Origin: Candidatus Falkowbacteria bacterium HGW-Falkowbacteria-1
GTDB taxonomy: Bacteria; Patescibacteriota; Patescibacteriia; Patescibacteriales; UBA12465
Reading direction: 5' to 3'
Length of the DNA stretch: 64,000 nucleotides
Assembly (NCBI GenBank): GCA_002840305.1
Contig: PHAI01000003.1
Span: forward strand, 70,908 to 134,907
Shown: one piece after another, positions 1 through 64,000 of the stretch
How positions within the stretch are numbered: the first letter of the stretch is position 1
Layout: every line of letters begins with the position of its first letter
Position numbers and translations under genes: made by a program
Notes under the pieces: generated by a model
What the model saw: the letters and a program-made list of their open reading frames with translations, nothing else
Databases searched by the model: none
What the model was told of the DNA's origin: nothing

Positions 1-3000
1 CTTAAATTATGATTCTTGTTAAATCTATCGGTATAAGAAGAGCATCCTAGGTTGTAATTTACACCTTTATACTCATTAACTTGATTATAATAACAAATAT
101 TAGGTGTCACCCAAGAGTTTTTAATTAAGTAATATTTATTAGTAATTTCTGAAATAATTAAATCATCAATATTGACAGTATTAGAACCATTGTTTTTAAG
201 GACTATCATCTCATCATCTAATACGTCATGATCTAGATTTTCCAAGTTAGCCCTATAAACCTGCCAGGAAGAACCATTGACTGCTATATTTGAATTAACT
301 GAGCCATCAGAAGTATTGATTACTTCGAATTTCGAAACATCGCCCAAGCTGTTAACGAAGGAAATTTCCAGGTTAGAAGTAACTCCCGACAATGTTTTCG
401 CCAAGAAACTAACAACATAAGACTTGTCTCTTTCTACCACTTTCCCTAAATTCTTTCCTACTGCAGAGTTAGGGTTAACTTTAAGCGATTTTCCGCCGTT
501 TTCCAAGGCTTCAATCGACGAAAGACTAGTCGCCGCCGAAACTGCTTTAATATAATTAATTGGCGCTTTGCTTATTTCATCTAAAAGTTCATCCGAAAAA
601 AGATCGTCTCCAACCCAACCAGAAGAGTCAGTTTCAAAATCATAAGAATCTAAAATTTGGATATTGTTTCCAGAATTTCCGGTATATTCCCTGCAACCAT
701 TTTCAGAAGCAGGACAAGGCTTTCCTTCTCCCGGTATAGCCTTATATAAACAAGCGTTTTGGTTTGTGTCCCAGATTCCACCATTTAAACAATGAAAACA
801 AACCAAGCCATTTTCATCTTCGCCATCATAATTAGCAACAGAAGATTGTCCCCAGTAGGCGACTCTTCTGCCCCCAACATTCAAAGCATTACACTCACTC
901 GGAGTGTTTATTTCCCTGTCTATATTTTTATCTGTCATCCTAAAAAGTTTACAATTGTCCGAACAGGATAAAGTCTTTGTATATAGAGCGTAAATAACAT
1001 CTCCTGATTGAGTATAAAATTCTCGACAATCAGGATTATATCTTGGATCAGAAGTAGAATATTTATAAATTTCTCTGCTACAAACATCAACGCCGTCAAT
1101 CATATGTTTGTAAGATCCGCCCAACGAAGAAAGAATCCCCGAGGTAAGCATCGGAATAGAATCGGCGGAGGCCAAACTAAAGGATCTCAACTGATAGCCG
1201 CTTTCATCGCTACCCTCCCAAGAATAAAAATTGCTACAAGTTCCATCGCCTGGTTTTATACATTGTCTCAAATAACTATAGTATTCAATTTTTTCTCCCC
1301 CACTGGCAACATCTTCCAAATTAGTAAATTGTGTACAAGCAACATTATTAACAGAGCATTTCTGAGCGGAACTAGGAATTAATCTGTATGGATAATCGCT
1401 CTCAAAAGTAGTTAATTTTTGAATATAAACGTCATAACCAACGCAAGAGCTCGGACAATAATCCTTGTCCATGGCTTTGGCCGCTACACTGCGTCCATCT
1501 CTCAATTTAAAAAGATCACAACCAAGTTCGTCGAAATTACATAATCTAGCGTACTTATAACAGGCCGACGGAGCATTAGATTTCAGTCTAAAATCTCCAT
1601 TGTTATAGTTAACATAACAAATACCCTTCAAATATTCCGGAATAGTTTTAAAATAAGTTAAAGCGTTTCCTCTGTAATCAGAATAAAAAGTCCCAACAGT
1701 CCCTTTCTCCAATTTCAATTGGTCGATAACACAAGTTCCGCCCGCCCCAGGATTTATTGAGAAGGGGACAATGTTCCCAACCGCGCTATCAGAATATGTA
1801 TACGAAGCAGATTGATAAGTAAATTCACTAGACGGAGAAATGATAACTGGCGTGGTCATTGCACCCACCGATACCGTTGAGCTTGCATTACAGGTGGAAT
1901 AAAAAGAAAAAGTAAAGGTCTCTCCTCTAGTAAAGTTTCCACTAGGACCAACAATGGACGAGCTAGAAAATCCTGAAGAACTAGGGATGTTAATTGCTTT
2001 AGTGCCCTCATAACCAATTCCATTATATATGCTATGACCGCCCCAAGTATCTCCTTCTTCAAAGCTTCCATTTATTATAAAATTATGCCCAAAACCAGAC
2101 TTAGTTCTGATAAACTCATTGCAACCCTCAGCGGTAGCAGGACAAGATTCTACTTTAGAATTAAAATAAATTAGGTTACTCTGGGCCGAACTCCAGTTAA
2201 CGGCCGAATTATTAATATCGTATCCACCATTTTTTGAATATATGCTACAACCAGAATTATCAGCGGAACAAAAATTATAATCTATAGTATTTTTGAGTAG
2301 TGCTAACTTCTTTCCATCAACGCTAGTAAAAGACTCGCAAGTATTATAAACCGACGGACACGAATCGCTATTGAAATTCCAAGTTCTTTTCTCTTCTGTA
2401 CAATAGCCATAGAATTGACAACTGCCATCATTGGCCTCCTTTATACAGGACCTTTCATCGGCACAATAAGTATCGCTTCTAATAACAAGGATATCGTCCC
2501 TCGCTGGCTCATCTCCGGCTTCTGGAATGGAAATAATTTCAGTAGATAAAACATGCCCACCATAACCTTGTTTAGCACAATAATTTAAAGGTGCCTTTAA
2601 AACCCAATTTGGGTCAACTAAGCCCTGGCACCAACTAAGATTTCCTCCAAATTTATCAATAGGAAAATTTTTACTAAATTGACTATATTCATCGCCTCCA
2701 GTCCCTTGACCGTCAAAACAAGAAACCATATCCATTATAGTATATTGCCCACCATGAGTTTTTTCCTTTTCAGATATTCTAACCAAAGCCTCTTCCCATC
2801 CCACAGGAACTATACGAAATTTTCTAAGGACCATCAAAGATCTCTCATTTAAAGTTGTTTCATAGTTTCCCTTTTCCGCAAAAAGCATTCCATCTGATAT
2901 GTAGCCATTTTTAATAGCCTCTATAAGTGTATTTCGATTTTCAACTGCTCTACCGAAAGATTGTCCAATGATACAATTATTCGGGCCCGAATAAGTATTC

Positions 3001-4076
3001 TCGCCCTGACAAAGCATTAAGTCTGACAAAATACTGTAATCTGTTTTTTCTTTAGTTTTGACTGTTAAAATTTTTCTTAAAGATTCCTTTATAGTACTTT
3101 CGCCAGAATAAGCATCGGGATCAGCCTCGTAATTAGTAATAGGGTTTTCGTAAGGATTCTCAAATTCGGCATTTCGAAGATCACTCGCCATATCACGAAT
3201 ATGAGTAATCAGCCTATTAAAAGCTGCTATTCCTGCTTGATTAATAAAAATATTAGCAGCGTCCACCATTATTTGACCAGTGACCTTACCAAATCCTTGC
3301 TCTTGTAACCTAATTGCTTGTTGTGTTTGCATTGGGCCAGATTCTGGAACGGCAAGTGTTACTCCCGCGATGTTTCTATCACTTATCCAACCTCTTTCAG
3401 TTACTATCTGGGTTTCAATTTTTTTCGCCGCTTTCATTTCCTCTTCACTTGAAACCCCAAAAAGAGTCATAGACATACCAATGTCATTGCCAGTTGGATT
3501 CATAGAATCAGCCACAGAATCTAACCAATCAGCACCCGTCATCGACGTCCATTTATCATATTCATTAGCCCAAGCATTACCCATCTCTTTTAGCGAACAC
3601 TTAGGCTCATATGTTGGTATTTTATGATCAACCAAAAACCCTCCTATTTTTAACTTCACGTCTATGCTAGGGTTACAAATTTGATCACCAAATTTCTCTG
3701 GTAACATGCTTAAAACTTCAGAAAAGGCTGCGTCTCCAGCATTTGAAGCCAAATCAGTAAAATAACCTTGGGCAAACATTGGGTTTTGTCCTTTAGCGCC
3801 ACTGCCAACCCACGTTCCAAGATCGGAGGCAAGTGTGTTCATGGATACCTGCAAGGCTGACTGAAAAATCCTAGACGCCATATCCTTAAGTTTGTCTTTC
3901 CAATTATCTTTAATATAGTCTGTAACCTTTCTAATGACCGCAACTGGACCTCCAATGACGTCAGAAAAAGCTTGGGCTTTTTGAGGAGCAAAAAATAAAC
4001 CAAAAACAAGAAAAAAAACCGAAAAAGAAATAACTACTTTTTTAAAAAATCGATTATGAATGGCCCTTTTTATCAT
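1..4076 (-). CDS. Large secreted cysteine-rich surface protein, truncated by the window edge (more than 1350 aa)
   Basis: Absent from the ORF track because it has no stop inside the window. Manual reverse translation from the ATG at 4076-4074 gives MIKRAIHNRFFKKVVISFSVFFLVFGLFFAPQKAQA..., a signal peptide or anchor. The frame stays open to position 3. Spot checks: 2041-2099 gives SGFGHNFIINGSFEEGDTWG and 3-59 gives NYNLGCSSYTDRFNKNHNL. Many Cys residues and NGSFE..W jelly-roll-like motifs. The only listed minus ORF in the region (1856..2071) is in another frame. Confidence 0.75.
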   Translation of the reverse strand, partial: MIKRAIHNRFFKKVVISFSVFFLVFGLFFAPQKAQAFSDVIGGPVAVIRKVTDYIKDNWKDKLKDMASRIFQSALQVSMNTLASDLGTWVGSGAKGQNPMFAQGYFTDLASNAGDAAFSEVLSMLPEKFGDQICNPSIDVKLKIGGFLVDHKIPTYEPKCSLKEMGNAWANEYDKWTSMTGADWLDSVADSMNPTGNDIGMSMTLFGVSSEEEMKAAKKIETQIVTERGWISDRNIAGVTLAVPESGPMQTQQAIRLQEQGFGKVTGQIMVDAANIFINQAGIAAFNRLITHIRDMASDLRNAEFENPYENPITNYEADPDAYSGESTIKESLRKILTVKTKEKTDYSILSDLMLCQGENTYSGPNNCIIGQSFGRAVENRNTLIEAIKNGYISDGMLFAEKGNYETTLNERSLMVLRKFRIVPVGWEEALVRISEKEKTHGGQYTIMDMVSCFDGQGTGGDEYSQFSKNFPIDKFGGNLSWCQGLVDPNWVLKAPLNYCAKQGYGGHVLSTEIISIPEAGDEPARDDILVIRSDTYCADERSCIKEANDGSCQFYGYCTEEKRTWNFNSDSCPSVYNTCESFTSVDGKKLALLKNTIDYNFCSADNSGCSIYSKNGGYDINNSAVNWSSAQSNLIYFNSKVESCPATAEGCNEFIRTKSGFGHNFIINGSFEEGDTWGGHSIYNGIGYEGTKAINIPSSSGFSSSSIVGPSGNFTRGETFTFSFYSTCNASSTVSVGAMTTPVIISPSSEFTYQSASYTYSDSAVGNIVPFSINPGAGGTCVIDQLKLEKGTVGTFYSDYRGNALTYFKTIPEYLKGICYVNYNNGDFRLKSNAPSACYKYARLCNFDELGCDLFKLRDGRSVAAKAMDKDYCPSSCVGYDVYIQKLTTFESDYPYRLIPSSAQKCSVNNVACTQFTNLEDVASGGEKIEYYSYLRQCIKPGDGTCSNFYSWEGSDESGYQLRSFSLASADSIPMLTSGILSSLGGSYKHMIDGVDVCSREIYKYSTSDPRYNPDCREFYTQSGDVIYALYTKTLSCSDNCKLFRMTDKNIDREINTPSECNALNVGGRRVAYWGQSSVANYDGEDENGLVCFHCLNGGIWDTNQNACLYKAIPGEGKPCPASENGCREYTGNSGNNIQILDSYDFETDSSGWVGDDLFSDELLDEISKAPINYIKAVSAATSLSSIEALENGGKSLKVNPNSAVGKNLGKVVERDKSYVVSFLAKTLSGVTSNLEISFVNSLGDVSKFEVINTSDGSVNSNIAVNGSSWQVYRANLENLDHDVLDDEMIVLKNNGSNTVNIDDLIISEITNKYYLIKNSWVTPNICYYNQVNEYKGVNYNLGCSSYTDRFNKNHNL

Positions 4077-4094
4077 AAAATTTATATAAATTTT

Positions 4095-4931
4095 TTAATT
4101 ATTTTGAGAAATATCAGAATAAGCTTCGTTTAAAAGCTCATAATAAACGCCTAAAAGATCGTCATCACTTAACAGGTTTAAATCATCATCGGAAAAACCA
4201 GCCTTTCTTAATTCTGTTCTTATTTCATCTGGAGATATTTGATAAGATTGAGAAATAGAACTATTGTCCGTAGAGCTTCCACTACCAGAGTTTAAAACAT
4301 TTAATATGTCACTATTGCCGTTAGAATCTAATAAAGGATTTGTAGTATTTTCGCTCTCCTGAGAACTTATCATCCCAGAGGAAGAGCAATTTTGGCCCTC
4401 AGGACAAAGTGGATCGGTTTTATAAACAGACGCTTCTTCATAGTCGGTCAAGTTATCCCCATCAGTATCTTCCAAATAGGGGGAGGTTCCATATATAAAA
4501 AGTTCATCCCAATCAGAAATACTATCACCATCAGTGTCAACAAGCTTCAAATCCATATTTTCAGCAGTCAAGCCAGATTCAGCCGAACAATTTCCGCTGC
4601 TACAAGTGCTATTGTCAGTGTTATTACTGGTGGCAGCAACATTTTTACCAGCATTAGGATCTCTTAATACAAAAGGAGATTGAATAAGACTTTTAATATT
4701 TAAAAAGGCTATGGTTATAATCAATAAGGAAAAAACACCTAAAACACCTAGGGCGATTTTTCTTTCTTTGTCTATTTTCTTAAAAGAAAAAGATCCTCCG
4801 CCCTCGCCTTTGTCGTCTCGACCGAGTGAAGCGAGTGGAGAGATCTGCCCTTGTTGATAATAAAGATTTTCGTCAAATTTTTCATTATCAAAATACTCCC
4901 GATATTTATTTTTATTATTATCGTTGGTCAT
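4095..4931 (-). CDS. Single-pass membrane protein with thrombospondin type 3-like Ca-binding repeats
   Basis: 278 aa. TM segment IALGVLGVFSLLIITIAFL. Repeats DTDGDSISDWDE and DTDGDNLTDYEE (DxDxD type). Its stop lies 18 nt upstream of the giant downstream gene. Confidence 0.6.
   Translation of the reverse strand: MTNDNNKNKYREYFDNEKFDENLYYQQGQISPLASLGRDDKGEGGGSFSFKKIDKERKIALGVLGVFSLLIITIAFLNIKSLIQSPFVLRDPNAGKNVAATSNNTDNSTCSSGNCSAESGLTAENMDLKLVDTDGDSISDWDELFIYGTSPYLEDTDGDNLTDYEEASVYKTDPLCPEGQNCSSSGMISSQESENTTNPLLDSNGNSDILNVLNSGSGSSTDNSSISQSYQISPDEIRTELRKAGFSDDDLNLLSDDDLLGVYYELLNEAYSDISQNN
4806..4846. repeat. Family-A palindromic repeat copy lying in-frame inside the 4095..4931 CDS
   Basis: gcctttgtcgtctcgaccgagtgaagcgagtggagagatct shares both termini (CCTTTGTCRTCTCGAC ... 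GGAGAGATC) with the copies at 4976-5081 and 9863-9913. It encodes QISPLASLGRDDKGEG. Confidence 0.6.
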
Positions 4932-4975
4932 AATAAAATATTATAATATTTTTTACAAAAAAGCAAGTAAATTTT

Positions 4976-5081
4976 CCCCTTTGTCATCTCGACTGGGCCA
5001 TCCTACGGATGGCGAGCAGAGAGGTCTTTCCCCTTTGTCATCTCGACTGAGCCATCCTACGGATGGCGAGCGGAGAGATCT
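4976..5081 (+). repeat. Two tandem family-A GC-rich palindromic repeats (54-nt period)
   Basis: cccctttgtcatctcgactgGgccatcctacggatggcgagcAgagaGGtct is followed by a near-identical second copy. Internal perfect stem GCCATCC-tac-GGATGGC. GC-rich island in AT-rich intergenic DNA. Confidence 0.85.
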
Positions 5082-5133
5082 GTTTACAATAAATTAAAGT
5101 TAAATTTATGATCGGTTTTTTATAATCTTATTT

Positions 5134-5439
5134 ATGAAAAATCGAGATTATAATTTTTATGTTTATATTTTAACTAATTATACTAAAAAAGTTTTTTATA
5201 TTGGAGTAACTAACAGTTTAATAGCTAGAATAAATATTCACAAAGAAAAAATTAACAAAAATTCTTTTACCAGCAAATACAATTGTGTCTATTTGGTTTA
5301 TTATGAACATTTTACTTATTATTACACAGCTTTTTTGAGAGAAAAACAACTAAAAAAATGGCGGAGAGAAAAGAAAGCCAACTTAATAAATAAATTTAAT
5401 CCTGATTGGAAAGATTTATATGGTTTAATTACGGGATAG
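5134..5439 (+). CDS. Small GIY-YIG nuclease-domain protein (COG2827/UPF0213-like)
   Basis: 101 aa. YNFYVYILTN....FYIGVTNSL..R...H and the later ...E..LKKW.R.KK pattern are typical of stand-alone GIY-YIG (YhbQ-like) proteins. Confidence 0.8.
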   Translation: MKNRDYNFYVYILTNYTKKVFYIGVTNSLIARINIHKEKINKNSFTSKYNCVYLVYYEHFTYYYTAFLREKQLKKWRREKKANLINKFNPDWKDLYGLITG

Positions 5440-5535
5440 CCCTCTCCGCTCATTCGTAACTTTGCTTCTCATTCGGTCGAGGTGACAAAGGGAAAACATC
5501 GCCTTACTCCTCGTTCAGTCGAGATGACAAAATGG
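5439..5535 (-). repeat. Two family-A repeat copies, inverted relative to 4976-5081
   Basis: The reverse complement of 5476-5492 is CCCTTTGTCACCTCGAC, matching the left-hand terminus CCCTTTGTCATCTCGAC at 16 of 17 positions. The reverse complement of 5497-5535 contains TTTTGTCATCTCGACTGA. The inner copy starts at the GIY-YIG stop codon. Confidence 0.75.
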
Positions 5536-6391
5536 GGTCTATTTTCTCAAAAATATCCAACCAATTATCAATAGACAATTGTTCGGCCCTGCATTTTAAA
5601 TCCAAGTTAAGGAATCTCAATATTTCTTCAATTTTTGCTTGTTCAATATTTAAAGCTGAAGATAAATTATTTTTCAGCATTTTCCTCTTTGCACTAAATC
5701 CATATTTTAATAAACGAAAAAATCTTTTCTCATCCTCATAATTATTAAAAACCGGCTTATTTTCTTTGCCGGAACGACAAAAGGGCCTCGGCTTTATTCT
5801 TATGATCGCGCTCTCCACCTGTGGAGCCGGATAAAAATTGTTTTTAGAAACTTCAGCTATTATTTCAGCATCGGCATAAAACTGAACTGAAATAGAGAGC
5901 AGACTCATTTTCGGTGGTTTGGAAATTATTCTCTCTACTACTTCTTTTTGCAAAAGCAAAACTATTAATTCTGGTTTATTGGCTATTGTCAAAAATTTTC
6001 TTAAAAAGATTGAAGTAATATTATACGGTAAATTGGCTACTATTTTATACTTTCCCAATTTAGAGACATTATCACCTTTGATTTTTAAAACGTCATTATT
6101 AAAAATCTTTATGTTTTTTATTTCTTTAGAAATAATTAAAGTATTTAATACTTCAGCCAATTTTTCATCAAGCTCTACTGCCAAAACTTTTTTTACTAAT
6201 TTTGACATTTTAAAAGTAAGAATCCCAAGCCCTGGACCGACCTCAAGAACCACATCGTCTTTTTCTAAATTAGCACAAGAAATAACTTGATCGTAAACAT
6301 CTTCATTAACTAAAAAATTTTGCCCTTTTGATTTTTCGGGCTTGATATCATAAATTTTACAGAGTTCTAAAGTTTGTTTAAGTAAGTCCAT
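5504..6391 (-). CDS. rsmA: 16S rRNA (adenine1518/1519-N6)-dimethyltransferase
   Basis: 295 aa. KSKGQNFL, SAM-binding VLEVGPGLGILT and NLPYNI motifs of KsgA/RsmA. The last 9 codons and the stop lie inside a family-A repeat. Confidence 0.93.
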   Translation of the reverse strand: MDLLKQTLELCKIYDIKPEKSKGQNFLVNEDVYDQVISCANLEKDDVVLEVGPGLGILTFKMSKLVKKVLAVELDEKLAEVLNTLIISKEIKNIKIFNNDVLKIKGDNVSKLGKYKIVANLPYNITSIFLRKFLTIANKPELIVLLLQKEVVERIISKPPKMSLLSISVQFYADAEIIAEVSKNNFYPAPQVESAIIRIKPRPFCRSGKENKPVFNNYEDEKRFFRLLKYGFSAKRKMLKNNLSSALNIEQAKIEEILRFLNLDLKCRAEQLSIDNWLDIFEKIDPILSSRLNEE

Positions 6392-6396
6392 TGGCT

Positions 6397-8808
6397 TTAT
6401 CTAACAACAATATTTATAAGTTTATTTTTAATAAAAATAATTTTTACAAGCTCCTTGCCCTCTAGATGTTTTTTGACATTGCTTCTTTCTCTGGCCAATT
6501 CTTCTACAACTTTTTGATCACTGTCAAAATCAACCTCAATTTCATCACGAAGCTTACCATTTACTTGAATGGCTATTTTTGCTTTTTCATCTTTTATTAA
6601 ATTGCTGTCATAAATTGGCCAATCTAAATTACAAACACTTCCAACTCTTTCAGGATTTATTTTCTGATATAGTTCTTCACTTAAATGCGGGGTAAATGGT
6701 ACCAATAATTTAATAAATATACTAAAAACATTTCTATTAATATCTTTTTTAGTTAATAAATGATTTAGAAATATCATCATCTGGGAAATGGCCGTATGAA
6801 ATGAAATGTTTTCTATATCTTCTCCAATTTTTTTAATTGTTTTGTGAAGTAAATTCAAGGTTTCCCTGTCAGCTTCTTCTTCTGTAATTTCTTTTTCGGA
6901 CAAACTCCAAATTTTATTGATAAATCTACCAATACCATTAATAGCCGAAGTTGACCAGGCAGATGTGTCTCCATAGGGACCCATAAACATTATATAGACC
7001 CTCATGACATCGGCTCCGTATTCCGCTATAACATCATCTGGGTTTATAACATTGCCCCATCTTTTGCTCATCTTTTTGCCGTCCTCGGCCAATATTAAAC
7101 CATGTTGAACTCTCCTTTTATATGGCTCAGAAACAGGGACTATTCCTTTTTCATACAGAGCTTTATTCCAAAATCTAGAATAGAGCAAATGAACTGTCGT
7201 GTGTTCTGCCCCACCAAAATAAACATCAACTGGCATAAAATATTTTAAATTGTCTTGCGATGCTAATTCCTTATCATTATGCGGATCAATATATCTTAAA
7301 AAATACCACGAAGATCCAGCCCACTGAGGCATAGTGTTGGTTTCGCGCTTAGCTTCTCCGCCACACTTGGGACATTTCACGTTCACCCAGGAATCTATTT
7401 TGGAAAGTGGTGATTCTCCGGTTCCGCTTGGCTCATAATTCTCTACTTCTGGTAAAAGCAAGGGCAATTCATTTTCAGAAATTGGAACGTTGCCACAAAC
7501 AAGACATTTTATTATTGGAATTGGTTCTCCCCAATATCTCTGTCTGGAAAATAACCAGTCTCTCAGTTTGTAGTTTATTTTTTTCTTTGCGAAACCTCCT
7601 CTTTCTCCTTTTTCTACCATTTTTTCTCTGGCCTCAAGTGATTGTAAGCCAGTAAACTCTCCTGAATCAATTAGAACTCCATCCTCTGTGTAACAGGTTT
7701 CGGATTCTTTTTTATTTTCCGGCAAAATTGCAGTTTTTATTTCTATATTATATTTTTGAGCAAACTCAAAATCTCTTTCATCATGAGCCGGAACGGCCAT
7801 CACTGCTCCAGTTCCATAAGAAGAAAGAACGTAATCAGCAATAAAAATATCAACCTTTTCTTGATTAAAAAGGTTTATAGCCTTGATTCCATCTAATTTA
7901 ATTCCGCTTTTCTCTTTATTTAAATCAGTTCTTTCTAAATCTGACTTATTTTTTATTTTTTTTATATAACCATTAACCTCCTCCCAATTTTTAACTTTAT
8001 TTTTCAGCCCCTCTACTAAAATATTTTCTGGTGCTAACACTACATATGTACATCCAAAAATAGTATCAATTCTGGTTGTAAAAACATTTATTTTTTTATC
8101 GGAATTTTCGATGTCGAATTTTATTTCAGCTCCCTCCGATCTGCCTATCCAATTTTTTTGACTAGTTTTTATATATTCCGGCCAGTTTAAATCCTTTAAA
8201 TCATTTATTAATTTATCAGCATAATTGGTAATTTTTAAGAACCATTGTTTCATGTTTTTTTGCTCAACAACGCTATCACATCTTTCACATTTTCCGTCTA
8301 TCACTTCTTCGTTGGCCAGACCGGTCTTGCAAGACGGACACCAATTGATTGGAGCTTCTTTTTCATAAGCTAAGCCCATTTCAAATAATTTTAAAAATAT
8401 CCACTGTGTCCATTTATAATATTTTGGATCGGTTGTGTCTATTTCTCTGTCCCAATCAAAAGACGGACCAAAACTTTTAATTTGTCTTCTAAAATTTTTA
8501 ATATTTTCTTGGGTAAAATGATTGGGATGTTTTTTATTTTTAATAGCAAAGTTTTCGGCTGGTAGGCCAAAAGCGTCCCAACCCATAGCGTTCAAAACAT
8601 TATAACCGTTCATTCTCTTATATCTAGCAAAAATATCAACGGCCGTTTGACCTTTGACATGTCCAACGTGAACGCCGGCGCCAGACGGATAAGGAAACTC
8701 CACTAAAGTATAAAACTTTTCTTTATTAGAATCTGTTTCGGTCTTATATGTTTTGTTTTCTTCCCAATATTTCTGCCATTTTTTTTCTATTGTTTTATGG
8801 TCATACAT
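6397..8808 (-). CDS. leuS: Leucyl-tRNA synthetase
   Basis: 803 aa. HVGH (HIGH) motif, KMSKRWGN (KMSKS) motif, and CP1 editing region typical of bacterial LeuRS. Confidence 0.97.
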   Translation of the reverse strand: MYDHKTIEKKWQKYWEENKTYKTETDSNKEKFYTLVEFPYPSGAGVHVGHVKGQTAVDIFARYKRMNGYNVLNAMGWDAFGLPAENFAIKNKKHPNHFTQENIKNFRRQIKSFGPSFDWDREIDTTDPKYYKWTQWIFLKLFEMGLAYEKEAPINWCPSCKTGLANEEVIDGKCERCDSVVEQKNMKQWFLKITNYADKLINDLKDLNWPEYIKTSQKNWIGRSEGAEIKFDIENSDKKINVFTTRIDTIFGCTYVVLAPENILVEGLKNKVKNWEEVNGYIKKIKNKSDLERTDLNKEKSGIKLDGIKAINLFNQEKVDIFIADYVLSSYGTGAVMAVPAHDERDFEFAQKYNIEIKTAILPENKKESETCYTEDGVLIDSGEFTGLQSLEAREKMVEKGERGGFAKKKINYKLRDWLFSRQRYWGEPIPIIKCLVCGNVPISENELPLLLPEVENYEPSGTGESPLSKIDSWVNVKCPKCGGEAKRETNTMPQWAGSSWYFLRYIDPHNDKELASQDNLKYFMPVDVYFGGAEHTTVHLLYSRFWNKALYEKGIVPVSEPYKRRVQHGLILAEDGKKMSKRWGNVINPDDVIAEYGADVMRVYIMFMGPYGDTSAWSTSAINGIGRFINKIWSLSEKEITEEEADRETLNLLHKTIKKIGEDIENISFHTAISQMMIFLNHLLTKKDINRNVFSIFIKLLVPFTPHLSEELYQKINPERVGSVCNLDWPIYDSNLIKDEKAKIAIQVNGKLRDEIEVDFDSDQKVVEELARERSNVKKHLEGKELVKIIFIKNKLINIVVR

Positions 8809-8912
8809 AATTTTATTTTATAAGATTTTCGGGATTCTTGAGACTTTAAATCAATATGCTTTTAAATAATCTTAAAAATCTTAAGTATCTCAAGTGCCCT
8901 ATTTTTTTAATT

Positions 8913-9167
8913 TTATTCCTCCGTCATTTTTATTGCTTTAACTGGACATTCTTTGGCACAAAGACCACATCCCTTACAATAATCGTAATTAATAAAAGCT
9001 TTTTTTTGTTCTTTTACTTTCTTCATATAAGCCGCACTGTCTGGACAAATTTTAGAACATAATTCACATCCTATGCATTTATCAATATCTATTTCTGGCC
9101 TATAAGACCTCCAAGAACCAGTTTTGTTTTCTAAAGATGAATTTGGTTTTACTGCCATATTTATCAT
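8913..9167 (-). CDS. porD: Pyruvate:ferredoxin oxidoreductase delta subunit (2x[4Fe-4S] ferredoxin)
   Basis: 84 aa with CIGCELCSKICP and CKGCGLCAKECP cluster motifs. Adjacent to the gamma subunit gene. Confidence 0.85.
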   Translation of the reverse strand: MINMAVKPNSSLENKTGSWRSYRPEIDIDKCIGCELCSKICPDSAAYMKKVKEQKKAFINYDYCKGCGLCAKECPVKAIKMTEE

Positions 9168-9234
9168 AATGAGCTATTACTCCGACGCCTTTAAATAAAA
9201 TAAAGCAACAGGCACGAATAAAAAATCATTAATA

Positions 9235-9807
9235 TTAAGAATTATAAACTTTTTTAATTACTAAAATATTCTTCTCAACAACATCTTTTCCTTTATCAAA
9301 AAATTTTTCTTCAATTGCTGAAATAGCAGAATCGATTTTTAAAAGCCCAGGAAATTTGGCCAAAGCGCCCAGCATTGCAGTATTAACTATATTTTTTCCA
9401 AAAACTTCTAACGCTATTTTTGTAGCGTCAACTGTTAAAATATTTTCTTTTTTAAAATTAACTGGCAATTGTTTTAGTTTTTCTATTTTCAAAAATATGT
9501 TTTCAACTGATTCCTTAGAATTAAAAAAAATCTTACTACTTTCTTTCAAACCAAAAAAAACGTCTGCCTTTCCTATTAGGCTGTCATCTTGAATAATTAA
9601 TATATCAGGACTATAAACATGTTCTCTGGTTAAAATTTTCTCTTCGGAGACCCTTACAAAAGATTGAATAGGGGCCCCGCTTCTTTCTACTCCAAAATGA
9701 GGAAAAGCTTGAGATTCTTTTCCATCTTTAAAAAAGGCTATAGCCAAAATTTCAGAAGCAACCACGACTCCTTGCCCGCCCCTCCCATGAATTCTTATTT
9801 CTATCAT
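9235..9807 (-). CDS. porG: Pyruvate:ferredoxin oxidoreductase gamma subunit
   Basis: 190 aa. N-terminus IRIHGRGGQGVVVASEILA..A....G...QAFP.FG.ERSGAP is typical of POR/KOR gamma subunits. Confidence 0.88.
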   Translation of the reverse strand: MIEIRIHGRGGQGVVVASEILAIAFFKDGKESQAFPHFGVERSGAPIQSFVRVSEEKILTREHVYSPDILIIQDDSLIGKADVFFGLKESSKIFFNSKESVENIFLKIEKLKQLPVNFKKENILTVDATKIALEVFGKNIVNTAMLGALAKFPGLLKIDSAISAIEEKFFDKGKDVVEKNILVIKKVYNS

Positions 9808-9862
9808 ATTTTTTTATATTAATATTTCTATTCTTTGTTGCCTCAACTGACTAAACTTTATT

Positions 9863-9913
9863 CTCCTTTGTCATCTCGACTGAGCCATCCTGCGGATGGC
9901 GAATGGAGAGATC
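9863..9913 (+). repeat. Solo family-A palindromic repeat
   Basis: ctcctttgtcatctcgactgagccatcctgcggatggcgaatggagagatc is near-identical to the copies at 4976-5081. It lies intergenic between porG and the DsbA-like gene. Confidence 0.85.
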
Positions 9914-9921
9914 CACCAATC

Positions 9922-10695
9922 CTACTCAACCAAAAATTTATCTAAAAATTTGGAAAAAAATTCAAAAGAAACAAATCCTTCTTGAACCTTTTCGCCATTG
10001 ATAAACCAGGCGGGCGTTCCTTTTATCTCCAAAAATTGACCATCGGCTATGGATTGAATAACATAATTATAGTATTTATCACTATTTAAACAATCAGAAA
10101 ATGATTTTAAATCTGAAATCCCGGCCAAGCGAGCAACAGACGCTAAGTCATCAAGCGTAAACTGCCCTTGAAGTTCAAATAATTTATAATACATTGGCCA
10201 ATACTTATTTTGATCATTAGCGCACAAAGCTGCCGTGGCCAATGTTACTGATTCGTCACTGACAACCGCAAATTCCCTAGAAACTATCCTTATGTCTTTC
10301 CCGTATTTAACAGACAAAGAGGCAATAACATCAGACGCCTGCTTACAATAACGACAAGCAAAATCAGAAAAAATAACGATAGTAATTTCAGCATCAGGGT
10401 TGCCAATCTGAGGACTATTTTCTCCTTCAACTATTTTTAGCTTCATTGCGACAATTTCAGGGTCCTCTATTTGCTTATTCGTGCTAGAGGGTTGGTTCAA
10501 AAACAAATATTGTTCTCTAAAAGTAGGAGAAAAAATGATTTGAAAAATAAAAAAAACAAAAGCCACAGAAAAAATAGCTAAAAAATAAAGAACGGCAACA
10601 AGCAACATTCCCCACCATTTTTTATACCAATGACTTTCTCTTTTTCTTGTTTGGCCTTTTTCTCTTAAATATTCAATTCTCTCATCAAGATTCAT
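9922..10695 (-). CDS. Membrane-anchored DsbA-like thiol:disulfide oxidoreductase
   Basis: 257 aa. N-terminal TM WWGMLLVAVLYFLAIFSVAFVFFIF. Thioredoxin-fold CxxC site FSDFACRYCKQ. Confidence 0.8.
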   Translation of the reverse strand: MNLDERIEYLREKGQTRKRESHWYKKWWGMLLVAVLYFLAIFSVAFVFFIFQIIFSPTFREQYLFLNQPSSTNKQIEDPEIVAMKLKIVEGENSPQIGNPDAEITIVIFSDFACRYCKQASDVIASLSVKYGKDIRIVSREFAVVSDESVTLATAALCANDQNKYWPMYYKLFELQGQFTLDDLASVARLAGISDLKSFSDCLNSDKYYNYVIQSIADGQFLEIKGTPAWFINGEKVQEGFVSFEFFSKFLDKFLVE

Positions 10696-10787
10696 TGATT
10701 ATTTATTAAATGTATTGTAATATAATAATATAATATCACAAAAAAAATTGGATGTAAATTGAAAACGCCTTTTTTTAAAATACTTTT

Positions 10788-11555
10788 ATGAAAATAATCT
10801 CCTGGAATGTAAACGGGCTAAGAGCAATAGCGAAAAAAGGGTTTGTTGATTTTTTAAATCAAGAAAAACCGGACATCATTGCCTTGCAAGAAATAAAAAT
10901 ATCAGAGAACAAAAGAAATTTGGAAAGGTTTGACTTTGCCGATTATGAAGAATTTTGGAATTCGGCAGAAAGACCAGGCTATAGTGGAACTCTTATTTTA
11001 TATAAAAAAAATCTAAAAATTTTAGACAAAAAAATTGGCTTAAAAATTAAAAAATTTGACATTGAAGGAAGACTGCAAGCAATTGAGCTAGATAAATTTT
11101 ATTTTATAAATACTTATTTTCCAAATTCAAACAATATATTAAGCCGACTACCATACAAGCTAGAATTTAACGAAGAAGTCTTAAAATATTTAAAAAAACT
11201 GGAAAAAAAGAAGCCAATTATTATCACCGGAGACTTTAATGTAGCACATCAAGAAATAGACCTAGCTCGACCAAAGGCTAATGATGGCAGCGCTGGGTTT
11301 ACAAAAGAAGAAAGAGACTGGATGACAAAATTTTTAAACAATAACTACATTGACACCTTTAGATATCTCAATCCTAAAAAAATACAGTATTCTTGGTGGA
11401 GTTTTAGGGCTGGAGCCAGAAACAGAAATGTTGGTTGGAGAATAGATTATTTCTGTACTTCAAAAAAAATTATTAACAATATAAAAAAATCTTACATTTT
11501 AGATAAGGTTCTAGGGTCTGACCACGCACCAATCGGATTGGAAACAAAAATTTAA
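10788..11555 (+). CDS. xth: Exodeoxyribonuclease III (AP endonuclease)
   Basis: 255 aa. MKIISWNVNGLRA, LQEIK, GDFNVAH and SDHAP motifs of the ExoIII/Ape1 family. Confidence 0.93.
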   Translation: MKIISWNVNGLRAIAKKGFVDFLNQEKPDIIALQEIKISENKRNLERFDFADYEEFWNSAERPGYSGTLILYKKNLKILDKKIGLKIKKFDIEGRLQAIELDKFYFINTYFPNSNNILSRLPYKLEFNEEVLKYLKKLEKKKPIIITGDFNVAHQEIDLARPKANDGSAGFTKEERDWMTKFLNNNYIDTFRYLNPKKIQYSWWSFRAGARNRNVGWRIDYFCTSKKIINNIKKSYILDKVLGSDHAPIGLETKI

Positions 11556-11721
11556 TAAACATAATTATTTATTGTAAGCTTTTTCAAAATATTAATTTGC
11601 GACCATTAATTAATTACAAAAAATAAATTACAATTAAATAACTTTTATAATATTTTTCAAAACTTTCAACAAATAATTGCTGATGAAAAAATTAATAAAT
11701 AAAATATTAATATAAATAAAT

Positions 11722-12885
11722 ATGGCCAATAAAAAATCCCAAGAATCCCAAGGATCCCAAATTTTAGAGGGTTCTCATGCTATAGCGTTAACCATCAAAA
11801 ATATAAACCCTGATGTTGTCTCTGCTTATCCAATAACGCCACAGACACACATCGTTGAAGACTTAGCTAAAATAAAAGCCAACGGAGAAGCAGACTATGA
11901 ATATGTCAGAGCCGAAAGTGAATTTGCCGCCGCCTCAATCGTTCTCGGAGCTTCAGCTGCTGGATCTAGGGTTTATAGTGCCACCAGTTCTCAGGGCTTA
12001 TTACTTATGACTGAAGTTATTTATAACATTTCTGGATTACGCCTTCCGATTGTAATGACTTTAGCCAACAGAGCCATATCAGCTCCAATAAATATTTGGA
12101 ACGACCAACAAGACGCGATGGCCATAAAAGATGCTGGTTGGATTATGTTCTTTGCTGAAAATAATCAAGAAGCAATTGAACAACACGTATTAGCCTACAA
12201 AATAGCAGAAAAAATGATGATTCCAGTTTTCGTAAACGTTGATGGTTTTATTTTAACTCATTGTTATGAACCAATAAAAATACCCCAAAAAAAAGAAATA
12301 GATAAGTTTTTGCCAAAATACAAAGCTAAAAAAGGTGAATTTCTAGATCCCACAAACCCGGTTACCATAGGAGCTTTTATGACTCCGGCTCATTATCAAC
12401 AAAGCAGAGAGGACTTACACATTGACTTCACCAAATCAATAAAAGAAATAGACAAAGAATATTTTTTATTACAGAATATTTTAAATAATAAAATAAAGAA
12501 TAAAAAAACAAACAATGGATTGTTTGAATACTCTGGGCCGGTAAAACCAAAGACAATTATAGTAGCTATGGGCTCCGTTATTGGCACGATTAAGTCAGCT
12601 CTAAAAAATAACAAACAAGTTGGAATCTTAAAAATCAAAACCTATCGTCCTTTCCCGCACCAAGAAATATATGATATAATGAAAGAAGCCAAAAATATCA
12701 TTGTTTTAGAAAAAGCCTTGAGTTTCGGAACGCTTGGACCTTTATATTCAGATTTGTCTATTTTCAATAAAAAACAAAAGATTAAAAATTTTATTGCTGG
12801 TTTGGGCGGAAAGGATATAAAAGAAAAAGATATTATAAAGATCACACAAAAATTTGATAATTACGATAAGTTAAGTTTCATATAA
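11722..12885 (+). CDS. porA: Pyruvate:ferredoxin oxidoreductase alpha subunit
   Basis: 387 aa. G..A.A......P.VV.AYPITPQT.IVE pattern and overall POR-alpha layout. The N-terminal KKSQESQGSQ is encoded by a short tandem GGGATNCTTG-type repeat. Confidence 0.9.
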   Translation: MANKKSQESQGSQILEGSHAIALTIKNINPDVVSAYPITPQTHIVEDLAKIKANGEADYEYVRAESEFAAASIVLGASAAGSRVYSATSSQGLLLMTEVIYNISGLRLPIVMTLANRAISAPINIWNDQQDAMAIKDAGWIMFFAENNQEAIEQHVLAYKIAEKMMIPVFVNVDGFILTHCYEPIKIPQKKEIDKFLPKYKAKKGEFLDPTNPVTIGAFMTPAHYQQSREDLHIDFTKSIKEIDKEYFLLQNILNNKIKNKKTNNGLFEYSGPVKPKTIIVAMGSVIGTIKSALKNNKQVGILKIKTYRPFPHQEIYDIMKEAKNIIVLEKALSFGTLGPLYSDLSIFNKKQKIKNFIAGLGGKDIKEKDIIKITQKFDNYDKLSFI

Positions 12886-12914
12886 ATAAAGATAATAAAA
12901 ATTAAAACAAAAAT

Positions 12915-13052
12915 ATGTTAAAAGCTATAAAAAGGGCAGCAAAAAGATTACACGAACATAAGGTTACTGGTTGGCCATATTTTTTTATAATGACATTTTT
13001 AATAATTTTTATGATGCAACTAATTATGTTAATTATTTTACTTAAACAATAA
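12915..13052 (+). CDS. Small hydrophobic protein (45 aa), hypothetical
   Basis: Manual ORF below the track cutoff: MLKAIKRAAKRLHEHKVTGWPYFFIMTFLIIFMMQLIMLIILLKQ. One TM segment. Ends 4 nt before the next gene. Confidence 0.35.
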   Translation: MLKAIKRAAKRLHEHKVTGWPYFFIMTFLIIFMMQLIMLIILLKQ

Positions 13053-13056
13053 ACTT

Positions 13057-14250
13057 ATGCAAAACAAAAAGTCTATTTTAAAAATATTTTTAACTCTTTT
13101 TATTTTTAGTTTTTTAGTTATTCCTTTCTTGGTATTTGCTCAATCCTCTTCTAACCCAGTAGAGTTTACACCTCAGGTTACAATCCCTGGTTCCTCTTTT
13201 ATAAAAGGAACTACTTACACGATAAAAGAGAGCACGAGCAGCATAGCCGAATATGTTAAAGCTATTTATAACTACCTTTTATCCATAGTTGGAATAACCG
13301 CAGCTATAGTCTTGATGGTTGGCGGTGTAATTTGGCTCACCTCTGGCGGTAGCAGCGAAAAAGTAACTCAAGCCAAAAGCTGGATAGGAGGAAGTCTAAC
13401 CGGTTTAACACTAGCCCTTCTTTCTTATATAATTTTGCAAACTATTAATCCTCAATTAGTTAGCTTTACGCCGACAGATATTCCAAAAATAAGACCAATC
13501 AAAACTGGCTGTTGCCAATATCAAACGTTGGGTGCAACGAGATCGACAGCAGAGCAGACTACTGACGTTGAATGCTACAGAATACATCTAGAAAAAGCTG
13601 ACCCAAAAATAGCAAGTATAACCAATGAGGAATTAAACAAATCACCATATAATGGAGAACTTTCTATCTACTTAGGCGACGATCGTTTTAACGCCAAAAA
13701 AAGAGCTAATTATGCTGACGGGATATGCGAAGAAACTGGATACTGCGAAATCTATGATGATGACTTTGCAAATCTAAATATTAGTGAAAGACGAGATAGC
13801 ACGGTAGTAACTCAAATGTCGCTAAGACAATGCGGGGCATTAAATAACAAGCCAAACGAAGCTTCTTGGGCAACAGGAAAAATTATAGCCAGATTCTATA
13901 GCGAAGAACAGTTCAAGCAGGAAAATATGGCAATATATAGGACTGCCTTCCAAAAAACATGCGAGAACAGAGAGGGTGGTTCTTGTAATAATTCCGGATC
14001 ATTATATTGTTATTGTTACGGAGGAGTAGCTTATGTTAACGAGGGATTAAAGAACGAACCTTGCGGAAATGATGGCGGTAAATGCATACCAGACCTAGAT
14101 ATTCCGGGAACAAACCTACCTAGTGACGAAGATGAATTTTGCGAAAACCAAGACATGGGATCGAGGGGTTGTTCTGATAGCCCAAAAAGTTTAATTTGTT
14201 GTGAACCAGGCGGAGTATGGGGTGGTTACAACCCAGGATTAACTTACTAG
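13057..14250 (+). CDS. T4SS-pilin-like (TrbC/VirB2-type) membrane protein with a Cys-rich C-terminal extension
   Basis: 397 aa. Signal peptide, then IAEYVKAIYNYLLSIVGITAAIVLMVGGVIWLTSGGSSEKVTQAKSWIGGSLTGLTLALLSYIIL. This two-TM pilin pattern is common in CPR genomes. The C-terminal half has many Cys (GCCQYQ, CYCYGG, CCEPGG). Confidence 0.5.
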   Translation: MQNKKSILKIFLTLFIFSFLVIPFLVFAQSSSNPVEFTPQVTIPGSSFIKGTTYTIKESTSSIAEYVKAIYNYLLSIVGITAAIVLMVGGVIWLTSGGSSEKVTQAKSWIGGSLTGLTLALLSYIILQTINPQLVSFTPTDIPKIRPIKTGCCQYQTLGATRSTAEQTTDVECYRIHLEKADPKIASITNEELNKSPYNGELSIYLGDDRFNAKKRANYADGICEETGYCEIYDDDFANLNISERRDSTVVTQMSLRQCGALNNKPNEASWATGKIIARFYSEEQFKQENMAIYRTAFQKTCENREGGSCNNSGSLYCYCYGGVAYVNEGLKNEPCGNDGGKCIPDLDIPGTNLPSDEDEFCENQDMGSRGCSDSPKSLICCEPGGVWGGYNPGLTY

Positions 14251-14258
14251 AAAAATAT

Positions 14259-15104
14259 ATGACTAAAGAAATAAAAAAAATATCATCCGGCCATAATGCT
14301 TGTGCAGGTTGCGGACAACTATCAGCAGTACAATCAGTTATGAGAGCGCTGGACAAAAATACTATTATCGCTAATGCTACTGGTTGTTTAGAAGTGACAA
14401 CTACCGCCTATCCCCAAAGCGCCTGGGGTCTTCCTTGGATTCATTCTCTTTTTGAAAATCCAGCCGCAGTAGCGACTGGAATATCGGCCGCTCTCAAAAA
14501 AAGGGGCGAAAAAAAAACCAAGGTTGTTGTAATGGCAGGAGACGGAGGAACCTTTGATATTGGTATGGGAATAATTAGTGGTATGTGGGAAAGAAAAGAA
14601 GATATTTTATACATTTGCTACGACACTGAATCATATTCAAATACCGGTTTTCAAGCTTCCGGAGCAACGCCTTATGGAGCCTCAACTAGTACATCACCGA
14701 AAGGAGACAAAAATAAATGTCAAAAAATAAAAACCTGCGACTCGGTAAATGAAATTGGAAACGAATATCAAAAAAAGGACATGATAAAAATAGCCTTAGC
14801 TCACGATGTTCCTTATGTAGCACAAAGCACCGCCGGCTATCCCAACGACATATTCAATAAAGTAAAAAAGGCCCTTACAATGAAAGGCCCTGGATATATA
14901 CAAATACTTTCTCCTTGCATCCCGGGGTGGAAAATAAAAACCAATGAAACAGTAGAACTAGGAAAACTAGCTAATTTAAGTAATTTTTATCCCTTGCTTG
15001 AATACGTAAACGGACAACTAATTTCCGGAGGATTAAATTCTGAAAAAGATGCTAAAAAATTCAAACAAGAATATTTAGGTAAACAAGGAAGATTCAAAGA
15101 TTAA
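14259..15104 (+). CDS. porB: Pyruvate:ferredoxin oxidoreductase beta subunit (TPP-binding)
   Basis: The track ORF starts at 14217 and overlaps the upstream gene. MTKEIKKISSGHNACAGCG begins at 14259, 8 nt after the upstream stop. GDGGTFDIG TPP motif. Confidence 0.9.
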   Translation: MTKEIKKISSGHNACAGCGQLSAVQSVMRALDKNTIIANATGCLEVTTTAYPQSAWGLPWIHSLFENPAAVATGISAALKKRGEKKTKVVVMAGDGGTFDIGMGIISGMWERKEDILYICYDTESYSNTGFQASGATPYGASTSTSPKGDKNKCQKIKTCDSVNEIGNEYQKKDMIKIALAHDVPYVAQSTAGYPNDIFNKVKKALTMKGPGYIQILSPCIPGWKIKTNETVELGKLANLSNFYPLLEYVNGQLISGGLNSEKDAKKFKQEYLGKQGRFKD

Positions 15105-15143
15105 GATTCTTGTGATTATTGGAATACTTAAGACATTTGGGAT

Positions 15144-15178
15144 AAAAAAAGAAACGCATAATTTGTGTTTCTTTTTTT
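15144..15178. terminator. Bidirectional intrinsic terminator between convergent porB and rnhA
   Basis: 8-bp stem AGAAACGC / GTGTTTCT with an A-run upstream and a T-run downstream. Confidence 0.6.
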
Positions 15179-15250
15179 GAAAATTTTAAAACCCCAAAGA
15201 TTCCAAAAATCTTAAGCATAAGATTGCCCAGGTTTCAACCAAAACATCAA

Positions 15251-15667
15251 TTACGCCCTTCTGTCCATCGCCAAATTGGCCAGACGATCAGCCTCTACAT
15301 TTTTCTCTCTTGGAATATGGACAAATTTTATCTCTTTAAATTTTTGGGACAAATTGTAAACCTCTAAAAAAAGAGGTGCTAAATCTTTGTTTTTTACTTT
15401 GTACTCTCTGTTTAATTGTTTGACAACCAATTCACTATCCAAAAAAGCCTCTATCCTTTCAGCCCCTAGTGCGTTTGCTTTTTCCAAGGCAAAAATTAAG
15501 GCTTTATATTCAGCCTGATTATTGGTAGCAACTCCCAAATATTTTGAAACTTCGGCAACTTTTTCTTTTTTTTCATTATATAAAACCGCACCAACTCCGG
15601 CTGGACCAGGATTCCCTCGAGCACCGCCATCAGAAAAAATTGTTATATTTTTGTTTGTCGAAGACAT
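15251..15667 (-). CDS. rnhA: Ribonuclease HI
   Basis: DGG.RGNPGPAG.G, NN.AEY.AL and EN..AD.LA motifs. The start is moved to MSSTNK (15667), which leaves a 4-nt gap after the recJ stop. Confidence 0.88.
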   Translation of the reverse strand: MSSTNKNITIFSDGGARGNPGPAGVGAVLYNEKKEKVAEVSKYLGVATNNQAEYKALIFALEKANALGAERIEAFLDSELVVKQLNREYKVKNKDLAPLFLEVYNLSQKFKEIKFVHIPREKNVEADRLANLAMDRRA

Positions 15668-15671
15668 ATTC

Positions 15672-17426
15672 TTATTTCTTGATATCAATAATCTTAAATT
15701 GTATATCATGATTACCATTAAAATTATTAAACTCAAGAGTATAAACCACGCTTACTCTGTCACCAACATTTAATTCGGAATATTTATTAGCTCCACCAAA
15801 AGAAATTCCCCAAAAATTTTTCATACTGCTTTTTGTATCATCTAAAAATCTAAACTTTATATGCTGATTTTCGCTACCCATATTAACAATATCAATTATT
15901 TTTACATCAAAAGAGGCCATTTTTGGAGCCGGGTTCGCTTGCCCAAAAGGTGCCATTTGTTCCAAACCTTCAACCAATAAATCGTTTATATCTTCAAAAT
16001 CAAGCTCTAAATCTATTTTTATTTTAGGAGTAAGGGTCTTCTCGTCTAAAATCTTCTCAGCTCTTTCTTTTATTTTATCCATAAATAAAAAAGCGTTACG
16101 ATCTCCAATAATAGAAAAACCACCAGCCATAGGATGTCCCCCATATTTATACAAAATATCTTTATTTTCTTCCAAGCCCTCAACCAAGTTAAATCCTTCT
16201 ATGCTACGGCCGCTACCTTTATACATATCCTTTTCAGATCCATTGTCGTCAATAAATTTTTCACTTGTTTTCATAATAACCAAAACTGGTCGGTAATACT
16301 TTTCTGAAAGCTTGCCGGCCACTAGACCGATAACTCCTTCATTCCAGGCATCTTCTTTGGAATTTTTAACAATAATAATTTTTGACAAATTTTCTGGATC
16401 TATTTGACTCTCAGCCGATGACATAAGCTCTTCGGTTATTTTCTGCCTTTCCATGTTCTTATTATTTAAATCTTCAGCCAACATTTTTGCCTCATCTATA
16501 TCTTTACTAATTAAAAGATTTAAAGCCGAATTGGCATGTTTTATTCTGCTAGCCGCATTTAATCTCGGACCAAGTTGAAAGCCAATATTAAAAGAAGTTA
16601 ATTCCCCGCTTAGACCAGCAACCTTTATGAGTTCGCGTAATCCCAGTCTCTCCGTTTCGCTCAAAACCTCTAATCCTTTTTTTACAATCAACCTGTTTTC
16701 GCCCAGAAGAGAAACCATATCGGCTACTGTTCCCAGGGCGACTAAATCAAGATTTCTTAAAATTAATCTTTTCTTATCTTCCTCTTCCAATTTTGATTTT
16801 TTAATCAAAGCTTCTGCCAATTTAAAAGCAACGCCAACTCCAGCTAAATATTTAAATGGGTAAGATGATTCGGTATCGGCTGGATTTATAATTAAACAAT
16901 CGGGTAATTCTTCTCTCGTTTCTGGCAAAGCATGGTGATCAGTGATTATGACATCCAAGCCCAAACTTTTAGCATAGGCAACTTCTTCTTTGTTTCTAAT
17001 ACCATTATCAACTGTGATTATAAGTTCAAAACCATTTTTCTTTATTTCATCAATGGCCGGTTTATTCAAGCCATATCCTTCGCTGACTCTATCGGGCAAA
17101 TAAAAATCTACCTTTGATCTAAAAATAGAGAAAACATCATAAAGCAAAGCAGAAGAAGTAACCCCGTCAGCATCATAATCACCATAAATCATTATTTTGC
17201 TACCTTTTTTAATATGCAAAATAACCAAGTCTACGGCTTTTTCCATGTCGTTAAACAAAAAAGGATCGAAGAAATCAAGTTTGTCTAAATCAAAAAACCA
17301 ACGAAAATCATCGTTGTTTTTTAAGCCACGATTATAAAGAAGCTGTAAAATAAATTGATTTTTATCTAAGTTCTCACTCAAAATCTTATCCGTAATTTTC
17401 GGATAAAATTGCCAAATTTTTTCCAT
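15672..17426 (-). CDS. recJ: Single-stranded-DNA-specific exonuclease RecJ
   Basis: 584 aa. DHH motifs (IYGDYDADGVTS, ITVDNG, VIITDHH) and DHHA1 GGH..AGG. Confidence 0.93.
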   Translation of the reverse strand: MEKIWQFYPKITDKILSENLDKNQFILQLLYNRGLKNNDDFRWFFDLDKLDFFDPFLFNDMEKAVDLVILHIKKGSKIMIYGDYDADGVTSSALLYDVFSIFRSKVDFYLPDRVSEGYGLNKPAIDEIKKNGFELIITVDNGIRNKEEVAYAKSLGLDVIITDHHALPETREELPDCLIINPADTESSYPFKYLAGVGVAFKLAEALIKKSKLEEEDKKRLILRNLDLVALGTVADMVSLLGENRLIVKKGLEVLSETERLGLRELIKVAGLSGELTSFNIGFQLGPRLNAASRIKHANSALNLLISKDIDEAKMLAEDLNNKNMERQKITEELMSSAESQIDPENLSKIIIVKNSKEDAWNEGVIGLVAGKLSEKYYRPVLVIMKTSEKFIDDNGSEKDMYKGSGRSIEGFNLVEGLEENKDILYKYGGHPMAGGFSIIGDRNAFLFMDKIKERAEKILDEKTLTPKIKIDLELDFEDINDLLVEGLEQMAPFGQANPAPKMASFDVKIIDIVNMGSENQHIKFRFLDDTKSSMKNFWGISFGGANKYSELNVGDRVSVVYTLEFNNFNGNHDIQFKIIDIKK

Positions 17427-17568
17427 GATTATTTAATTTATTATTAAAATATTACTATTAAAAAATATTCTTTCAACCATAAACAACAATTTAGCCTAAC
17501 AAAAAATGCTAAAAGTAATAAGCACGACAAGAAATTTAATAATAAAATTTAACAACAAAATATGCAAA

Positions 17569-17676
17569 CTAGAACAAAGAAAAAGCCAATGTCCAGGCAA
17601 CCATAGAAAATATAATCATTATGCAAAAAATTGACCAAATTATTTTTACAATTTTCTTTTTTGTTTTTTTTCTCAT
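17569..17676 (-). CDS. Possible 35-aa membrane peptide
   Basis: Manual ORF MRKKTKKKIVKIIWSIFCIMIIFSMVAWTLAFSLF in the 313-nt lepA-recJ spacer, with AGGGA 11 nt upstream. Weak evidence only. Confidence 0.2.
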   Translation of the reverse strand: MRKKTKKKIVKIIWSIFCIMIIFSMVAWTLAFSLF

Positions 17677-17739
17677 ATTGTCTCTATCCCTGCTACTCCT
17701 CAAAAAAATTAGGGGTTGTATTCCAGAGATTTATAAACT

Positions 17740-19539
17740 TTACTTTTTTAATATTTTAACAAAAGTATCAGGAGGAATATCGACACTGCCTTTGCCGGCA
17801 GCCATCATCTTCTTTTTACCTTTTTTTTGTTTATCTAATAACTTTCTTTTTCTAGAAACATCACCACCATAAAGCTTAGCTGTTACATCCTTTCTCATGG
17901 CCGACAATCTCTCGGCAGCAATAACTTTTCCTCCGACAGCAGCCTGTATTTTTAAAACAAACATTTGTTTTGACAGAGAATCTCTTAAAATATTCACAAT
18001 CTCCTTTCCTCTTCTATGAGCATCATCTCTATAAACTATAAGAGACAAGGCTTCAATCGGTTCTTCGGCTACTAAAATATCCATTTTAACAACATCTGCT
18101 TCTCGATAATCTAAATATTCATAATTTATTGAGGCGTACCCAGCGCTAGAACTTTTTATTTTATCATAAAAATCGGTTAATATAGCCGACATGGGAATGT
18201 CATAATGTAGAATAACTCTTTGTTCGTCAGTACCAGAAGAAATATACTCAGTATTTTTATAAATACCTCTTTTTTCTTGCGTTAATTGCATAATGTTCCC
18301 CATATACTCTTTAGGACTAACTATATCCAAAGAAACCCAAGGCTCTTCTATCTTTGAAATTTCTGTTGGATCTGGCAACCTTTGTGGCGTTCTTATAATA
18401 GTTTCTTCGCCGTTTTTTCTGTAAACTTTGTAAGCAACGCTGGGGATGGTTACTATCAAATCTAGGTTATACTCTCGTCTTAATCTCTCTTGAAAAATCT
18501 CTAAGTGAAGCAAGCCCAAAAATCCACAACGAAAACCAAAGCCCAATGCGTCTGATCTTTCTGGCTCATAAACTAACGCGCTATCATTCAACTTTAACTT
18601 TTCCATGGCTTCTCTTAAATCTTCTAGGTCACTACCTTCTCTAGGAAAAATACCAGCAAAAACCATAGGTTTGACCTCTTTATAACCAGCCAAAGGCTTG
18701 ACCTCTTTATCTTTAAGGCATGGAAACGTAAGAGTGTCTCCAACTCGGCATTCTCCAACCTCTTTAAACCCGGTAACTATATAACCAATAGATCCTGTAT
18801 CCAAAGAACCAGTCGGGAAATAATCTGGTTTAAAAACTCCAATATCCAAAACATCGCTTTCGGCTTTAGTGGCTACTAATTTTATTTTATCTCCTTTTTT
18901 TATTTTGCCATCAAAAACTCTAACATAAGCCACCACTCCTTTAAATTCATCATATTTTGAATCAAAAATTAAAGCTCTCGGGGTATCTTGTTCGGAGTTT
19001 TTAGGATGCCTTCCAACTTCAACTACTTTTTTTAAAATCTCCAAAACACCTTCGCCGGTTTTGCCAGACGCAGCCAAAATGTCTCCTTCATCGCAACCCA
19101 ATAATTTAACGATTTCTCTTTTTGTTTTTTCTGGATTAGCTGCCGGCAAATCAATTTTATTAATAACTGGAATAATTGTTAAATCTTGTTCTAGGGCTAA
19201 ATAAAGGTTGGCCAAGGTTTGTGCTTGAATACCTTGAGTACAATCAACTAAAAGCACGGCCGTCTCAACGGCCGCCAAAGAACGAGAAACCTCATAAGAA
19301 AAATCAACATGACCAGGAGTATCAATCAAATTTAGTTGATAACCATCATAGTTCATCGTTACTGGTTGAAGTTTTATAGTTATTCCTCTTTCACGCTCAA
19401 TGTCCATGCCGTCCAAAATTTGATCTTTCATCTTTCGTTTATCAACCGTATTGGTCAACTCCAACATTCTATCAGCTAAAGTTGATTTTCCATGATCTAT
19501 ATGAGCAATTATACAAAAATTTCTTATTTTATCAGTCAT
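17740..19539 (-). CDS. lepA: Elongation factor 4 (translational GTPase LepA)
   Basis: The conserved N-terminus starts at MTDKIRNFCIIAHIDHGKSTLADR (M17 of the track ORF). DTPGH and NKID motifs, plus the LepA C-terminal domain. Confidence 0.95.
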   Translation of the reverse strand: MTDKIRNFCIIAHIDHGKSTLADRMLELTNTVDKRKMKDQILDGMDIERERGITIKLQPVTMNYDGYQLNLIDTPGHVDFSYEVSRSLAAVETAVLLVDCTQGIQAQTLANLYLALEQDLTIIPVINKIDLPAANPEKTKREIVKLLGCDEGDILAASGKTGEGVLEILKKVVEVGRHPKNSEQDTPRALIFDSKYDEFKGVVAYVRVFDGKIKKGDKIKLVATKAESDVLDIGVFKPDYFPTGSLDTGSIGYIVTGFKEVGECRVGDTLTFPCLKDKEVKPLAGYKEVKPMVFAGIFPREGSDLEDLREAMEKLKLNDSALVYEPERSDALGFGFRCGFLGLLHLEIFQERLRREYNLDLIVTIPSVAYKVYRKNGEETIIRTPQRLPDPTEISKIEEPWVSLDIVSPKEYMGNIMQLTQEKRGIYKNTEYISSGTDEQRVILHYDIPMSAILTDFYDKIKSSSAGYASINYEYLDYREADVVKMDILVAEEPIEALSLIVYRDDAHRRGKEIVNILRDSLSKQMFVLKIQAAVGGKVIAAERLSAMRKDVTAKLYGGDVSRKRKLLDKQKKGKKKMMAAGKGSVDIPPDTFVKILKK

Positions 19540-19629
19540 AACAATTTTAAAAATTAAACTGGAATCGCGAATTTCATTGTAATACATTAAAACAAGGAAA
19601 TCAAGTTAAATATTTTTTTCTGTATATTA

Positions 19630-21303
19630 TTATAAGCCCCTGGCCTCACTTTGATCGCCAATTTCTTCAATTTTTTTCACTTTTTTACCAAAAGGCAGCT
19701 TGTTTTTTATAAGTTCTAAAAGATCCAACATTTCCTCGCTCTTCATAAAGTAACATAATAAAAAATAAACCAACAGACCAAGAATGCCAGCCACCAAGCC
19801 CTGAGTTAACACACCCAAAAACTTGGTCATATCAACAAAGGGCCAAATAAACACTTTTCCGGCCTGAATAAATAAACCAGCGGCTAAAGCTGACACGGAA
19901 AATTTTATAACTGAAAACATTATTTTTCTTTGATCAAGGTTTCCAATCTCGAAATAAAGCCACATCCATAGAGTCATGAAATTAAAAACACTAGACAAGG
20001 AAAAAGCTAAGGCTAGCCCAGCCACGCCCATTCTCTTGCCGAAAAACAAAGATAAAAAAACGTTCATAATTACAACCACTAAACCAATATAAAATGGGGT
20101 TTTTGAATTTTGTCGAGCATAAAAAACTCTTACAAGCAGTGGAATGGTAGCCTGGGCAAACAAACTTAAAGCAAAAAAACCAAGAGAATCAATTGTAAGC
20201 AAGGTATCCCTCCAAGAAAACGCACCCGTTCCTAAAACCACACGAATAATTTGTGCTCGAAGTGTTATGAGTAAAACGGTCGAAGGAATTATAAAAAACA
20301 AAATCTGTCTAAAAGCATAAGAAAAATGGCTAACAAGTTTTTTCTGATCAAAGGCCGAAGCCGACAAGGCAGGAAAAGCAGCAACCGCAAAAGAAATACC
20401 AAAAATACCAATAGGAAAACTTTGCAAATTATTGGCAAAATTAAAAACAGTTAAAGACCCACTGGTCATAGTTGAGGCAATAACGGTTATAACAACTAAA
20501 TTAATTTGAGCAATTGCCAAACTCAGAGTTCTAGGGACCATCATTTTTAATATTTTTCTCAAGTTCTTGTCGTAGACATCTATAAACAAACGCCAAGAAA
20601 ATCCCATAAATTTAACGGGCGGGACTTGGATGATCATGTGCAAAAAGGCGCCAAAAACAACCCCCCAGGCTAAACCGGAAACACCAACAACTGGCACAAA
20701 AAACAAGGCCCCACAAATAATACCAACATTATAAAAAACTGGGGCCAAAGAAAAAATTAAAAAACTTTTGAAAGATTGCAAAACTCCACCAAAAATACTT
20801 GAGATACCCAATAAAACTGGGGACAAGAACATTATTCTGGTTAATAAAACGGCCGTTGACTTAAGCTCTTCGGAGAAACCAGGAGTAATAAGTGATATAA
20901 AAAATGGAGCAAAAATAATCCCAATAAGTGACAAGACGGCCAATGCTAATACTAATATATTTAAGATATTGCTTACTAAGTTCCAAGCGATTTTATTATC
21001 ATGATCGGAAGAACAAAAATATTGTTTGTCATCGCACTTCATGTTTTTTATCAAAGCAGAAAAAACAGGAATAAACCCAGCTGATAAGGCCCCTAAAACT
21101 ATTAGATTATATATTAAATCAGGGATACGGAAAGCTGAATAATAAGTATCTAGAATTTGACCGGCACCAAACTCTCCAGCTAAAATACGATCTCTAAAAA
21201 TTCCTAAGAATCTAGAAATCAGAGAAAAAAGACCGACCAACACAGCCGCAGCGGCTATTCCCTTGGTTTTCTTTTTGAAGATATTTTTTAACCTTGAAAG
21301 CAT
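19630..21303 (-). CDS. murJ: Lipid II flippase MurJ (MviN family)
   Basis: 557 aa with about 14 TM segments. N-terminal SR.LG..RD...A..FG and overall MOP-superfamily pattern. Confidence 0.88.
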   Translation of the reverse strand: MLSRLKNIFKKKTKGIAAAAVLVGLFSLISRFLGIFRDRILAGEFGAGQILDTYYSAFRIPDLIYNLIVLGALSAGFIPVFSALIKNMKCDDKQYFCSSDHDNKIAWNLVSNILNILVLALAVLSLIGIIFAPFFISLITPGFSEELKSTAVLLTRIMFLSPVLLGISSIFGGVLQSFKSFLIFSLAPVFYNVGIICGALFFVPVVGVSGLAWGVVFGAFLHMIIQVPPVKFMGFSWRLFIDVYDKNLRKILKMMVPRTLSLAIAQINLVVITVIASTMTSGSLTVFNFANNLQSFPIGIFGISFAVAAFPALSASAFDQKKLVSHFSYAFRQILFFIIPSTVLLITLRAQIIRVVLGTGAFSWRDTLLTIDSLGFFALSLFAQATIPLLVRVFYARQNSKTPFYIGLVVVIMNVFLSLFFGKRMGVAGLALAFSLSSVFNFMTLWMWLYFEIGNLDQRKIMFSVIKFSVSALAAGLFIQAGKVFIWPFVDMTKFLGVLTQGLVAGILGLLVYFLLCYFMKSEEMLDLLELIKNKLPFGKKVKKIEEIGDQSEARGL

Positions 21304-21331
21304 TATCTAAAAAATTAATATAATAAAAAAT

Positions 21332-23398
21332 CTATAAAACAATTCTGACGTCTGTAATTTTGGCTTTACCTTCAGAAATTAAAATTGGGTTCAAATCAAT
21401 CTCCGAAATTTGTGGATTTTCTCTAACCATTTTAACAAATTTCAGAATCAACGAAATTAAAGAGTTAAAATCAACGCCCTTTTTACCTCTAGCACCTTTA
21501 AGAATAGGGTAAGATTTTATCTTCTTTATCATTTCTGTAATTCTCTTCTTATCAACATCAATAAGCTCAAAGTTAATATCTTTAAAAATTTCTGTGTAAA
21601 TGCCACCCAAACCAAACATTATTATATGCCCAAAGACATTGTCGTTCTTCAAACCTAAAATCAATTCCAAATCTCCCTTAATCATTTTCTGAAAAACGGC
21701 ATAATTATCGGAAGATATTTTCTCGCTCTTTATATCCTGGTTGAATCTATCTATTATCTTTTTAACTTCAGACGAATTTTTAATATTTAAAAATACGGCG
21801 CCCTTATCGCTTTTATGAATAAAGTCAGGCCCAACAAATTTAATAACAATTGGATATTTAATTTTATCCACATTCTCACGACCGATCTTCTTGGTTTCAA
21901 CAATATCAATTTTGTATTTCTTAAAAAATTTAAAAGAATCTAAATAATCAACAACAATTTTTTCTTTTTTGTAATCTAGCGGAAACTTATTAGGTTTATT
22001 TTCATAAGACACTAGCGACTTTCTATTTTTATAATAATTCAAAACTTTAGCCAAAACAGAAATAGCATCTTCGACTGAATCAAAATTAGAAACCAAATTA
22101 TCGGCTAAAACTTTCTTGGCCTCAGACACACCAACGCCGCCCAGAAAACAAGTAGTTATTAATTTGTTTTTATATTTATTTTTTAAATCAACAATAACTT
22201 CAGCGATGTTTTTGGCATCAGTCATGCTTTGAAGTGTTAGTAATACTAAAATGCTTTCCACTTTTTTATCACTCAAGACAAGATCCAAGGTTTTCCTGTA
22301 TCTATTCGAATCGGCATCACCCAAGATATCCAATGGATTTTTTATATGAGCAAACCCCGGCAATTCCTTCTTCAACTTTAGACCTATATCTTTTGAAAAA
22401 TTATCTAACACTAAATTATTTTCGAAGGCTTCATCGGCCGATAAAACAGCCGGCCCACCAGCATTAGAGACAATAGCCAGGTTGTTCGAACTTATCTCTA
22501 AAGGGCCCTTCATAATTCTCATTAAATTATATATCTGGCTAATATTCTCTAGTACGATAGCGCCCGATCTTTTTAGGGCTGTCAGGGTAGCCTCATTTGA
22601 ACCAGCCAAACTCCCTGTATGTGACATAGCCATTTGGCTACCAACAGAAGTTCTGCCCGCTTTTAATATAGCTATTGGTTTTATTTTGGCTATCTTAGAA
22701 ACAATTTCTAAAAATCTTCCCCCATCTGATATCTCTTCTAAATATGCGACAACTAAATCAGTCTGCTTGTCCAAATAAAAAAAATCAAAAAAGTCATTTT
22801 CATTCAATATGGCCTTATTGCCCAAACTAACAAAATAAGACAAGCCAATGTTTTTATTTTTTAACCAGTCTAAGACCGCGCTACCAATAGCCCCTGACTG
22901 AGAAATAAAAGCTATGTTATCTTTCCTCTTTATTTTTTTATCTACCAAAAAATCACTGAAACTTAAATTTAAATTATTTTTATTATTTATAAAACCCAAA
23001 CAATTTGGACCCAAAATATTCATTTTATTTTTTTGGGCAATTTCAATGATGCGATCTTCCATTCTTTTACCGCTTAAATCAGCCTCTTTGAATCCAGCAC
23101 TTATAATAACCACATTTTTAACTCCAATTTTGGCTGCCTTCTCCAATTCATCGGCAACAAATCTGGCAGGAATAGCAACAACTAACAAAAGACTAGCAAA
23201 ATTTTTTAAAGGCAACTTTTTTATATCATCGTAAGCTTTAACTCCGGCAATATTTTTTTCTTTTAAATTTATAGGAAAAACTTTAAAATTTTTATTTTTC
23301 AAAACATTATCCAAGATTTTTCGCCCAACTTTACTCTTGTCATTTGAAGCCCCCAAAATTGCAATAGATTCTGGGCTTAAAAAATTATTTAATCTCAT
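21332..23398 (-). CDS. Acetyl-CoA synthetase (ADP-forming), fused alpha/beta
   Basis: 688 aa. N-terminal CoA-binding P.SIAILGAS...KVG, succinyl-CoA-ligase-like flavodoxin domain (MSHTGSLAG) and C-terminal ATP-grasp domain. Confidence 0.85.
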   Translation of the reverse strand: MRLNNFLSPESIAILGASNDKSKVGRKILDNVLKNKNFKVFPINLKEKNIAGVKAYDDIKKLPLKNFASLLLVVAIPARFVADELEKAAKIGVKNVVIISAGFKEADLSGKRMEDRIIEIAQKNKMNILGPNCLGFINNKNNLNLSFSDFLVDKKIKRKDNIAFISQSGAIGSAVLDWLKNKNIGLSYFVSLGNKAILNENDFFDFFYLDKQTDLVVAYLEEISDGGRFLEIVSKIAKIKPIAILKAGRTSVGSQMAMSHTGSLAGSNEATLTALKRSGAIVLENISQIYNLMRIMKGPLEISSNNLAIVSNAGGPAVLSADEAFENNLVLDNFSKDIGLKLKKELPGFAHIKNPLDILGDADSNRYRKTLDLVLSDKKVESILVLLTLQSMTDAKNIAEVIVDLKNKYKNKLITTCFLGGVGVSEAKKVLADNLVSNFDSVEDAISVLAKVLNYYKNRKSLVSYENKPNKFPLDYKKEKIVVDYLDSFKFFKKYKIDIVETKKIGRENVDKIKYPIVIKFVGPDFIHKSDKGAVFLNIKNSSEVKKIIDRFNQDIKSEKISSDNYAVFQKMIKGDLELILGLKNDNVFGHIIMFGLGGIYTEIFKDINFELIDVDKKRITEMIKKIKSYPILKGARGKKGVDFNSLISLILKFVKMVRENPQISEIDLNPILISEGKAKITDVRIVL

Positions 23399-23457
23399 AC
23401 AAGTCTTAAAAATTATAAAATTAGCATGAAGTAATTATAGCACAAAAAACAGAAAAA

Positions 23458-23664
23458 TTAATTCTCCTTATTACTACCAGAGAAAATAATAAAAATAGTC
23501 AAAAAAAGCCAAATAATTAACAAAATATTTAAATTAAAATAAGTTATAATAATTCCAGGAAAAAGCACTTCTAACAAAAAAGATACTAACAATATTTTAC
23601 TTAAAAAATAGAAAAACTGATAAAGATAGTCTATTTTTATTTTTCCGAAAATATTAAAAATCAT
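23458..23664 (-). CDS. Small two-TM membrane protein, hypothetical
   Basis: 68 aa, hydrophobic. Starts 4 nt after the upstream gene's stop. Confidence 0.4.
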   Translation of the reverse strand: MIFNIFGKIKIDYLYQFFYFLSKILLVSFLLEVLFPGIIITYFNLNILLIIWLFLTIFIIFSGSNKEN

Positions 23665-23667
23665 ATT

Positions 23668-25104
23668 TTATTTTTTATTAACAAAATAATCTAAAAGTTT
23701 GGTCTTTAAACTTTTCCCAAAAAGTTCTATTTCTATTTTTTCTATTTCCAAATATTCGCTATTATTTAGATTATTTAAGAAAGGTGCTGAAATTATAAAG
23801 CGATATTCACCGTCTTCTCTCCAAGCATTTTTTAAATCAACATCAATTTCTGAGCTATAATAATCACCTTCTTTTTGAGGGGCTTTATAGTCGGCAATAA
23901 TAAAATTTAATTCCTCTAAATCACCCGCAGACTCAATGCTCGAAATCGAAGGATTAAACAAAGAATTTCTATCAAAAGAAAAAAGACCATTATTCTCAAT
24001 GAGTAAGCCACAGGAATTTGATTGGACAAAATTAACTTCTTGACGAGGAACATCAAGGGAAAATTGCTTATATATTTTATCAAGTAAAAAAATTTGATTA
24101 TTTATATTTACCTGGTTCAAACATTGAGCGTCGAGAGCCTTTATTTTAAAATTGCTCTTGTTGGAAAAAACATAAAAACCATCGGAAGTATTGAATAAAT
24201 TTATTTTATTTAAAAAAGAAATTTTTTCTAAATAAGACTTCATGCTCTTGATTACAAAGGAATCATTGGCCCTAATCTCTACTTTATAAACTCCTTCTGG
24301 TAAATATGGCAAATCTAAAGAAAAATTTACGCCTTGCTTATTTTCAAATTCACTGGAATCAAATGATTTACTAAAAATAACATTATTTTCCGAATAAACA
24401 AAAATGTCCAGATTATTTTTATTATTTTGATCAATATTCTCAAATAAAAAGTCAATTTTTAAACTTTCATCTTTTAAATAGGCATAAAAAATGTGAGATC
24501 CAAGCAAGGATGGAAAAGAAAAGCTATAACCTTCTTTCTTGTTATAATTATCAATGAGATAATTATTAGATAAATAATAATTATAAGTAGCTAGAGAAGA
24601 AAAATCTTTACTATTTAAAAAATCGCTCAAATTTTCAAATTTTTCTTCTTTTTGCAAAAAAGTGACATTATTATATTCCTTACAACTCCAATTTTCTAAA
24701 GCAAAATTTAAGGCACTATTATATACTGGATATAGCCTATAATTCCAAGACTCCTTATCCAACAAAACGCCAGCCTGGATGTTTATAAGGCTATTAATAG
24801 CCAAAGATGCTTCGCTAATTTTATATTTAATTTTCAGTTTTGCAAGATCAAAATTTCTAGAAGTTCTTAAATAAAAATAAGATGGCTCGGCAATTATTTT
24901 ATTCTTATCATAAATTCTGTCAGCCGGACCCAGCTTATAAATAGCCCCCTTGGCTAGAAAAACATTGGAAAACCTGCTTTTAAAATCTTTCTTGTAAGTA
25001 ATCTTGCCAAAAGGGACTATATACAAAAACAAAAAAATAAAAACAAAGATCAATAAAACAATGTTTAAAAAAAGTTTAAGTTTTTTTACCTTTATATCTT
25101 TCAT
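23668..25104 (-). CDS. Membrane-anchored hypothetical protein
   Basis: 478 aa. N-terminal TM LFLNIVLLIFVFIFLFLYIV. No motif I recognise. Confidence 0.6.
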   Translation of the reverse strand: MKDIKVKKLKLFLNIVLLIFVFIFLFLYIVPFGKITYKKDFKSRFSNVFLAKGAIYKLGPADRIYDKNKIIAEPSYFYLRTSRNFDLAKLKIKYKISEASLAINSLINIQAGVLLDKESWNYRLYPVYNSALNFALENWSCKEYNNVTFLQKEEKFENLSDFLNSKDFSSLATYNYYLSNNYLIDNYNKKEGYSFSFPSLLGSHIFYAYLKDESLKIDFLFENIDQNNKNNLDIFVYSENNVIFSKSFDSSEFENKQGVNFSLDLPYLPEGVYKVEIRANDSFVIKSMKSYLEKISFLNKINLFNTSDGFYVFSNKSNFKIKALDAQCLNQVNINNQIFLLDKIYKQFSLDVPRQEVNFVQSNSCGLLIENNGLFSFDRNSLFNPSISSIESAGDLEELNFIIADYKAPQKEGDYYSSEIDVDLKNAWREDGEYRFIISAPFLNNLNNSEYLEIEKIEIELFGKSLKTKLLDYFVNKK

Positions 25105-25255
25105 AGTTTGTTGTTTTCTCTTATATTATGGCACGTTTAGAAACAATTTTCAACGTTACATTATTTTAACAACATTGCTTTTTCCAAAAAAATATGCCAT
25201 AATTTAAAGTTAACAAAGTTCTTTAAAAAATAACCCAAACAAAAAACGAGAAACC

Positions 25256-26014
25256 ATGACAAGGATTACTATGATTATTGTATTTATTTCACTATTTTGT
25301 GGAATAAGCAAGGCAAATGCCCAGAAAGATTCTATAATTATTGAATCTGGGATAGTTGACGAAAAAGATGTCGTTCTTATGTATGAGGCAATGGACGACC
25401 ACATTAAGAATGGAAATCTTAAAGGGGCCACGAACGCTGCTGAAAAATTAGGAGAAATGTTGAGCTCGAGAAGCTTGGAAAAAATTATAAAAACAAACAT
25501 CAACAAAGGACAAGCAGAGGTAGCTTTTCAAGCTGCTAGAATGAACAAAAGAAATTTAAGCTTTAAAGAAATTTTAACCGCTCTCAAAAAAAAGAACGCT
25601 CCCATTGATTCAATATCTAAATATATAAATCGAAATATTACTCCGAAGGAAGCTGGCAAACTTCAAAAAATATACATAAAAAACGGCGACCTAAAGAACA
25701 GTGAAAATGCTTCTTTCATCTCCGAGGTATTTCTCAAAGAAAAAGAATATTTAAATATTTACCTAATTTGCATACAAGAAGAAAGAATCGATGATGGAAT
25801 ATTAGCGGCAAAAAAAGCAGGACAAAAAGGCAAGGAAGCGCTTAGCACTTTATTAAAAAGATTCACAAATCTAAGGGACATGACAACTTCTATCAAGATT
25901 GCAACTGCAATTGGCGGAAAAAATCTTACAAAAAGAGAATGGACCACAATAAAAAAGCTTATTCCTCCGGCTAATGAAGAGGAAATAATAAAATTCATAA
26001 TGGCGGGGAAATAA
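25256..26014 (+). CDS. Secreted alpha-helical hypothetical protein
   Basis: 252 aa. Signal peptide MTRITMIIVFISLFCGISKANA. Followed by a strong terminator hairpin. Confidence 0.55.
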   Translation: MTRITMIIVFISLFCGISKANAQKDSIIIESGIVDEKDVVLMYEAMDDHIKNGNLKGATNAAEKLGEMLSSRSLEKIIKTNINKGQAEVAFQAARMNKRNLSFKEILTALKKKNAPIDSISKYINRNITPKEAGKLQKIYIKNGDLKNSENASFISEVFLKEKEYLNIYLICIQEERIDDGILAAKKAGQKGKEALSTLLKRFTNLRDMTTSIKIATAIGGKNLTKREWTTIKKLIPPANEEEIIKFIMAGK

Positions 26015-26034
26015 GCAAAACAAGAAATAAAGTA

Positions 26035-26062
26035 AAAACCATCTTTTTCAGATGGTTTTTTT
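26035..26062. terminator. Bidirectional intrinsic terminator
   Basis: AAAACCATCT-ttttc-AGATGGTTTT followed by a T-run, between convergent genes. Confidence 0.7.
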
Positions 26063-26093
26063 ATTTTTCCTTGAATAATTAGATCAAAAATGA

Positions 26094-26468
26094 TTATTTC
26101 AAATCTCCTAAATAATAATCTACGAGCAACGCCTTAGTCTTCGGATTGTGTTGCAAATTAAAAATTTCACTAGCATCTTTACCACACCATTTTAAAATTT
26201 GGCCCTTCCCTCCTGGGTGATTTGGAATATAAGAAACTAAATTATATACCTTGCCATCAACTATTTGCCAACAATCACTTTCGTTATTGTGCACCATTAC
26301 CTCCTCAAGAGAATAGACAGCACTCGCATCTCCCGGCGATAAAGATTGCGCTTGATTATTTGGATCAGTTTTTGGAGTTGTTTGTGATGTTTGAACATTT
26401 TTACCACAAGCTACTAAGAAAAAACTTAAAAACAATACTGCAATAATTCTAAATTGAAAATTTTTCAT
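26094..26468 (-). CDS. Exported cytochrome b5-like heme-binding lipoprotein
   Basis: 124 aa. Lipobox FFLVAC. Cytochrome b5 domain pattern Y...EV..HN....CW....G.VY.....I..HPGG. Confidence 0.7.
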   Translation of the reverse strand: MKNFQFRIIAVLFLSFFLVACGKNVQTSQTTPKTDPNNQAQSLSPGDASAVYSLEEVMVHNNESDCWQIVDGKVYNLVSYIPNHPGGKGQILKWCGKDASEIFNLQHNPKTKALLVDYYLGDLK

Positions 26469-27774
26469 AATATATTCTTTTTTTATTAACTTTTAAACTA
26501 ACTAAATATTTTTTTATTATAACCGACTTTTTATATGAACCGCAGATATACACATCCCTTTGAGCAATGTCTGGAACCAAAGACTCCATGGACTCCTTGG
26601 TTATTTCACCGAATTTACAATCATTATCCCCCCTGATTATATAATACATTTTAAATCTTTCAGCATTCTTATTCATTAATCCCTCCAGCTCTTCTTTAAA
26701 AATAATCTGTTCTCTATTTTTGGCACTATACAAAAGAACAACGTCCTTGTCATCTTTCAAAAAATCACCGATTAAGGGCCTGACGGGGGTAATGCCCACG
26801 CCTCCAGCTATAAACAAAATTTTCTCACTTTGTTTTTCCTTCTTAGTAAACACACCAATCGGTCCATCTATTAAAACTTTTGTACCGATAACAAGATTTT
26901 TCATTTTAGAACTAAAATCACCCAGGTTTTTAATAGTAATTCTAATATAATCTTGGTTAGGCTCTGATGAAATAGAGAATGGATGGGCCTGCCAAGCCAT
27001 ACTTTTATTTAAAAATCTCAACATAATAAATTGTCCGGCCATGTACTTAAATCCCTCTATGCTTGTTCCTTTAATGTAAAGAGATATTGTATCCTCGGTT
27101 TCGCTCTTTATTTCACTTATATAGAATCTAAACTTATAAAAAGAATAGAGTTGCCAAACAAATCTATAAAAAATAAAGTTTGCTCCAACAAATAGATAAA
27201 GCAAAACCCAAAAAAAAGCAAAAAGATTGCTCGCCCTTAAATCGTGGCCCAGCTCTAACTGATGTCCATAAGCAAGTATAATGGCAAGATATGACATTAG
27301 ATGAACATAGTACCAAATTTCATATTTTAGTTTTTTCTTGGCAATTGAAATAGAACTTATAACTACCAAAATAAACAAAACCACGGATACCGTAGCAGGA
27401 AATAAACCTTCCCAGTTTAGATTAAAATCTCTAAATTGTTGCCATAAACTTAATTCATTTAAAATTCCATATCCTAAAAACAAAAAAACAAGATGAGCAA
27501 CAATAAAAACAAACGCGATAATACCAGACCAATGATGAGCTACGGACAATTTATCAAAACCGAAAACGCGTTCTAACCACTTTACACGGCCAATAAATAA
27601 AAACTGTAATAAAATAAAATAAACCGCCAAAAGGCCGGTTATTCTTCCAAGGACAACATAAATAATACCTATGGACGGGTTATTTAAAAATACGTTTCCA
27701 GACCCCAACCACCAAAAAACAAAAATAAGAAAAAAACTAACAAAGAACGATAAATATAATAAAGGCTTTTTCAT
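26449..27774 (-). CDS. NOX/ferric-reductase-like membrane flavocytochrome (FRD + FAD + NAD(P)H domains)
   Basis: 441 aa. Two His pairs spaced 13 residues apart in TM helices (HWSGIIAFVFIVAH and HLMSYLAIILAYGH). FAD motif HPFSIS and NAD(P) motif GGVGITP. Confidence 0.75.
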   Translation of the reverse strand: MKKPLLYLSFFVSFFLIFVFWWLGSGNVFLNNPSIGIIYVVLGRITGLLAVYFILLQFLFIGRVKWLERVFGFDKLSVAHHWSGIIAFVFIVAHLVFLFLGYGILNELSLWQQFRDFNLNWEGLFPATVSVVLFILVVISSISIAKKKLKYEIWYYVHLMSYLAIILAYGHQLELGHDLRASNLFAFFWVLLYLFVGANFIFYRFVWQLYSFYKFRFYISEIKSETEDTISLYIKGTSIEGFKYMAGQFIMLRFLNKSMAWQAHPFSISSEPNQDYIRITIKNLGDFSSKMKNLVIGTKVLIDGPIGVFTKKEKQSEKILFIAGGVGITPVRPLIGDFLKDDKDVVLLYSAKNREQIIFKEELEGLMNKNAERFKMYYIIRGDNDCKFGEITKESMESLVPDIAQRDVYICGSYKKSVIIKKYLVSLKVNKKRIYYEKFSI

Positions 27775-27981
27775 AAAAATATGATTTAGAAATTAGTAAT
27801 TTTGCTGCTACTTGCACTAAATAAGCAAAAACACAAAATTATTGCAATCTGTACTATTATACACCAAAATCATAACTATAAAAATAGCTCAAAATACAGA
27901 GAAAAAACCATTGTCCTTTTGTATAAATTGGAAAACAAAAAACAGAGCCAAAAAAGACTCTGTTTTTATAGAAGAAAAATG

Positions 27982-28956
27982 CTATTTTTTAAATATCATA
28001 TCTCTTACGCGCTTAAACATGTCATTGATATTAATATCTTTTATCTTAAAATCTTTATTGTCTTGCTGCTCTTTTCTAGTTTCCCTTATTGTTCCCTTGA
28101 TTTCTTGTCTTCTTTCCTTGCTAATTGTTGGCATATCAGTATTTTCAGCACATGTGTCAACCTGCGCAACTTTCTCTTTTATACTATTATTGTTTCCCGG
28201 TCCAAAACCAGCTTCGTTCATACAAGTCTTCATCCCATCAATTTCGTTTTCTAGTGCCACACGAGCCTCATCAAGAGACAAGCTATTGTCTTCAGCATAA
28301 GCATAAACAGCATATCTAAAAGCCTGTTTGATCCTTTGTCGAGCATTGTTTCTAATTTTTGCTAAATTAGCCTTATTAATACCCAGGCTAAAATCACGCA
28401 TAAGCTTATAAGCAGCATCAAAAGTTCCAGTATAATAAGCTCTACAATTTTCTGGATAAATCCAATAAGCCTCTCCGTTAGCTTCTGCTCTAATTACTAT
28501 TCTACCCTTTAAACGATTGTTTAAAACGGAGTCTTTGCAAATATTTGTATCATCTTTGTTTTCGCCTAACGATAATTTTGCAAAATTTTCCTCTGAAATG
28601 CCAAGTGCTCGACGTTGAAGCAAATTGTACGCAGCTGCACCATCGGCTAAATACTCTTTTCCCCCGGTTACTGGATCAACGTAGTAAACCTCACCATTCC
28701 CTTCAACGTCCAACAACATGCGGCCAAACATACGTTCAGTTAAAACAGAGTCAGGATTTTCTGCTGGCAATTCACTAGGCTCAGCCTCAAGCAATTCGTT
28801 ATCGCTAATCTCGCTTATGTTCTCTTCGCTCGTTGCTAATTCTATAAGCTCTTCGTTGTCAACCAAATCTTCGGCCAAAACCGCTAGACTCATCGAACCA
28901 ATTATCAAAAATGAGGCAAAAATAATTATTGATATTTTTTTTATATTTTTTAACAT
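27982..28956 (-). CDS. Secreted protein with two internal repeats of about 50 aa
   Basis: 324 aa with a signal peptide. Repeats GRMLLDVEGNGEVYYVDPVTG..Y......AYNLL....LGIS..NFAKL and GRIVIRAEANGEAYWIYPEN..AYY.....AYKLM....LGINKANLAKI. Confidence 0.6.
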   Translation of the reverse strand: MLKNIKKISIIIFASFLIIGSMSLAVLAEDLVDNEELIELATSEENISEISDNELLEAEPSELPAENPDSVLTERMFGRMLLDVEGNGEVYYVDPVTGGKEYLADGAAAYNLLQRRALGISEENFAKLSLGENKDDTNICKDSVLNNRLKGRIVIRAEANGEAYWIYPENCRAYYTGTFDAAYKLMRDFSLGINKANLAKIRNNARQRIKQAFRYAVYAYAEDNSLSLDEARVALENEIDGMKTCMNEAGFGPGNNNSIKEKVAQVDTCAENTDMPTISKERRQEIKGTIRETRKEQQDNKDFKIKDININDMFKRVRDMIFKK

Positions 28957-29181
28957 AAATTTAAATTTAAAAATTATTAATAAATTATAATGACCACATC
29001 TTTTAAATCGACCTTTATAAATATTTAATATTTACAAAAAAAGAGCCGCCATCAAGCGAAAAACGTAAATCATCTTCGCCTTTTGTTATATAGAAAGATT
29101 ATATCATTTTTAGGCTTATTTTACAAACAAATTGTTATCATAAAAATAAAAAAAGCGCTTTAAATAGACGCTTAAAATAAA

Positions 29182-30078
29182 TTAAAATGACATTATTCCT
29201 CCTTGTAAGTAGGAGGAATCAAATCCAACTAAAGCGAGAAAAATATTTTGTCTCTCCCTTTTGGTTCCAATCTTTGATAAATGCCTAAGGTAGAGTTCTG
29301 GCTCCTTTGTTTTATCCGGTATTTTATATGAGCCACCTTCTATTGGCAAAACCGGAAAAATACAAGGACCAAAATTTTCAACCATTCTCACCAACGGAAT
29401 GACTTCTTCAACGCCAGCTAATTGATAAAAAAGGTTTTTGTTTTCTTCTTCATTCCACCCCTTCAAATAAAGAGCCGATTTTTCATCTTTAGCCTTGGCT
29501 GCTCGTAAATCAAAACTGCCAACCGACAATAAAGAAATATTATGCCAAATAGCTAAAGTATTGGCCAAACGCCCAGCCATTACCGACTCTTGAATTTCGT
29601 TAATAGCCAATCCAGTAGCTAGAGCCCCTTTATCCAGGGCCTCAATCATTGGGCTAAGATTGGTTGAAGAGAAATAAGAAAAAATTTCAGTTGAAGCGAT
29701 GGCGCTATAATCAATACCGTTTCTTAATTGAATTCCTATGCCAAAATTCAAAATAGAACAAAAGATATCTCCGTTATGGAAATCGTGAACAAAAACATTT
29801 TGATTATTTTTAAATGCCTCTCTCACGAGCCCAAACGTTTCTCCGCAATCTTTTTCTGCAAAACCCTGATCATTCCAAACTAAAATATCTATTCTAGAAA
29901 AAATATTTTCTCCATCAATCTTCATAACTTCGGCCAATTCAACTATTTTTCTTAGTTGAATTATTCGAGAATCTACACTTTGAATCTTCGTAGAAAATGT
30001 TCTCAAAATTAAACCAATTTTCTGATTTTTTAAAAAATTTTTTACCATTATTTCCCCCTTTTTTAAATTATTAAACAA
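29182..30078 (-). CDS. Hypothetical cytoplasmic protein
   Basis: 298-aa ORF with no motif I recognise. An alternative start MVKNF lies at 30048. Confidence 0.55.
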   Translation of the reverse strand: MFNNLKKGEIMVKNFLKNQKIGLILRTFSTKIQSVDSRIIQLRKIVELAEVMKIDGENIFSRIDILVWNDQGFAEKDCGETFGLVREAFKNNQNVFVHDFHNGDIFCSILNFGIGIQLRNGIDYSAIASTEIFSYFSSTNLSPMIEALDKGALATGLAINEIQESVMAGRLANTLAIWHNISLLSVGSFDLRAAKAKDEKSALYLKGWNEEENKNLFYQLAGVEEVIPLVRMVENFGPCIFPVLPIEGGSYKIPDKTKEPELYLRHLSKIGTKRERQNIFLALVGFDSSYLQGGIMSF

Positions 30079-30239
30079 CTAAAACTAAAAAATCAAAACG
30101 ATTCTGACGGAATTATAACATAAAAATATTATATTGTCAATATGTTATACACCAAATTCAAAAAATGACACAAATACTAAAAATAGATATTTTTCAATAA
30201 AAAACCCCATTTTTTAAAAACGGGGTCAAAAACTTTAAT

Positions 30240-30677
30240 CTAAGACGAAGTCTTCTGTCTCATAAAAAAACTTATTGCCATGCCCAAAACAGAAATTAAT
30301 AAAGCAAACAATAAAAAAAGATAATTATTGTTTACAAATATTTCTCCTAAACTCCAGCTAACGAGCGCTACCAAAAGTGCGATGGGATAAAGCCTAAAAC
30401 AACCAAAAAATCCAGAAACGCCAGCGCCAAAAAAAACAACAACTACAAAAGGGAAAAAATTAACCAAAGGATCGCTGCTTGTGGCATGCATTAGAAACAT
30501 TCCAAAAGAGACTATTAGAAGAATAATGACTTCGAAAAAAAGGGTTACAAAAAAATTTCTGCTAAAGCCAATTTTTTTGAAATCAATTCTAGGAATTAAA
30601 ACCCCGGAAATTAAAGACAACAACAAAATTAATACAAAAATACTTGTTTCCATGATACAAATTTTAAAGTTAAACAA
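30240..30677 (-). CDS. Four-TM membrane protein, hypothetical
   Basis: 145 aa and strongly hydrophobic. Confidence 0.5.
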   Translation of the reverse strand: MFNFKICIMETSIFVLILLLSLISGVLIPRIDFKKIGFSRNFFVTLFFEVIILLIVSFGMFLMHATSSDPLVNFFPFVVVVFFGAGVSGFFGCFRLYPIALLVALVSWSLGEIFVNNNYLFLLFALLISVLGMAISFFMRQKTSS

Positions 30678-30986
30678 ATTAGACTAATTATCAAGGACAT
30701 AAAGAATGTTCTTAATAATTAGCCCAATCTAAACTTGCTTTTTAAATGAACTAATAAAAATTCCATTTTAGAGAAGTATAGCTTAGCGAAACGCTAATTG
30801 TCAAATCAGCTCTCCATATATCAAGCTGATCGAAAATCAACAAAAACATGCTTAAAACGCACCATTACTACTTCAGCTTATAAAAATAATTTAAATTTTC
30901 CATTACAAACTGTTGACAAAAGTCCAATAGATATGCTATATTTCTTTGTTAATAAGCACATTAAAACAACCAAAAAGGAAAAAGCG

Positions 30987-31412
30987 ATGCAATTAAAAAG
31001 CAACAGAACTTTCACCATGATCAAACCTAAAAGTGTTGAGCATGGTCACATGGGAGAGATAATTGACATAATTATCAAGGACGGTTTCAAGATTGTAGCC
31101 ATGAAAATGCTACGGTTAAGCACGGCCGATGCCCAAAAATTTTATAATATTCATTCGGCTAAGCCATTCTTTGATGATTTAGTTCAATCAATGACAAATG
31201 GCCCGATTATCGTCGCCGTCTTAGAGAAAGATGATGCCGTAAATAATTACCGGCGCCTGATTGGCTGCACCAATCCAAAAGAAGCAGTCGAGGGAACTAT
31301 TCGGAAAAAATACGGGATATCTATTTCCGACAATTCAGTCCACGGCTCCGACAGCGACGAAAATGCTGAAGTAGAAACATACTTCTACTTCTCTGAAAGA
31401 GAAATTTGCTAA
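30987..31412 (+). CDS. ndk: Nucleoside diphosphate kinase
   Basis: The conserved protein starts at MQLKSNRTFTMIKP (ATG 30987, AGGA upstream). The active-site motif NSVHGSDS is present. The upstream part of the track ORF is non-homologous. Confidence 0.92.
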   Translation: MQLKSNRTFTMIKPKSVEHGHMGEIIDIIIKDGFKIVAMKMLRLSTADAQKFYNIHSAKPFFDDLVQSMTNGPIIVAVLEKDDAVNNYRRLIGCTNPKEAVEGTIRKKYGISISDNSVHGSDSDENAEVETYFYFSEREIC

Positions 31413-31420
31413 AATTTATA

Positions 31421-31452
31421 AAAGGGATAAACAAATATCCCTTTTTTTATTT
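31421..31452. terminator. Intrinsic terminator between convergent ndk and the MarR-family gene
   Basis: AAGGGATA-aacaaa-TATCCCTT followed by a T-run. Confidence 0.65.
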
Positions 31453-31492
31453 ACTTATTTTAAACTACAAACAATATTCAAGGCATACAATA

Positions 31493-31948
31493 TTAACTCA
31501 TTAAAATTTTACCACCAATTTCAACCAGCAAATTGGAAGCAGCTTCTATTTCTTTTATTTTTACGCTAGAAAATATATCTTCACCTAAAATCTCAAATCT
31601 TTCCAATGCTTCATCAAGCTTTTGTTTACCACCTTCAGACAACAAAACAGATCTAACCCGAGCATCTTCGTCTATGGACCCACTCTTTATTAAACCTATT
31701 TTTTCCATGGGCAAAAGCATGCGCGTTACACCCGAAGCCGTCATGCCTATTTTCTCGGCCAAATCAATTCTGCGCATTTTTTGACTATCAGATTGATTTA
31801 AATAAAACAATATTAAAAATTCGCTAAAACCAACACCGTTCCCCATGCCCCTATCAAAACGCTTGGACATAATAGACTGCACCCTTGCTAGGTTTAATAA
31901 AAATTTAACATTTAAGTTAATAGTATTCATAAATTTTTTACTTAACAT
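31493..31948 (-). CDS. MarR-family transcriptional regulator
   Basis: 151 aa. Winged-helix pattern F..L..L......M....LA..IG.T.SGVTR.L..MEK.GLI. Confidence 0.8.
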   Translation of the reverse strand: MLSKKFMNTINLNVKFLLNLARVQSIMSKRFDRGMGNGVGFSEFLILFYLNQSDSQKMRRIDLAEKIGMTASGVTRMLLPMEKIGLIKSGSIDEDARVRSVLLSEGGKQKLDEALERFEILGEDIFSSVKIKEIEAASNLLVEIGGKILMS

Positions 31949-32053
31949 ATACTTGATAGCTCAAGCATACATCAATAAAAACATCTTGTCAAGTTAAAAA
32001 ATGTTTTTATATTTCCGCCCATGGATAGTTATGAAATAAAAATATTTATATTC

Positions 32054-32815
32054 TTATAAATTTTTAATCCAACTGTCCAAAATACCGTAGACCTCCTTCA
32101 GATGTTCTGATTCTCTAAAAGTATGAGGAGCGTTTTTAATAATGTGAATTTCTTTTTTACCAGGCAAAACATCAAATAAAATTCGTTGGTGCTCTGGCAA
32201 AGTACAATTATCAAGCTCTCCAACGATCATTAAGACTGGCATAATCAATTTATCGGCCTTTTTTATTAAATCATATTTTTCTTTTTCTTCCATATATGAC
32301 CATTTCAATCTAATTTTACCTTGAGCCCCCCAATCTTCAACTAGCCAGCCAGTTTTTTCCCAATTTGCTAAATCTTCTTTGGTATATGTTTGCTTGCTGA
32401 GCTCTACATTGACAACAGTAGAAAACGGAGCCAAGGCCTTAACTTTTTCCGGATAATTTTCAGCATAAAAAGCAGAAGAAATTGCGCCTAAGCTATGGCC
32501 ACATAAAATAAATGGCTCTTGATAAAAATTTTTGGTTTTTGACCAAGAAATAACATCCTCAAGATCTTCATAATAATTAGTAATGTTAGCATCCTCAAAA
32601 ACACCATCACTCTCACCAAAAGTATTAGTAGTATCAAATCTGACTACTGTATAGTTATTATCTAAAAAACACTTAGAAAACTTTTTGATATGTCTTGAAT
32701 CCTTAGAGTCCCCTAGGCCATGCATGACAAAAGCCAAACCTTTTTGGTCTTCTGATTCTTCCACGACAACTGAAATGTTTTGATTTTTGCGGTTTTTAAT
32801 AAATAATTTTTGCAT
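32054..32815 (-). CDS. Alpha/beta hydrolase
   Basis: 253 aa. Nucleophile elbow GHSLG, with late D and H positions (GELD, PHTF). Confidence 0.75.
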   Translation of the reverse strand: MQKLFIKNRKNQNISVVVEESEDQKGLAFVMHGLGDSKDSRHIKKFSKCFLDNNYTVVRFDTTNTFGESDGVFEDANITNYYEDLEDVISWSKTKNFYQEPFILCGHSLGAISSAFYAENYPEKVKALAPFSTVVNVELSKQTYTKEDLANWEKTGWLVEDWGAQGKIRLKWSYMEEKEKYDLIKKADKLIMPVLMIVGELDNCTLPEHQRILFDVLPGKKEIHIIKNAPHTFRESEHLKEVYGILDSWIKNL

Positions 32816-32824
32816 AAATATGAA

Positions 32825-33280
32825 TTATTTTATTTTATTTAAAAATTCATCAATTTTTTTTAAATAATCTTTATCTTTTTTTCTATCATAATTCTTTACC
32901 ATTTCTTCTTTCCATTCCTTGACTATATCCAAATTAGCAAATTTAAAATTATCCGCAACAACAGGATCAGAATGAATTTTATTAAAAAAATATTCACATC
33001 CAGGCCACAAAGAAGTCATGTCGACTTCAAGATCGTCTATAACAATCTTATAAAATAACTGCTCTTTGTTTTTATGAAAAGTTACTACCTTGGCCTTGTT
33101 TGGTATATCTTTTTTATTTTTTAAGCTTATGTCTAAATCATTAATTTTCCCGTTGAATTCAACAACACCCAATAAATATAAAGGGGCTGAACCAAAAACT
33201 ACAAAATCGTCACCAATTTGTTCTTTAAGTTTTATTAAATATGGCCTTATATAAGTTAAAAATTTTTTGTTAATATCCAT
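32825..33280 (-). CDS. Putative nucleotidyltransferase-fold protein
   Basis: 151 aa. FGSAPLYLLG...x...NDLDI resembles the GS...DxD signature of pol-beta-type nucleotidyltransferases. Weak evidence. Confidence 0.35.
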   Translation of the reverse strand: MDINKKFLTYIRPYLIKLKEQIGDDFVVFGSAPLYLLGVVEFNGKINDLDISLKNKKDIPNKAKVVTFHKNKEQLFYKIVIDDLEVDMTSLWPGCEYFFNKIHSDPVVADNFKFANLDIVKEWKEEMVKNYDRKKDKDYLKKIDEFLNKIK

Positions 33281-33315
33281 AAAAAAATCAGCTAATAACT
33301 TTGTGTTTTTCTATA

Positions 33316-33840
33316 CTAATCAGCCTGGTTTGTTTCAATAAATTTTCTTTTTTCCATTTTTAAAACTTCCTCTAAGGAATACTCATGGAACTTTACCTTT
33401 CTATTTTTACTAAGATTTACATAAACTGGCTGGTTGTGCAAACCACTATCATCAAAACCATTCCAAGCATTATTATACCGTTCCTTAAAATTTTTAAAAT
33501 TGTTACCCACAACCATCTCAAGGTGTTCTAATCCAGAATTAAAAAATACATGCTCTTGAGGGCCTGGTAATTCAATCATGGATATAAGATACCCGTCGCA
33601 AGAAAGAGGCTCCTTGAGAATAAATTTTGCAATAGGTCTGTCATGATGAATATTTTCTATATATCTCTGACTTATTACCATTAATTTATCTTTCATCTCC
33701 GCGTATTCTTCAATGGAGGAAACGCGATAACAAAGATGATCAATGCAATAATCTTCGATATCTATACCTATTGACTTGACTTGTTCAAGCAAGTCCTTAA
33801 TAAAAAATTGATAATCACCAATTATGTCTTTTGCTTTCAT
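33316..33840 (-). CDS. YecM-like VOC-superfamily protein
   Basis: 174 aa. IDHLCYRV....EY and IELPGP......GLEHLE.VV resemble the YecM family. Recognised from memory only. Confidence 0.4.
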   Translation of the reverse strand: MKAKDIIGDYQFFIKDLLEQVKSIGIDIEDYCIDHLCYRVSSIEEYAEMKDKLMVISQRYIENIHHDRPIAKFILKEPLSCDGYLISMIELPGPQEHVFFNSGLEHLEMVVGNNFKNFKERYNNAWNGFDDSGLHNQPVYVNLSKNRKVKFHEYSLEEVLKMEKRKFIETNQAD

Positions 33841-33989
33841 AGTCTATGCTATTTTTATTTTATTACATCATCAAATTCAAAATCTTTTTGACAAATTTCC
33901 ATTGCTAGATTAAGCCTCTTTAAGTCAATGCAATCTATTCCTAATAACGTTACTCCCTCTAATTTTTTCTTATTCATAAAAGCTTATTA

Positions 33990-34574
33990 CTATCTATTAA
34001 ACACCACAAAATCTCCTTCGGCCAAAGTATAAACTGGCAAATCTTCCTGATAATCTTTTAGCTCTTGCAATCCCTTATCCCAGTCAAAATTTAAATATTC
34101 ATCCAAGTCAGAGTGCCAATGCGGAATAAATTTTATTGGCAAGAGTCCGAAGCCCACACCAGTTCTCGAAGTTGAACAAATGTAATAATATTTAGAAATA
34201 ACCTCGGCTCCGGCCGATGTGCCAGCAATTGTTTTCCCCTCTAACCCTTTAATCCAATCACCAGATTCAGATAAAGTTTTCATTAACGGCTCGGTGTAAC
34301 CTCCTTGTAAAAATACAACATCTGACGCTTTTACTTGCTCAACAAATTTTTTAGGGTCAGCTAAAATAAGTTCAAAATTGTTTATATATTTAGAAAAAAG
34401 ATCCCTATTTTCCTGTAGTTTGTTCTCCCAGCCATCTCTATTCCTGGCAAACATACAGTTTAGAATTTTAATTGGTCTATTTTGGTCAAAACCTTTTATT
34501 AGTTCTTCGAAAAAAGCTTTACCACCATCTTTTGCCTTGTGCAAATATCCACCAACTAATATATATTTTTTCAT
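33990..34574 (-). CDS. Peptidase S51 (dipeptidase E-like)
   Basis: LQGGYTEPL......W.......K.IAGTSAGAEV matches the S51 GGNT...SAG pattern. The start MKKYILVGG (34574) avoids a 26-nt overlap with the upstream gene. Confidence 0.65.
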   Translation of the reverse strand: MKKYILVGGYLHKAKDGGKAFFEELIKGFDQNRPIKILNCMFARNRDGWENKLQENRDLFSKYINNFELILADPKKFVEQVKASDVVFLQGGYTEPLMKTLSESGDWIKGLEGKTIAGTSAGAEVISKYYYICSTSRTGVGFGLLPIKFIPHWHSDLDEYLNFDWDKGLQELKDYQEDLPVYTLAEGDFVVFNR

Positions 34575-34578
34575 ATTT

Positions 34579-35253
34579 TTATAATTTAATTTCTTCTTTG
34601 ACAACTTCTATCAGACGCCTTCTATCTTCTCCGTCAAAATTATGGTTACCATCAAGTTGAAGAACTTTTATCTTAGGGCTGAGTTCTTTTAAGTCAACTT
34701 TAGGCAGTAGTTGGTCTTGATTAGCGTTAATTATGGCTGTATCAACTTTTTTTGCAAAAGCATTGTATTCTGCAAATGGTTTGACGGCAATACGTTCCTG
34801 CCAATACTGAGCAGGGATAATTTTAGTTAAGCCTGTAGATGAAGGAATTTTGGAAATACCGTCTAAATTAATCTCAACATCTAATTTTAATTTGTATCGC
34901 TCTAATGTACGCTCGAGCCCCATATCAAAAATCGTAGAAATAAAAATTGCCTTTCTAATTCCCTCTGGTTTAGCCAAGGCCACAATAATAGTTCCTTGAG
35001 AATGCCCAATTAAATCGATTATAGCTTCTGGGTTAGATTGCCTTACCTCGCTCACGATTTCATTAAGCCTTTCTATCTGAGCGCTAATTGGACAAATAGT
35101 AATAGTATTCTCAATCTCATTTACTTCATAATAATCAAATAATACGGACTCAACTCCAGAAAGGGCTTCGGCAATATCCGTCAGAAGGCCAAGATCGTCC
35201 TTTCGCACCCCAAACCCATGAGAATAAATAATAATATGTTTTTTGTCTGGCAT
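34579..35253 (-). CDS. Alpha/beta hydrolase
   Basis: 224 aa. N-terminal IIYSHGFG and nucleophile elbow GHSQG. Confidence 0.7.
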   Translation of the reverse strand: MPDKKHIIIYSHGFGVRKDDLGLLTDIAEALSGVESVLFDYYEVNEIENTITICPISAQIERLNEIVSEVRQSNPEAIIDLIGHSQGTIIVALAKPEGIRKAIFISTIFDMGLERTLERYKLKLDVEINLDGISKIPSSTGLTKIIPAQYWQERIAVKPFAEYNAFAKKVDTAIINANQDQLLPKVDLKELSPKIKVLQLDGNHNFDGEDRRRLIEVVKEEIKL

Positions 35254-35355
35254 ATTTTAATACAAATTTAATTACAAGCTTATTATACCTCAAAAACTTT
35301 AGATTTAAAACTAGCACTCAGGTTCGAACACGACTCACGTAAAATCATCACACCC

Positions 35356-35406
35356 CTGCCGCAAGCCACACAGGCGGCTTGCTTCCCCTCGCTCATTCAA
35401 AAAAAA
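35356..35406. repeat. 51-nt direct repeat, copy 1 (hairpin GCAAGCC...GGCTTGC plus CCCCTCGCTCATTC plus A-run)
   Basis: ctgccgcaagccacAcaggCggcttgcttcccctcgctcattcaaaaaaa differs at 2 positions from the copy at 36106-36156. It overlaps the 3' end of the GIY-YIG gene. Confidence 0.85.
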
Positions 35407-35681
35407 TAAAAACCAGAAAAATAATTAGTTAACTGTTTTTTGATATATTTTCTCCCGGCCCCACTTTTTAAAAACGCCTCTCTCTTCATGGCGTCTTTTT
35501 TAATTAGATAAGCTTCATAATAAATAAGGTACCAAGCATTTTTTTTAGATGTCGTCTGACAACCCTTGCCAATTAAATGATCTCTAATTCTACGACGCAA
35601 ATTAGATGAATATCCCGTATACCAACTCTTATCATTTTTATTCTCTAAAATATAAATATAATACATCAAAATATTATACAA
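35397..35681 (-). CDS. Small GIY-YIG nuclease-domain protein (COG2827-like), second copy
   Basis: 94 aa. YYIYILEN.....YTGYSSNL..R...H and E.....K.A..RE..LK pattern. Confidence 0.8.
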   Translation of the reverse strand: MYNILMYYIYILENKNDKSWYTGYSSNLRRRIRDHLIGKGCQTTSKKNAWYLIYYEAYLIKKDAMKREAFLKSGAGRKYIKKQLTNYFSGFYFF

Positions 35682-35765
35682 AATAATAAATGAAAATAAG
35701 ATAAATAATATGTTTTTATTATCTAAATTAACTATTTATAAATAATATATCATTAACTAAACATG

Positions 35766-35935
35766 AAGCCACGTATAGATCGTTCGTCGCAAGCGACCTC
35801 ACTCGCACGTGGCTCGCGTAAAGTATCACGCGGCTGTGCCACGTGATAAAAATGGCCACGTGAAGTGCCCTTCGGGCACAACGTGGCTCGCGTAAAGCCT
35901 ACGGCCACGTGGCTTGCCTTCGGCTGCGCCGCGTG
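35766..35935. repeat. Cluster of GC-rich palindromic units built on GCCACGTG / CACGTGGC stems (family B)
   Basis: ACGTGGCTCGCGTAAAG occurs twice (about 35808 and 35881). There are several GCCACGT...ACGTGGC stems and a GTGCCC-TTCG-GGCAC hairpin. GC content is far above the flanks. Confidence 0.8.
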
Positions 35936-35940
35936 CAAAT

Positions 35941-36000
35941 CAAAAAACACCCATTGGGTGTTTTTTGATTTGTTTTACGCGGCTCGGGGACAGAGATTCG
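35941..36000. repeat. Duplicate of the tRNA-Gln terminator hairpin plus the tRNA 3' end
   Basis: Hairpin AACACCCA-tt-GGGTGTT, then gctcggggacagAgaTtcg, which matches 36185-36203 at 17 of 19 positions. The layout parallels 36148-36203. Confidence 0.75.
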
Positions 36001-36105
36001 GTCACGGTCACTAAGCCTCGCTTTCTCGCCTTGCTCGTCGCTCGCTAAGTGCCCCGACCCGGCCTCGCCCGTGCACTTCGTGCACATGGCTCCGGCTTTC
36101 GAGTC

Positions 36106-36156
36106 CTGCCGCAAGCCACGCAGGTGGCTTGCTTCCCCTCGCTCATTCAAAAAAAC
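36106..36156. repeat. 51-nt direct repeat, copy 2
   Basis: ctgccgcaagccacGcaggTggcttgcttcccctcgctcattcaaaaaaa with a perfect 9-bp stem GCAAGCCAC / GTGGCTTGC. Confidence 0.85.
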
Positions 36157-36177
36157 ACACCACAAGGTGTGTTTTTC
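36148..36177 (-). terminator. Intrinsic terminator downstream of tRNA-Gln
   Basis: On the minus strand, AAACACACC-ttgt-GGTGTGTTT is followed by TTTTT. Confidence 0.65.
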
Positions 36178-36185
36178 TTCATTCG

Positions 36186-36256
36186 CTCGGGGACAGGGAC
36201 TCGAACCCCGATCGACGCCTTCAAAGGGCGCTGTCCTACCATTAGACGATCCCCGA
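36186..36256 (-). tRNA. tRNA-Gln (anticodon UUG)
   Basis: Manual cloverleaf on the minus strand. Acceptor TCGGGGA/TCCCCGA (U1-A72). D arm GTCT-AATGGTA-GGAC. Anticodon arm GCGCC-CTTTGAA-GGCGT. T arm CGGGG-TTCGAGT-CCCTG. No encoded CCA. Confidence 0.88.
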
Positions 36257-36358
36257 ATTTTAATTAACAAAAATATAATAATAAATAACAACTTATAAGT
36301 CAAGAAATTTACTAAATTCCTACTTTTTTATATTTATTAAAAAATATAAAAAACCATT

Positions 36359-37270
36359 TTATACTTTAGCATATTTACTAACTGCTATATAACTAGCCAA
36401 AACATTTACAAATGCGATTCCCACAAATTGCCAACCGAAAATTGTCCAAACATTATCCACAAAATAACTCACTATATTTATGCCATAATCAACAAAGAAC
36501 ATTTCTAAATAAGGCTGAATAATTTCTAGAAGAGGGAACGAAACGGAAATCATTATTAAAACAGCAACAAAGGTATAAATAACAGCCGAAAATAAAAATG
36601 GTAAATAAATAAAAGCGTTTGAAGCACCAACCAATCTCATAATTTCTATCTCTCTTTTGTGTGTATAAATAGCAACTTTAATTGAATTGTAAACAACCAA
36701 TAAACTAGTAACAATAAAAATTATAATTATAAAAAAACCAACATCGTTTATCCTCTTGGTTATATTATTTATTTTTTCCAGCAAAGTTCTATTATCAGAA
36801 AAATCTCTAGACTCAATAATATCGTTGTCAATCGCACGTAACTCCTCAATTAAATCTGGAATCATATCAACGTTCTTTGGGACTATAACTAGGCTAGGAG
36901 AAAGAGGGTTTTTTCCTAATTCCAAAATCGCCTGCAAAATTTCTGGGTTATTTTTATTTTTATCTCTGAAAAAATCTAAGGCATTCTGCTTAGATATATA
37001 TTTTACTGCCCTAACCTTATCCATGGAATTTATCTTGCTTTTCAATTCTAATATAGTTGTCTCCGGAGCATCTGTTTTTAAATATAAACTTAAATCAATT
37101 TTTTCTTTAATTGCAAGCACGGCGTCATCACTTATTGCTCGAAGAAGTATCAGAGTGTTTATAGATAACATGGCTAATATCAAAATAGTAACAGTGACTA
37201 TCGAAAGCCAAATATTTCGACTGATATCTTGTAAACTAAACTTTAATATTCTTAAAAATGATAAAAGCAT
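36359..37270 (-). CDS. ftsX: Cell division ABC-type permease-like protein FtsX
   Basis: 303 aa. One TM, an extracellular domain and three C-terminal TMs. MRLVGASN motif. Immediately downstream of ftsE. Confidence 0.88.
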   Translation of the reverse strand: MLLSFLRILKFSLQDISRNIWLSIVTVTILILAMLSINTLILLRAISDDAVLAIKEKIDLSLYLKTDAPETTILELKSKINSMDKVRAVKYISKQNALDFFRDKNKNNPEILQAILELGKNPLSPSLVIVPKNVDMIPDLIEELRAIDNDIIESRDFSDNRTLLEKINNITKRINDVGFFIIIIFIVTSLLVVYNSIKVAIYTHKREIEIMRLVGASNAFIYLPFLFSAVIYTFVAVLIMISVSFPLLEIIQPYLEMFFVDYGINIVSYFVDNVWTIFGWQFVGIAFVNVLASYIAVSKYAKV

Positions 37271-37274
37271 AAAA

Positions 37275-37955
37275 TTATATTATATATTTTCCATGAGCTC
37301 TGTCACTCACAATTTTTCCGGCATCAACTGTTACAACCCTACGATTTAAACCATTAACAACGTCACGATTGTGAGTAACTAAAATAATGGTGGTGCCAAA
37401 ATTATTTATTTTTAAAAGTAAATCAATAATTTCATTCGCGTTTATAGCATCCAAGTTCCCTGTTGGCTCATCAGCTAATAAAATTTTTGGCTGATGAACT
37501 AGAGCCCTGGCTATGGCAGCTCTCTGTTGTTCACCACCAGAAACCTCGTGCGGATAACGATTTTCTTTACCCGCCAGGCCAACTATCTTCATAACACTAG
37601 GAACTATGCGCTTTATTTTGCTAGGGCTTTTGCCGCAAACCTCCAAAGCGAAGGATATATTTTCACCTAATGTTTTTTTATCTAAAAGTTTAAAATCTTG
37701 AAAAATAACACCAATTTGGCGCCTTAAATAAGGAACCTCTGCTTTACCGATATTAGTAATATCCCAATCGCCAACCCAAACCTTTCCGGAACTAACCTTT
37801 TCTTCTCCCGTTAAAATTTTAACCAAAGTAGTTTTACCGGTACCCGACTGGCCAACAACAGAAACAAATTCTCCGGCCTTAACAGAAAGATTAACATCAT
37901 CCAAAACCTTTACTTTGTTCTTATAAATTTTATTTACACCTATCAATTTAATCAT
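37275..37955 (-). CDS. ftsE: Cell division ATP-binding protein FtsE
   Basis: 226 aa. Walker A GQSGTGKTT, signature VSGGEQQR, Walker B ILLADEPTGNLD. Confidence 0.92.
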   Translation of the reverse strand: MIKLIGVNKIYKNKVKVLDDVNLSVKAGEFVSVVGQSGTGKTTLVKILTGEEKVSSGKVWVGDWDITNIGKAEVPYLRRQIGVIFQDFKLLDKKTLGENISFALEVCGKSPSKIKRIVPSVMKIVGLAGKENRYPHEVSGGEQQRAAIARALVHQPKILLADEPTGNLDAINANEIIDLLLKINNFGTTIILVTHNRDVVNGLNRRVVTVDAGKIVSDRAHGKYII

Positions 37956-37958
37956 AAA

Positions 37959-39620
37959 CTATTTTTTATTCAAAGAAGCGGCAAAATCAAAAAGTTCTGT
38001 CATTTCCTTAAAACTTTGTTCACGAGTAGAAGCATTTAAAATAACAGCAATAAAATTTTCTCCATTTATTTCCGCCCTACTTACCAAACAATATCCAGAA
38101 GAATCATCTATATAACCAGTTTTTGAGCCGATGATTTTAAAATTTTTATAATTATTATTCAAAACTAAATCACTACTATTATAGCGTAATTTTAAACTAT
38201 TGTCATTCCTAGTAAAAAATTTATAGCTTTTTGTTACGCTCGCATTACTAATAATACTGTTTTCGAAAGCTTTTTTAGAAATAAGAGCAAACTCTCTAGC
38301 GGTGCTGACATTTTTTGCATTTAAACCAGTTGGTTCATAAAAATGAGATGATAACAATCCAAGATCAGAAGCCGTATCGTTCATCTTTTTTATAAAATTT
38401 TCACGACTTAGGCCACTCACTCTAACCATTGTTTCTACTACATTATTAGCCGATCTAACCAAGGCGGAATAAACAACATCCTTAACAGACAATTCGTCTC
38501 CATGGTTTAAATTAATTCTGGCTACTTGCCACTTATCAAAATACTCTTGGTTATAATTTTCATCTTGTACACTATATCTTACTATTTCTTCCATCCTGTC
38601 TTTATTTTTATCATCAAGAAAAAAGGTTAAAGTTGACAATAATTTAGTCAAACTGGCCACTGGATTTTCTTGATCGGCATTCTTCTCATAAACAGTTTTC
38701 CAGTCTTTTTCACTAATTAAAATAGCTGAGACAGAATTTATTTCCGGCTGATTATTAACTCCTTTTCCGATTCCCAAAACTCTACCAAAATTATCGCCGG
38801 GAACAAACAAGGGTTCCACAAAAACATCAATAACTCCCTCACCTTTTCCAGCTATTTTTTTAAAAGCTTCATAATCCAAATCTAATATTCTATCAGGAAA
38901 GACGGCTCTTTCTGGGCCAAAGTCGTTAACCACCACATCAACAAACTTGTTATTTACTTTGTTATAAACTCTCAATACTGAGCCTTTCGGATAAATAGTA
39001 GAAGCAGTGAAATCACCCCCCTTATATTTATACCAACTAGCCTTGCCAGAAATTTCAATGTCAGGATAAGAAAAAACCGCTAGGCGCGCAAAAGGTAAAT
39101 GAATCAAAGACCTAACAAATTTTTCCTCCGGATAATCTTTGGTCGGAAGCGGCCTCCAAAGATTATAATTTTTATCATAAAAAAATACTTGTTTATAATC
39201 AAAATCTTCTTGATCGTAAGAGAATTGAATATAGAATGGCTCTTGATTATTGTAAGAGTTTTTATTCACAAACTCAAACTGAACAGTGGAACTGATTTTT
39301 TTTAAATTCCAAGGAAGAGCCATTTCATCTTCTCCTATTTCTTCTATCGAAACATCAGTATTATCAGACAATATGCCCGGCACCAAGGATAATTTAAAAT
39401 AATTATCAAAGGCAGAGACAGTATATCCTTTCATTATTGTTCCTTTATCTAAATATATCCCAAACTTTTTATTAACAACATTGTCCCTTTTTTCCGGAAG
39501 CACTTCACCTTGATTAACATAAACCGTTAAGTCCTCGTTGAGCTCAAAAGCCAAAACATTGTTGATAAAAACAAAAAAAAGACTTAAGGTCAAAATAAAT
39601 AATATCTTTTTATTAAACAT
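37959..39620 (-). CDS. Fusion of an RlpA-like DPBB domain with a D-alanyl-D-alanine carboxypeptidase (peptidase S11)
   Basis: 553 aa with a signal peptide. DPBB segment ASWYKYKGGDFTAS.......LRV.N..NNKFVDVVVNDFGP. PBP motifs ASLTK (SxxK), SANN (SxN) and KTGY (KTG). Confidence 0.75.
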   Translation of the reverse strand: MFNKKILFILTLSLFFVFINNVLAFELNEDLTVYVNQGEVLPEKRDNVVNKKFGIYLDKGTIMKGYTVSAFDNYFKLSLVPGILSDNTDVSIEEIGEDEMALPWNLKKISSTVQFEFVNKNSYNNQEPFYIQFSYDQEDFDYKQVFFYDKNYNLWRPLPTKDYPEEKFVRSLIHLPFARLAVFSYPDIEISGKASWYKYKGGDFTASTIYPKGSVLRVYNKVNNKFVDVVVNDFGPERAVFPDRILDLDYEAFKKIAGKGEGVIDVFVEPLFVPGDNFGRVLGIGKGVNNQPEINSVSAILISEKDWKTVYEKNADQENPVASLTKLLSTLTFFLDDKNKDRMEEIVRYSVQDENYNQEYFDKWQVARINLNHGDELSVKDVVYSALVRSANNVVETMVRVSGLSRENFIKKMNDTASDLGLLSSHFYEPTGLNAKNVSTAREFALISKKAFENSIISNASVTKSYKFFTRNDNSLKLRYNSSDLVLNNNYKNFKIIGSKTGYIDDSSGYCLVSRAEINGENFIAVILNASTREQSFKEMTELFDFAASLNKK

Positions 39621-39641
39621 AATTTAAAAAATTAATTAATG

Positions 39642-39714
39642 AGCCCCTTGCCAGATTCGAACTGGCGTCTACGGTTTACGATACCATTGCTTTAACCAAC
39701 TAAGCTAAAGAGGC
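39642..39714 (-). tRNA. tRNA-Thr (anticodon CGU)
   Basis: Manual cloverleaf. Acceptor GCCTCTT/AAGGGGC. D arm GCTT-AGTTGGTTA-AAGC. Anticodon loop ATCGTAA. T arm GCCAG-TTCGAAT-CTGGC. No encoded CCA. Confidence 0.85.
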
Positions 39715-39719
39715 TAAAA

Positions 39720-40166
39720 TTATTTAAAAAAATACTTAAACCATTTAACAAAACACGACACCTCTTCTTGCTCTAAAACTTCTCTTTGTGTTGACGCTTC
39801 TTCTTCGCCATCAACCGATCTCTTTATAACTACAACAGTTTCCCCCTCTTTTTGCAAGCCAAAATTAACTCTGGCCCTTTCTTCCGCCGCTTGTTCTGAA
39901 TCCAAATAAGAAACAAGTGTTTTTAATTCTTCGCCTCTTTGTTCATATTTTAAAATGTCGGCCTGGGCATTTAATATCTCTTCTTCTAATGCTTTTTGTT
40001 TTTTATACTTACCAAAATAAGGAATTAAAACTAAAACCAAAATTAACAAAAGGAAAAAGCTTAAAAAAAATTTTTTGACAATCTTAACTTTGGCGTCTGG
40101 ACTAACCTTGCCTTTTTGAACATAATTTAATCTTTCGGTTGGACTGAGATTATATTTTTTTGACAT
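39720..40166 (-). CDS. Septum formation initiator-like protein (FtsB/DivIC family)
   Basis: 148 aa. Single TM, a coiled coil, then ERARVNFGLQKEGETVVVI, which is typical of DivIC/FtsB. Confidence 0.65.
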   Translation of the reverse strand: MSKKYNLSPTERLNYVQKGKVSPDAKVKIVKKFFLSFFLLLILVLVLIPYFGKYKKQKALEEEILNAQADILKYEQRGEELKTLVSYLDSEQAAEERARVNFGLQKEGETVVVIKRSVDGEEEASTQREVLEQEEVSCFVKWFKYFFK

Positions 40167-40178
40167 ATATTATTTATA

Positions 40179-41747
40179 CTACCTATTTTTTGGAGTAACC
40201 CAAAAACCCATGTAACGCCCAAACATTAATCTAACTTGGGCATCAAGGCATGGTATTGCCCCAAATATGATAACAGAAATTGGAACAAAAATCCATTCTA
40301 CTATCAATTTAATATTATTAAAAAATCCATAATTCTTTGGCCTTTTTGGTAATAGAATAGATGAAAGAACAGAGGTCAAAATTAGGCCAATCATGGCTAT
40401 CGTCATTAATTGCTGAGTTATAATTGGTAAGTTTAAAAAAACAACACTCTTATTAAATTCGCTTCCACCAAAAAGGATGGGAAGCCAACCGATTCCTCCT
40501 ATAATCAATGCACTGGTTGCCCAAGAATGAAAACCATAAATTTGTATCCAGACATGTCTCAAGGTGCTTGATTTTTTAAGATCCGGCCACTTTTTAAAAA
40601 CATTAAAGATTAGATAAGGAACATTTTCGCTACCCCAGGCCCATCTTCTTTGTTGTTTATATAAACTTTTCGCTGTCTGCCAAAAATTTTTATCGCAAGT
40701 AGCATCCATTGAAACGGGGAAGTAAAGAGGCTCAACTCTATAATCTCCGTTGTAATATAAAAAACAATGCCAAAAAACTCTTGAGTCTTCGCTGACCATA
40801 TTAGTGGCCCAAAAACCAATATCAACCAAGGCTCTAAATGTCATGGAATGAGAAGAATAAGTTGCTAATTTTTCTGGCCTAATTTGTTGCATCATTTGCC
40901 AAAAGGTATTAGAAGCTGAGGCAACTCTAGCAAAAAACGGCGTTTGCCAAACATTGTTATGATAAACTGGTACTGGTTGATAACTAGCTTGATAAGGATT
41001 TTCTACTGTTAAAAATTTATAAGACAAACAATGAAAATATCCAGGCAAGGCGACCGTATCAATATCAAAGACACTAACTAATATTTTATCGTAATCCAAT
41101 CCTTCTTTATCAATAATTTCTTTCTTTACTAATTTGCCAGCAAAAGCCTGATTTGCCCCCTTTCCTTTAAGCTCCCCCTCTATCCCGTCGGGATGAATTG
41201 TTACTAAAAGGTTTTTGAAATAAGCAGAAAACTCTTTTTCAATAATCGCAGCTCTTTCTCTCGCTTCCTGCCCAGCCCTTTCTTCTATTGCTAATACAAC
41301 TATCATCTTTTGGGTCGGATAATTATTTTTTACTAAACCTAAAAAACAAGTTCTAATAATTTCTAGATTTTCATTGAAAGTTGGCAAAATAATTAAGTGA
41401 ATTATTTCTCTCCAGACCAATCCTTTTTTAGCCAAACATTTTTCAGACAAGCATTCTGGTTTATTTTCCAGGCTATGACATTTTTCCGCCCAATCAATAC
41501 TCCTATTTATTTTTAACTTTTGGTAAGAAGTAATCAAATATATCCCCAAAAAAACAACCAGCAACAACCAATAAACATTAAAGGCAATCAAAAAATAAGC
41601 CACCCAAACTGGCTTAATAAAAGACAAAATTATTAAAACAAGTAGGCTTCCTATAGACAAGATGCCTGGCAGCATTTCCAAAAATCTATAAATTCTTCTA
41701 TCACGACCAAAAAGTTCTGTGGCCTTAGCTACTTTTAAATAGTCCAT
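40179..41747 (-). CDS. Multi-pass membrane family-2 glycosyltransferase (processive synthase-like)
   Basis: 522 aa. N-terminal TMs, a cytoplasmic GT-A region (ILPTFNE, VFDID, QQRRWAWG, the last resembling the QxxRW motif) and C-terminal TMs. Confidence 0.7.
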   Translation of the reverse strand: MDYLKVAKATELFGRDRRIYRFLEMLPGILSIGSLLVLIILSFIKPVWVAYFLIAFNVYWLLLVVFLGIYLITSYQKLKINRSIDWAEKCHSLENKPECLSEKCLAKKGLVWREIIHLIILPTFNENLEIIRTCFLGLVKNNYPTQKMIVVLAIEERAGQEARERAAIIEKEFSAYFKNLLVTIHPDGIEGELKGKGANQAFAGKLVKKEIIDKEGLDYDKILVSVFDIDTVALPGYFHCLSYKFLTVENPYQASYQPVPVYHNNVWQTPFFARVASASNTFWQMMQQIRPEKLATYSSHSMTFRALVDIGFWATNMVSEDSRVFWHCFLYYNGDYRVEPLYFPVSMDATCDKNFWQTAKSLYKQQRRWAWGSENVPYLIFNVFKKWPDLKKSSTLRHVWIQIYGFHSWATSALIIGGIGWLPILFGGSEFNKSVVFLNLPIITQQLMTIAMIGLILTSVLSSILLPKRPKNYGFFNNIKLIVEWIFVPISVIIFGAIPCLDAQVRLMFGRYMGFWVTPKNR

Positions 41748-41755
41748 AAATTAAA

Positions 41756-43636
41756 TTATTTATCAAAAACTACATTTTCACCTTCTTCTATCGCTATTTC
41801 CTCCTTATTCTTGTTGTCAGAAACATTCTGAAAACTAGCAGAATCTTCTTTTTGTTTTATTTCCTTGCCCTTAAAATTTACCGGATTTAGAGACTTTAAA
41901 GCACCAAGACCAATTTCTTCAACTTCCGTTTTTTTTATTATTGGTTCTGATTTTCGTATTATTTCTTTGAGACTCTCCGTTTTATTCTCGGTTTTGCTAT
42001 TATCTTCAAACGCCGGTTTTTTTGTATTTTGTATTTCTTTTTGATTGTTCACAATGCTCTTACCCTCCTTCTTTTTTTTAAAACATTCATTACAATAAAC
42101 CGGCCTGATACCATCTGGCTTAAATTTCGTCTGTACATCACTAGCACAGGCCCAACAATAAGTAGAGTAAAGCTCTTCGTCATTACCTTTTTTACTAATA
42201 AAATTTTCTCTCTGCTGAGGCTTAAAGTTTGTATTTTTAAATTCCGAATTATTTGGTTTATTTTGACTAAAATTTTGAACATTTAATTTTGTTTCTTGAT
42301 TCTTATAAAGACCAGTACTATTTACCGTTGGTTTTTCTATCTTTTTTTCTCCATCATCATCCAAATGCCATCTCATGATTTTTTCCTCTACTATCTCTCT
42401 CTTTGTCGCATATTTTTGACGAGAGTACTCTATGACCTTCTCAACATTATCTGTCTTTTCCTCCTCTAAAAGTGGGGGGAGCCCTTTGGCAGAAAAAGGA
42501 TCAGAGGAAACACCGTCGATCATTAACTTCAAATACATTTCATACTTTGGTAAATTAACAATATCTTCTTCGGTGAAAACTGGTGTGAATTCTTTAACTA
42601 ATTCTTCGGCGTCAGCCGCTCCAACCCTAAAGACTACAATCGTTCCAACATTACCAAAAACAGCTGGCTTAACTTTTTCATCCAACTGCTCTATATATTG
42701 ATGGGCCATTATTAAATTAAGTCTATACTTTCTGGCTTCTGACAAAATATTAGCAAAACTTTCAGTAGAAAAATTTTGGAACTCATCAATATATAAATAA
42801 AAGTCGTTTCTATCTTTTTCATCAATATCTACCCTGCTCATAGCTGCTAATTGAATTTTAGTGATCATCATAGCTCCCAACAATGCTGAATTATCTTCTC
42901 CGATCCTTCCTTTGCTCATATTCATAATCAAAATCTTGCCTTCATCCATAATTTTTCTCATATCTACAGATGATTTAACCTGACCAACGATATTTCTCAT
43001 AAAGGAACTAGATAAAAACTGCCCAACTTTATTTTGAATAGGAGACACCGCCTCGGAAGCAAACTTATCAGCATAACCAGCAAATTCTTTTTCCCAAAAA
43101 GATTTTACTACCGGATCCTTAATGTTGGTAACAACTCTTTTTCTATAGTCTTTATCGGAAAGCATTCTAACTACGCCCAAAAGAGTTGAGCCTGGAAAAT
43201 CTAAAATAGCTAAAATAGCATTGCGCAAAATATACTCCAATCGAGGCCCCCAAGAATCAGCCCATAGTTTTTTAAACACTCCAATCAAGCCAGATGCTAC
43301 TAGGTGTCTTAAGTGTGGCTCAACTTGTTCAACCAAATTGAAAGCAATAGGATAATTCATGTCAGCTGGATTAAAATAGACAACATCGTTAACTCTTTCC
43401 TTTGGAATGTATTTAATAATTTTTTCCGCCAAATCACCATGAGGGTCTATAACTGCCACGCCCTTGCCAGCCCTAATATCGTCAACTATCATATTTTCTA
43501 AAACCGTTGACTTCCCCATACCGGTTTTTCCAATCAAATACATATGTCGACGACGATCGTCAACCTTAATACCAAATTTTTTCATTTGATTTCTGAAATT
43601 CGTCTGAGCAAAATAAACAACCTCATTGTTTGTCAT
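41756..43636 (-). CDS. Soluble TraD/VirD4/HerA-like P-loop ATPase with a C-terminal zinc ribbon
   Basis: 626 aa. Walker A GKTGMGKST and Walker B FYLYIDEFQ. Low-complexity K/N/E linker. C-terminal CWAC...(17)...CNEC. Confidence 0.65.
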   Translation of the reverse strand: MTNNEVVYFAQTNFRNQMKKFGIKVDDRRRHMYLIGKTGMGKSTVLENMIVDDIRAGKGVAVIDPHGDLAEKIIKYIPKERVNDVVYFNPADMNYPIAFNLVEQVEPHLRHLVASGLIGVFKKLWADSWGPRLEYILRNAILAILDFPGSTLLGVVRMLSDKDYRKRVVTNIKDPVVKSFWEKEFAGYADKFASEAVSPIQNKVGQFLSSSFMRNIVGQVKSSVDMRKIMDEGKILIMNMSKGRIGEDNSALLGAMMITKIQLAAMSRVDIDEKDRNDFYLYIDEFQNFSTESFANILSEARKYRLNLIMAHQYIEQLDEKVKPAVFGNVGTIVVFRVGAADAEELVKEFTPVFTEEDIVNLPKYEMYLKLMIDGVSSDPFSAKGLPPLLEEEKTDNVEKVIEYSRQKYATKREIVEEKIMRWHLDDDGEKKIEKPTVNSTGLYKNQETKLNVQNFSQNKPNNSEFKNTNFKPQQRENFISKKGNDEELYSTYCWACASDVQTKFKPDGIRPVYCNECFKKKKEGKSIVNNQKEIQNTKKPAFEDNSKTENKTESLKEIIRKSEPIIKKTEVEEIGLGALKSLNPVNFKGKEIKQKEDSASFQNVSDNKNKEEIAIEEGENVVFDK

Positions 43637-43652
43637 ATCTAAAAGTTTAAAA

Positions 43653-43994
43653 CTATCTTAAAAATTCCTGCAAGGCTTCTCCAGTATTTTCTATTCCGCT
43701 AGGAACACCGAACAGGTTCATAATAAATCCAAAAACATTCTTTAAAAACGGAGGAAAATATATAAAGGCTAGAAAAATCGGAACTAAAAATAAAAACAAT
43801 TTTACCCAAATCATTATTTTTTTCCAATAAATATATTTTTTTATATATTTACTTAAAATCAAAATTTCCTCACTCACCTCTAAATTTTTCTTAACTAAGG
43901 CCTCAAGAGTATCTTTTTCTGCCGAAGTTTCAACGTCACCATTTGGAGTGTTGTTCTTTAAATTATCCATATTTTTACAAACAAAAACAATCAA
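43653..43994 (-). CDS. Small membrane protein, hypothetical
   Basis: 113 aa. TM IMIWVKLFLFLVPIFLAFIYF. An alternative start MDNLKN lies at 43970. Confidence 0.45.
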   Translation of the reverse strand: MIVFVCKNMDNLKNNTPNGDVETSAEKDTLEALVKKNLEVSEEILILSKYIKKYIYWKKIMIWVKLFLFLVPIFLAFIYFPPFLKNVFGFIMNLFGVPSGIENTGEALQEFLR

Positions 43995-44050
43995 TAAATA
44001 GCGAAGTGCTACAAAAAAATTATACCAAATTAAAGCCTATAAATCAATAA

Positions 44051-45250
44051 TCACTTATTTTTTTCGTAATTAAACTGCCAAACATCAACAAACGGTGAAA
44101 CCAAAGAATTAATGTTAGATATAATAACTGATTCATCATTACCATAAAAACCATTGCCACTCCAATTGTTAGTGCCAAAAACAACAACTTGATCATCAAT
44201 TATTAATAAATGATGATGCAAAAAAGAGTTTAAATTGTTTACATTAAAATTATTTTTAATCTCTTCATTGCGATTGGTATCCGTAACGATCTCCAAATCA
44301 TTTAAATTATGTTTAATTTTCTCAGATAAAAGAAAATTAAAAGCAGATTCTGGCGAGTTATAATTAAAATCATCAGCAATAATTCTGACTTGTTTTTTTT
44401 GAGCAGCGGCCGCGATTTCAATTGCTAAGTCATTACTCGTGAAATTCCACATCATTAGCTTAATGTTGCTGTTCGACTCTCTAATTAGGTCAATCATACG
44501 CTCCTTGAGCCCTCTTTTTACCGGCTGGGGCCCAAACCAAATTTCCAAAAAACCTTCTGGATATTCAATTAGAGCCGCAAATGGATTAGAATTTAAGACT
44601 AATTTTTTTAAACTATGGTGACCATTCGCTATCTTTTTAAACTCCTCCCCAAAAATCATTATAATTTCTGGCCGAGTGGTCTCCAATAAAAAACATGGGT
44701 CATATTTTTCTTGAATGTAAGTAAAATTATATGACCCAAAAAATAATTTAGCCCCAGAATATCCTTGATCAATAAGTAGGAACTTATGATGCATCGAACC
44801 ATCATCCGATGGAATGTCTAAGCGTTTGATATTGGTGGGCAAGTCTTTAAAAATTTGATCATGTTCGATTTGTCTTTTGTCACTAAAAACCAGATTAACG
44901 ACCACACCTCTTTCTGTAGCCCTGTAAAGAGCGTCTCTAATATTGGTATTATTCATAGAATATACGGCCAATTCAATAGTATTTTGAGCCTCATCTATAG
45001 CTGAAATAATAATATCAGAAAAAATAGTTGTTCCCATTTCATTATTAAAATAAAGTTGACCGGAAAAATTGTCTTCAATTTTTATGTACCTGTTTGGCTC
45101 CGGACTATAAGCGCTATCACTATAAAACATAAAACTAAAAACATTTACAGACAATGAGACGACTAAAGCTAACAATATTACCAATGTCAAAAAAACCAAT
45201 ATATATATTTTATTATTAGACTTCGCTTGAAAAATTCTCATCCATTTCAT
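44051..45250 (-). CDS. Membrane-anchored phospholipase D-family protein with two HKD-type domains
   Basis: 399 aa. N-terminal anchor IYILVFLTLVILLALVVSLSV. First motif HHKFLLID....GSYNFT (HxKx4D...GSxN). Second motif is degenerate, HHHLLIID....GTNNWS (K replaced by H). Its start overlaps the upstream gene by 35 nt. Confidence 0.75.
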   Translation of the reverse strand: MKWMRIFQAKSNNKIYILVFLTLVILLALVVSLSVNVFSFMFYSDSAYSPEPNRYIKIEDNFSGQLYFNNEMGTTIFSDIIISAIDEAQNTIELAVYSMNNTNIRDALYRATERGVVVNLVFSDKRQIEHDQIFKDLPTNIKRLDIPSDDGSMHHKFLLIDQGYSGAKLFFGSYNFTYIQEKYDPCFLLETTRPEIIMIFGEEFKKIANGHHSLKKLVLNSNPFAALIEYPEGFLEIWFGPQPVKRGLKERMIDLIRESNSNIKLMMWNFTSNDLAIEIAAAAQKKQVRIIADDFNYNSPESAFNFLLSEKIKHNLNDLEIVTDTNRNEEIKNNFNVNNLNSFLHHHLLIIDDQVVVFGTNNWSGNGFYGNDESVIISNINSLVSPFVDVWQFNYEKNK

Positions 45251-46934
45251 ATTTTTTTTGATAATTTAAATAATCATTATTATCTCTAGAGAAAATTATA
45301 ATCGTGGACCGAGGTAATTTATCATCTAAAATCTTCAAAATTTCTATAATTTCCTCGTATTTTAAATCTATCCAAGCGTTATCAATTATAATAAAACATG
45401 GTTCATTGACTAAACAATGCAAAGCGTAAAGAGAAAAGGCTGACAATTTACTAGACAGGGCCATTTTGGCGCTAGAGTTAAAATTATTATTATGACTAAC
45501 CAAGTTGGCAATTTTTTTGTTAATTTCCAGAATTTTCAAGGCTCTCTCGATTTGAGAAAAGTCAGTTGTTTCCTTGTCTTTACCCAATATAAATTCCATT
45601 AAGCTTTTTTCTGAAAAAAAATTAAAATCAAAATAACAAATTCCTTGTCCAAATTTTTGCCAAAAAGAATAATCTATACGATGATTATCTATTTTAACTT
45701 TTACAGCCTTGGGCGTGTAAGCTCCCAATCCAGCCAACAATTCAGCCAAAGCTGTTTTCCCGATCGCCCGACTACTGTAGAATAAATAACGACCACCTCT
45801 GGCAAGAGATATTTTAAAATGACTATAATAAACCCCTTCTTTAAAAAGTTTAAATTTACGACTAGTAAAGTTAACAGTTTGACCAAAAACCAAAGTTTTA
45901 TCTCGTCGCACAACTGAGCCATTTTTCAAAATTGTTAAAAACATCCCGAGGCGAGCGGGATATAAATAAAGTCCAACCCGCAAGCTTTCGTTTATGGCCC
46001 GCGAAAAATAAATTAACAAGAATATAAGCAAAAATCTTGTTTCTGGCGTAATTAATTTCAACCAAGAAAAGAAGCCTGTCGAAAAAAAATTTATAAAAAC
46101 TGACAATAAAAGTAAAACAGCAAATATCACTTTAGCGCCCATTTTCATCCATAAATCACGTCTTACTCGAAAAAATGAATCAAAATCTACAAGACGATCG
46201 AACTGATTTAAAACAGATTTTTCCTGATTAAAGCTTTTTAAAAAATGTTTTTCAGTTGTGTTAATGTCTATTTGTTTAATTATCTGAGAATAAAAAGTTA
46301 CCTCCTGAGAGATATACCTCCTGGACACGAAATAGGCCGATAACATTATAATAGCCGATAATATTAAATTAGCCGATAAAACCAGCGCCCAATTTAAGCC
46401 ACTCCAATAAGAAATAAAAACTGCTATCGTTACATAGATTATCCATCTCAAAGAGCCAAAAAAAGAGTTAGACACGCCCATGGAAGTCAGCGGCAATTGA
46501 TAGGATATTTTCGCAATTAAATCAGTCTTTTTTTTCAAATTCATTTTTACTAAAGCTTGGTCAAGATAAGCTTTAAACAATCTACGACGAATACCATTAC
46601 TTAGCCAAACGCCTAAAGTTTTTTCTTGACGAATAGAAAAATAAGAATTGATAAAAAACAAAATCAAAAAAATTATTAAAAACTGCCAAAAAAATGGAGC
46701 TAACCACAATTTTTGTTGATTTGATATTTGATAACGACTGAAGACTATTAACAATGTTTCAATAACACCTTGGACAAATAATAGCACTATCAAAATTAGA
46801 ATAAACCAAAGATGTTGTTTAAAAAAATTTAAAAGATATTTGTAGTGCCAATCACTCAATTTTAATTGTTGATATTTACTACGAATAAATTTTACTTTTC
46901 TAATTAATCCGAATTGTCTCTTAATCTCGTTCAT
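45216..46934 (-). CDS. ABC-exporter-like protein (6-TM domain plus a degenerate nucleotide-binding domain)
   Basis: 572 aa. TM domain spans roughly residues 40-310. NBD has Walker A SSRAIGKT (Lys kept), signature LSSKL instead of LSGGQ, Walker B CFIIID followed by N instead of the catalytic E, SRD in place of the H-loop, and no Q-loop Gln. Its start overlaps the RT stop by 14 nt. Confidence 0.7.
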   Translation of the reverse strand: MNEIKRQFGLIRKVKFIRSKYQQLKLSDWHYKYLLNFFKQHLWFILILIVLLFVQGVIETLLIVFSRYQISNQQKLWLAPFFWQFLIIFLILFFINSYFSIRQEKTLGVWLSNGIRRRLFKAYLDQALVKMNLKKKTDLIAKISYQLPLTSMGVSNSFFGSLRWIIYVTIAVFISYWSGLNWALVLSANLILSAIIMLSAYFVSRRYISQEVTFYSQIIKQIDINTTEKHFLKSFNQEKSVLNQFDRLVDFDSFFRVRRDLWMKMGAKVIFAVLLLLSVFINFFSTGFFSWLKLITPETRFLLIFLLIYFSRAINESLRVGLYLYPARLGMFLTILKNGSVVRRDKTLVFGQTVNFTSRKFKLFKEGVYYSHFKISLARGGRYLFYSSRAIGKTALAELLAGLGAYTPKAVKVKIDNHRIDYSFWQKFGQGICYFDFNFFSEKSLMEFILGKDKETTDFSQIERALKILEINKKIANLVSHNNNFNSSAKMALSSKLSAFSLYALHCLVNEPCFIIIDNAWIDLKYEEIIEILKILDDKLPRSTIIIFSRDNNDYLNYQKKYEMDENFSSEV

Positions 46935-48126
46935 AATGAAATTTCTTGTAATAATTATAAAGCGATTTTATCCCCAATTCCCTAGTTCTTTCTTCGAGAA
47001 GCCGGCGATTACGAGGAGAATAACGTTGATAAAAAAATTTAGTTAAAATTCGCCAAAAACTTTCTGACAATTTTTTAATTTGTTCTGAATTGTTAACCAA
47101 TGGCTTGTCCTTTATAATTCTTTGAAATTTAAAATTATAATTATTTTTTGGCTCTAACATTATTTTTTTTAATAATTGATCTTTTTTGTTATTTGATGAA
47201 TTTTTATATGTTAAAATTTCTTTCCAGCCTAACTCTGTTTTCTTAACAAATGACTCCTCTAAACTAATCAGTCCATTATTAAAATTATACCCCAAAAAGG
47301 AAAAACTAGCGCGAGCTGGACCAATATACAACTTTTGCTCATTAATTGCTAGTTTTTTTACTAATAACTCAATTTTTAAATTACCCATAATTTCGCCTAA
47401 CTTCTCTTTTTTCTTATCAAAAAAAGCAATGTCATCACCAACGCGAATATAAAAAGGTACTATATTTTGATATTTAAAATCTAAATCACTTAAATATAGA
47501 TTGGCGAACATAGCAATAAGCGGGACTCCCTGAACCAAGCCCTTGCTCGGTGTCTCTATAGCTCCTTGACGATAAACTTTATTAAAAATAAATAAGTTTA
47601 AAACATCCAAAACGTCTTGATCAAAAAAAATACCCTTAAGTTGAGTAAACAATATTGATTTATCAATTAAATCAGAGTAATTCTCTAAATCTAAAATCAG
47701 GGCATAATCACTTAAAAAAGAGCGACGATACCGTCGACCAAAATTTTTAGCAGCTAAATAGGGCGATTTACCTGGACGATAAGAAAAAAGTCGGTCAGAA
47801 AGCCGCTTTTCAATTTCAGGTGAGAGGATTTGAAAAATGGCCTGAGCCTTAATTCTCTCTTTAAGATTATATATAAAAATTTCACGAAATTTTTTTGGAT
47901 TACTTTTTTTAGGTATTTTAATCGACAGAGCAGGACTAATTTCTATTTTCTGGACCAGCTCCTTTTGGGCTATGTTAATCAATTTCTGTGGATCTAAGTC
48001 ATAATCTTTTAACAAAAGATTATCTAGCCCATGGTATTTAAAATTTTTTCGATCGGCTGCAAATTGATCAATGATTTTTAGATAGGCTAATTTAAAATTA
48101 GCGTCACTGATTATTTTCTCAAACAT
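46921..48126 (-). CDS. Stand-alone reverse transcriptase (group-II-intron-like/retron-like RT domain, no maturase or endonuclease domain)
   Basis: 401 aa. RT motifs: (1) IPKKSNPKKFREI; (2a) FSYRPGKS; (3) ILDLENYSDLI; (4) LVQGVPLIAMFANLYL; (5) YIRVGDDIAFF, with the catalytic DD encoded at 47431-47436; (7) FSFLGYNF. Helical C-terminal tail of about 120 aa. Confidence 0.85.
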   Translation of the reverse strand: MFEKIISDANFKLAYLKIIDQFAADRKNFKYHGLDNLLLKDYDLDPQKLINIAQKELVQKIEISPALSIKIPKKSNPKKFREIFIYNLKERIKAQAIFQILSPEIEKRLSDRLFSYRPGKSPYLAAKNFGRRYRRSFLSDYALILDLENYSDLIDKSILFTQLKGIFFDQDVLDVLNLFIFNKVYRQGAIETPSKGLVQGVPLIAMFANLYLSDLDFKYQNIVPFYIRVGDDIAFFDKKKEKLGEIMGNLKIELLVKKLAINEQKLYIGPARASFSFLGYNFNNGLISLEESFVKKTELGWKEILTYKNSSNNKKDQLLKKIMLEPKNNYNFKFQRIIKDKPLVNNSEQIKKLSESFWRILTKFFYQRYSPRNRRLLEERTRELGIKSLYNYYKKFHYERD

Positions 48127-48269
48127 ATTTAAAAAATTATCCCCAAGATATTTAGTAGAGCTCCACTAAATATTGATTAAATCCAACGAGGCACCTGAGT
48201 GCTCTATATTATTTAACTTTGATCACCCGATATTAACGGGAAAAAAGAAAAAAGACAAATAATTGTTAA
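48127..48269 (-). promoter_or_regulatory. Hairpin-rich leader upstream of the RT gene; candidate promoter and/or RT-associated ncRNA
   Basis: Three local hairpins: 48148-48173 (9-bp stem ATATTTAGT/ACTAAATAT), 48188-48204 and 48226-48240. A GGGGA Shine-Dalgarno-like element precedes the ATG. Function not established. Confidence 0.3.
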
Positions 48270-48293
48270 TATCCCAAAAGGGTTTTGAGGATA
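48270..48293 (-). terminator. Possible terminator hairpin after the pilin-like gene
   Basis: Minus strand TATCC-T-CAAAA-CCC-TTTTG-GGATA, a 10-bp stem with one bulge, followed by a T-rich tract. Confidence 0.4.
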
Positions 48294-48309
48294 ATTCATT
48301 TAAAATAAC

Positions 48310-49341
48310 TTAAAAACAAGAAATCATATTAGCGTTGGAAGCTTCAGTGTCATAACGACAATTAGCACTAACGCTATTTAAAAAATGGTCGCTCTGGAGT
48401 TCATTGGTAGCTGATCCTTCTAGACGGTATTTTATGCGAAAATAATCATTGCCGTCATCATCAAAATTATTTACTATAAACATTTTATAAGGATACCAGC
48501 CCGTAGTCCACGTACCAATTGGCAAATAATTATTTAATGGCATATTTCTTAAATAAACCGTACCACTGTCACAAGCGGTCCCGGCCGACACGCTAGAGTC
48601 ATTAATATCTGCCGATAACTTAATGCACCAATTGCTTTGAGTCGGACATGGCGTGCTCGATCCATAAGTGCCTTGAATATATGCATGTTCTCCTTGTCTG
48701 ACTGGTTCGCTGGTTACCGTTGAACAATTGGTAGACCGTGTGTCACTACCAACCAAAGAATTTCCATTATAATAAAAAATATTATACGAAACTCCTGGGT
48801 CAACAAGATAATAACCGTTAGCGTCGTACATTGTTTTCATAGCGGCCTCAATAGCCGAAATATCCGCCAATCTTTGGCTGTTACGTAATTGAAGTGGACT
48901 AGCACATAAATCCTTACTGTTTATTTCTTGACTCAACTCTGCCAAAGGAGAATAAACTGCCGGTCGATTATAGATGGTTTTACAAATCATATAACCAGTA
49001 CCATTCTCTGAATTAACCTTAGGATCTGTTGGTATAGATGACAGATAAATAGTTTCATCGGTTAAGACTGATAAGTCGGCCAGACCGGTACAATCAATAG
49101 CGTCGGTACGACAAATTTCCAGCGGCATTGTATCTATTGCGGCTGGTAACTCTCCATTGTCTATAAGATATTGATAGGCGGCTTTTTGAAGAGTATTAAC
49201 ATCTGCATAACGTCGGGAATTTCTAGTTTGAGCTAGTTGACGAGCAGGATTAATAGCTAAAATTACAATACTGGCCAAAATAACAAGCAGCGCAACGGCC
49301 AACAAGATCTCTATTAACGTGAAAGCCTTTTTATTAAACAT
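48310..49341 (-). CDS. Type IV pilin-like protein with a large Cys-containing C-terminal domain
   Basis: Class III signal and N-terminal helix MFNKKA/FTLIEILLAVALLVILASIVILAI. The start is moved to M15 of the track ORF. Confidence 0.75.
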   Translation of the reverse strand: MFNKKAFTLIEILLAVALLVILASIVILAINPARQLAQTRNSRRYADVNTLQKAAYQYLIDNGELPAAIDTMPLEICRTDAIDCTGLADLSVLTDETIYLSSIPTDPKVNSENGTGYMICKTIYNRPAVYSPLAELSQEINSKDLCASPLQLRNSQRLADISAIEAAMKTMYDANGYYLVDPGVSYNIFYYNGNSLVGSDTRSTNCSTVTSEPVRQGEHAYIQGTYGSSTPCPTQSNWCIKLSADINDSSVSAGTACDSGTVYLRNMPLNNYLPIGTWTTGWYPYKMFIVNNFDDDGNDYFRIKYRLEGSATNELQSDHFLNSVSANCRYDTEASNANMISCF

Positions 49342-49433
49342 ATTTTGGATTTGAAAATTCAAAAAATAAGAATTAAACTCCAATGGCGAAATTTTGTATC
49401 TTTACTGTATCACTTTATCACCCTTTATTCAAA

Positions 49434-50159
49434 TCAAACTCTGAGCAAGCACTCCTTGACGGCCCTAGAACCAATTTTAACCATTTCTTTCATCTCGCTA
49501 TCAGTAAGCGGATCTAAGTTCTTGAAATTATTATTGACCAAGTCAATGTCCGACTTAAATTTTTGCAAATACCAAAGATTGGCCCCCATAATATCTTTTG
49601 ACATTTTCAAAATGTCTTCTTTGTCCAAAAGACCAGGAACAACAGTAGTTCTAAATTCATAGGGCAAGCTTCCTTCTATTAATATTTTAACACTCTTTTT
49701 TATTTTTTCTATGTTAGTCTTAACATTGACCACCTTCTCATAACTATCAAATGGGGCCTTTAAGTCCATAGCTATATAATCCAACAAACCGCTCGTAATC
49801 AAGTCCAAAACTTTATCTGGGTTTGTTCCGTTTGTATCTAATTTTATCTTATATCCAAGATTCTTAACTTTAATAATAAAATCCTTGAGATCACCCTGCA
49901 AAGTCGGTTCTCCCCCAGAAATAACTATACCGTCAAGCTTTCCAATTCTATCCTTTAAAAAAAGAAAAAAGTCCTCCTCCGGGATCAGAGAAGAACTTTC
50001 ATCTTTTATATTCATCAATTCGCTTTCGCCAGAGGCGAAAACTAGCATGGGATTATAACAAAAATGACAACGGAAATTACAAGATTTAGTAAAAATAACA
50101 GCCGATAAATACCCAGGAAAATCAATCAAGCTAAGTTTTTCTATTCCACCAATAGTCAT
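49434..50159 (-). CDS. nrdG: Anaerobic ribonucleoside-triphosphate reductase activating protein (radical SAM)
   Basis: 241 aa. CNFRCHFCYN (CxxxCxxC) and GGEPTLQ motifs. Located downstream of nrdD. Confidence 0.9.
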   Translation of the reverse strand: MTIGGIEKLSLIDFPGYLSAVIFTKSCNFRCHFCYNPMLVFASGESELMNIKDESSSLIPEEDFFLFLKDRIGKLDGIVISGGEPTLQGDLKDFIIKVKNLGYKIKLDTNGTNPDKVLDLITSGLLDYIAMDLKAPFDSYEKVVNVKTNIEKIKKSVKILIEGSLPYEFRTTVVPGLLDKEDILKMSKDIMGANLWYLQKFKSDIDLVNNNFKNLDPLTDSEMKEMVKIGSRAVKECLLRV

Positions 50160-50259
50160 TTTTAAAATACATAATTACTTTGAGTTTTTTTATGGTTATT
50201 CTCAAAAAACAAATGACCAAAAAAATAAAAAACAATAATTATCTCAAATTAATAATAAA

Positions 50260-50445
50260 CTAACGACTACAAGAATCAATTTTTTCCGAACTAAGCTTAT
50301 AAGTTTTTCGATCGCGATATTCAGCAATCTTCCCGTTGTTATAATTTACGGTAGGCGTTAACCAACCAACAACTCGGCTATAGACGATGCATTCCGTTCT
50401 CTTGTTTGTTTCTATTGGACTCATATTCTTTACAATTGGAAACAT
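50260..50445 (-). CDS. nrdD: Detached C-terminal glycyl-radical segment of NrdD (separate 61-aa ORF)
   Basis: ECIVYSRVVGWLTPTVNYNNGKIAEYRDRKTY matches the conserved NrdD C-terminus: the R-V-x-G-[YW] glycyl-radical loop, then N.GK..E...R. The first 17 codons are insert-derived. Confidence 0.7.
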   Translation of the reverse strand: MFPIVKNMSPIETNKRTECIVYSRVVGWLTPTVNYNNGKIAEYRDRKTYKLSSEKIDSCSR

Positions 50446-50524
50446 TTAATGTTAAAAACATTTAAATATAACCTATATAAAATTAATAAATAAACAAATT
50501 TTAATCTAATTTTAATCTAACAAT
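50395..50524 (-). other. 130-nt AT-rich intervening sequence splitting nrdD, flanked by a 7-nt direct repeat GAATGCA
   Basis: GAATGCA (minus sense) occurs at 50531-50525 and at 50394-50388. Both copies read GAA TGC A in the local reading frame. Deleting one copy plus the insert (137 nt) fuses ...QHSEEC to IVYSRVVGW... in frame. Confidence 0.65.
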
Positions 50525-52592
50525 TGCATTCTTCGGAGTGCTGAACGTTTTGTTGATCCTGATTGTAAATAAAAACTCCCTGATTTTTCTCTTCGTCACA
50601 TTTTGGGCAATATTTATGCTCGCCAGATAGATAACCATGAATAGGGCAAACTGAAAATGTTGGAGTAATGGTAAAATATGGTAATTTGTAATTTTCAACT
50701 ATTTTTTTGACCAATCTTTTTGTAAGATTTATATCATTAATTCTTTCTCCTAAAAATCCATGCAAAACTGTTCCACCGGTGTATTTAGTTTGAAGCTCGT
50801 CTTGCAAATCTAAAGCAGTAAAGATGTCGTCAGTAAAACCAACTGGCAAATGGGTAGAGTTTGTATAATATGGATCAGCGCCTTTCTCTACTACGGATTG
50901 ATTATTGGCACATAAAATATCAGGGTACGTTTCTTTGTCCTTTTTGGCGAAACGATAAGTACATCCTTCTGCTGGAGTAGCCTCCAAATTATATAAATTC
51001 CCTGACTCTTCTTGATAGTCAGCTATTGTCTCTCTCATAAAATTCATGATTTCTATAGCGAATTTATGACCCTGTACGCTAGTTATGTCGGATCCGAAAA
51101 GATTCAAAACAGCTTCATTCATGCCATTGATACCAATCGTATTAAAATGGTTTTGCCAATAAGAGCCAAATCTATTATTTATTTCTTCTAAATAATATTT
51201 AGAGTAGGGGTATAGCCCATCATCAGTAAACTTTTCAATAACTTTTCTCTTTATTTCCAAGCTATCTTTGGCCAAGTTCATTAGTTTTAGGAGTCTACCT
51301 TTAAAATCTTTTTCGTCTTTGGCAAGATAGCCTAATCTGGCCAAATTGATAGTTACTACTCCCAAACTACCCGTTAAAGGATTGGCCCCGAACAAACCTC
51401 CGCCCCTCTTTCTGAGCTCGCGATTGTCTAGCCTCAAACGGCAACACATACTTCTGGCATCATCCCTATCCATGTCAGAGTTAACAAAATTAGAAAAATA
51501 AGGTATACCATACTTTGAGGTCATTTCCCACATTGGTTTTAAACATTCTCGATCCCAATCAAAATTTTTATCTATATTATAAGTAGGAATAGGAAAGGCA
51601 AAAACTCTGCCGGAGGCATCTCCTTTGATCATTACTTCGGCAAAAGCCTTGTTGAACAAATCCATCTCTGTTTGAAAATCAGCATATTTTTCTTCCATTA
51701 ATTTTCCACCAATTATAACATTTTCTTCTCCAGCCAATTTAGAAGGAGTCACGTCCATAGTAACGTTTGTAAAAGGTGTTTGAAAGCCAACACGAGTTGG
51801 AACATTAACGTTAAAAACAAATTCTTGTAACGCTTGTTTTATTTCCTTGTAAGACAGGTCGTCATATCTAATAAATGGTGCTAAGTAAGTATCAAAATTA
51901 GCAAAAGCTTGAGCTCCAGCTGCTTCACCTTGCATGGTGTAAAAGAAATTAACAATTTGACCCAAGGCGCTTCTAAAATGTTTTGGGGCTTTACTCTGTA
52001 TTTTAGTGCTAACGCCGCCAAAACCTTTCAACAATAGGTCCTTGAGGTCCCAACCACAACAATAGGGAGCCAATAAGCCAAGATCGTGAATATGAAAATC
52101 AGCATCAACGTGAGCCTTTCTGATTGCCTCTGGATAAAGCTTGTTTAACCAATATTTTGCAGATATAGAAGAGGCTATGTAGTTATTCAAACCCTGCACC
52201 GAAAAACTCATGTTACTATTTTCTTTTAATCTCCAATCAGCTCGTCCTAAATAGTCCTCCATCAATTTTTCTTCGTTGCTATTATTTATTTCTCTAACTT
52301 GTCTCCTCTGATCACGATATAAAATGTAAGCCTTAGCAGTTTTAATTAATTTTTCTTCTATCAAAGTTTCCTCAACCAAATCTTGAACTTCTTCCACTGC
52401 CGGAATCGTATTGTGATGAAATTTTTTGGCTATTTTCTCTATTGCTTTGTCACCAACTTTTCCAGCTAGTTCTAAATTCTCTTCTCCGGCAGCCTCCATG
52501 GCTTTAGAAATAGCTAAAACCACTTTATCTTTTTTAAAATCCACAATCTCACCAGAACGTTTACGAATTTGGCTTATACTTTGATTAGACAT
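50517..52592 (-). CDS. nrdD: Anaerobic ribonucleoside-triphosphate reductase (class III), large fragment lacking the glycyl-radical tail
   Basis: 691 aa. N-terminal ATP-cone (IRKRSGEIVDFKKDKV), the catalytic barrel and a C-terminal zinc site CPIHG....CPKC. It ends 2 codons after the repeat. Confidence 0.9.
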   Translation of the reverse strand: MSNQSISQIRKRSGEIVDFKKDKVVLAISKAMEAAGEENLELAGKVGDKAIEKIAKKFHHNTIPAVEEVQDLVEETLIEEKLIKTAKAYILYRDQRRQVREINNSNEEKLMEDYLGRADWRLKENSNMSFSVQGLNNYIASSISAKYWLNKLYPEAIRKAHVDADFHIHDLGLLAPYCCGWDLKDLLLKGFGGVSTKIQSKAPKHFRSALGQIVNFFYTMQGEAAGAQAFANFDTYLAPFIRYDDLSYKEIKQALQEFVFNVNVPTRVGFQTPFTNVTMDVTPSKLAGEENVIIGGKLMEEKYADFQTEMDLFNKAFAEVMIKGDASGRVFAFPIPTYNIDKNFDWDRECLKPMWEMTSKYGIPYFSNFVNSDMDRDDARSMCCRLRLDNRELRKRGGGLFGANPLTGSLGVVTINLARLGYLAKDEKDFKGRLLKLMNLAKDSLEIKRKVIEKFTDDGLYPYSKYYLEEINNRFGSYWQNHFNTIGINGMNEAVLNLFGSDITSVQGHKFAIEIMNFMRETIADYQEESGNLYNLEATPAEGCTYRFAKKDKETYPDILCANNQSVVEKGADPYYTNSTHLPVGFTDDIFTALDLQDELQTKYTGGTVLHGFLGERINDINLTKRLVKKIVENYKLPYFTITPTFSVCPIHGYLSGEHKYCPKCDEEKNQGVFIYNQDQQNVQHSEECNC

Positions 52593-52726
52593 AAATTTAA
52601 TTTTTTATTAAAACTTTAGATTTTGAGCGAAATCTGAGGAAAAGACGAGAAGCGACATGAAGTGTATTTTAATACACTGAATAAGCCTAGCAGTCTTTGA
52701 CAAAAAAGTTTGCCAAAATATAAAGT

Positions 52727-53191
52727 TTATTTACTTTTTTTATTTTTTAACAACTTATCCAATTCTTCGCTGAATTCCTCTAATCCTTCAAATGATTGAT
52801 AAACCGAGGCATATCTAATATAAGCAACTTTGTCTGTTTTTTTTAAATTTTTCATTACAATTTCTCCGACCTCTATAGAACTTACTTCGTTTCTATTTAA
52901 AATTTGTAAGTCTCTTTCTATACAATAAATTAGTTTCTTAAACTTTTCTTCATCAAACCCTCTTTTTTCGAGAGCTTTTCTGAGGCCAGAAACGATCTTT
53001 TCTCTGTCATAATTCTCTCTACGATCATCTCTTTTTACAATAACAAGATCCAGAATCTCCATTTCCTCATGAGTGGAAAACCTGAACTCACACTTAAGAC
53101 ATTCCCGCCTTCTTCTAATCAAAAAACCGTCTCCCGAGACCCTAGAATCAATAACTTTTGTATCCTCAAAATGGCAAACTGGACATTTCAT
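52727..53191 (-). CDS. nrdR: Transcriptional repressor NrdR
   Basis: 154 aa. Zinc ribbon MKCPVC....V.DSR......RRRR.C..C..RF.T.E followed by an ATP-cone. Confidence 0.95.
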   Translation of the reverse strand: MKCPVCHFEDTKVIDSRVSGDGFLIRRRRECLKCEFRFSTHEEMEILDLVIVKRDDRRENYDREKIVSGLRKALEKRGFDEEKFKKLIYCIERDLQILNRNEVSSIEVGEIVMKNLKKTDKVAYIRYASVYQSFEGLEEFSEELDKLLKNKKSK

Positions 53192-53204
53192 GATTTTCTT
53201 ATAA

Positions 53205-53220
53205 ACACTAGATATAGTAT
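53205..53220. promoter_or_regulatory. Candidate NrdR box 1
   Basis: ACACTAGATATAGTAT matches the consensus acaCwAtATaTwGtgt at 14 of 16 positions. It lies 14 nt upstream of the nrdR ATG. Confidence 0.55.
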
Positions 53221-53237
53221 ATTAAAATATATTATCA

Positions 53238-53253
53238 CCACTATATCTTGTTG
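53238..53253. promoter_or_regulatory. Candidate NrdR box 2
   Basis: CCACTATATCTTGTTG matches at about 12 of 16 positions. It starts 33 bp from box 1, near the usual tandem spacing of about three helical turns. Confidence 0.4.
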
Positions 53254-53455
53254 ATTTTGATTATAGCAAAAAAAGAATGATACGGCAAACAAAGCAAAAA
53301 TTAGCTAAAATTAAACAAATTGTTGTTAGCAAAACAGAAGTTTTTAAAGAATCTATGGATAAGCTGTGGATAACTCAAAAGCAAAGCCAAAAAAACACTG
53401 CTATGTAAATTCTTAATAAAAAAACAAACGCCTTAAACCAGTTAGACGAGGAACA

Positions 53456-54949
53456 TTAGTCTTTTATGCAGCGAACCGAGCGACCGCCAGCACGATAAGC
53501 ATAATTGATATAAGCATTCGAAGGACAATATAAAAGATAGGCGTATTTATTATACACAGTGGAACTCCAAACATAACCCGCAACACCAACCTCATAAAAG
53601 CTGCCATTACTGAAAGTACGGCTGCCGGCTGCCGGCCATTTAAGAACAGAAGCCATGGCCCCTGACGGATTGTTGGAAGCCCAGCTCAACCTTTCAATAT
53701 CGAGTTCGTTTGATGTTGGAACTCGCCAGCCATCCGGACAGGGATTGTTTATCCCACTTACCCCTTGCCACAAACTATTTTTTTGAGGAACCCGCCAATC
53801 CTCGTTGTTTACATTAATGACTGCCTTTATAAAATTATTATGCCCTGGAGAATCAACAGAAGACGGGGTTGTCGTGGTCACACTAGTTCTTAACTGATGG
53901 CCATCAGCTCCTCTCCCCCATTGAAACAAATCACCATAACAGACAGGATCATTATAAGCCGCACAAACCTGAGATGCTCCTAAATTTCGATCAAGCCAGC
54001 ACTTAATATTTCCTCCCCCATAATCTTTTTCAACCGTTCCATAAGTTACTACGCCGCCATTGTAATCAAAAGTAACATTGTTTCCACAAACAAAAACTTC
54101 TTCTTCCCAAAGAGCATAAACAGTTAAGTCCCCGGCTATACTATAAATAGTATTCGACACATAATTATCGCCACTACCGTCAGATTCAGTGTCCCAACCT
54201 TGAAACACATAGCCATTCCTTGTTGGGATAGGTAATTCTTCAACCTCCTGATTATACACAACTAATTTAGAACTCGGGCTAACTCCTCCTCCCTGGGCAT
54301 TAAAGCTTAATGTATATGTATTAGCAATAAACTGAGCCGTAACATTTGTGTTTTCTTGAACATTGCTATCCATTCTAAATGCCGCAACCATTCCATCAGA
54401 CCACTGAAAAAATGAATAGCCTAAATTGGCCTGTGCCTCCACAGGGCTTCCATCTTCTCCTCTATTAACTGTTTGATTTATATTGCCCATGATGATACCG
54501 CCGACATCAGCTGTGTAATTCAAAAAAAATACGTCCACCACTCCACCATCTGTTTCCCCAGAAACAGCCACGACTCCTCCTGGGGTTACTCTTTTCGCCC
54601 CCTCTGGCATATCTGATATTTGTTTGCCGGTACAGAAATCTATAGTATAACTAGCTCCACTATTTTGAGGTATATAAGAATAAGTATTAGAAGCCTCTAG
54701 ACAATCGCCATCGGCAGGAGATGGAGCGGTAGGAATGTTGTACATAAATATTTCTCCGGTAGTAGAAGAGGTGATAGAGCCGCTGTTCCATTCATCTGTG
54801 GTAGGGTATCTACCGTTTTCATTAAAGAATAGTTCTAGAGTAGCCAGTATGCCTATGATAGCTATTACTACTAGAAGCTCTATTAGAGTGAAGCCACGTA
54901 AAAACGCTTCGCGTTCACGTGGCAAGGCTTTTTGTTTTGTTTTGAACAT
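53456..54949 (-). CDS. Type IV pilin-like protein fused to a Listeria-Bacteroides repeat and a FISUMP (Fibrobacter paralogous) domain
   Basis: 497 aa. GFTLIELLVVIAIIGILA pilin N-terminus. YTLSFNAQGG......NGYVFQGWDT....G repeat. C-terminal W..RNLG.....G.LFQWGR ... GYVWSST ... GRSVRCIKD. Confidence 0.75.
   Translation of the reverse strand: MFKTKQKALPREREAFLRGFTLIELLVVIAIIGILATLELFFNENGRYPTTDEWNSGSITSSTTGEIFMYNIPTAPSPADGDCLEASNTYSYIPQNSGASYTIDFCTGKQISDMPEGAKRVTPGGVVAVSGETDGGVVDVFFLNYTADVGGIIMGNINQTVNRGEDGSPVEAQANLGYSFFQWSDGMVAAFRMDSNVQENTNVTAQFIANTYTLSFNAQGGGVSPSSKLVVYNQEVEELPIPTRNGYVFQGWDTESDGSGDNYVSNTIYSIAGDLTVYALWEEEVFVCGNNVTFDYNGGVVTYGTVEKDYGGGNIKCWLDRNLGASQVCAAYNDPVCYGDLFQWGRGADGHQLRTSVTTTTPSSVDSPGHNNFIKAVINVNNEDWRVPQKNSLWQGVSGINNPCPDGWRVPTSNELDIERLSWASNNPSGAMASVLKWPAAGSRTFSNGSFYEVGVAGYVWSSTVYNKYAYLLYCPSNAYINYAYRAGGRSVRCIKD
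54893..54923. repeat. Family-B GC-rich palindrome embedded in-frame in the prepilin leader
   Basis: The minus-sense sequence is GCCACGT-GAACGC-GAA-GCGTT-TTT-ACGTGGC. It encodes ALPREREAFLRG immediately before the FTLIELL cleavage region. Confidence 0.7.
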
Positions 54950-55203
54950 AAAATTATTTTTTTACTTTTTATCACCCCCGCAAAAACGAATGTGCACACA
55001 AGAAGAAGAATATATTAATCGTTTTTTGGTTATTATTAGTAGAATTCTAACCATTAACTATCTTGCATTAATGCTTATAAACAAATTTGCACTAGAGTTT
55101 ATATTCATAAAACAAGATTAAGAAAAGAAAAACAGGAAAAACAAAAAAGAGATGATTTTCTTGAATGAATTTTTTTTATGAAAATGGCAAGAAAAAATAT
55201 TTA

Positions 55204-55929
55204 TCAAACCTCAACATTCAAATAATAATCATTCACATCTTCAAGGTCATCCAATTCCTCTAAAAAGGTATACACTTTATTCAAGTCTTCTTCCGATAAA
55301 GTATTTTTTTCTTTGGCCACATATTCAATCTCGGCTGAATCAATTTCTATCCCTTTAGCATCAATAATACTTTTTATTTTTTGCAAATCTTCAAATTTGG
55401 TAAAAACAAACAGACCGCCATCCTCTAATTTGAAATCATCAATATTAGCCTCTATCAATTCCAATTCCAGACCTTCTAAATTAACTTTTTTATTTTCTAA
55501 CTCTTCCTTTAAAATCGAAATAACTCCTTTCTGTTCAAAATTCCACATGACAGAGCCCAGGCTTCCTCCGGCTTTAGATACGGCATGTCTAACGCTGGCG
55601 GCGCTACGATTCTTATTATCAGTTAAACACTTAATGATAATTTGACCATTGTTTGGCAAGACAGCTTCATAATACAACTCCTCAACCACATCTCCCGCTA
55701 ATTCTCCGGTTCCTTTTTTAATCGCCCTTTCAATGTTGTCCTTAGGCATATTAAAGCCCTTGGCTTTTTCAACTATCGCCCTAAGAGAGGGATTTGTTTC
55801 CATGTCACCACCCTTTTCACGAGCAGCTATTGTAATAGTATTGGCTAATTTAGTAAAAACAGCTCCCCTTTTGGCGTCAACGACGGCCTTGGCTCTTTTT
55901 GTTGTTGCCCACTTTGAATGTCCAGACAT
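55204..55929 (-). CDS. yebC: YebC/PmpR-family transcriptional regulator
   Basis: MSGHSKWATTKR...KRG..F.KL N-terminus. The start is taken at M10 of the track ORF. Confidence 0.92.
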   Translation of the reverse strand: MSGHSKWATTKRAKAVVDAKRGAVFTKLANTITIAAREKGGDMETNPSLRAIVEKAKGFNMPKDNIERAIKKGTGELAGDVVEELYYEAVLPNNGQIIIKCLTDNKNRSAASVRHAVSKAGGSLGSVMWNFEQKGVISILKEELENKKVNLEGLELELIEANIDDFKLEDGGLFVFTKFEDLQKIKSIIDAKGIEIDSAEIEYVAKEKNTLSEEDLNKVYTFLEELDDLEDVNDYYLNVEV

Positions 55930-56059
55930 ATTTTTTCTACCCCTTGTTGATTCCAATGAAACGTCACATAACGATGACCAGGAAAAAAATTCCAGGGTTA
56001 CTACTTATAAAATACAGTTATTAAAAATATATAGCTACCTTATTTTTTTGATAAAAGAA

Positions 56060-56974
56060 TTATTTCACTATCAGCTCAAACTCACCTTTTTTTCCATAGG
56101 CTTTTGGTCCGTAATCTCTACAATAATTTTTTATATGTTTCTTGAAATAGGCCGGCTTTGACTCTTGAATTTTACCAATCAAATAATAAGTCAAACATAA
56201 TATTAAAGCAAAGCCGGAGTCTTTTGGCAAATCTATTTGCCATCTACTCTTTTCTTCGCCAAAATATTTATTTTTTTCTTTTCCCAATGTTATCACTAAT
56301 TCATTTTTATCACGAATCACAAACTTGGCATGACGAGCATGTCCAAAACCAAAGGCTCTGAGAGACAAAAGTGGTCCAAACAGCTCGCTTTTTTTTATAT
56401 CAAGCATTGGAGTAATAAAGATAAATTCATCTGGAACAACAAAAGAATAAGATTTAAAATTTTTAAAACCTTTAAACAACTTAACTTTATTTATAAAACC
56501 AATAATTTTTTCTGGCTTTTCTTCGCTAACAGATAGTATCATTCCTAAGTAAGTTGAAACATTATAAGTGTAAGGTTCGGCAATTTTAGGATAAACAAAA
56601 ACTTGATCAGCTAATTTAGCGGCTGTTGAATTAGGGGAGCAGGTCAATAAAACAGTCTTTAATTTATTTTTTTTAGCTAGTTCGATTTCCCAAACGGAAT
56701 CCTTTTCTCCGGAAGCCGAGATTATAATCGCTTCTTTTATTATTTTTTTATTTATTAAACTTTTATATTTCTCAATGGTTTCTTTGAAGGTGCTTTCGTC
56801 GGCAATAACTGCTTTTTGTTTAGAAAATAAAATCTGGGCAGTATTATAAGCGTTCCCACTCCCCACAACCAAAGGAAAATCAAACTTATTTAAGTTTAAT
56901 TTTGGCAAGTTGGACTTTACCAAAAAGCTTAAAGCAGTTAAAACACCCTGATCCAAATTAATTAATTCTGACAT
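56060..56974 (-). CDS. SIS-domain protein (possible phosphosugar isomerase)
   Basis: 304 aa. VVGSGNAY......L and IIISASGEKDS segments resemble SIS-domain signatures. Adjacent to gpmA. The specific activity is not determinable from the sequence. Confidence 0.4.
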   Translation of the reverse strand: MSELINLDQGVLTALSFLVKSNLPKLNLNKFDFPLVVGSGNAYNTAQILFSKQKAVIADESTFKETIEKYKSLINKKIIKEAIIISASGEKDSVWEIELAKKNKLKTVLLTCSPNSTAAKLADQVFVYPKIAEPYTYNVSTYLGMILSVSEEKPEKIIGFINKVKLFKGFKNFKSYSFVVPDEFIFITPMLDIKKSELFGPLLSLRAFGFGHARHAKFVIRDKNELVITLGKEKNKYFGEEKSRWQIDLPKDSGFALILCLTYYLIGKIQESKPAYFKKHIKNYCRDYGPKAYGKKGEFELIVK

Positions 56975-56990
56975 AATGTTTAATTTAAAA

Positions 56991-57734
56991 TTATTTTTTT
57001 ATTTTTCCTTGATTTTTAATATTATTCACCAAAGCTTCAATTTTTTTAGGGTCTCCCAAATAATAAGACTTTATTTTTTTGAAATTTTTGTCTAATTCAT
57101 AAACAATAGGAACAGCATAAGGAAGGTTTAGTTTAACCACCTCCTCGTTTGTCAAATTATCTAAATATTTTACAATAGACCTAAGACTATTTCCGCTAGC
57201 CGAAATTAATATCTTTTTACCAGATTTTAATGCCGGAACAATATTTTGTTTCCAAAAAGGGATAGTTCTTTCCACTACATCTTTCAAGGACTCCGCCAAA
57301 ACTGGGCTGTTAAAATCTCTATATCTAATATCATTAATCTGATTATAAGGATTGCCCTTCTTGATGTCCGGAGGGCGCACATCATACGATCTCCTCCAAA
57401 TCAAAACCTGCTCCTCTCCAAATTTTTTTGCCATTTTTTTCTTATTTAAACCTTGTAGGTTGCCATAGTGTCTCTCGTTCAATCTCCAATTCTTAAAGAC
57501 TGGAATCCACATAAAATCCATTTCTTCCAAAATGATATTTAAAGTCTTTATGGCCCTTTTATGGAAAGATGTAAAACACAAATCAAAAACAAATTTTTTA
57601 TTTTTTAAAAGCTCACCCGCCTCCTTAGCCTGTTTAACTCCAAGAGCAGTTAAATCAACATCGGTCCAACCAGTAAACAGGCCCTTCTTGTTCCACTCGC
57701 TTTCTCCGTGTCTAATTAAAACTATTTTATACAT
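56991..57734 (-). CDS. gpmA: 2,3-bisphosphoglycerate-dependent phosphoglycerate mutase
   Basis: 247 aa. LIRHGESEWN catalytic motif, ERHYG, and overall dPGM pattern. Confidence 0.93.
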   Translation of the reverse strand: MYKIVLIRHGESEWNKKGLFTGWTDVDLTALGVKQAKEAGELLKNKKFVFDLCFTSFHKRAIKTLNIILEEMDFMWIPVFKNWRLNERHYGNLQGLNKKKMAKKFGEEQVLIWRRSYDVRPPDIKKGNPYNQINDIRYRDFNSPVLAESLKDVVERTIPFWKQNIVPALKSGKKILISASGNSLRSIVKYLDNLTNEEVVKLNLPYAVPIVYELDKNFKKIKSYYLGDPKKIEALVNNIKNQGKIKK

Positions 57735-57798
57735 AATTTTATATTTAAAGCTTAAATTGACTAAAAATATCTAAAATGCTACCATTTTATGGTAATTT

Positions 57799-59145
57799 AT
57801 GATTAAAGTAAGAATCAAAAAAACATTAGCCGAAATACTGATATTTTTGATAAAAATATTGTTTTTACTCAAAAAAATAATCGCTTTTATTTTGTTTTAT
57901 ATCATCTATAAACCAATAAAGGCTATTCTTGGGTTTCTTTTTTTTAAACTAATCATCAATACTTACTATAAGTATATATTAATTTATAAAAAAATAAAAG
58001 AAATAAACAAAAAAAATAATTCACACCTATATATAATAAAAAAAAACTACCCAATTCTTATCTTGATTTTGATATCTCTTACTATAATATTCAATAATAC
58101 TTTTAGAAAATCTGAACCCTTTTCAAACATAGCCTATAAAACAGTTCTGGCTCAGACTATAATGAGCGATTTTGGAAGCACTGAGCCAGAAGAACTAATA
58201 GTAGAAACCAGCTACGAAGAAAGACCTTCTGTTATAGGTCAACTTAAATACATAGAGCAAAATGATTCTATAAAAAACGTACCACGAGCTATGGTCGCTC
58301 AAAATGAAAATGAAAATGATTTAATCGTATCTAATTCATTGAGTAGGCCGGCAATAGCTTCAACCCCAAAGGCCCGGGATGCTCGCAAAGAAATAATTGA
58401 ATATATAGTTCAAGCGGGAGATACCATAAGTAGTATCGCCGTTGATTTTGCTTTAAATGTTAATACTCTGCTATGGGAAAACAACCTAACCTCTAGATCA
58501 TTAATTAAACCAGGAAACAGTATAAGAATATTGCCAGAAAATGGTCTCATGCATACTGTCGCAAAAAACGAAAACATAAGTAGTATAGCTAAAAAGTATA
58601 ACGTCTCTAGCGATTCAATTATAAGTGCTAACAATTTAGATGTTGATGATGTGTTACAATTGAGCCAAAAAATATTCATACCTGGGGGTGCAAAAATAAT
58701 TGTCTCAACCCCAACAAGTAGACCGAGTTATACTGGTACGGCAATAGCCCAGAGCATTAATACCAACCCATCAACTAATTACAACGGGGGCAAGTTGCTA
58801 TGGCCAACGGTCGGCCACAGAATAACACAATACTACTCATGGAAGCATCAAGGTCTAGATATAGCCAATAAAACTGGTACACCATTATACGCCGCCGAAA
58901 GTGGAACCGTAGAAAGATCTGGCTGGAATACTGGTTATGGTTATAATGTAGTTATAAATCACGGGGGCGGCTTAAAAACGCTATATGGCCACTCTTCAAA
59001 GTTATTAGTAAAAGCCGGGGATACGGTGAACAAAGGAGATATAATAGCAGATATGGGGTCAACTGGTTGGTCAACAGGACCACACATTCACTTTGAAGTT
59101 ATATTAAACGGAGTTAAACAAAATCCTTTAAATTATATACAATAA
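57799..59145 (+). CDS. Membrane-anchored LysM (x2) plus M23 peptidoglycan endopeptidase
   Basis: 448 aa. LysM repeats YIVQAGDTISSIA and HTVAKNENISSIAKKY. M23 motifs HQGLDIA and GSTGWSTGPHIHFEV. Confidence 0.88.
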   Translation: MIKVRIKKTLAEILIFLIKILFLLKKIIAFILFYIIYKPIKAILGFLFFKLIINTYYKYILIYKKIKEINKKNNSHLYIIKKNYPILILILISLTIIFNNTFRKSEPFSNIAYKTVLAQTIMSDFGSTEPEELIVETSYEERPSVIGQLKYIEQNDSIKNVPRAMVAQNENENDLIVSNSLSRPAIASTPKARDARKEIIEYIVQAGDTISSIAVDFALNVNTLLWENNLTSRSLIKPGNSIRILPENGLMHTVAKNENISSIAKKYNVSSDSIISANNLDVDDVLQLSQKIFIPGGAKIIVSTPTSRPSYTGTAIAQSINTNPSTNYNGGKLLWPTVGHRITQYYSWKHQGLDIANKTGTPLYAAESGTVERSGWNTGYGYNVVINHGGGLKTLYGHSSKLLVKAGDTVNKGDIIADMGSTGWSTGPHIHFEVILNGVKQNPLNYIQ

Positions 59146-59241
59146 AAATACACATAAATAATTAAAACCAGTTATTGTTATTTACTACGCAACCCGCGAG
59201 GTTATAATCGCAGAAATAACAAAAACTGCACAACAAAAAAT

Positions 59242-59490
59242 ATGAAAATTTTGGGAGGACTTATTATGATCGCTATTGGCACGGCAATAATAATGTACAC
59301 TGAATGGCTTTTAAAAAATTTTGGCAAAGTTGCTTGGTTCGAAAAAAATTTAGGTTCGGAAGGCGGATCAAGACTTGGGTACAAACTCATAGGATTAATA
59401 ATTGTATTTTTAGGATTACTTATGACAACAGGAATGATGGACGGATTTTTAAGTTTTGTATTATCACCATTGACTAGAGGACAATTGTAA
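59242..59490 (+). CDS. Small two-TM membrane protein, hypothetical
   Basis: 82-aa hydrophobic ORF. Confidence 0.45.
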   Translation: MKILGGLIMIAIGTAIIMYTEWLLKNFGKVAWFEKNLGSEGGSRLGYKLIGLIIVFLGLLMTTGMMDGFLSFVLSPLTRGQL

Positions 59491-59658
59491 GAGGATACTT
59501 AAGACGCTCAGGATACTCGGGATGCTTGAGGCGCCTGGGATTATTGAAAAATATACTAATTTAAAATCACAAAAATCCTAAAGGTCATAATAACCTTAAA
59601 AATATTATAGAGCACTCTTGACTTATAATTTCTAATAAATTATTATACCTTTATGTTT

Positions 59659-59732
59659 GGGCCCTTAGCTCAGCTGGTTAGAGCACCTGCTTTGCAAGCA
59701 GGGGGTCAAGGGTTCGAATCCCTTAGGGTCCA
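59659..59732 (+). tRNA. tRNA-Ala (anticodon UGC)
   Basis: GGGCCCT acceptor with the G3:U70 identity pair. Anticodon arm CCTGC-TTTGCAA-GCAGG. T arm AAGGG-TTCGAAT-CCCTT. No encoded CCA. Confidence 0.93.
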
Positions 59733-59787
59733 CTGAAAAAATAAAAATAGACCGAATGATCTATTTTTGCAAACTATTCTATATAAT

Positions 59788-59815
59788 AAAAACGGACTTT
59801 TACAAGCCCGTTTTT
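59788..59815. terminator. Bidirectional hairpin terminator
   Basis: AAAAACGGACTT-ttac-AAGCCCGTTTTT with flanking A- and T-runs. Lies between tRNA-Ala and the convergent 59835..60686 gene. Confidence 0.55.
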
Positions 59816-59834
59816 ATTATATACTCAGATATTA

Positions 59835-60686
59835 CTATTGAATTCTTTTTCCAGGATTTTCGCATGTTTTTGTTAAACACTCATCAATCTTGCTAATCAT
59901 TTCAGTTTCTAGAGTGTCAGCATAACCCACCCAATACTTATCACCAATGAATGTCATTGGCACGCCTTGGATAGTTGTATCGTAAGCCGCAGCCAAAGAT
60001 TCTAGCATACCTCTATTATCAGTGTTATTCCAAGTCTCATAAGTTTTTATTTCTATGTTTGGATATTTCTCCAACCATTTTACCATAGCCTCTTTTTGCT
60101 TTGCGCAATAAGGGCAACCGTCACCCCAGAAAAAATAAATAGCTACTTTCTTTTCAGATTCGAAGTTTGCTCCCTCGTTAAATCCTTCTTCAGAAACAAC
60201 ATTACTGTCCGAAACAACCTCCGGACTTGTAGAGGCAACCTCACCACCCAAGTCCTTTTTCAATTCAGCCATGTCAAAAGCTTGAGGAAAAAATTTCTTG
60301 CCGTCGTTGCTTATGTAGGAATCAATGATTTCTCCACCCCCAACATCGATTTTTAATTTATACAAACCATCTTCCTCCGCCTCCTCAATGCTTACAACTT
60401 TTATTGGATAAGCAGGGTCAGAAAAATTGTCATTAATAAACTTTTCGGCTTTAACTTTAGCATCTTCTAATGACAATTCGTTTTTATTATTAAATGTTGG
60501 TTTAAAAATTAGAAAACCAGCGATAAGCAAAACAACTACTGCGGCCAAAACCAACAAAGGTTTATTTTTTTTAGCCATGCCACAACAACAACCACCATCT
60601 TTGCATTTATCCTTTGATTCGTGGTGTTTTTGATCATGAGAGTCATTATGTTCTTTTTTCTCTTCATGTTTTTGATCTTTTTCCAT
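59835..60686 (-). CDS. Membrane-anchored thioredoxin/glutaredoxin-fold protein with a His/Cys-rich N-terminus
   Basis: 283 aa. N-terminus HEEKKEHNDSHDQKHHESKDKCKDGGCCCG, then a TM segment. Thioredoxin-like WGDGCPYCAKQ site. Confidence 0.7.
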   Translation of the reverse strand: MEKDQKHEEKKEHNDSHDQKHHESKDKCKDGGCCCGMAKKNKPLLVLAAVVVLLIAGFLIFKPTFNNKNELSLEDAKVKAEKFINDNFSDPAYPIKVVSIEEAEEDGLYKLKIDVGGGEIIDSYISNDGKKFFPQAFDMAELKKDLGGEVASTSPEVVSDSNVVSEEGFNEGANFESEKKVAIYFFWGDGCPYCAKQKEAMVKWLEKYPNIEIKTYETWNNTDNRGMLESLAAAYDTTIQGVPMTFIGDKYWVGYADTLETEMISKIDECLTKTCENPGKRIQ

Positions 60687-60760
60687 AATTTAAAAATTAA
60701 TTATAAATTTTTACGATAAAAAAATAATAGCAAAAAAATAATAAAATAGCAAATAGTCTT

Positions 60761-62185
60761 TTAACCAGCTACCCCGTGAATTTTTTTATTTTTCTTAACA
60801 GAAACTCTAACTGGAGAACCAAAAAAATCAAAATCCTCTCTCAATCTATTCTCCAAAAACCTTAAATAGGAATCATGCAAATCTTCCTGGGACCCAATTC
60901 TTACTTCAAATTTTGGAGGGTTAGTCCAAGTTTGTCTCAAGCTATAAATCCTTGGATGTTTAACGCCCCTACCTTTTGTTGGTTTATGCTTTTTAATCAT
61001 CTTAGCTAAAAATCTAGACAAACCAGTATCGCTTATTTTAATTTTTCTAGCTGCATCAATTCTCAAAACTAAATCAAAAATTTTATCAACTTTTTCTCCC
61101 TTAAGTGCGGAAACAAAAACAATCGGCGCCCAAACAATAAAAGGAAAATTTATGTTTATTTCTCTGGTCCAATACTTTGTGCTTCTATCTTCTATCAAAT
61201 CCCATTTGTTGGCAACAATAATAAAACTTTTACCTTGATTCATAATCTCCTCTATTAGTTTAGAGTCTTGTCTGGTAATCTCGTCATTTATGTCTATAAC
61301 CAATAAAATAATATCAGCTTCTCTCAGTGATTTTAGAGATTTAATAATCCCATACTTTTCTAGACCTTCCGACTTTTTCCCCATTTTATTTATTCCGGCC
61401 GTGTCGATTAAATTAATTAATCTATTTTTATACATAAGCTCAGTATTCTGTGGTTCCCTGGTCGTGTGCGGTATTTCACTAACAATAACTCGCTCATAAC
61501 CCAGAAGAGAGTTTAGCAAGGATGACTTACCAACATTTGGCTTACCAATTATACACAAATTTATTTTGTCTTTATCTGCTGCAAGCTTGGCTTCGATAGA
61601 TTTTTCGTCCTCTTTTTGTCCGTCTCCTTTTTTATTTTTTTCAAAATATTCAATTATTAGATCCAACAGATCTCCAGTCCCTGAACCCGTTAAAGCAGAG
61701 ATCGGCACCGGTTCATTCAACGACAATTTATTAAACTCAAAACTTTCTGCTACCTGTCTAAAATTATCCACTTTATTAGCGACTAAAATTGTTCTTTTTT
61801 GATAATTTCTCTTTTTTAAAAAGCTCACAATATTTTTGTCTTCTTTTAAAAGACCAGCTTTGTTATCAACAACAAAAAGAAGCAAATCGGCTTTTTTAAT
61901 TAATTCATAAACCTGTTTCTGAACTTTTTGTTCTATTCTTTTCACTCCGCCTTCCTCCACGTTCATTTTTTTCTTAAGAGCATAGGAATCAGAAACTCCA
62001 GCCGTATCAAGTACCTGGAAATCAAAACCCCTCCAATTCATTTTGTTTATATTAAAATCCCTGGTTGTGTTTTCTATAGGAGAAACTAAGGCCTGGTTTT
62101 TCTCAATTAAACGATTAAACAACGTCGATTTTCCAACGTTTGTTCGCCCAATTATAATAACTAATGGCAATTTTTCATCAATCAT
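60761..62185 (-). CDS. der: Ribosome-associated GTPase Der (EngA)
   Basis: 474 aa. Two G domains (GRTNVGKST and GKPNVGKSS; DTAG twice; NKVD and NKWD) plus a KH-like C-terminus. Confidence 0.93.
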   Translation of the reverse strand: MIDEKLPLVIIIGRTNVGKSTLFNRLIEKNQALVSPIENTTRDFNINKMNWRGFDFQVLDTAGVSDSYALKKKMNVEEGGVKRIEQKVQKQVYELIKKADLLLFVVDNKAGLLKEDKNIVSFLKKRNYQKRTILVANKVDNFRQVAESFEFNKLSLNEPVPISALTGSGTGDLLDLIIEYFEKNKKGDGQKEDEKSIEAKLAADKDKINLCIIGKPNVGKSSLLNSLLGYERVIVSEIPHTTREPQNTELMYKNRLINLIDTAGINKMGKKSEGLEKYGIIKSLKSLREADIILLVIDINDEITRQDSKLIEEIMNQGKSFIIVANKWDLIEDRSTKYWTREININFPFIVWAPIVFVSALKGEKVDKIFDLVLRIDAARKIKISDTGLSRFLAKMIKKHKPTKGRGVKHPRIYSLRQTWTNPPKFEVRIGSQEDLHDSYLRFLENRLREDFDFFGSPVRVSVKKNKKIHGVAG

Positions 62186-62194
62186 AAAAGCAAA

Positions 62195-63658
62195 TTAAAA
62201 GCCAACCTTGCTGGCCCTCTCACCCAAAATAACTAAAAAATCTGGGCGTTCTTCTCCTTCGTTAACCTCGTTTTTTATATCTTCAATTAACCATAAAGGT
62301 AAATCAAAATAAACCTCAGCCTGTAAAAAATCTCTAATATATTTTAATGCTTCATTTTTTCCACCATAAGTAAGGTCATAAATAACAGTATCTTTAAAAT
62401 CTCTTCGACTACAATTACTTACTTTTAAAACATCAAAATTTTTGTTCTCTAGGTCAATAGCGGTTTGACTGGCCAATCCGTTTATCCATGTTCCGTTTTT
62501 TATCTCTACTTTGGCGCTCTCTTGACTTTCAGACTCCATGGCCTTTAACTGTTCCTCTTTAGGGAAAAAATTATTTATTAAATATTTTATTTCTGTAAAA
62601 TCGCCACTTCTCGGGGTTAGTATGTAGGCCCCAGCTTCACTCCTGCTAGCCACCAACAAACCATTAGGGCGGTCATCTAACACGTAGTTGCTAATATCAC
62701 TATCCCCAACATCCTTGAACATTTGCCACAATTTTATAGCTTCCCAGATTTTCAAATTGAAACTTAGACTTTCATTTAATTCAGATATTAACCCAGAAAT
62801 AACCGTAGGTTTAAAAAAGTTTTCCGTTTTTAAAAGTTTTTCTTTGACTGCTTGAATTATTTTTTGTTGTCTTCTGGCTCTAGCAAAGTCAGATCCTTCT
62901 ATCCCGGACGCATATCTAGATCTGGCATATTTCAAGGCCAGTGTTCCGTCCATTTTTTGCCAACCCTTCTCTATATAAAGATGTTCAAAACGAGAATAAT
63001 AATCTTCGTTATCTTCTTGCCCGGATATAGGATAATGATAATCCTCTAAAGTATTCTCCACTTCAAGTTCTACTCCGCCCAAAATGTCTACTATATTAAC
63101 AAAACCATTAAAATCAACTCTAATATAATAATGAATAGGGATATCTAAAACATCGCTAAGCGCTTGAGACAAGGCCTCTCCGCCACTACCATCCTTTTTA
63201 CTTTCAGCAAAAGCGTTAATAGCATTTATTTTTTGCCAACCCATACCTTCCACGGCAACGCTTAAGTCTCTTGGGATAGAAAGCATCGAAATTTTTTTGG
63301 TAGATGGTTTTAGACTAACCAAAATTATAGTATCCGTTAAATACCCCCCATCATGTTTTTGTCCCCCCATCCCTAAAAGCAAAATATTTATTCTATCCTG
63401 GTCTTCGCCTCTCACTTGTTTATCAGAGCTTTCCACTAGACCAACTATTCTTCCAATAAAGGGGATTTTACCAACCCAAGACTCCGAGCTGTCTCCAGAA
63501 ATCAAAACAGTAACAGAAAATAAAAGAAGAAAAGCAAAAACAAAGGCCGCTATTTTCAGGCCTACTCTTTTCTTTGGCTTTTTTGGGAGCTCATCAATAA
63601 AGCTAAATCCATTCTCGGCTCTCATTTCTTTTTCTGTTTCTTCTCCAAAACCTATCAT
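62195..63658 (-). CDS. LytR-CpsA-Psr (LCP) family protein
   Basis: 487 aa. N-terminal TM. LCP core INILLLGMGG....LTDTIILVS......SIPRD, and a C-terminal LytR_C-like domain. Confidence 0.85.
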   Translation of the reverse strand: MIGFGEETEKEMRAENGFSFIDELPKKPKKRVGLKIAAFVFAFLLLFSVTVLISGDSSESWVGKIPFIGRIVGLVESSDKQVRGEDQDRINILLLGMGGQKHDGGYLTDTIILVSLKPSTKKISMLSIPRDLSVAVEGMGWQKINAINAFAESKKDGSGGEALSQALSDVLDIPIHYYIRVDFNGFVNIVDILGGVELEVENTLEDYHYPISGQEDNEDYYSRFEHLYIEKGWQKMDGTLALKYARSRYASGIEGSDFARARRQQKIIQAVKEKLLKTENFFKPTVISGLISELNESLSFNLKIWEAIKLWQMFKDVGDSDISNYVLDDRPNGLLVASRSEAGAYILTPRSGDFTEIKYLINNFFPKEEQLKAMESESQESAKVEIKNGTWINGLASQTAIDLENKNFDVLKVSNCSRRDFKDTVIYDLTYGGKNEALKYIRDFLQAEVYFDLPLWLIEDIKNEVNEGEERPDFLVILGERASKVGF

Positions 63659-64000
63659 ATGTAAAAATTTAAAACAAAATTAAAAAATACCAATAAAAAA
63701 CGAAAATTGGCTTATTTCTATTATAATTTAATAATACCTTTTTGACAAGGGCTGGTTTTTGAGTAAAACACGCCCTTCCATTAAGCAAAAAAATGTGCTA
63801 TAGTAAAAACAAGGAAGCCTTGCTTTTTATCAAGTTTTGGAACACCTATTTTCGGCTTTTTCTTGTTTACGGTCGTGACCGCGAACACAAAAGCTGAGGC
63901 AAATTCGTTTAAAAATTTATGAAAACGGAAGTAAAATTCTATTTTAATAGTTTTTAGGCGACTCCGCGTGAGTGGAGACTCGTATCGAGTTTGCCAAAAT

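Follow-up and report, generated by a model that had tools for sequence, protein, structure and literature searches.

The window analysed here is a 64-kb stretch of DNA from an uncultured bacterium of the Patescibacteria (CPR). Between rsmA and a TSP3-like gene it carries a cassette of ~565 bp (4972-5536) made up of two forward hairpin repeats, a gene for an ssn-like GIY-YIG nuclease and two inverted hairpin repeats. The boundaries of the cassette were set by alignment with syntenic relatives, using the conserved 3' end of rsmA and a shared ttacttgcttttttgt..tattataat region. The upstream hairpins, two tandem copies as the first-pass annotation of this DNA had proposed, are each 54 nt long, lie on the forward strand and are 94% identical. 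Copy 1 (4973-5026) reads TTTCCCCTTTGTCATCTCGAC...GAGAGGTC. Copy 2 (5027-5080), the best preserved of the hairpin copies, has a GTC, a stem ATCTC..GAGAT and then a C, and was matched by the covariance model at 5036-5084. A promoter-like site on the forward strand (5083-5112; TTTACA, an 18-nt spacer and TATGAT), which is a pattern match only with 10 of 12 consensus positions, follows the upstream hairpin and precedes the start codon of the GIY-YIG gene. The gene itself (5134-5439, forward strand) encodes a single-domain protein of 101 aa, probably of the Ssn type judging from its domain content, alignment and AlphaFold2 model.

Downstream of the gene lie the two opposite-strand copies that had also been annotated, though both are degenerate: their middles differ and they fold poorly, and each keeps the 5' box. 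Copy 1 (5439-5491, reverse strand) has the 5' box CCCTTTGTCACCTCGACCGA, the 3' box GAGCGGAGAGGGC and a weakened stem base. Copy 2 (5494-5535, reverse strand) has an intact 5' box and a degenerate 3' half, with a weak covariance-model match at 5493-5536. The description of the outer termini as inverted repeats held, with one pair of 21 nt that is 90% complementary (I3) and two pairs of 16-17 nt that are 100% complementary (I5 and I6). RsmA is 295 aa long here versus 276-280 aa in most relatives. We also observed that the last codons of rsmA (PILSSRLNEE) and its stop are supplied by downstream copy 2.

Two solo copies on the forward strand were confirmed. The short hairpin at 4806-4846, the best covariance-model match (19.6 bits), is in frame within the TSP3-like ORF (4095-4931, reverse strand), where it is translated as GQISPLASLGRDDKGEGG; one relative (L205) has unrelated sequence at this place. 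The other (9860-9913) lies in the DsbA-POR intergenic spacer. The 64 kb contain six copies, five of them at the GIY-YIG gene; in two of the six, either the 3' half or the stem base has been lost. Searching the window for the 14-mer TTTGTCATCTCGAC with at most one mismatch gave six matches, all at repeat copies, with 0 expected (no match in 100 dinucleotide-preserving shuffles). An unfiltered scan of the window with the covariance model (E<=10) did not recover the further, diverged copy suggested at 63958-64000. The covariance model (R1) brought no gain over a regular expression on the long-loop copies in the window. Nearest-neighbour folding gave the repeats modest z-scores (-2.5 to +0.8), because the energy model credits no G.A pairs. 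No Rfam family matched the repeats, even at E<=1, and searches at gathering and permissive thresholds returned only tRNAs and noise.

The window has a second GIY-YIG gene (35397-35681), which had been described as embedded in GC-rich palindromes that share a motif with the repeats of the first. The window covariance-model scan (E<=10) gave no hairpin-model match around that gene. Its GC-rich surroundings consist of a distinct 51-nt direct repeat, with copies at 35355 and 36105, and of other hairpins, and the idea of one repeat family shared by the two GIY-YIG genes was rejected. The 12-mer GAATGAGCGRAG shared by the two places occurs three times versus 0.37 expected, and two of the three occurrences are copies of the 51-nt repeat. 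Judging from its sequence match to BH0048 (1.1e-11), the product of the second gene belongs to the UPF0213 subfamily, a different subfamily from that of the 101-aa protein. UPF0213 proteins are considered to be repair enzymes passed on by vertical descent (PMC1564403). The bacterial Slx1-like/UPF0213 group (BH0048, EF2693, YhbQ, YazA) shares the minimal stand-alone GIY-YIG fold with the 101-aa protein, but the latter on its own does not match either BH0048 or EF2693 significantly in sequence.

The 101-aa protein was confirmed to have a GIY-YIG domain by a PF01541 match over residues 8-82 (E=1.1e-12), and no other domain was identified. Its AlphaFold2 model is one compact domain (pLDDT 94), and the solved structures nearest to the model are those of BH0048 and then Slx1; in sequence searches of the PDB there was no match at E<=0.01, BH0048 and EF2693 included. 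Residues Y11, Y22, G24, R32, H36 and E70 are invariant in the alignment of homologues, such that the catalytic Tyr of GIY, the Tyr of YIG, the Arg and the Glu are all present. The catalogue of residues in the published Ssn work, Y6, Y17 and E64 (PMC11893778), maps onto residues of the window protein with an offset of 5-6 residues. Homologues are 55-64% identical across phyla, and a Fibrobacter protein is 53% identical over residues 8-96. The gene of that relative is flanked by canonical NTS-type hairpins with the Neisseria NTS core, CGTCATTCCCGCGCAGGCGGGAATCC. The nuclease gene is under purifying selection (dN/dS 0.06-0.2, with dS >1) while the hairpins stay conserved. The protein had no match in the defence-system (PADLOC) and phage (PHROG) libraries, and among 2.9 million viral contigs only 6 loci were identified.

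The window repeat belongs to a hairpin class that crosses phyla and is not specific to this genome. Across phyla the hairpins share the frame GTCAT-NNN-GA...GA-N'N'N'-ATC with compensatory changes in the stem. The frame GTCAT..stem..ATC is invariant in the cross-phylum seed alignment and is full in four of the six window copies and partial in the other two. The stem triplets covary over copies and phyla (CTC/GAG, TTC/GAA, TCC/GGA, CCT/AGG, TGC/GCA and GCT/AGC), and pair 19-25, left free by the search pattern, was GC in 8 cases, AU in 7 and CG in 7. The hairpins are 24-60 nt long, with a tandem G.A/A.G internal mismatch in the stem and long modular inserts. Their loops are often GCGAAGC or CGAAG, a loop that forms an unusually stable DNA mini-hairpin. 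Another contig of the Patescibacteria (L097) carried >20 hairpin copies in 7 kb.

Hairpins of this class are strongly associated with the nuclease gene. In 80 metagenomic loci, all of which were seeded via the GIY-YIG protein, hairpin density in the 150 nt next to the gene exceeded that at distances over 1.2 kb by 30-100x. With the strict pattern the density within 150 nt was 3.4/kb upstream and 4.3/kb downstream, versus 0.01-0.14/kb beyond 1.2 kb and 0.013/kb in shuffles. The covariance model gave comparable values, with 4.6 and 6.4/kb near the gene and 0.06-0.23/kb far away, and placed a hairpin within ~170 nt of the gene in 57 of 71 loci, on both sides in 33. Several of the loci that had no covariance-model hairpin near the gene had variant hairpins. 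The usual layout was forward hairpins upstream and inverted hairpins downstream (strict pattern, 80 loci: upstream 33 forward and 6 inverted, downstream 17 and 32). Among 120 tiles recruited in the reverse direction, via the hairpin, the gene was present in only two, both from Patescibacteria, and in none of those from Acidobacteriaceae, a family with dozens of hairpin-bearing 8-kb tiles that lack a GIY-YIG gene of the window's type.

The cassette is not found at this site in three syntenic relatives (RsmA 80%, 73% and 72% identical), which have a spacer of 21-64 nt instead. Likewise, the solo hairpin at 9860 is absent from three relatives, whose DsbA-POR spacer is 11-14 nt versus 114 nt here. 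In the relatives that carry a unit its size is 354-585 bp. The hairpins mark the limits of homologous units, which lie in unrelated flanks, and the similarity of diverged copies begins at (T)TTGTCAT and stops at ATGACAA(A). Of the two signs of mobility for which a comparison between strains had been proposed, presence/absence was found, in the form of the three relatives lacking the cassette, and target-site duplication was not, with none in 28 of 31 units. Together, the enrichment, the unit ends and the empty sites indicate that the nuclease gene and its flanking or dispersed hairpins form one system, as the initial comparison with REP/RAYT or IS/MITE pairs had implied, and that this holds generally.

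A system of this type has been described. Chenal et al. (Nat Commun 2025; PMC11893778) reported the Ssn family of hairpin-guided single-stranded-DNA nucleases, including SsnA of N. meningitidis, which bind hairpins in single-stranded DNA, cut just upstream of them and are encoded by hairpin-flanked genes. The suggestion that such a gene-hairpin pairing had not been described was thus incorrect, since the family, its flanking motifs and its biochemistry are all in that report, as is the analogy to IS and REP/RAYT, with mobility raised only as an analogy (PMC11893778). We consider it likely that the window locus is an Ssn/SRM cassette, that is, a single-domain GIY-YIG Ssn nuclease with its own cognate hairpins, where the putative assignment to the Ssn clade was made via two proxies, the 53%-identical Fibrobacter protein with its NTS-type hairpins and the distinctness from UPF0213. 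Both systems have a single-domain GIY-YIG protein of ~100 aa and oriented hairpins on both sides of the gene in the frame GTCAT, palindrome, ATC(Y). Numerous copies scattered through the genome, a feature of the published system, may occur here as well, but the 64 kb analysed of the 568-kb contig contain few, six in all. They differ in the host, as Patescibacteria (CPR) are absent from the main text of that report, and in the stems of the window type, with their tandem G.A mismatch and long modular inserts. The published SRM pattern, HGTCWYN(0-2)YYVSBRHN(0-5)WNVSBRGN(0-2)RNCYNB, which is a search aid and no biochemical definition, had 0 matches in the window and a match within 1 kb in only 6 of 70 related loci; typical G.A-type hairpins fail it and the NTS consensus passes. 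The locus is probably a CPR example of the known Ssn system and no new kind of system; what is new is the CPR host, the G.A-mismatch hairpin type and the evidence on cassette presence and absence.

Single-strand specificity and the position of the cut have been demonstrated for relatives, and by homology to SsnA the window protein would share this activity. Recognition by the 101-aa protein would require the repeat to be single-stranded, with its hairpin folded, and would be confined to the forward strand. The protein would read the GTC immediately before the stem (5') and the C immediately after it (3'). The single strand would then be cut a few nucleotides upstream of the hairpin. With forward hairpins upstream and inverted hairpins downstream, the predicted cuts would fall at both outer edges of the cassette, one per strand. 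In the cell the target would most likely be transient single-stranded DNA, such as that taken up in transformation or arising as replication or repair intermediates, in line with what was demonstrated for Neisseria. The cassette appears to behave as a discrete, horizontally spreading unit, and its hairpins also occur solo in spacers and in frame in genes. The protein may have a role in cassette movement.

We weighed this Ssn assignment against two other readings. The repeats could act as RNA, as terminators, mRNA stabilisers or regulatory hairpins, with their adjacency to a GIY-YIG gene being unrelated to nuclease activity. The GC-rich stems in AT-rich spacers at gene ends would suit such a role, and covariation alone cannot separate RNA from DNA hairpins. 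However, the stems are not followed by a T-tract, terminator prediction called nothing at the repeats, Rfam was without a match even at E<=1, copies occur in both orientations and within ORFs, and the promoter-like site separates the upstream hairpin from the start codon. In addition, the density peak is centred on a single gene family only, and the GCGAAGC/CGAAG loops are of a type very stable as DNA. Combined with the report that SsnA does not bind the RNA version of its hairpin (PMC11893778), these points make the RNA reading very unlikely. The layout of the locus, with inverted hairpins bracketing a gene and dispersed solo copies, is also that of REP/RAYT systems and of conventional IS with MITEs. 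GIY-YIG is the sole domain here, however: transposases of the HUH Y1, DDE, serine and tyrosine types are all absent, and target-site duplication was not found (none in 28 of 31 units). REP palindromes, moreover, are preceded by a conserved GTAG, versus the conserved 5' sequence (T)TTGTCAT of the window hairpins. The probability that the locus is such a system appears close to negligible, and the resemblance to REP-RAYT or IS/MITE raised at the outset stands as an analogy and not as membership.

A third possibility would add to the Ssn reading, namely that the cassette is an active mobile element, IS-like or homing-like, whose nuclease cuts the hairpin ends and drives excision, copying or gene conversion into further hairpin sites, with the solo hairpins as non-autonomous MITE- or REP-like derivatives. 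The empty sites at both the cassette and the 9860 hairpin, the outer hairpin ends as unit boundaries in unrelated flanks and the 55-64% protein identity across phyla all favour mobility, as do the location of the predicted Ssn cuts, at the edges of the unit (PMC11893778), and the recorded transfer of GIY-YIG genes from Patescibacteria to other groups (PMC12455944). The RsmA tail of L205 also resembles the remnant of a hairpin at this position, a picture consistent with homing into a hairpin that was already there. Against this, 28 of 31 units lack a target-site duplication, GIY-YIG enzymes work by hydrolysis and are not known to carry out strand transfer, and no near-identical pair was found in different contexts, with the best pairs being 75-87% identical. 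One abundant protein (P0087) had an identical context in all samples, and some high-GC homologues are in conserved synteny (L158, L164 and L169). Gene-less hairpin doublets have no consistent forward-then-inverted order (29 versus 12 in one set and 28 versus 29 in the other), and viral contigs yielded hardly any cassettes (6 loci). Based on these observations we regard active mobility as possible but fairly unlikely, and actual transposition of the cassette is hypothetical. A little more doubtful still is a new mechanistic class of autonomous mobile element, in which the nuclease of the hairpin-ssn-hairpin cassette would cut the cassette's own hairpin ends; the presence/absence and boundary data are compatible with such a class and are no proof of it. 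If it were so, a unit of ~0.4 kb would copy itself or home into other hairpin sites, seed solo hairpins and have spread over Patescibacteria, Bacteroidota, Acidobacteriota and other phyla.

As an Ssn cassette, the locus is of interest because no site-specific nucleases other than Ssn proteins are known to act on single-stranded DNA alone, and those who described them expect specificity to differ from one nuclease-hairpin pair to the next, which would make each pair a distinct tool (PMC11893778). The locus adds a candidate pair from an uncultured CPR bacterium, with tandem G.A mismatches and a modular loop. As hairpins of the G.A type are missed by the published pattern, current surveys probably undercount the Ssn family. 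The empty sites are concrete evidence of the cassette coming and going as a unit. CPR bacteria presumably rely on taking up DNA, and a nuclease that edits incoming single strands could therefore matter for their gene flow.

The comparison with other known elements placed the cassette beside several of them and within none, as membership among REP/RAYT, IS and homing endonucleases was rejected on domain content. With REP/REPIN-RAYT it shares short imperfect palindromes with a conserved 5' tail, a single-copy nuclease gene between inverted copies, many solo or paired copies in spacers and a hairpin thought to be recognised in single-stranded DNA; the enzyme here, however, is a hydrolytic GIY-YIG protein, whereas RAYT is a tyrosine transposase of the HUH type, which works through a covalent intermediate and is able to join strands again. 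Like IS200/IS605 and MITE-type IS, the cassette is compact, with structured ends and gene-less derivatives, and it has the terminal inverted repeats and the presence/absence between related genomes by which an IS is judged. It differs from them in having no transposase and no target-site duplication, in a unit of only ~0.4 kb and in its inverted ends, those of IS200/IS605 being co-oriented subterminal hairpins. GIY-YIG homing endonucleases (I-TevI / Seg) were rejected on the single domain, the absence of a PHROG match and the 6 loci in 2.9 million viral contigs; in I-TevI / Seg the nuclease domain is joined to a separate DNA-binding domain, and they are found in introns or phage genomes.

Rickettsia palindromic elements are short palindromic repeats that can sit in frame in genes and be translated, as does the window hairpin in the TSP3-like ORF. 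At ~100-150 bp they are longer than the window hairpins, and to our knowledge they have no cognate nuclease. A link between these elements and SRM hairpins is possible, and Rickettsia is listed among the SRM-rich genera (PMC11893778).

The proteins encoded in the window assign it to Candidatus Falkowbacteria bacterium HGW-Falkowbacteria-1, which belongs to the candidate phyla radiation (CPR), and the stretch is AT-rich (G+C ~33%). A GIY-YIG gene on the forward strand (5134-5439) encodes a 101-residue protein with a single GIY-YIG domain (PF01541, E=1.1e-12). Upstream of it are two tandem GC-rich copies of a repeat on the same strand (4973-5026 and 5027-5080, each 54 nt and 94% identical to one another), and downstream are two degenerate, poorly folding copies on the opposite strand (5439-5491, which begins at the GIY-YIG stop codon, and 5494-5535). 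Both pairs had been described in the first-pass annotation and were borne out, as were the solo copies at 4806-4846 and 9860-9913, each of which has the 5' box; a covariance-model scan of the window did not find the further copy that had been suspected at 63958-64000. The 5' box, CCTTTGTC(A/G)(T/C)CTCGAC(C/T)GA, is common to all six copies and the 3' box, GAG(C/T)GGAGAG(A/G)(T/G)C, to five of the six, and the middle of the repeat differs among them. At one mismatch or fewer, TTTGTCATCTCGAC matched six times in the window, solely in the six repeat copies, and had no matches across 100 dinucleotide-preserving shuffles.

Hairpin density was scored by distance from the gene in 80 metagenomic loci that had been retrieved via the protein alone. 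With a strict pattern, it was 3.4 per kb within 150 nt upstream and 4.3 downstream, as compared to 0.01-0.14 beyond 1.2 kb and 0.013 in shuffles; the covariance model gave 4.6, 6.4 and 0.06-0.23, respectively, for the real loci. These densities, far higher near the gene than beyond 1.2 kb, tie the hairpins to this gene family. Strict-pattern hairpins were mostly forward upstream of the gene (33 vs 6 inverted) and inverted downstream (32 vs 17 forward). By the covariance model, a hairpin lay within about 170 nt of the gene in 57 of 71 loci and on both sides of it in 33, and 30 had the forward-upstream, inverted-downstream layout, and several of the 14 apparent exceptions (loci L126, L148, L155 and L158) had variant hairpins with perfect stems. 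At locus L121 (5383-5654), whose contig coverage was very high, seven hairpins in head-to-tail order, always spaced by 14 nt (39-nt period), lay directly 3' of the gene.

The gene and its repeats had been put forward as one possibly undescribed system. The association is real, but the system was published in 2025 (Chenal et al., Nat Commun 2025;16:2388; PMC11893778). In that work the Neisseria repeat, NTS, is CGTCATTCCCGCGMAVGCGGGAATCYRG, part of the dRS3 repeat, and Ssn-related motifs (SRMs) flank ssnA, a 94-residue single-domain GIY-YIG gene (CDD cd10448), in many phyla; at least one SRM was present in 71% of homologue regions, both sides were flanked in 42%, and 81% of genomes having more than 200 SRMs had the gene (PMC11893778). 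Purified SsnA from four species bound the hairpin solely as single-stranded DNA, and neither double-stranded DNA, RNA nor the reverse strand, and cleaved a few nucleotides upstream of the hairpin, with cutting governed by three bases 5' of the palindrome and binding by the C 3' of it (PMC11893778). The main text of that paper makes no mention of Patescibacteria, Bacteroidota or Acidobacteria.

The window repeats and the published motif have exactly the same frame of GTCAT, palindrome and ATC, and the hairpins flanking a Fibrobacter protein 53% identical to that of the window carry the Neisseria core sequence. Based on these likenesses, we file the window locus as a probable Ssn/SRM cassette. 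It differs in that its G.A-type hairpins escape the published degenerate SRM pattern, which had no matches in the window and matched 6 of 70 related loci, and G.A-type hairpins are therefore a subclass which goes unseen by this pattern. Our additions to the known system are modest: a CPR host, this undetected hairpin subclass, and evidence from presence/absence and from boundaries that the cassette is a unit.

A scan with the 5' box, using one genome per species, gave 120 loci. Part of these were chance matches within the sucC coding sequence; the remainder were the same element, alike in both boxes, in Acidobacteriaceae, Pirellulales, Bacteroidales, Riflebacteria, Verrucomicrobia and several Patescibacteria. 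The converse association was weaker, as the gene was present in 2 of the 120 hairpin-found tiles, both from Patescibacteria and both with hairpins bracketing the gene. Acidobacteriaceae had dozens of loci, some as 165-nt composite tandem arrays. In two of these (L062 3732-4852 and L101 4158-4860) the hairpin was part of a unit of ~165 nt, present in 5-7 tandem copies, that also carries a second conserved hairpin, GGGCCTTCGGCCC; neither 8-kb tile had a GIY-YIG gene.

Comparison of copies gave the general form (T)TTGTCAT-NNN-GA-xy-loop-y'x'-GA-N'N'N'-ATC, in which the NNN triplet covaries with its partner (CTC/GAG, TTC/GAA, TCC/GGA, CCT/AGG, TGC/GCA, GCT/AGC, GTT/AAC, ATC/GAT). Base pair 19-25, which the search pattern left free, was still complementary (GC 8, AU 7, CG 7), which argues that selection acts on a hairpin. 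Its features are a tandem G.A/A.G mismatch and, frequently, a GAA loop (GCGAAGC); in longer forms, including the window's, a CGAG module is repeated or an extra hairpin inserted. No matching family was found for the repeat in Rfam. At four loci (L094 4612-4709, L079 4692-4754, L106 3386-3433 and L097 1149-1209) the 5' half alone, up to the loop, was tandemly duplicated before a complete hairpin, a pattern suggestive of template switching or of slippage at the apex. L097, a 7-kb Patescibacteria contig, had >20 hairpins with four or more types of stem (CTC, TTC, CCT, TGC), and the gene was flanked solely by the CCT type.

The order of genes (DsbA, POR, ferredoxin, LeuRS, RsmA, TSP3-like protein and giant protein) is conserved in three relatives, whose RsmA shares 80%, 73% and 72% identity with that of the window. 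The spacer from rsmA to the next gene is 48, 64 and 21 nt in these relatives vs 573 nt in the window, and in an alignment of the rsmA-to-TSP3-like region window ~4972-5536 was a gap in all three. They also lack the solo hairpin at 9860 (DsbA-POR spacer 11-14 nt vs 114 nt). Diverged copies of the cassette in unrelated contexts were alignable only between a left (T)TTGTCAT and a right ATGACAA; the 31 canonical units were 354-585 bp long, with T preceding GTCAT in 24 of the 31 at each end. Purifying selection acts on the protein (dN/dS 0.06-0.2, dS >1), and the flanking hairpins are sometimes identical over 31 nt despite saturation of dS.

Two copies in the window are translated: one supplies the final ten codons and stop of rsmA (RsmA is 295 residues, as compared to 276-280 in most relatives), and that at 4806 is in frame within a variable part of the TSP3-like ORF. 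Opposite the hairpin-encoded RsmA C-terminus (window 5504-5536), the closest relative, L205, has an extra RsmA tail, LFISEGCGVKKDGD (4850-4903). This tail is reminiscent of a hairpin that has decayed, read in the usual FVISTE frame, and a hairpin may thus have preceded the gene at the rsmA site.

By homology with SsnA, the protein would bind the forward repeat strand when single-stranded and folded, and would then cut immediately 5' of GTCAT. Since the left-hand hairpins are forward and the right-hand ones inverted, cuts would be predicted at both outer cassette edges, one per strand; these edges coincide with the limits of similarity between copies, a correspondence drawn partly from the published cut position (PMC11893778). 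The upstream hairpin is separated from the ATG by a promoter-like site, which suggests that this hairpin is not in the mRNA. Chenal et al. liken NTS-ssnA-NTS to an insertion sequence and REP/RAYT, and suggest host domestication of the cassette (PMC11893778). The first-pass annotation had likewise raised a mobile element; the absence of the cassette from the three syntenic relatives agrees with this, but 28 of the 31 canonical units had no target-site duplication, and we consider active mobility possible but rather unlikely. The nuclease may instead only police single-stranded DNA, such as DNA taken up by a CPR cell. In the published work, deletion of ssnA gave approximately five-fold more transformation with NTS-bearing incoming DNA (PMC11893778).

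Among relatives of the 101-residue protein, Y11, Y22, G24, R32, H36 and E70 are invariant. Its AlphaFold2 model was confident (pLDDT 94), and the nearest solved fold was that of BH0048, a UPF0213 protein, followed by Slx1, also in its complex with 5'-flap DNA; a PDB search with the sequence alone gave no significant match. At the 50% identity level the family comprises 7,897 clusters at E<=0.001 and 1,980 at E<=1e-10. Over-long called ORFs are common: many database members have 120-260 residues, with a domain of about 95, likely through gene callers reading through stop-free hairpin arrays. Translated hairpins presumably account for recurrent strings, FVISTE..GEI and ILRFAQDDK among them, in hypothetical proteins. 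The family is nearly missing from viral contigs (6 loci), and searches of defence-system and phage libraries gave no match for it. One abundant homologue, P0087, invariably had a terminase-like gene on one side and an MmeI-type restriction-modification gene on the other (L201-L204). In the P0045 cluster (Mangrovivirga halotolerans), the accession numbers of two members are consecutive, a sign that GIY-YIG genes may occur in tandem.

The second GIY-YIG gene of the window (35397-35681, reverse strand) shares 38% identity with the first and matches BH0048 directly (1.1e-11), and its product is therefore classed by sequence as a classical UPF0213 protein. It had been noted to lie in GC-rich palindromes that share a motif with the repeats of the first gene, but a common repeat family was not borne out: the covariance-model scan of the window found no SRM-type hairpins around it, the 12-mer shared by the surroundings of both genes is weak evidence, and the gene lies near another repeat, a 51-nt direct one, and further GC-rich hairpins beside tRNA-Gln. 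The direct repeat (35355-35405 and 36105-36155, 96% identical) brackets the gene and a 385-nt GC-rich block (35767-36151) in this AT-rich genome; one copy gives the gene's stop codon and the other adjoins the tRNA-Gln 3' end. The block has several CACGTGGC-type hairpins, two exact occurrences of the 17-mer ACGTGGCTCGCGTAAAG and two bidirectional terminator-like, A/T-flanked stems, and gave only noise in Rfam. A 19-nt partial copy of the tRNA-Gln 3' end (35982-36000 vs 36185-36203, 89% identical) lies ~200 nt away from the tRNA gene itself and may be left over from an integration or a duplication there.

Follow-up and report, generated by a model that had tools for sequence, protein, structure and literature searches.

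We place at about even odds the proposal that the 3′ end of the tRNA-Gln gene in the 64-kb window (the whole stretch of DNA analysed) is an insertion site holding two nested small mobile modules, spread by homing-like gene conversion. The first proposed module is a non-coding element (E) with its own terminator-like hairpin followed by a ~170-nt structured body. The second would be a GIY-YIG cassette composed of a left end (CRCGTAAAA), H1, H2, an ORF and sometimes an E-type remnant at the right. Judged from sequence comparison, these modules are specific to tRNA gene ends in Falkowbacteria-like Patescibacteria and look like undescribed mobile DNA. The data show their anatomy, covariation, fixed junctions, empty and filled sites, range of tRNAs and lack of a nearby recombinase; the mode of spread is inferred. 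Relatives' loci compared with the window carry labels such as L010, L014 and L039.

All features of the locus lie on the minus strand. The tRNA-Gln(UUG) gene (36185–36256; ARAGORN; Rfam, 61.9 bits) is preceded by a promoter-like site, TTGACT-17-TATTAT (36275–36303; 10/12 matches in a consensus scan), whose TTGAC box is invariant in a seven-sequence alignment of the window and relatives. An earlier, sequence-only reading had described two repeats here; both are real and unique in the window, and their coordinates were at most one base off. The last 19 nt of the tRNA (36185–36203) recur, from the T-loop half to C74, at 35982–36000 with 17/19 identity, and the 19-nt pattern has two matches in the window versus 0.01 expected. 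The duplication extends, as described, to a terminator-like hairpin: each 19-nt end is followed by an A-run/GC-stem/T-run hairpin, at 36149–36176 (hairpin 1) and 35936–35972 (hairpin 2, with perfect arms of 18 bp). A simple terminator scan of the window called neither hairpin because the stem consumes the T-run; ‘terminator’ is a description of shape for both, not a result. The second repeat, of 51 nt, occurs in direct orientation at 35355–35405 and 36105–36155 with two mismatches (49/51 identity), and its degenerate 44-nt pattern matches twice in the window versus 0.00 expected. The GIY-YIG gene (PF01541) and the GC-rich palindrome cluster reported between the repeats are both present. The region 35760–36256 is rich in palindromes and has a GC content of 51–67%, compared with 33% for the window. 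Further GC-rich hairpin repeat families are found in the window, for example at 4795–5535, around the other GIY-YIG gene, and at 9865–9913.

Element E spans 203 nt (35982–36184) and consists of the terminator-like hairpin, a 167-nt GC-rich structured body and the tRNA 3′-end copy; it matches the covariance model with 157 bits (E-value 2.4e-36). Hairpin 1 (AAAAACACACC TTGT GGTGTGTTTTT) forms its first part. Hairpins of this type accompany E in other genomes; the two E copies of L039 share an identical one, as do the two of L052. Repeat comparison and alignment resolve copy A of the 51-nt repeat (36105–36155) into a T-run, the E 5′ arm (GAGCGAGGGGA) and the P2 hairpin. The 5′ arm is the reverse complement of the last 17–19 nt of the adjacent tRNA, mirroring its T-loop half, T-stem 3′ strand and acceptor 3′ strand, and the body closes at its 3′ end with the same 17–19 nt in direct orientation. 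This internal arm covaries with the tRNA-end copy. In an alignment of 16 E copies, 97.6% of cells are paired, and two-sided pair changes number 16, versus 10.4±1.6 in shuffles (0/500) and at most three in slid controls. The T-stem-like helix alone occurs in four matched versions (CAGGG/CCCTG, CTAGG/CCTAG, TAGGG/CCCTA and CAAGG/CCTTG). On the tRNA-sense strand there are ~34 G–U cells versus ~10 A–C cells, and the tRNA and E together fold with a z-score of −6.4. Because the 5′ arm is an inverse and the 3′ end a direct copy of the tRNA end, a folded tRNA-sense strand of E, whether RNA or single-stranded DNA, is predicted to rebuild a duplex that mimics the tRNA gene end.

A search of Rfam 15, including its tRNA, tmRNA, group I/II intron and ribozyme families, returned no family that accounts for the E body. 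Besides the tRNA itself, it yielded scattered miRNA/sRNA models far below gathering scores, the best of which (E-value 0.0068) fell on hairpin 2. ARAGORN detected neither a tRNA nor a tmRNA in E. A tRNA pseudogene or tmRNA was rejected on these ARAGORN and Rfam results together with a closing helix that leaves no free acceptor end, and a group I/II intron or small ribozyme on the lack of any Rfam match at permissive E-values. A protein-coding reading of E was rejected as well: its 33- and 37-aa ORFs (MSEGKQA start) are not frame-conserved between copies, and the indels are not multiples of three. The repeats of diversity-generating retroelements were also considered and rejected: the 51-nt copies differ by both A/G and C/T changes, not by the adenine-specific pattern. 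E is a new structured element of ~170 nt, absent from Rfam, in which the end of the neighbouring tRNA is both duplicated and mirrored.

Related Patescibacteria contain ~26 E copies, each directly behind a tRNA or a decayed tRNA end, and the tRNAs concerned are Gln-UUG, Gln-CUG, Met and Thr. Homologous copies follow tRNA genes at L011, L014, L020, L039 and L044–L060. Behind tRNA-Met in L060 the 3′ copy is GATTCCTCCCACCGACA and the arm GAGGAATC, and behind tRNA-Thr in L037 these are AAATCCCACTTTCGGCT and GTGGGATTTGAA. Over 11–12 nt the arm matches the tRNAs for Thr and Met, and some of those for Gln, perfectly. As an inverse copy of the tRNA end, it appears to be re-templated for each tRNA species. 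A metagenome scan found 19 E copies in 17 contigs, one or two per contig and all at tRNA ends. The sequence-only reading had suggested searching for further copies, and had named generic dispersed repeats as the outcome that would undo it; all the copies detected are linked to tRNA ends. Ordinary dispersed repeats of the REP/MITE type, or chance similarity near a tRNA, are in our view almost certainly the wrong explanation. The window does have other GC-rich hairpin repeat families, but its two E copies in 64 kb are both at this locus, all copies elsewhere abut a tRNA end or a decayed one, and the chance expectation is 0.00–0.01, so that this reading is already refuted. A MITE/REP dispersed repeat class was rejected on the same distribution of copies.

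Alignment of relatives' tRNA-Gln loci, also suggested earlier as a way to identify empty sites, revealed exact ones. In the empty site L010 the tRNA is followed directly by AATGATCTGTACCCC, and in the filled site L014 E lies between the tRNA and this same AATGATCTGTACCCC; L026 (empty) and L039 (filled) stand in the same relation. Empty and filled sites were judged on raw sequences, since the MAFFT alignment misplaced the short flank. At L039 the order is tRNA, E, 1.55 kb of cargo, a second E and the native flank. Direct repeats of the tRNA end flank the insert, with the tRNA intact, in the window, L011, L014, L039 and L048–L060. Downstream of tRNA-Gln, synteny is lost in every relative compared, and 9/32 of the relatives' contigs end in tRNA-Gln or exactly at its end, as is expected if populations are heterogeneous there.

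These comparisons also bear on the possibility that E is a functional, tRNA-derived and tRNA-like non-coding RNA gene, whose transcription would accompany or follow that of the tRNA and whose inheritance would be mostly vertical. Absences would then be deletions between the 19-nt repeats, and the GIY-YIG gene an unrelated neighbour using the tRNA promoter. The strong covariation with tolerated sense-strand G–U pairs, the fold z-score and the GC-richness of E within a 33% GC genome all agree with such a gene. The window and L039 E copies are 80% identical and their flanking genes 79–80%, a similarity of divergence with which long vertical residence also fits. However, the E core has moved between sites, since it lies behind Gln, Met and Thr tRNAs with a matching end each time, and paired copies at a locus flank cargo. 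Moreover, the stretch from the hairpin to the E body shows no promoter, the lack of a free acceptor end in the closing helix argues against a tRNA or tmRNA analogue, and Rfam families give no match. We consider a vertically inherited RNA gene unlikely.

At the right end of the GIY-YIG gene, a truncated second E (35322–35405) consists of copy B of the 51-nt repeat (35355–35405) joined to a decayed 3′ end. Copy B overlaps the GIY-YIG stop codon (35397–35399), and the covariance model matches 35322–35397 with 26.6 bits (E-value 2.4e-4 over 438 kb, 6e-7 locally). At 35314–35344, TTTTACGTGAG, an inverted copy of the left end of the cassette (CGCGTAAAA), is followed by a T-loop-like remnant, GTGTTCGAACCTGAGTGC. 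Similar decayed motifs that span the T loop and 3′ end are found before or after modules at L044, L053, L069, L070 and L071. The 51-nt repeats, taken in the sequence-only reading for brackets around an insertion, are the homologous 5′ parts of two E copies, one full and one truncated. Its suggestion of a decayed island boundary also gives way, since the 19-nt copy is the conserved 3′ end of a ~200-nt structured element that is intact across genomes. Of the view that the duplicated tRNA end is an integration scar, one part stands: the tRNA 3′ end is the insertion site, but the copy is not a leftover scar. Its other alternative, repeated insertion of GIY-YIG-associated elements into a preferred site, comes close to the comparative picture.

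The cassette gene (35397–35666) encodes an 89-aa GIY-YIG nuclease with a catalytic domain only, of the UPF0213/Slx1-like type. Pfam PF01541 (E-value 1.8e-15) spans residues 6–75 of a 94-aa reading from an upstream TTG. The protein matches PDB entries 1zg2_A (BH0048, UPF0213; E-value 2.8e-11) and 1ywl_A (E-value 4e-5), with residues 2–85 covered, and is 100% identical to one from Candidatus Falkowbacteria HGW-Falkowbacteria-1, the source organism of the window. Homologues are 84–98 aa long. The 89-aa protein is thus little more than the catalytic domain and has no separate DNA-binding domain to confer site specificity. The cassette leader (35667–35981), which is the palindrome cluster noted earlier, starts with the left end CGCGTAAAA adjoining the tRNA-end copy. 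The H1 clamp (35977–35983 paired with 35928–35934) holds the last tRNA bases and encloses hairpin 2. A cluster of three to four H2 hairpins (GCCACGT...ACGTGGC; 35763–35913) lies just before the ORF, and a TATAAT (35673–35678) lies in the AT-rich spacer. The motif GCCACGT occurs nine times in the window versus 1.35 expected, and seven of the nine are in the cassette leader.

The cassette junction, ...GAGC followed by CRCGTAAAA, is fixed behind tRNA-Gln or tRNA-Met genes in seven independent contexts. The junction and covarying H1 and H2 stems are found at L016, L061, L066, L069, L070, L072, L073 and L074; H1 varies between GCCGCGT/ACGCGGC and GCCACGT/ACGTGGC, and H2 covaries as GNCNCGTGA/TTACGNGNC. 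GIY-YIG homologues with 62–87% identity lie behind tRNA-Gln(UUG), tRNA-Gln(CUG) and two different tRNA-Met genes, and in the window and L074 the cassette follows an E 3′ copy instead of a tRNA. The nearest relatives lack the cassette at this locus. Its leader is 97% identical between the window and L016, compared with 73–75% for FtsE/FtsX DNA.

Applied to GIY-YIG loci, the covariance model gave only partial support to the idea of an E remnant at the end of every GIY-YIG cassette. The remnant to the right of the cassette is clear in the window. Those of L061–63 emerge from sequence comparison, with marginal covariance-model matches (18 bits, E-value 0.026), and that of L071 is a 9-nt motif only. 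No remnant was found at the L066 and L073 cassettes, and L074 has a significant E 3′ part that lies upstream of the cassette. Cassettes without E occur at L016 and L066, and most E copies have no GIY-YIG gene in the few kb available. The link between E and the cassette is circumstantial: the two share a site and a range of tRNAs, and some cassettes are followed by E remnants.

Several loci are mosaic. The tRNA-Gln body of the window is a foreign allele. It matches the body found in the distant relative L029 exactly, and the nearest FtsX relatives have a different anticodon stem and T loop. The promoter and the distal 19-nt copy of the window are of the native type, the copy having CGAATC where the present tRNA has CGAGTC. 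The E arm differs in type from the 3′ copy at L014, L052 and L058, and in L052 both copies are of the recipient type and the arm is of the donor type. These mismatches would place the junctions at varying positions; the junctions implied by the window, L052, L058 and L014 differ, although the cases are few and later mutation is possible. A foreign tRNA body and E copies of mixed type may be taken as signs of co-conversion.

The mosaics, and a survey of neighbouring genes, can be set against classical site-specific integration. E and the cassette would then be miniature non-autonomous elements, or joined attL and attR arms of deleted islands, mobilised by a tyrosine or serine integrase whose gene lies elsewhere or is carried by a phage or plasmid, with the 17–19-nt tRNA end as att core. 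Direct repeats from the T loop to the tRNA 3′ end flank the insert, relatives have empty sites and tandem arrays occur at one tRNA, all in keeping with integration, and a large serine recombinase is found 1.3 kb away from one GIY-YIG homologue (L064). However, a domain search of genes within ±6 kb of the locus found no integrase, none lies beside any E copy inspected, and no recombinase is present among ten scanned ORFs adjoining E copies. The junctions that the few chimeras imply do not share one position: the whole tRNA body is replaced in the window and L052 differs. Sixteen covarying pairs, or a guide-like arm re-matched to four tRNA species, are not expected of attP arm sites, and viral contigs hold nothing similar. 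They contain neither an E-like pattern nor a relative of the GIY-YIG protein, and a phage origin of the modules was rejected on the same basis. Overall, an integrase acting here is improbable.

In the homing-like model that we favour, the modules would spread by double-strand-break repair (gene conversion). Homology would be supplied on the left by the intact tRNA and on the right by the short tRNA-end copy. The break would be made by the GIY-YIG protein, probably a structure-specific nuclease, and E would be its ORF-less partner. A resident E and the tRNA-end copies could also act as portable homology through which downstream accessory genes are swapped. The suggestion of gene conversion draws on few chimeras, one of them defined by a single base. 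The GIY-YIG protein has no DNA-binding domain, which leaves recognition of the tRNA end unexplained and argues against homing, and the conserved fold of E has no assigned role in pure gene conversion. A quite doubtful possibility is that E serves as a programmable mimic of, or guide to, the target. Its arm would set where a minimal, structure-specific Slx1-like GIY-YIG nuclease cuts, or where E is joined as single-stranded DNA or RNA.

The modules resemble several known systems in part. Integrase-mediated islands and integrative elements that target tRNA/tmRNA genes have direct repeats of the 3′ end at their flanks, an example being the tandem islands at ssrA in Dehalococcoides (PMC3146451). 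Our modules share with such islands an intact tRNA with a displaced copy of its T-loop-to-3′-end part, empty sites and stacking at one tRNA. They differ in having no integrase nearby, in that one module is only 200 nt, non-coding and covarying in its fold, and in that E carries an internal inverse copy of the core and implies variable junctions. A T-loop sublocation of att sites was reportedly recognized by Williams in 2002.

Intronless homing with co-conversion of flanks is a further precedent. Like phage GIY-YIG homing genes, the cassette is adjacent to tRNA genes, patchy at a fixed site and far better conserved than its flanks, and the locus bears signs of a co-converted flank. Phage T4 SegB, a free-standing GIY-YIG homing endonuclease, is encoded in a tRNA gene cluster (PMC2988022, PMC13096335). 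In contrast to these phage genes, the cassette encodes a bare 89-aa UPF0213/Slx1-like domain without a DNA-binding domain, resides in a cellular host (Patescibacteria) and carries a structured leader, paired with the last tRNA bases.

Autonomous and non-autonomous partners are familiar from IS elements and MITEs, RAYT genes and REP sequences, and group I introns that have or lack a homing endonuclease gene. Here too an ORF module and an ORF-less structured module have a common target site and target range, and ORF-less fragments flank the ORF. Unlike those pairs, there are one or two copies per genome, all at tRNA ends, with no transposase and no ribozyme match. Folded single strands serve as recombination sites in integron attC and in the CTX-phage attP(+), which mimics dif. 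The folded E strand would similarly rebuild a target-site duplex, and E copies separate cargo behind a fixed site. The target of E, however, is a tRNA end, E is not known to involve IntI or Xer, and the likeness may be structural only.

In sequence family and size the GIY-YIG protein resembles the UPF0213/YhbQ and prokaryotic Slx1-like proteins (1zg2, 1ywl), a family without an assigned function. The survey by Dunin-Horkawicz et al. (2006) makes no mention of tRNA-adjacent cassettes and reports only a TrmH-like tRNA methyltransferase fusion (PMC1564403). No description of the modules emerged from searches of the literature on tRNA integration in Patescibacteria, GIY-YIG genes in CPR or tRNA homing, UPF0213/YhbQ proteins and tRNA-like att sites.

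A selfish cassette at tRNA ends would be the first functional context for the widespread stand-alone UPF0213/YhbQ, Slx1-like GIY-YIG proteins. If the guide reading is true, E and the GIY-YIG protein would constitute a new nucleic-acid-guided homing system for tRNA gene ends and also a cassette-exchange platform for accessory genes of Patescibacteria. The modules explain why gene order and assemblies break exactly at tRNA-Gln in this reduced-genome clade, and they point to recombinase-free swapping of accessory genes within it.

All features of the tRNA-Gln locus lie on the minus strand of a window that belongs to a genome of the Patescibacteria (Candidate Phyla Radiation) and is AT-rich (33% GC). 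The contig that carries the locus is 568 kb long. FtsE and FtsX are followed by a promoter-like site, tRNA-Gln(UUG) (36256–36185), ~500 nt of GC-rich non-coding DNA, an AT-rich spacer, a GIY-YIG ORF (35666–35397), a spacer of ~140 nt and a hydrolase gene. The two repeats described in the sequence-only reading are real: the copies of the 51-nt repeat (35355–35405 and 36105–36155) match at 49/51 positions and those of the 19-nt tRNA-end repeat (36185–36203 and 35982–36000) at 17/19, and each repeat is unique within the window and far above chance. A hairpin with an A-run, a GC-stem and a T-run follows each of the two tRNA-end copies; these hairpins were not called by a simple terminator scan. 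The earlier view of the repeats as an integration scar is only partly right. The locus contains one full and one truncated copy of a new structured mimic of the tRNA end (E, ~200 nt, non-coding), and it also houses a minimal GIY-YIG cassette (a structured leader and an 89-residue ORF) that is specific for tRNA ends. A search of Rfam returned no family matching E, and no description of E or of the cassette was found in Rfam, viral contigs or the searchable literature.

The order FtsE–FtsX–tRNA-Gln is conserved among the 34 compared loci encoding FtsX relatives, with no content common to these relatives downstream of tRNA-Gln, even at 85% FtsX identity. Contigs from 9 of the 32 related genomes stop inside tRNA-Gln or exactly at its 3′ end (L012, L015, L017, L019, L021, L025, L031, L034 and L036), suggesting population heterogeneity or repeats at this point. 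A homologue of the GC-rich stretch directly follows the tRNA in L011, L014, L020 and L039, where the insert is composed of a hairpin, a stretch of ~170 nt and a mismatch-free copy of the last 19 nt of the local tRNA, which matches local tRNA variants (e.g. CCTCGAGC in L014). L014 and L010 share a downstream flank, with E missing in L010, and L039 is related in the same way to L026, which lacks E. Because these pairs differ by its presence, E is evidently a discrete insertion/deletion unit of ~200 nt; in the window it spans 35982–36184. A third small, AT-rich element, AGATGTYTCTCTTTTGTGAGAGACCGA...GTGGTTCGAATCCCATTTGGGTC, with a T-loop-like motif at its end, is found at the identical junction after tRNA-Gln or after E (L018 5130–5290, L023 5039–5200, L030 5078–5240 and, after E, L049).

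A search pattern built from two conserved E blocks retrieved 19 further copies from 17 metagenome contigs. The alignment of 16 non-identical copies yields a consensus fold of 45 pairs, 16 of them with compensatory changes, in which 97.6% of cells are paired. The 16 double-sided changes exceed the number in all 500 shuffles (10.4 ± 1.6) and in every slid control (≤3). The outer helices are formed by the 5′ arm and the 3′ tRNA-end copy; GC..GGGGA/TCCCC..GC resembles an acceptor stem and CAGGGAT/ATCCCTG a T-stem, the latter occurring in four matched versions that track the local tRNA (CAGGG/CCCTG, CTAGG/CCTAG, TAGGG/CCCTA and CAAGG/CCTTG). On the tRNA-sense strand G-U pairs are frequent (in 8/16 sequences at one pair, for example) and A-C cells are rare, which indicates that this strand is the one that folds, as RNA or as single-stranded DNA. 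A covariance model built from the aligned copies gave 26 significant matches across the window plus 61 loci, and all 26 adjoin either the 3′ end of a tRNA or a decayed version of such an end. Genes for tRNA-Gln(CUG) in other gene neighbourhoods also have E behind them. After tRNA-Met in L060, the 3′ end of E is that tRNA's GATTCCTCCCACCGACA and the arm is GAGGAATC; after tRNA-Thr(CGU) in L037, the 3′ end is AAATCCCACTTTCGGCT and the arm, GTGGGATTTGAA, is a perfect 12-nt inverse copy.

The GIY-YIG gene is, judging by its contexts, part of a second, separate site-specific cassette. Its product consists of the catalytic domain alone and belongs to the UPF0213/Slx1-like branch; it is 100% identical to a protein of Candidatus Falkowbacteria HGW-Falkowbacteria-1, and no curated function was found for it. 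Genes for homologues 62–87% identical lie directly downstream of a tRNA, a tRNA end or the 3′ copy of E, on the same strand, except in L064 and L070. The preceding sequence is tRNA-Gln(UUG) in L016 and L066–68, tRNA-Gln(CUG) in L061–63, two different tRNA-Met(CAT) genes in L072 and L073, the remaining 3′ end of a tRNA truncated by the contig start in L069 and the E 3′ copy in the window and L074; L070 has the usual junction after a decayed tRNA-end-like sequence. In L064 (377–3285), a homologue (67% identical) with no tRNA nearby lies 1.3 kb from an opposite-strand large serine recombinase gene, and its leader still begins AGCCGCGCAAAA.

The cassette junction is constant (...GAGC or ...GCAAC, then CRCGTAAAA), and the leader contains two conserved stems. 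H1 is formed by GCC(R)CGT, in which the last bases of the tRNA are included, and ACG(Y)GGC; the stem encloses an A/T-run hairpin, and R and Y covary. H2 has the form GNCNCGTGA...TTACGNGNC, exists in at least four covarying versions and ends ~10 nt upstream of the start codon in short leaders. The GC-rich palindrome cluster noticed earlier is present and corresponds to H1 plus three or four copies of H2. In L009, from another sample of this population, 23 nt of one H2 hairpin are missing (GAGCCACGTGCGAGTGAGGTCGC, window 35793–35815); the locus is otherwise identical across all assemblies. The cassette is missing at the tRNA-Gln locus of the nearest relatives, and its leader shares 97% identity with the L016 leader, as against 73–75% for FtsE/FtsX DNA and 77% for the ORF, so the cassette is mosaic and horizontally exchanged. 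An H2-type hairpin (AAGCCACGTGCGAAC..GCTATACGTGGC) sits inside the P4 helix region of some E copies (L039 6935–6990, L044 and L051), and the hairpin unit can therefore, it seems, move independently. Another (GCCACGTAAAAACGCTTCGCGTTCACGTGGC) lies at window 54893–54923, within the 5′ end of a minus-strand ORF (53456–54949) whose predicted N-terminus resembles a prepilin leader (...RGFTLIELLVV...); this would represent the in-frame insertion of a cassette-leader-type mini-palindrome into a gene. A different GIY-YIG gene in the window (5134–5439, plus strand; 38% identical to the cassette gene) is flanked by its own GC-rich repeat family, TTTCCCCTTTGTCATCTCGAC[hairpin]GAGAGATC (4795–5535). This family comprises a tandem pair and a third copy upstream, copies in inverted orientation downstream and a single copy at 9865–9913. 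A hairpin-repeat family of its own may accompany every stand-alone GIY-YIG gene.

E and the cassette share an identical insertion point and a range of tRNAs (Gln-UUG, Gln-CUG and Met). An E remnant, its 5′ part, lies behind the cassette in the window, and sequence comparison places a collapsed P4 helix and a tRNA-end copy behind the cassette in L061–63, where covariance-model matches are marginal (18 bits, E=0.026). L048 and L061 are one locus in related genomes, with a full E in the former and the cassette plus an E remnant in the latter. Since the cassette abuts the 19-nt copy of E in the window and L074, and not a whole tRNA, ≤19 nt of the tRNA end, possibly displayed in the E fold, may suffice as a target.

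The tRNA-Gln body of the window (36185–36256) has the anticodon stem AGCGCCC and the T loop TTCGAGT and matches exactly the one in L029, a locus with just 62% FtsX identity. Relatives with 59–85% FtsX identity all carry a tRNA-Gln allele unlike that of the window, and the promoter region upstream of the tRNA in the window is of native type. The window locus is thus chimeric, with native-type sequence in the promoter and in the distal 19-nt copy and a different allele in the tRNA body; in L052, L058 and L014 the arm and the 3′ copy of E differ in type. Because their junctions vary, these chimeric copies would fit break repair from a filled allele, one carrying the inserted module, better than a single fixed crossover. 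In such repair the left homology would come from the tRNA and the right one from the short copy of its end, and the co-converted tract would vary in length. No recombinase genes were found within ±6 kb of the window locus or among the ORFs adjoining E copies, which are ordinary or orphan accessory genes, and an integrase acting in trans is a real alternative, as is a function of E as an RNA. For break repair, the GIY-YIG nuclease is the obvious candidate to make the break. Enzymes of the Slx1 type cleave branched or hairpin DNA, an activity that would suit targets able to extrude hairpins (the T arm, E, H1 and H2).

The 51-nt repeat reflects the pair of E copies in the window. Copy A comprises the T-run of the E hairpin, the 5′ arm and the first hairpin (P2); copy B starts at the GIY-YIG stop codon, where the second, truncated E begins. 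The covariance model aligns this E at 35397–35322, and its 3′ end lies on a decayed T-loop-like motif. Paired E copies flanking cargo genes occur in L039/L051 and L052 as well. A recurrent ~40-nt motif resembling a decayed tRNA 3′ half, TTAGCCAC..GTTCGAAC..CCGAGC, precedes internal E copies (L039 6760–6801, L052 3935–3975, L050 2510–2554, L059 and L046) and seems to delimit cargo modules on their right side. L039 is an array of tRNA, E, cargo, E and native flank. Because its cargo starts with the native tRNA flank of L026, the array shows tRNA-end and E copies apparently acting as portable homology for swapping downstream genes, whatever the enzyme.

Follow-up and report, generated by a model that had tools for sequence, protein, structure and literature searches.

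The minus strand of the window (the whole 64,000-nucleotide stretch analysed here, from contig PHAI01000003.1 of Candidatus Falkowbacteria bacterium HGW-Falkowbacteria-1) encodes a reverse transcriptase (RT), an ABC-exporter-like protein and a PLD-superfamily protein in overlapping succession, preceded by a structured non-coding RNA (ncRNA):

48131-48300, minus strand: structured ncRNA, ~170 nt, comprising P1, P1a, pseudoknot P2, P3, P4, P4b, a single-stranded motif and P5
46921-48126, minus strand: RT gene, stand-alone group-II-intron-like reverse transcriptase, 401 aa
45216-46934, minus strand: ABC-like gene, ABC-exporter-fold membrane protein, 572 aa
44051-45250, minus strand: PLD gene, membrane-anchored two-lobed PLD-superfamily phosphodiesterase, 399 aa

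An open-reading-frame check of the window returned the three genes precisely at the coordinates and lengths given in an earlier note on this DNA, with the same overlaps of 14 nt (RT and ABC-like genes) and 35 nt (ABC-like and PLD genes). That note set aside the 183 nt upstream of the RT gene (48127-48309) as non-coding; they in fact hold a conserved, covarying and pseudoknotted ncRNA, which is the fourth component of the cassette and mechanistically the most telling.

The ABC-like gene directly follows the RT in 41/41 related loci, and in 39 of them the PLD gene comes next, with strand and gene order unchanged; in the remaining two the contig ends inside the ABC gene. This arrangement is kept down to 34% RT identity, the flanking genes are unrelated between the 41 genome loci compared and the divergence of the three proteins is correlated across loci (Spearman 0.91-0.93). 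A remote ABC-like family member (E 5e-20) still has RT and PLD as its flanking genes. The proposal that the three genes form a functional unit, and are not chance neighbours, is therefore borne out. The distribution is sparse and patchy, covering 41 species-level genomes, and this genome carries a second, divergent cassette with its own ncRNA, the paralogues being only 47% identical. The four parts are co-inherited and make up a self-contained module found in CPR/Patescibacteria only.

Judged by its sequence, the RT is group-II-intron-like and catalytically intact. Pfam returned RVT_1 only, and the score against NCBIfam group_II_RT_mat was 109 bits (cut-off 300). Group II RTs are its nearest solved and curated relatives: the top matches in a PDB profile search were GsI-IIC RT (1e-30), other group II RTs (1e-28) and Cas6-RT-Cas1 (1e-26), and PADLOC gave generic RT (2e-34), UG26 (4e-30) and UG17 (7e-22). 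The RT motifs quoted in the earlier note are all present and conserved in 28 homologues, among which D146, Y226, R228, G230, D231 and D232 never vary and Y150, the steric-gate residue, is retained. Motif C deviates from YxDD and aligns to RYADD of GsI-IIC. The placement of the RT outside group II introns, DGRs and the known retron and DRT clades also holds: Rfam intron RNA families gave no match even at E<=10, Pfam found no maturase or endonuclease domain, a search for TR/VR-type repeats found none and the retron and DRT1-9 HMM scores were only weak. The catalytic and anchoring features of the three proteins are as follows:

47431-47445, minus strand: RT motif C, R-V-G-D-D (aa 228-232), replaces YxDD
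45753-45761, minus strand: ABC-like Walker A G-K-T (aa 392-394), K393 invariant, G392 nearly invariant
45378-45383, minus strand: ABC-like Walker B Asp518 and Asn519, Asn519 in the catalytic Glu position
45146-45202, minus strand: PLD N-terminal transmembrane anchor (aa 17-35), model helix at residues 13-43
44768-44791, minus strand: PLD HKD motif 1, H154-x-K156-x4-D161, invariant
44195-44218, minus strand: PLD variant motif 2, H345-x-H347-x4-D352 (Lys to His), invariant in 24 homologues

The ABC-like protein is a homodimer-type exporter-fold membrane protein. Its AF2 model (pLDDT 81) shows a full type IV exporter fold, with six long transmembrane helices and a degenerate nucleotide-binding domain, and Foldseek aligned it over its full length with PglK, MsbA, TmrAB and TAP (1e-14). 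The window copy had no Pfam match, and the family profile reaches PDB ABC exporters at 1e-10 only. The family is small and discrete (89 representatives at E<=1e-30 among 1.84 billion), with a gap from 1e-20 to 1e-11 before canonical ABCs. Loss of the catalytic Glu, Q-loop Gln, H-loop His and LSGGQ signature beside a retained Walker A Lys, as first noted for this copy, is family-wide and no local decay: the homologues have no Q-loop Gln, H-loop His or LSGGQ, and their D518 never varies, while at least 90% of sequences share N519. The nucleotide-binding domain probably binds NTP without hydrolysing it. MsbA orthology was considered and rejected (17 bits; cut-off 602).

The PLD protein is a bilobed phosphodiesterase of the Nuc/Zucchini/PLD3 kind. 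Its matches were PLDc_2 twice in Pfam, NucT in NCBIfam and DrmC in PADLOC; the PDB profile search gave Zucchini/MitoPLD (1e-15), NucT (9e-15) and Nuc (2e-13). Foldseek with the AF2 model (pLDDT 91) gave the bacterial PLD 7e0m (4e-21) and the PLD3/PLD4 5' exonucleases (1e-18), so that the protein is nuclease-like by both profile and fold. Cardiolipin-synthase orthology was rejected (12 bits; cut-off 290). The description of one canonical and one degenerate HKD motif stands for motif 1, HxK(x)4D...GSxN, which is canonical and invariant; motif 2, HxH(x)4D...GTNN, is likewise invariant and is therefore a conserved K-to-H variant and not a random degeneration. Across 24 homologues the K/R residues next to the anchor number 138 N-terminally and 50 C-terminally. 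By the positive-inside rule only, the anchor is predicted to be N-in (type II), which would place the catalytic domain outside. Both partners are membrane proteins, as had been proposed, on the evidence of transmembrane helices or anchor in the individual protein models, Foldseek matches and flank charges. The membrane disruption once suggested as an output gives way to a tighter constraint, that of a nuclease-like enzyme predicted to face outwards.

The ncRNA spans ~170-230 nt across the family and is closed by a long basal stem. Folded alone, the window copy reaches -46.1 kcal/mol (z -4.63); it had no Rfam family match, and the search model CM R1 matched 48124-48327 on the minus strand (137.5 bits, E 1e-36), its sole match in the window. 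The elements are:

48285-48297, minus strand: P1 5' strand, basal closing stem, pairs with 48134-48146
48273-48282, minus strand: P1a hairpin (CCC-UUUU-GGG), after a conserved AAAAC
48266-48272, minus strand: P2 5' strand (AUAUUAA), pseudoknot, pairs with the P4b loop 48230-48236
48208-48263, minus strand: P3 (48256-48263 with 48208-48215), encloses P4 and P4b
48226-48240, minus strand: P4b hairpin (CCCG-UUAAUAU-CGGG), 7-nt loop is the P2 3' strand
48176-48191, minus strand: conserved single-stranded motif CCUCGUUGGAUUUAAU, family consensus CUCAUUG..UUUAAU
48148-48173, minus strand: P5 hairpin, 10 pairs
48134-48146, minus strand: P1 3' strand, purine-rich, Shine-Dalgarno-like (UUGGGGAUAAU), ends ~8 nt before the RT ATG
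48326-48353, minus strand: promoter-like site from a consensus scan (ATGACA, 16-nt spacer, TAATAT), just upstream of the ncRNA

The structure is under selection. In alignment A7, 83.9% of cells are paired, versus ~42% when the partners are slid; 51/57 pairs show compensatory change and 0/500 shuffles reached the observed pairing and covariation values. Compensatory changes affect 15/15 pairs of P1 (93.9% of cells paired), 6 of the 7 pairs of P2 (89%), 6 of the 8 pairs of P3 (75%) and 8 pairs of P5 (86.5%). P4b, predicted by RNAalifold on an independent sub-alignment with 4/4 pairs compensatory, has 91.7% of cells paired in A7, and P1a has ~90%, with a CG to UA exchange in 9 sequences; P1a, P3 and P4b are absent from the search model, yet supported in the alignment. 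The sequence of the single-stranded motif is kept in both major clades of the alignment, and CCUCGUUGGAUUUAAU is a candidate RT-binding or template segment. The Shine-Dalgarno resemblance of the P1 3' strand was judged directly from the alignments, and some of the conservation could therefore be regulatory.

The CM finds one ncRNA for each cassette, in an upstream position on the same strand, and does so at loci outside the seed as well. Among 26 motif matches in metagenomes, 7 were true CM matches and all 7 lay ~100 nt upstream of a family RT; indeed, every genuine copy found sits upstream of such an RT. The RNA is probably independent and more than a mere leader, because terminator-like hairpins separate it from the RT in L022 and L028, it lies ~2 kb upstream with two pilin genes between in L002, and L041 has two copies in tandem. 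In the most divergent clade (L033, L035-L037 and L040) CM R1 made no detection; the upstream region there is strongly structured, with a basal stem. The promoter-like site in the window lies inside the 3' end of the pilin gene, and such a consensus match alone is weak in AT-rich DNA; a TATAAT-like box lies ~25-30 nt upstream of P1 in many loci, and L022 has a TG-extended promoter-like site in the equivalent place.

The flanks of 38 loci gave no defence-island signal. They hold pilins, cupredoxins, sigma factors, helicases and housekeeping genes, and their PADLOC matches are merely to generic ATPases or helicases. The sensor/effector defence logic proposed earlier is thus an analogy only, given these flanks and an RT carried by only 1 of 2.9 million viral contigs. 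In 9 loci, drawn from different clades, pilin-like genes adjoin the cassette, and in L002 they are within the operon itself; some loci have a TraD/HerA-like DNA-translocase gene and a PilB-like gene nearby. Pilin adjacency (7/120 flanking proteins) is only a mild enrichment, because CPR genomes contain many pilin genes.

On our best reading, the cassette represents a new ncRNA-RT system, similar to retrons and DRTs, that has a pair of membrane effectors, and its role may be in defence or in nucleic-acid handling at the envelope. The module would run from its own promoter through ncRNA, RT and ABC-like protein to PLD. By analogy with retrons, DRT2, DRT9 and DRT10, the RT would bind its cognate upstream ncRNA and copy part of it into cDNA. 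The ABC-like protein would sense the state of the RT-RNA-cDNA particle through its ATPase-dead nucleotide-binding domains in the cytoplasm. It would serve as a conformational switch or conduit and not as a pump, and would control the PLD hydrolase outside the membrane much as FtsEX controls extracellular hydrolases. The most likely role would be anti-phage or anti-mobile-element, working by abortive infection and aimed at the envelope or at nucleic acid located there. We regard this full reading, an accessory conflict system leading from ncRNA-RT particle to ABC-like switch to outer PLD, as about evenly balanced between right and wrong. The lack of a defence-island signal around the loci speaks against it, as does the failure of CM R1 in the most divergent clade, and a nuclease that faces outwards would be an unusual effector for abortive infection, since phage DNA would not be accessible to it there.

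That outward orientation would suit a device for handling nucleic acid that spans the envelope of episymbiotic CPR cells and has no part in defence. RT-made single-stranded DNA might be threaded out through the ATPase-dead ABC-like protein as a conduit, and an external enzyme resembling a PLD 5' exonuclease might trim it or set it free, to serve as DNA on the surface or outside the cell or in interaction with the host; or the external nuclease and ABC-like protein might act in nucleic-acid uptake or salvage beside type IV pili. The likeness of the PLD to NucT, a transformation-associated nuclease, and to PLD3/4, which are ssDNA/RNA 5' exonucleases, favours this, as do the pilin-like, TraD/HerA-like and PilB-like neighbours and the absent defence context. 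However, an ABC domain without its catalytic Glu could not power transport, the pilin enrichment is mild, and a sparse, patchy distribution with two divergent paralogous cassettes in one genome suits an accessory or conflict role better than core uptake; we consider the idea unlikely. Slightly more doubtful is that the upstream RNA is a cis-regulatory leader only, with P1 sequestering the RT Shine-Dalgarno and the RT using another template or none. Such a leader might be a riboswitch, or else an operator through which the RT regulates itself, as with DIVa of group II introns, where the start region of LtrA lies. The RT is group-II-like, the window has no terminator between ncRNA and RT, and in the window clade the P1 3' strand is GGGGGUGAU-like, ~10 nt before the ATG, with a partner that mimics an anti-Shine-Dalgarno. 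Yet this likeness is weaker in the distant clade, the RT start in L022, L028 and L025 is set apart from the RNA by terminator-like hairpins or long spacers, and the remote RNA of L002 and tandem copies of L041 fit a leader poorly; moreover, wherever a domesticated RT with a conserved ncRNA beside it has been characterised, that ncRNA is the template (PMC9226505; 10.64898/2026.04.29.721553). Leader and template roles are not exclusive.

Very improbable is a degenerate group II intron or other mobile retroelement carrying the ABC-like and PLD genes as cargo, for all that group II RTs are the closest relatives and that the cassette occupies differing genomic positions, twice in this genome. No intron RNA or maturase or endonuclease domain was detected in the Rfam and Pfam searches, the ABC-like gene overlaps the RT stop and so leaves no space for intron domains V and VI, paralogues at 47% identity exclude recent transposition, and the RT is nearly absent from viral contigs. 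An orphan RT beside housekeeping MsbA-like and cardiolipin-synthase-like genes has a negligible chance of being correct. The JGI names ('ABC-type multidrug transport system' and 'cardiolipin synthase-like enzyme') and the short gene overlaps common in this genome point that way, but the synteny amid unrelated flanks already refutes chance adjacency; scores far below the MsbA and cardiolipin synthase cut-offs, the discreteness of the ABC-like family and its family-wide loss of catalytic motifs leave no housekeeping orthology.

We found no description of this gene combination in the literature, which supports the earlier note, where it was not recognised among retron types, DRT1-9 or AbiA/AbiK/Abi-P2. 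For the preferred reading, a new ncRNA-RT system with a membrane effector pair, two known systems offer precedents. In DRT10/UG17 the RT is accompanied by an ncRNA that has a basal stem and by a transmembrane SLATT effector (bioRxiv 10.64898/2026.04.29.721553); type I-A retrons pair their RT and ncRNA with a nuclease and an ATPase of the ABC/SMC type (PMC11974896, PMC12819146).

The three open reading frames that the earlier note had described, an RT gene followed by genes for an ABC-like and a PLD protein, lie exactly where it placed them, all on the minus strand, and the gene overlaps of 14 nt and 35 nt and the 183 nt upstream of the RT that it gave are also correct. Those 183 nt, set down there simply as non-coding DNA, hold a conserved structured RNA (ncRNA), a fourth component of the cassette that the note missed. 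The whole is ~4.2 kb in size, runs in the same direction as the neighbouring genes and is of ordinary composition.

Components of the cassette in the window
48124–48327, minus strand: ncRNA, match to covariance model R1 (137.5 bits; the sole match in the window)
46921–48126, minus strand: RT, 401 amino acids, annotated CVU82_03705
45216–46934, minus strand: ABC-like protein, 572 amino acids
44051–45250, minus strand: PLD protein, 399 amino acids

We scanned an RT alignment against GTDB r232 (one genome per species) and found 41 loci with a full-length family RT, at identities of 34–69%; beneath these there is a sharp drop to unrelated RTs that match over partial lengths at ≤34% identity. Next to the RT, in all 41 loci, comes the ABC-like gene in the same orientation. 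The PLD gene comes next in 39, and the remaining 2 contigs stop inside the ABC-like gene. Junctions between the cassette genes overlap or almost touch in nearly all loci. Conservation of flanking genes is limited to the closest relatives, and the identities of RT, ABC-like and PLD proteins to the window copies are strongly correlated (Spearman 0.91–0.93). Synteny, differing flanks and correlated divergence thus bear out the proposal that the genes form a unit, and the module consists of four co-inherited parts.

The genome from which the window derives carries a second, divergent cassette on the same 568-kb contig, with an RT that is 47% identical; its neighbours encode L32, NusB, RNase III, a PilB-like ATPase and an MBL-fold protein. 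Another metagenome-assembled genome also has two cassettes (loci L008 and L038).

Second cassette in the same genome
L081:5796–10076 (record ~217.5–230.8 kb): ncRNA (69 bits), RT (protein P0078), ABC-like protein (566 amino acids) and PLD protein (403 amino acids)

The host range of the module is CPR/Patescibacteria alone. Record titles name Falkowbacteria, Magasanikbacteria, Parcubacteria, Saccharibacteria and Peribacteria. Many cassette contigs are titled ‘uncultured Gammaproteobacteria’ (L001, L002, L005, L009, L011–L013 and others), one (L039) bears the title Flavobacteriaceae, and for one protein (P0240) the source is given as Sphaerochaetaceae; as their gene content is CPR-like, such titles are probably default or wrong bin labels. 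We found no fourth protein common to all loci. A transmembrane (TM) protein of ~196 amino acids, which has an internal repeat and no Pfam match, adjoins the cassette in one clade only and may be a clade-specific fourth protein. Its gene follows the PLD gene in L025 (5877–6464), with equivalents in L026, L028, L029, L031, L032 and L041, and instead lies upstream of the cassette in L027 and L038.

In nearly all loci a non-coding stretch of 180–350 nt precedes the RT, which is uncommon in genomes as compact as these, and the sequences are recognisably related and covary across loci. RNAalifold predicted a 15-bp basal stem (P1), an 8-bp helix (P2) and a 10-bp hairpin (P5). Covariance model R1, built from 20 sequences, finds one copy per cassette on the RT strand, including at many loci outside the seed and in the paralogous cassette of the window genome; with the exception of one cassette, the copies end at or just before the RT start. 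For pair counts we used an alignment of 32 sequences, with three helices added and P2 written as a pseudoknot. In this alignment, 83.9% of cells form a pair, compared with ~42% when partners are slid, compensatory changes occur in 51 of 57 pairs, and the observed values were reached by none of 500 shuffles. RNAalifold on MAFFT alignments recovered P1, P2, P5 and P4b and missed P1a, P3 and P4; these three were placed by eye before their pairs were counted. P4 is weak (64% of cells paired); P1a, P3 and P4b are paired in 75–92% of cells, and this support is not circular because these helices are absent from the search model. The 7-nt loop of the independently predicted P4b forms the 3′ strand of P2, giving an H-type pseudoknot. 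The window RNA alone folds at −46.1 kcal/mol (z −4.6). Sequence as well as structure is kept in places: a single-stranded motif, CUCAUUG..UUUAAU, is shared by both major ncRNA clades, and a conserved AAAAC follows directly after the 5′ strand of P1. The RNA has no Rfam match. Its structure is under selection.

A search from the RNA side led back to the same genes. A pseudoknot-specific DNA pattern run over 241 million metagenome records hit 26 places, 7 of which are true covariance-model matches, each followed by a family RT ~100 nt downstream; 19 lack both a model match and an RT and were set aside as chance. Model R1 did not detect the ncRNA in the most divergent clade (L033, L035–L037 and L040) or in L028; their upstream regions are strongly structured all the same, with a basal closing stem in that clade, and that of L028 looks homologous by eye.

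The ncRNA could be a leader that controls translation of the RT. The 3′ strand of P1 (48134–48146, minus strand) resembles an extended Shine–Dalgarno sequence (GGGGGUGAU in relatives) and lies ~10 nt before the RT ATG in the clade of the window, and its 5′ partner strand mimics the 16S anti-Shine–Dalgarno. A regulatory role is therefore possible, in which the RNA fold may control RT translation. Several loci argue that the RNA is more than a translational operator: terminator-like hairpins separate it from the RT in L022 and L028, a 90-nt spacer does so in L025, in L002 it lies ~2 kb upstream of the RT with two pilin genes between, and in L041 two tandem, diverged copies precede a single RT (9372–9660 and 9676–9989). 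Many loci also have a −10-like box ~25–30 nt upstream of P1.

RVT_1 is the only Pfam domain of the RT (E ≤ 0.1). The catalytic aspartates and the steric-gate tyrosine (DLxNYS) are invariant or nearly so, and the active site is intact. Motif C (47431–47445, minus strand) is an invariant R-V/I/L-G-D-D, giving RVGDD instead of YxDD. Its GDD recalls RNA-dependent RNA polymerases; the steric-gate tyrosine is nonetheless kept. The closest curated or solved relatives are group II intron RTs (GsI-IIC, 1e-30) and Cas6–RT–Cas1. Profile matches in the PDB reach 1e-10 for DRT9 and DRT2, 5e-9 for G2L4 (palm only) and 2e-6 to 5e-5 for retron RTs (palm only). The top PADLOC models are generic RT, CRISPR RT and UG26. 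UG26 is the best group-specific model (103 bits, 4e-30, covering 40–392 of 398 profile positions, including the C-terminal region) and UG17 scores 76 bits (7e-22), values that are similar to or under those of the group II and CRISPR-RT models. All scores outside the family fall far under those within it, in which pairs of 34% identity reach E 1e-64.

These affinities raise the established RT classes as alternatives. Kinship with group II intron RTs would suit a group II intron, and the matching family model, TIGR04416, does align, but scores 109 bits (cut-off, 300) and covers the RT part only. Neither Intron_gpII nor group-II-D1D4 matches the window at gathering score or 43500–49500 at E ≤ 10, and the ABC-like gene overlaps the RT stop. 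We reject an intron on the grounds that ribozyme RNA and a maturase (X/GIIM) domain are both missing, as the earlier note had argued. It had also argued against a diversity-generating retroelement (DGR), and the repeat search agrees: 36000–58000 contains no TR/VR pair, only AT-rich matches of ~70% identity, and on this basis a DGR is rejected. A 328-residue RT chain, 8ub7, which we take to be a DGR RT, matches at 1e-10, against 1e-30 for group II RTs. DGR RTs have SQ in motif 4 and an Avd accessory gene alongside; motif 4 here is QGVPL, and there is no Avd-like ORF next to the RT. As for a retron, in which a1/a2 repeats close the upstream RNA, a closing stem does lie upstream of the RT. The AAAAC after its 5′ strand has no conserved branching G, and the sole retron-type PADLOC match is RT_II-A at 2.5e-6; the weak RT similarity and the missing G lead us to reject retron membership. 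UG17 RTs usually have SLATT as a partner and UG26 RTs either none or a Vsr-like endonuclease (PMC9226505); here the RT is invariably accompanied by the ABC-like and PLD genes. Operationally, G2L RTs are those nearest to group II intron RTs that lack intron RNA (PMC8632793), and by this definition the RT is G2L-type.

The AF2 model of the ABC-like protein (pLDDT 81) has the six-helix TM domain and nucleotide-binding fold of a type IV exporter. It superposes over its full length on PglK, MsbA, TmrAB and TAP, and Foldseek aligns it with the first three over ~570 columns (E 1e-14). The degeneracy of the nucleotide-binding domain that had been noted in the window copy extends to all 27 family members. 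Walker A and the Walker B Asp are all that remains of the motifs: Asn stands in place of the catalytic Glu, and the Q-loop Gln, LSGGQ and the H-loop His are lost. We infer that the protein binds nucleotide without hydrolysing it. An exhaustive profile search of 1.84 billion representatives returned a small, discrete family: 89 proteins match with E ≤ 1e-30 and 102 with E ≤ 1e-10, and it is only near 1e-9 that canonical ABC exporters start. The remotest member examined (E 5e-20) is preceded by the C terminus of a family RT and followed by a PLDc_2 gene, and the next protein examined lower in the list (E 2e-11), an ordinary ABC transporter, lacks a PLD gene beside it. A housekeeping MsbA orthologue is rejected on the basis of the TIGR02203 score (17 bits; cut-off, 602), synteny and the discreteness of the family.

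The AF2 model of the PLD protein (pLDDT 91) consists of one TM helix and a bilobed body. Its sequence profile is nearest the nucleases Zucchini/MitoPLD, NucT and Nuc, and its fold is nearest a bacterial PLD and the 5′ exonucleases PLD3 and PLD4. The first HKD motif is canonical, as had been read; the second, which had been called degenerate, is an invariant variant, HxH(x)4D..GTNN. Among 24 homologues, Lys and Arg residues flanking the N-terminal helix number 138 on the N side and 50 on the C side, which predicts an N-in orientation with the catalytic domain outside. We thus predict a nuclease-type protein that is membrane-anchored and faces outward. A cardiolipin synthase orthologue is rejected (TIGR04265, 12 bits against a cut-off of 290; synteny).

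The 120 flanking proteins of 38 loci include pilins (7), cupredoxin-domain proteins (6), DEAD-box helicases, ECF sigma factors, NUDIX proteins and MacAB-like ABC systems. PADLOC gave generic P-loop/ATPase or helicase matches only, and no enrichment of defence genes was found among these proteins; the flank content thus carries no defence-island signal. A phage-borne element was considered and rejected: only one viral contig in IMG/VR carries the RT, at its end. Type IV pilin-like genes with an N_methyl motif adjoin the cassette in 9 loci of different clades; the cassette may be functionally linked to pili or competence, or the proximity may be due to chance, since CPR genomes are rich in pilins.

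Genes near the cassette
48310–49383, minus strand: pilin-like; others at L002:6785–9989 and in L003, L021, L024, L036, L037 and L040
49434–52592, minus strand, upstream of the pilin gene: NrdG-like (241 amino acids) and NrdD-like (691 amino acids) genes, by eye
43653–43994, minus strand, 56 nt downstream of PLD: 113-amino-acid ORF with a C-terminal TM segment
41756–43636, minus strand: TraD/VirD4/HerA-like P-loop ATPase
36186–36256 and 39642–39714, minus strand: tRNA genes
59659–59732, plus strand: tRNA gene

The anaerobic ribonucleotide reductase genes are ordinary housekeeping context. The 113-amino-acid ORF has a promoter-like site at 44019–44047, matches no family and is not kept beside the cassette at other loci. 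The P-loop ATPase has a C-terminal CxxC-x17-CxxC treble-clef zinc finger, a long low-complexity tail and weak matches to CedD and ‘mad8’; similar genes occur near the cassette in ~7 related loci. The nearest tRNA is 4.3 kb downstream of PLD, and nothing between it and the cassette points to an integrated element.

By analogy with all characterised domesticated RTs that have a conserved adjacent ncRNA, of which DRT10/UG17 is closest, the RT would copy part of the ncRNA. A dimer of the ABC-like protein could then act as a switch or conduit that couples a cytoplasmic ribonucleoprotein to the external hydrolase. We favour a role in conflict or abortive infection, given the sparse and patchy distribution of the module, its paralogues and its variable location. 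A non-immune role in nucleic-acid handling nevertheless stays seriously in play, in view of the nuclease predicted to face outward, the neighbouring pilins and flanks without a defence context. One specific form of it, which we think rather improbable, is a new type of trans-envelope machine in which DNA copied by the RT from a dedicated RNA, or a signal from this DNA, crosses the ATPase-dead ABC scaffold and reaches a PLD3-like exonuclease outside the cell; the DNA would then be secreted, displayed at the surface or used as a signal by CPR bacteria in their host-dependent lifestyle. If the output does lie on the outer side of the membrane, this would be a new coupling of reverse transcription to the cell envelope. 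The immune systems and surface biology of CPR/Patescibacteria are, to our knowledge, experimentally almost unexplored. As the cassette is compact and defined to the nucleotide, with obvious catalytic residues, it is directly synthesisable and testable.

Among known systems, DRT10/UG17 (formerly G2L3) shares the three-part arrangement: a structured ncRNA closed by a basal stem, an RT of ~400 amino acids without fused domains, and a membrane effector encoded by overlapping genes. DRT10 comprises an independently expressed 143-nt ncRNA, a SLATT transmembrane effector and the RT (10.64898/2026.04.29.721553). The cassette, by contrast, pairs its RT with ABC-exporter-fold and PLD proteins in the order ncRNA–RT–effectors; its RT scores far under DRT10/UG17 membership, its ncRNA has no detectable similarity and its hosts are CPR only. 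Type I-A retrons (Ec78/Ec83-like) combine an ncRNA, an RT, the ABC/SMC-type ATPase PtuA and the HNH nuclease PtuB (PMC11974896, PMC12819146). The likeness here is one of logic: an upstream closing-stem ncRNA, an RT, an ABC-superfamily NTPase and a nuclease. The RT clades are distant (1e-6 in the PDB), AAAAC without a conserved branching G follows the 5′ stem strand, the cassette ATPase is membrane-embedded and, from its motifs, apparently catalytically dead, the nuclease is PLD-type and predicted to face outward, and PADLOC finds neither PtuA nor PtuB in the cassette. G2L RTs such as G2L4 share the proximity to group II intron RTs without intron RNA, whereas the match to G2L4 structures covers only the palm, motif C is RVGDD in the cassette, and neither ABC-like/PLD partners nor a cognate ncRNA are described for G2L groups. 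For UG26, a class 2 UG/Abi RT, the 103 bits of the cassette RT are well below the scores of same-group members; UG26 RTs stand alone or, in 9 of 35 cases, beside a Vsr/YcjD-like endonuclease, with no ABC-like or PLD partner described (PMC9226505).

The effectors have relatives of their own. The PLD protein resembles PLD3/PLD4, Zucchini/MitoPLD, NucT and Nuc in its single N-terminal TM anchor and PLD catalytic body, and differs in having two fused Nuc-like lobes and HxH rather than HxK in the second motif. PLD3 and PLD4 have type II topology and a domain in the lumen; Zucchini has its anchor in the outer mitochondrial membrane. The ABC-like protein shares the full-length fold of MsbA, PglK and TmrAB but has lost all catalytic motifs family-wide. 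FtsEX, from which we take the idea of an ABC protein regulating an extracellular hydrolase without transport, has a type VII fold and an active ATPase; the cassette protein differs in its type IV fold and its missing catalytic motifs.

Literature searches for RTs with PLD, ABC or CPR returned no description of an RT with ABC-like and PLD partners, nor of this ncRNA. Retrons, DRT2, DRT9 and DRT10 are each a domesticated RT with a cognate ncRNA that revealed unexpected biochemistry. The module adds a new RT lineage, unusual for the RVGDD in its active site, and a new family of pseudoknotted RNA, and would be the first in which such an RT is paired with a protein of ABC-exporter fold and a PLD nuclease that faces outward. 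There is a real chance that it is something more unusual than a domesticated RT with ncRNA and effectors. We conclude that it is of that known kind in its overall design, and new in its RT clade, RNA family, effector pair and topology.
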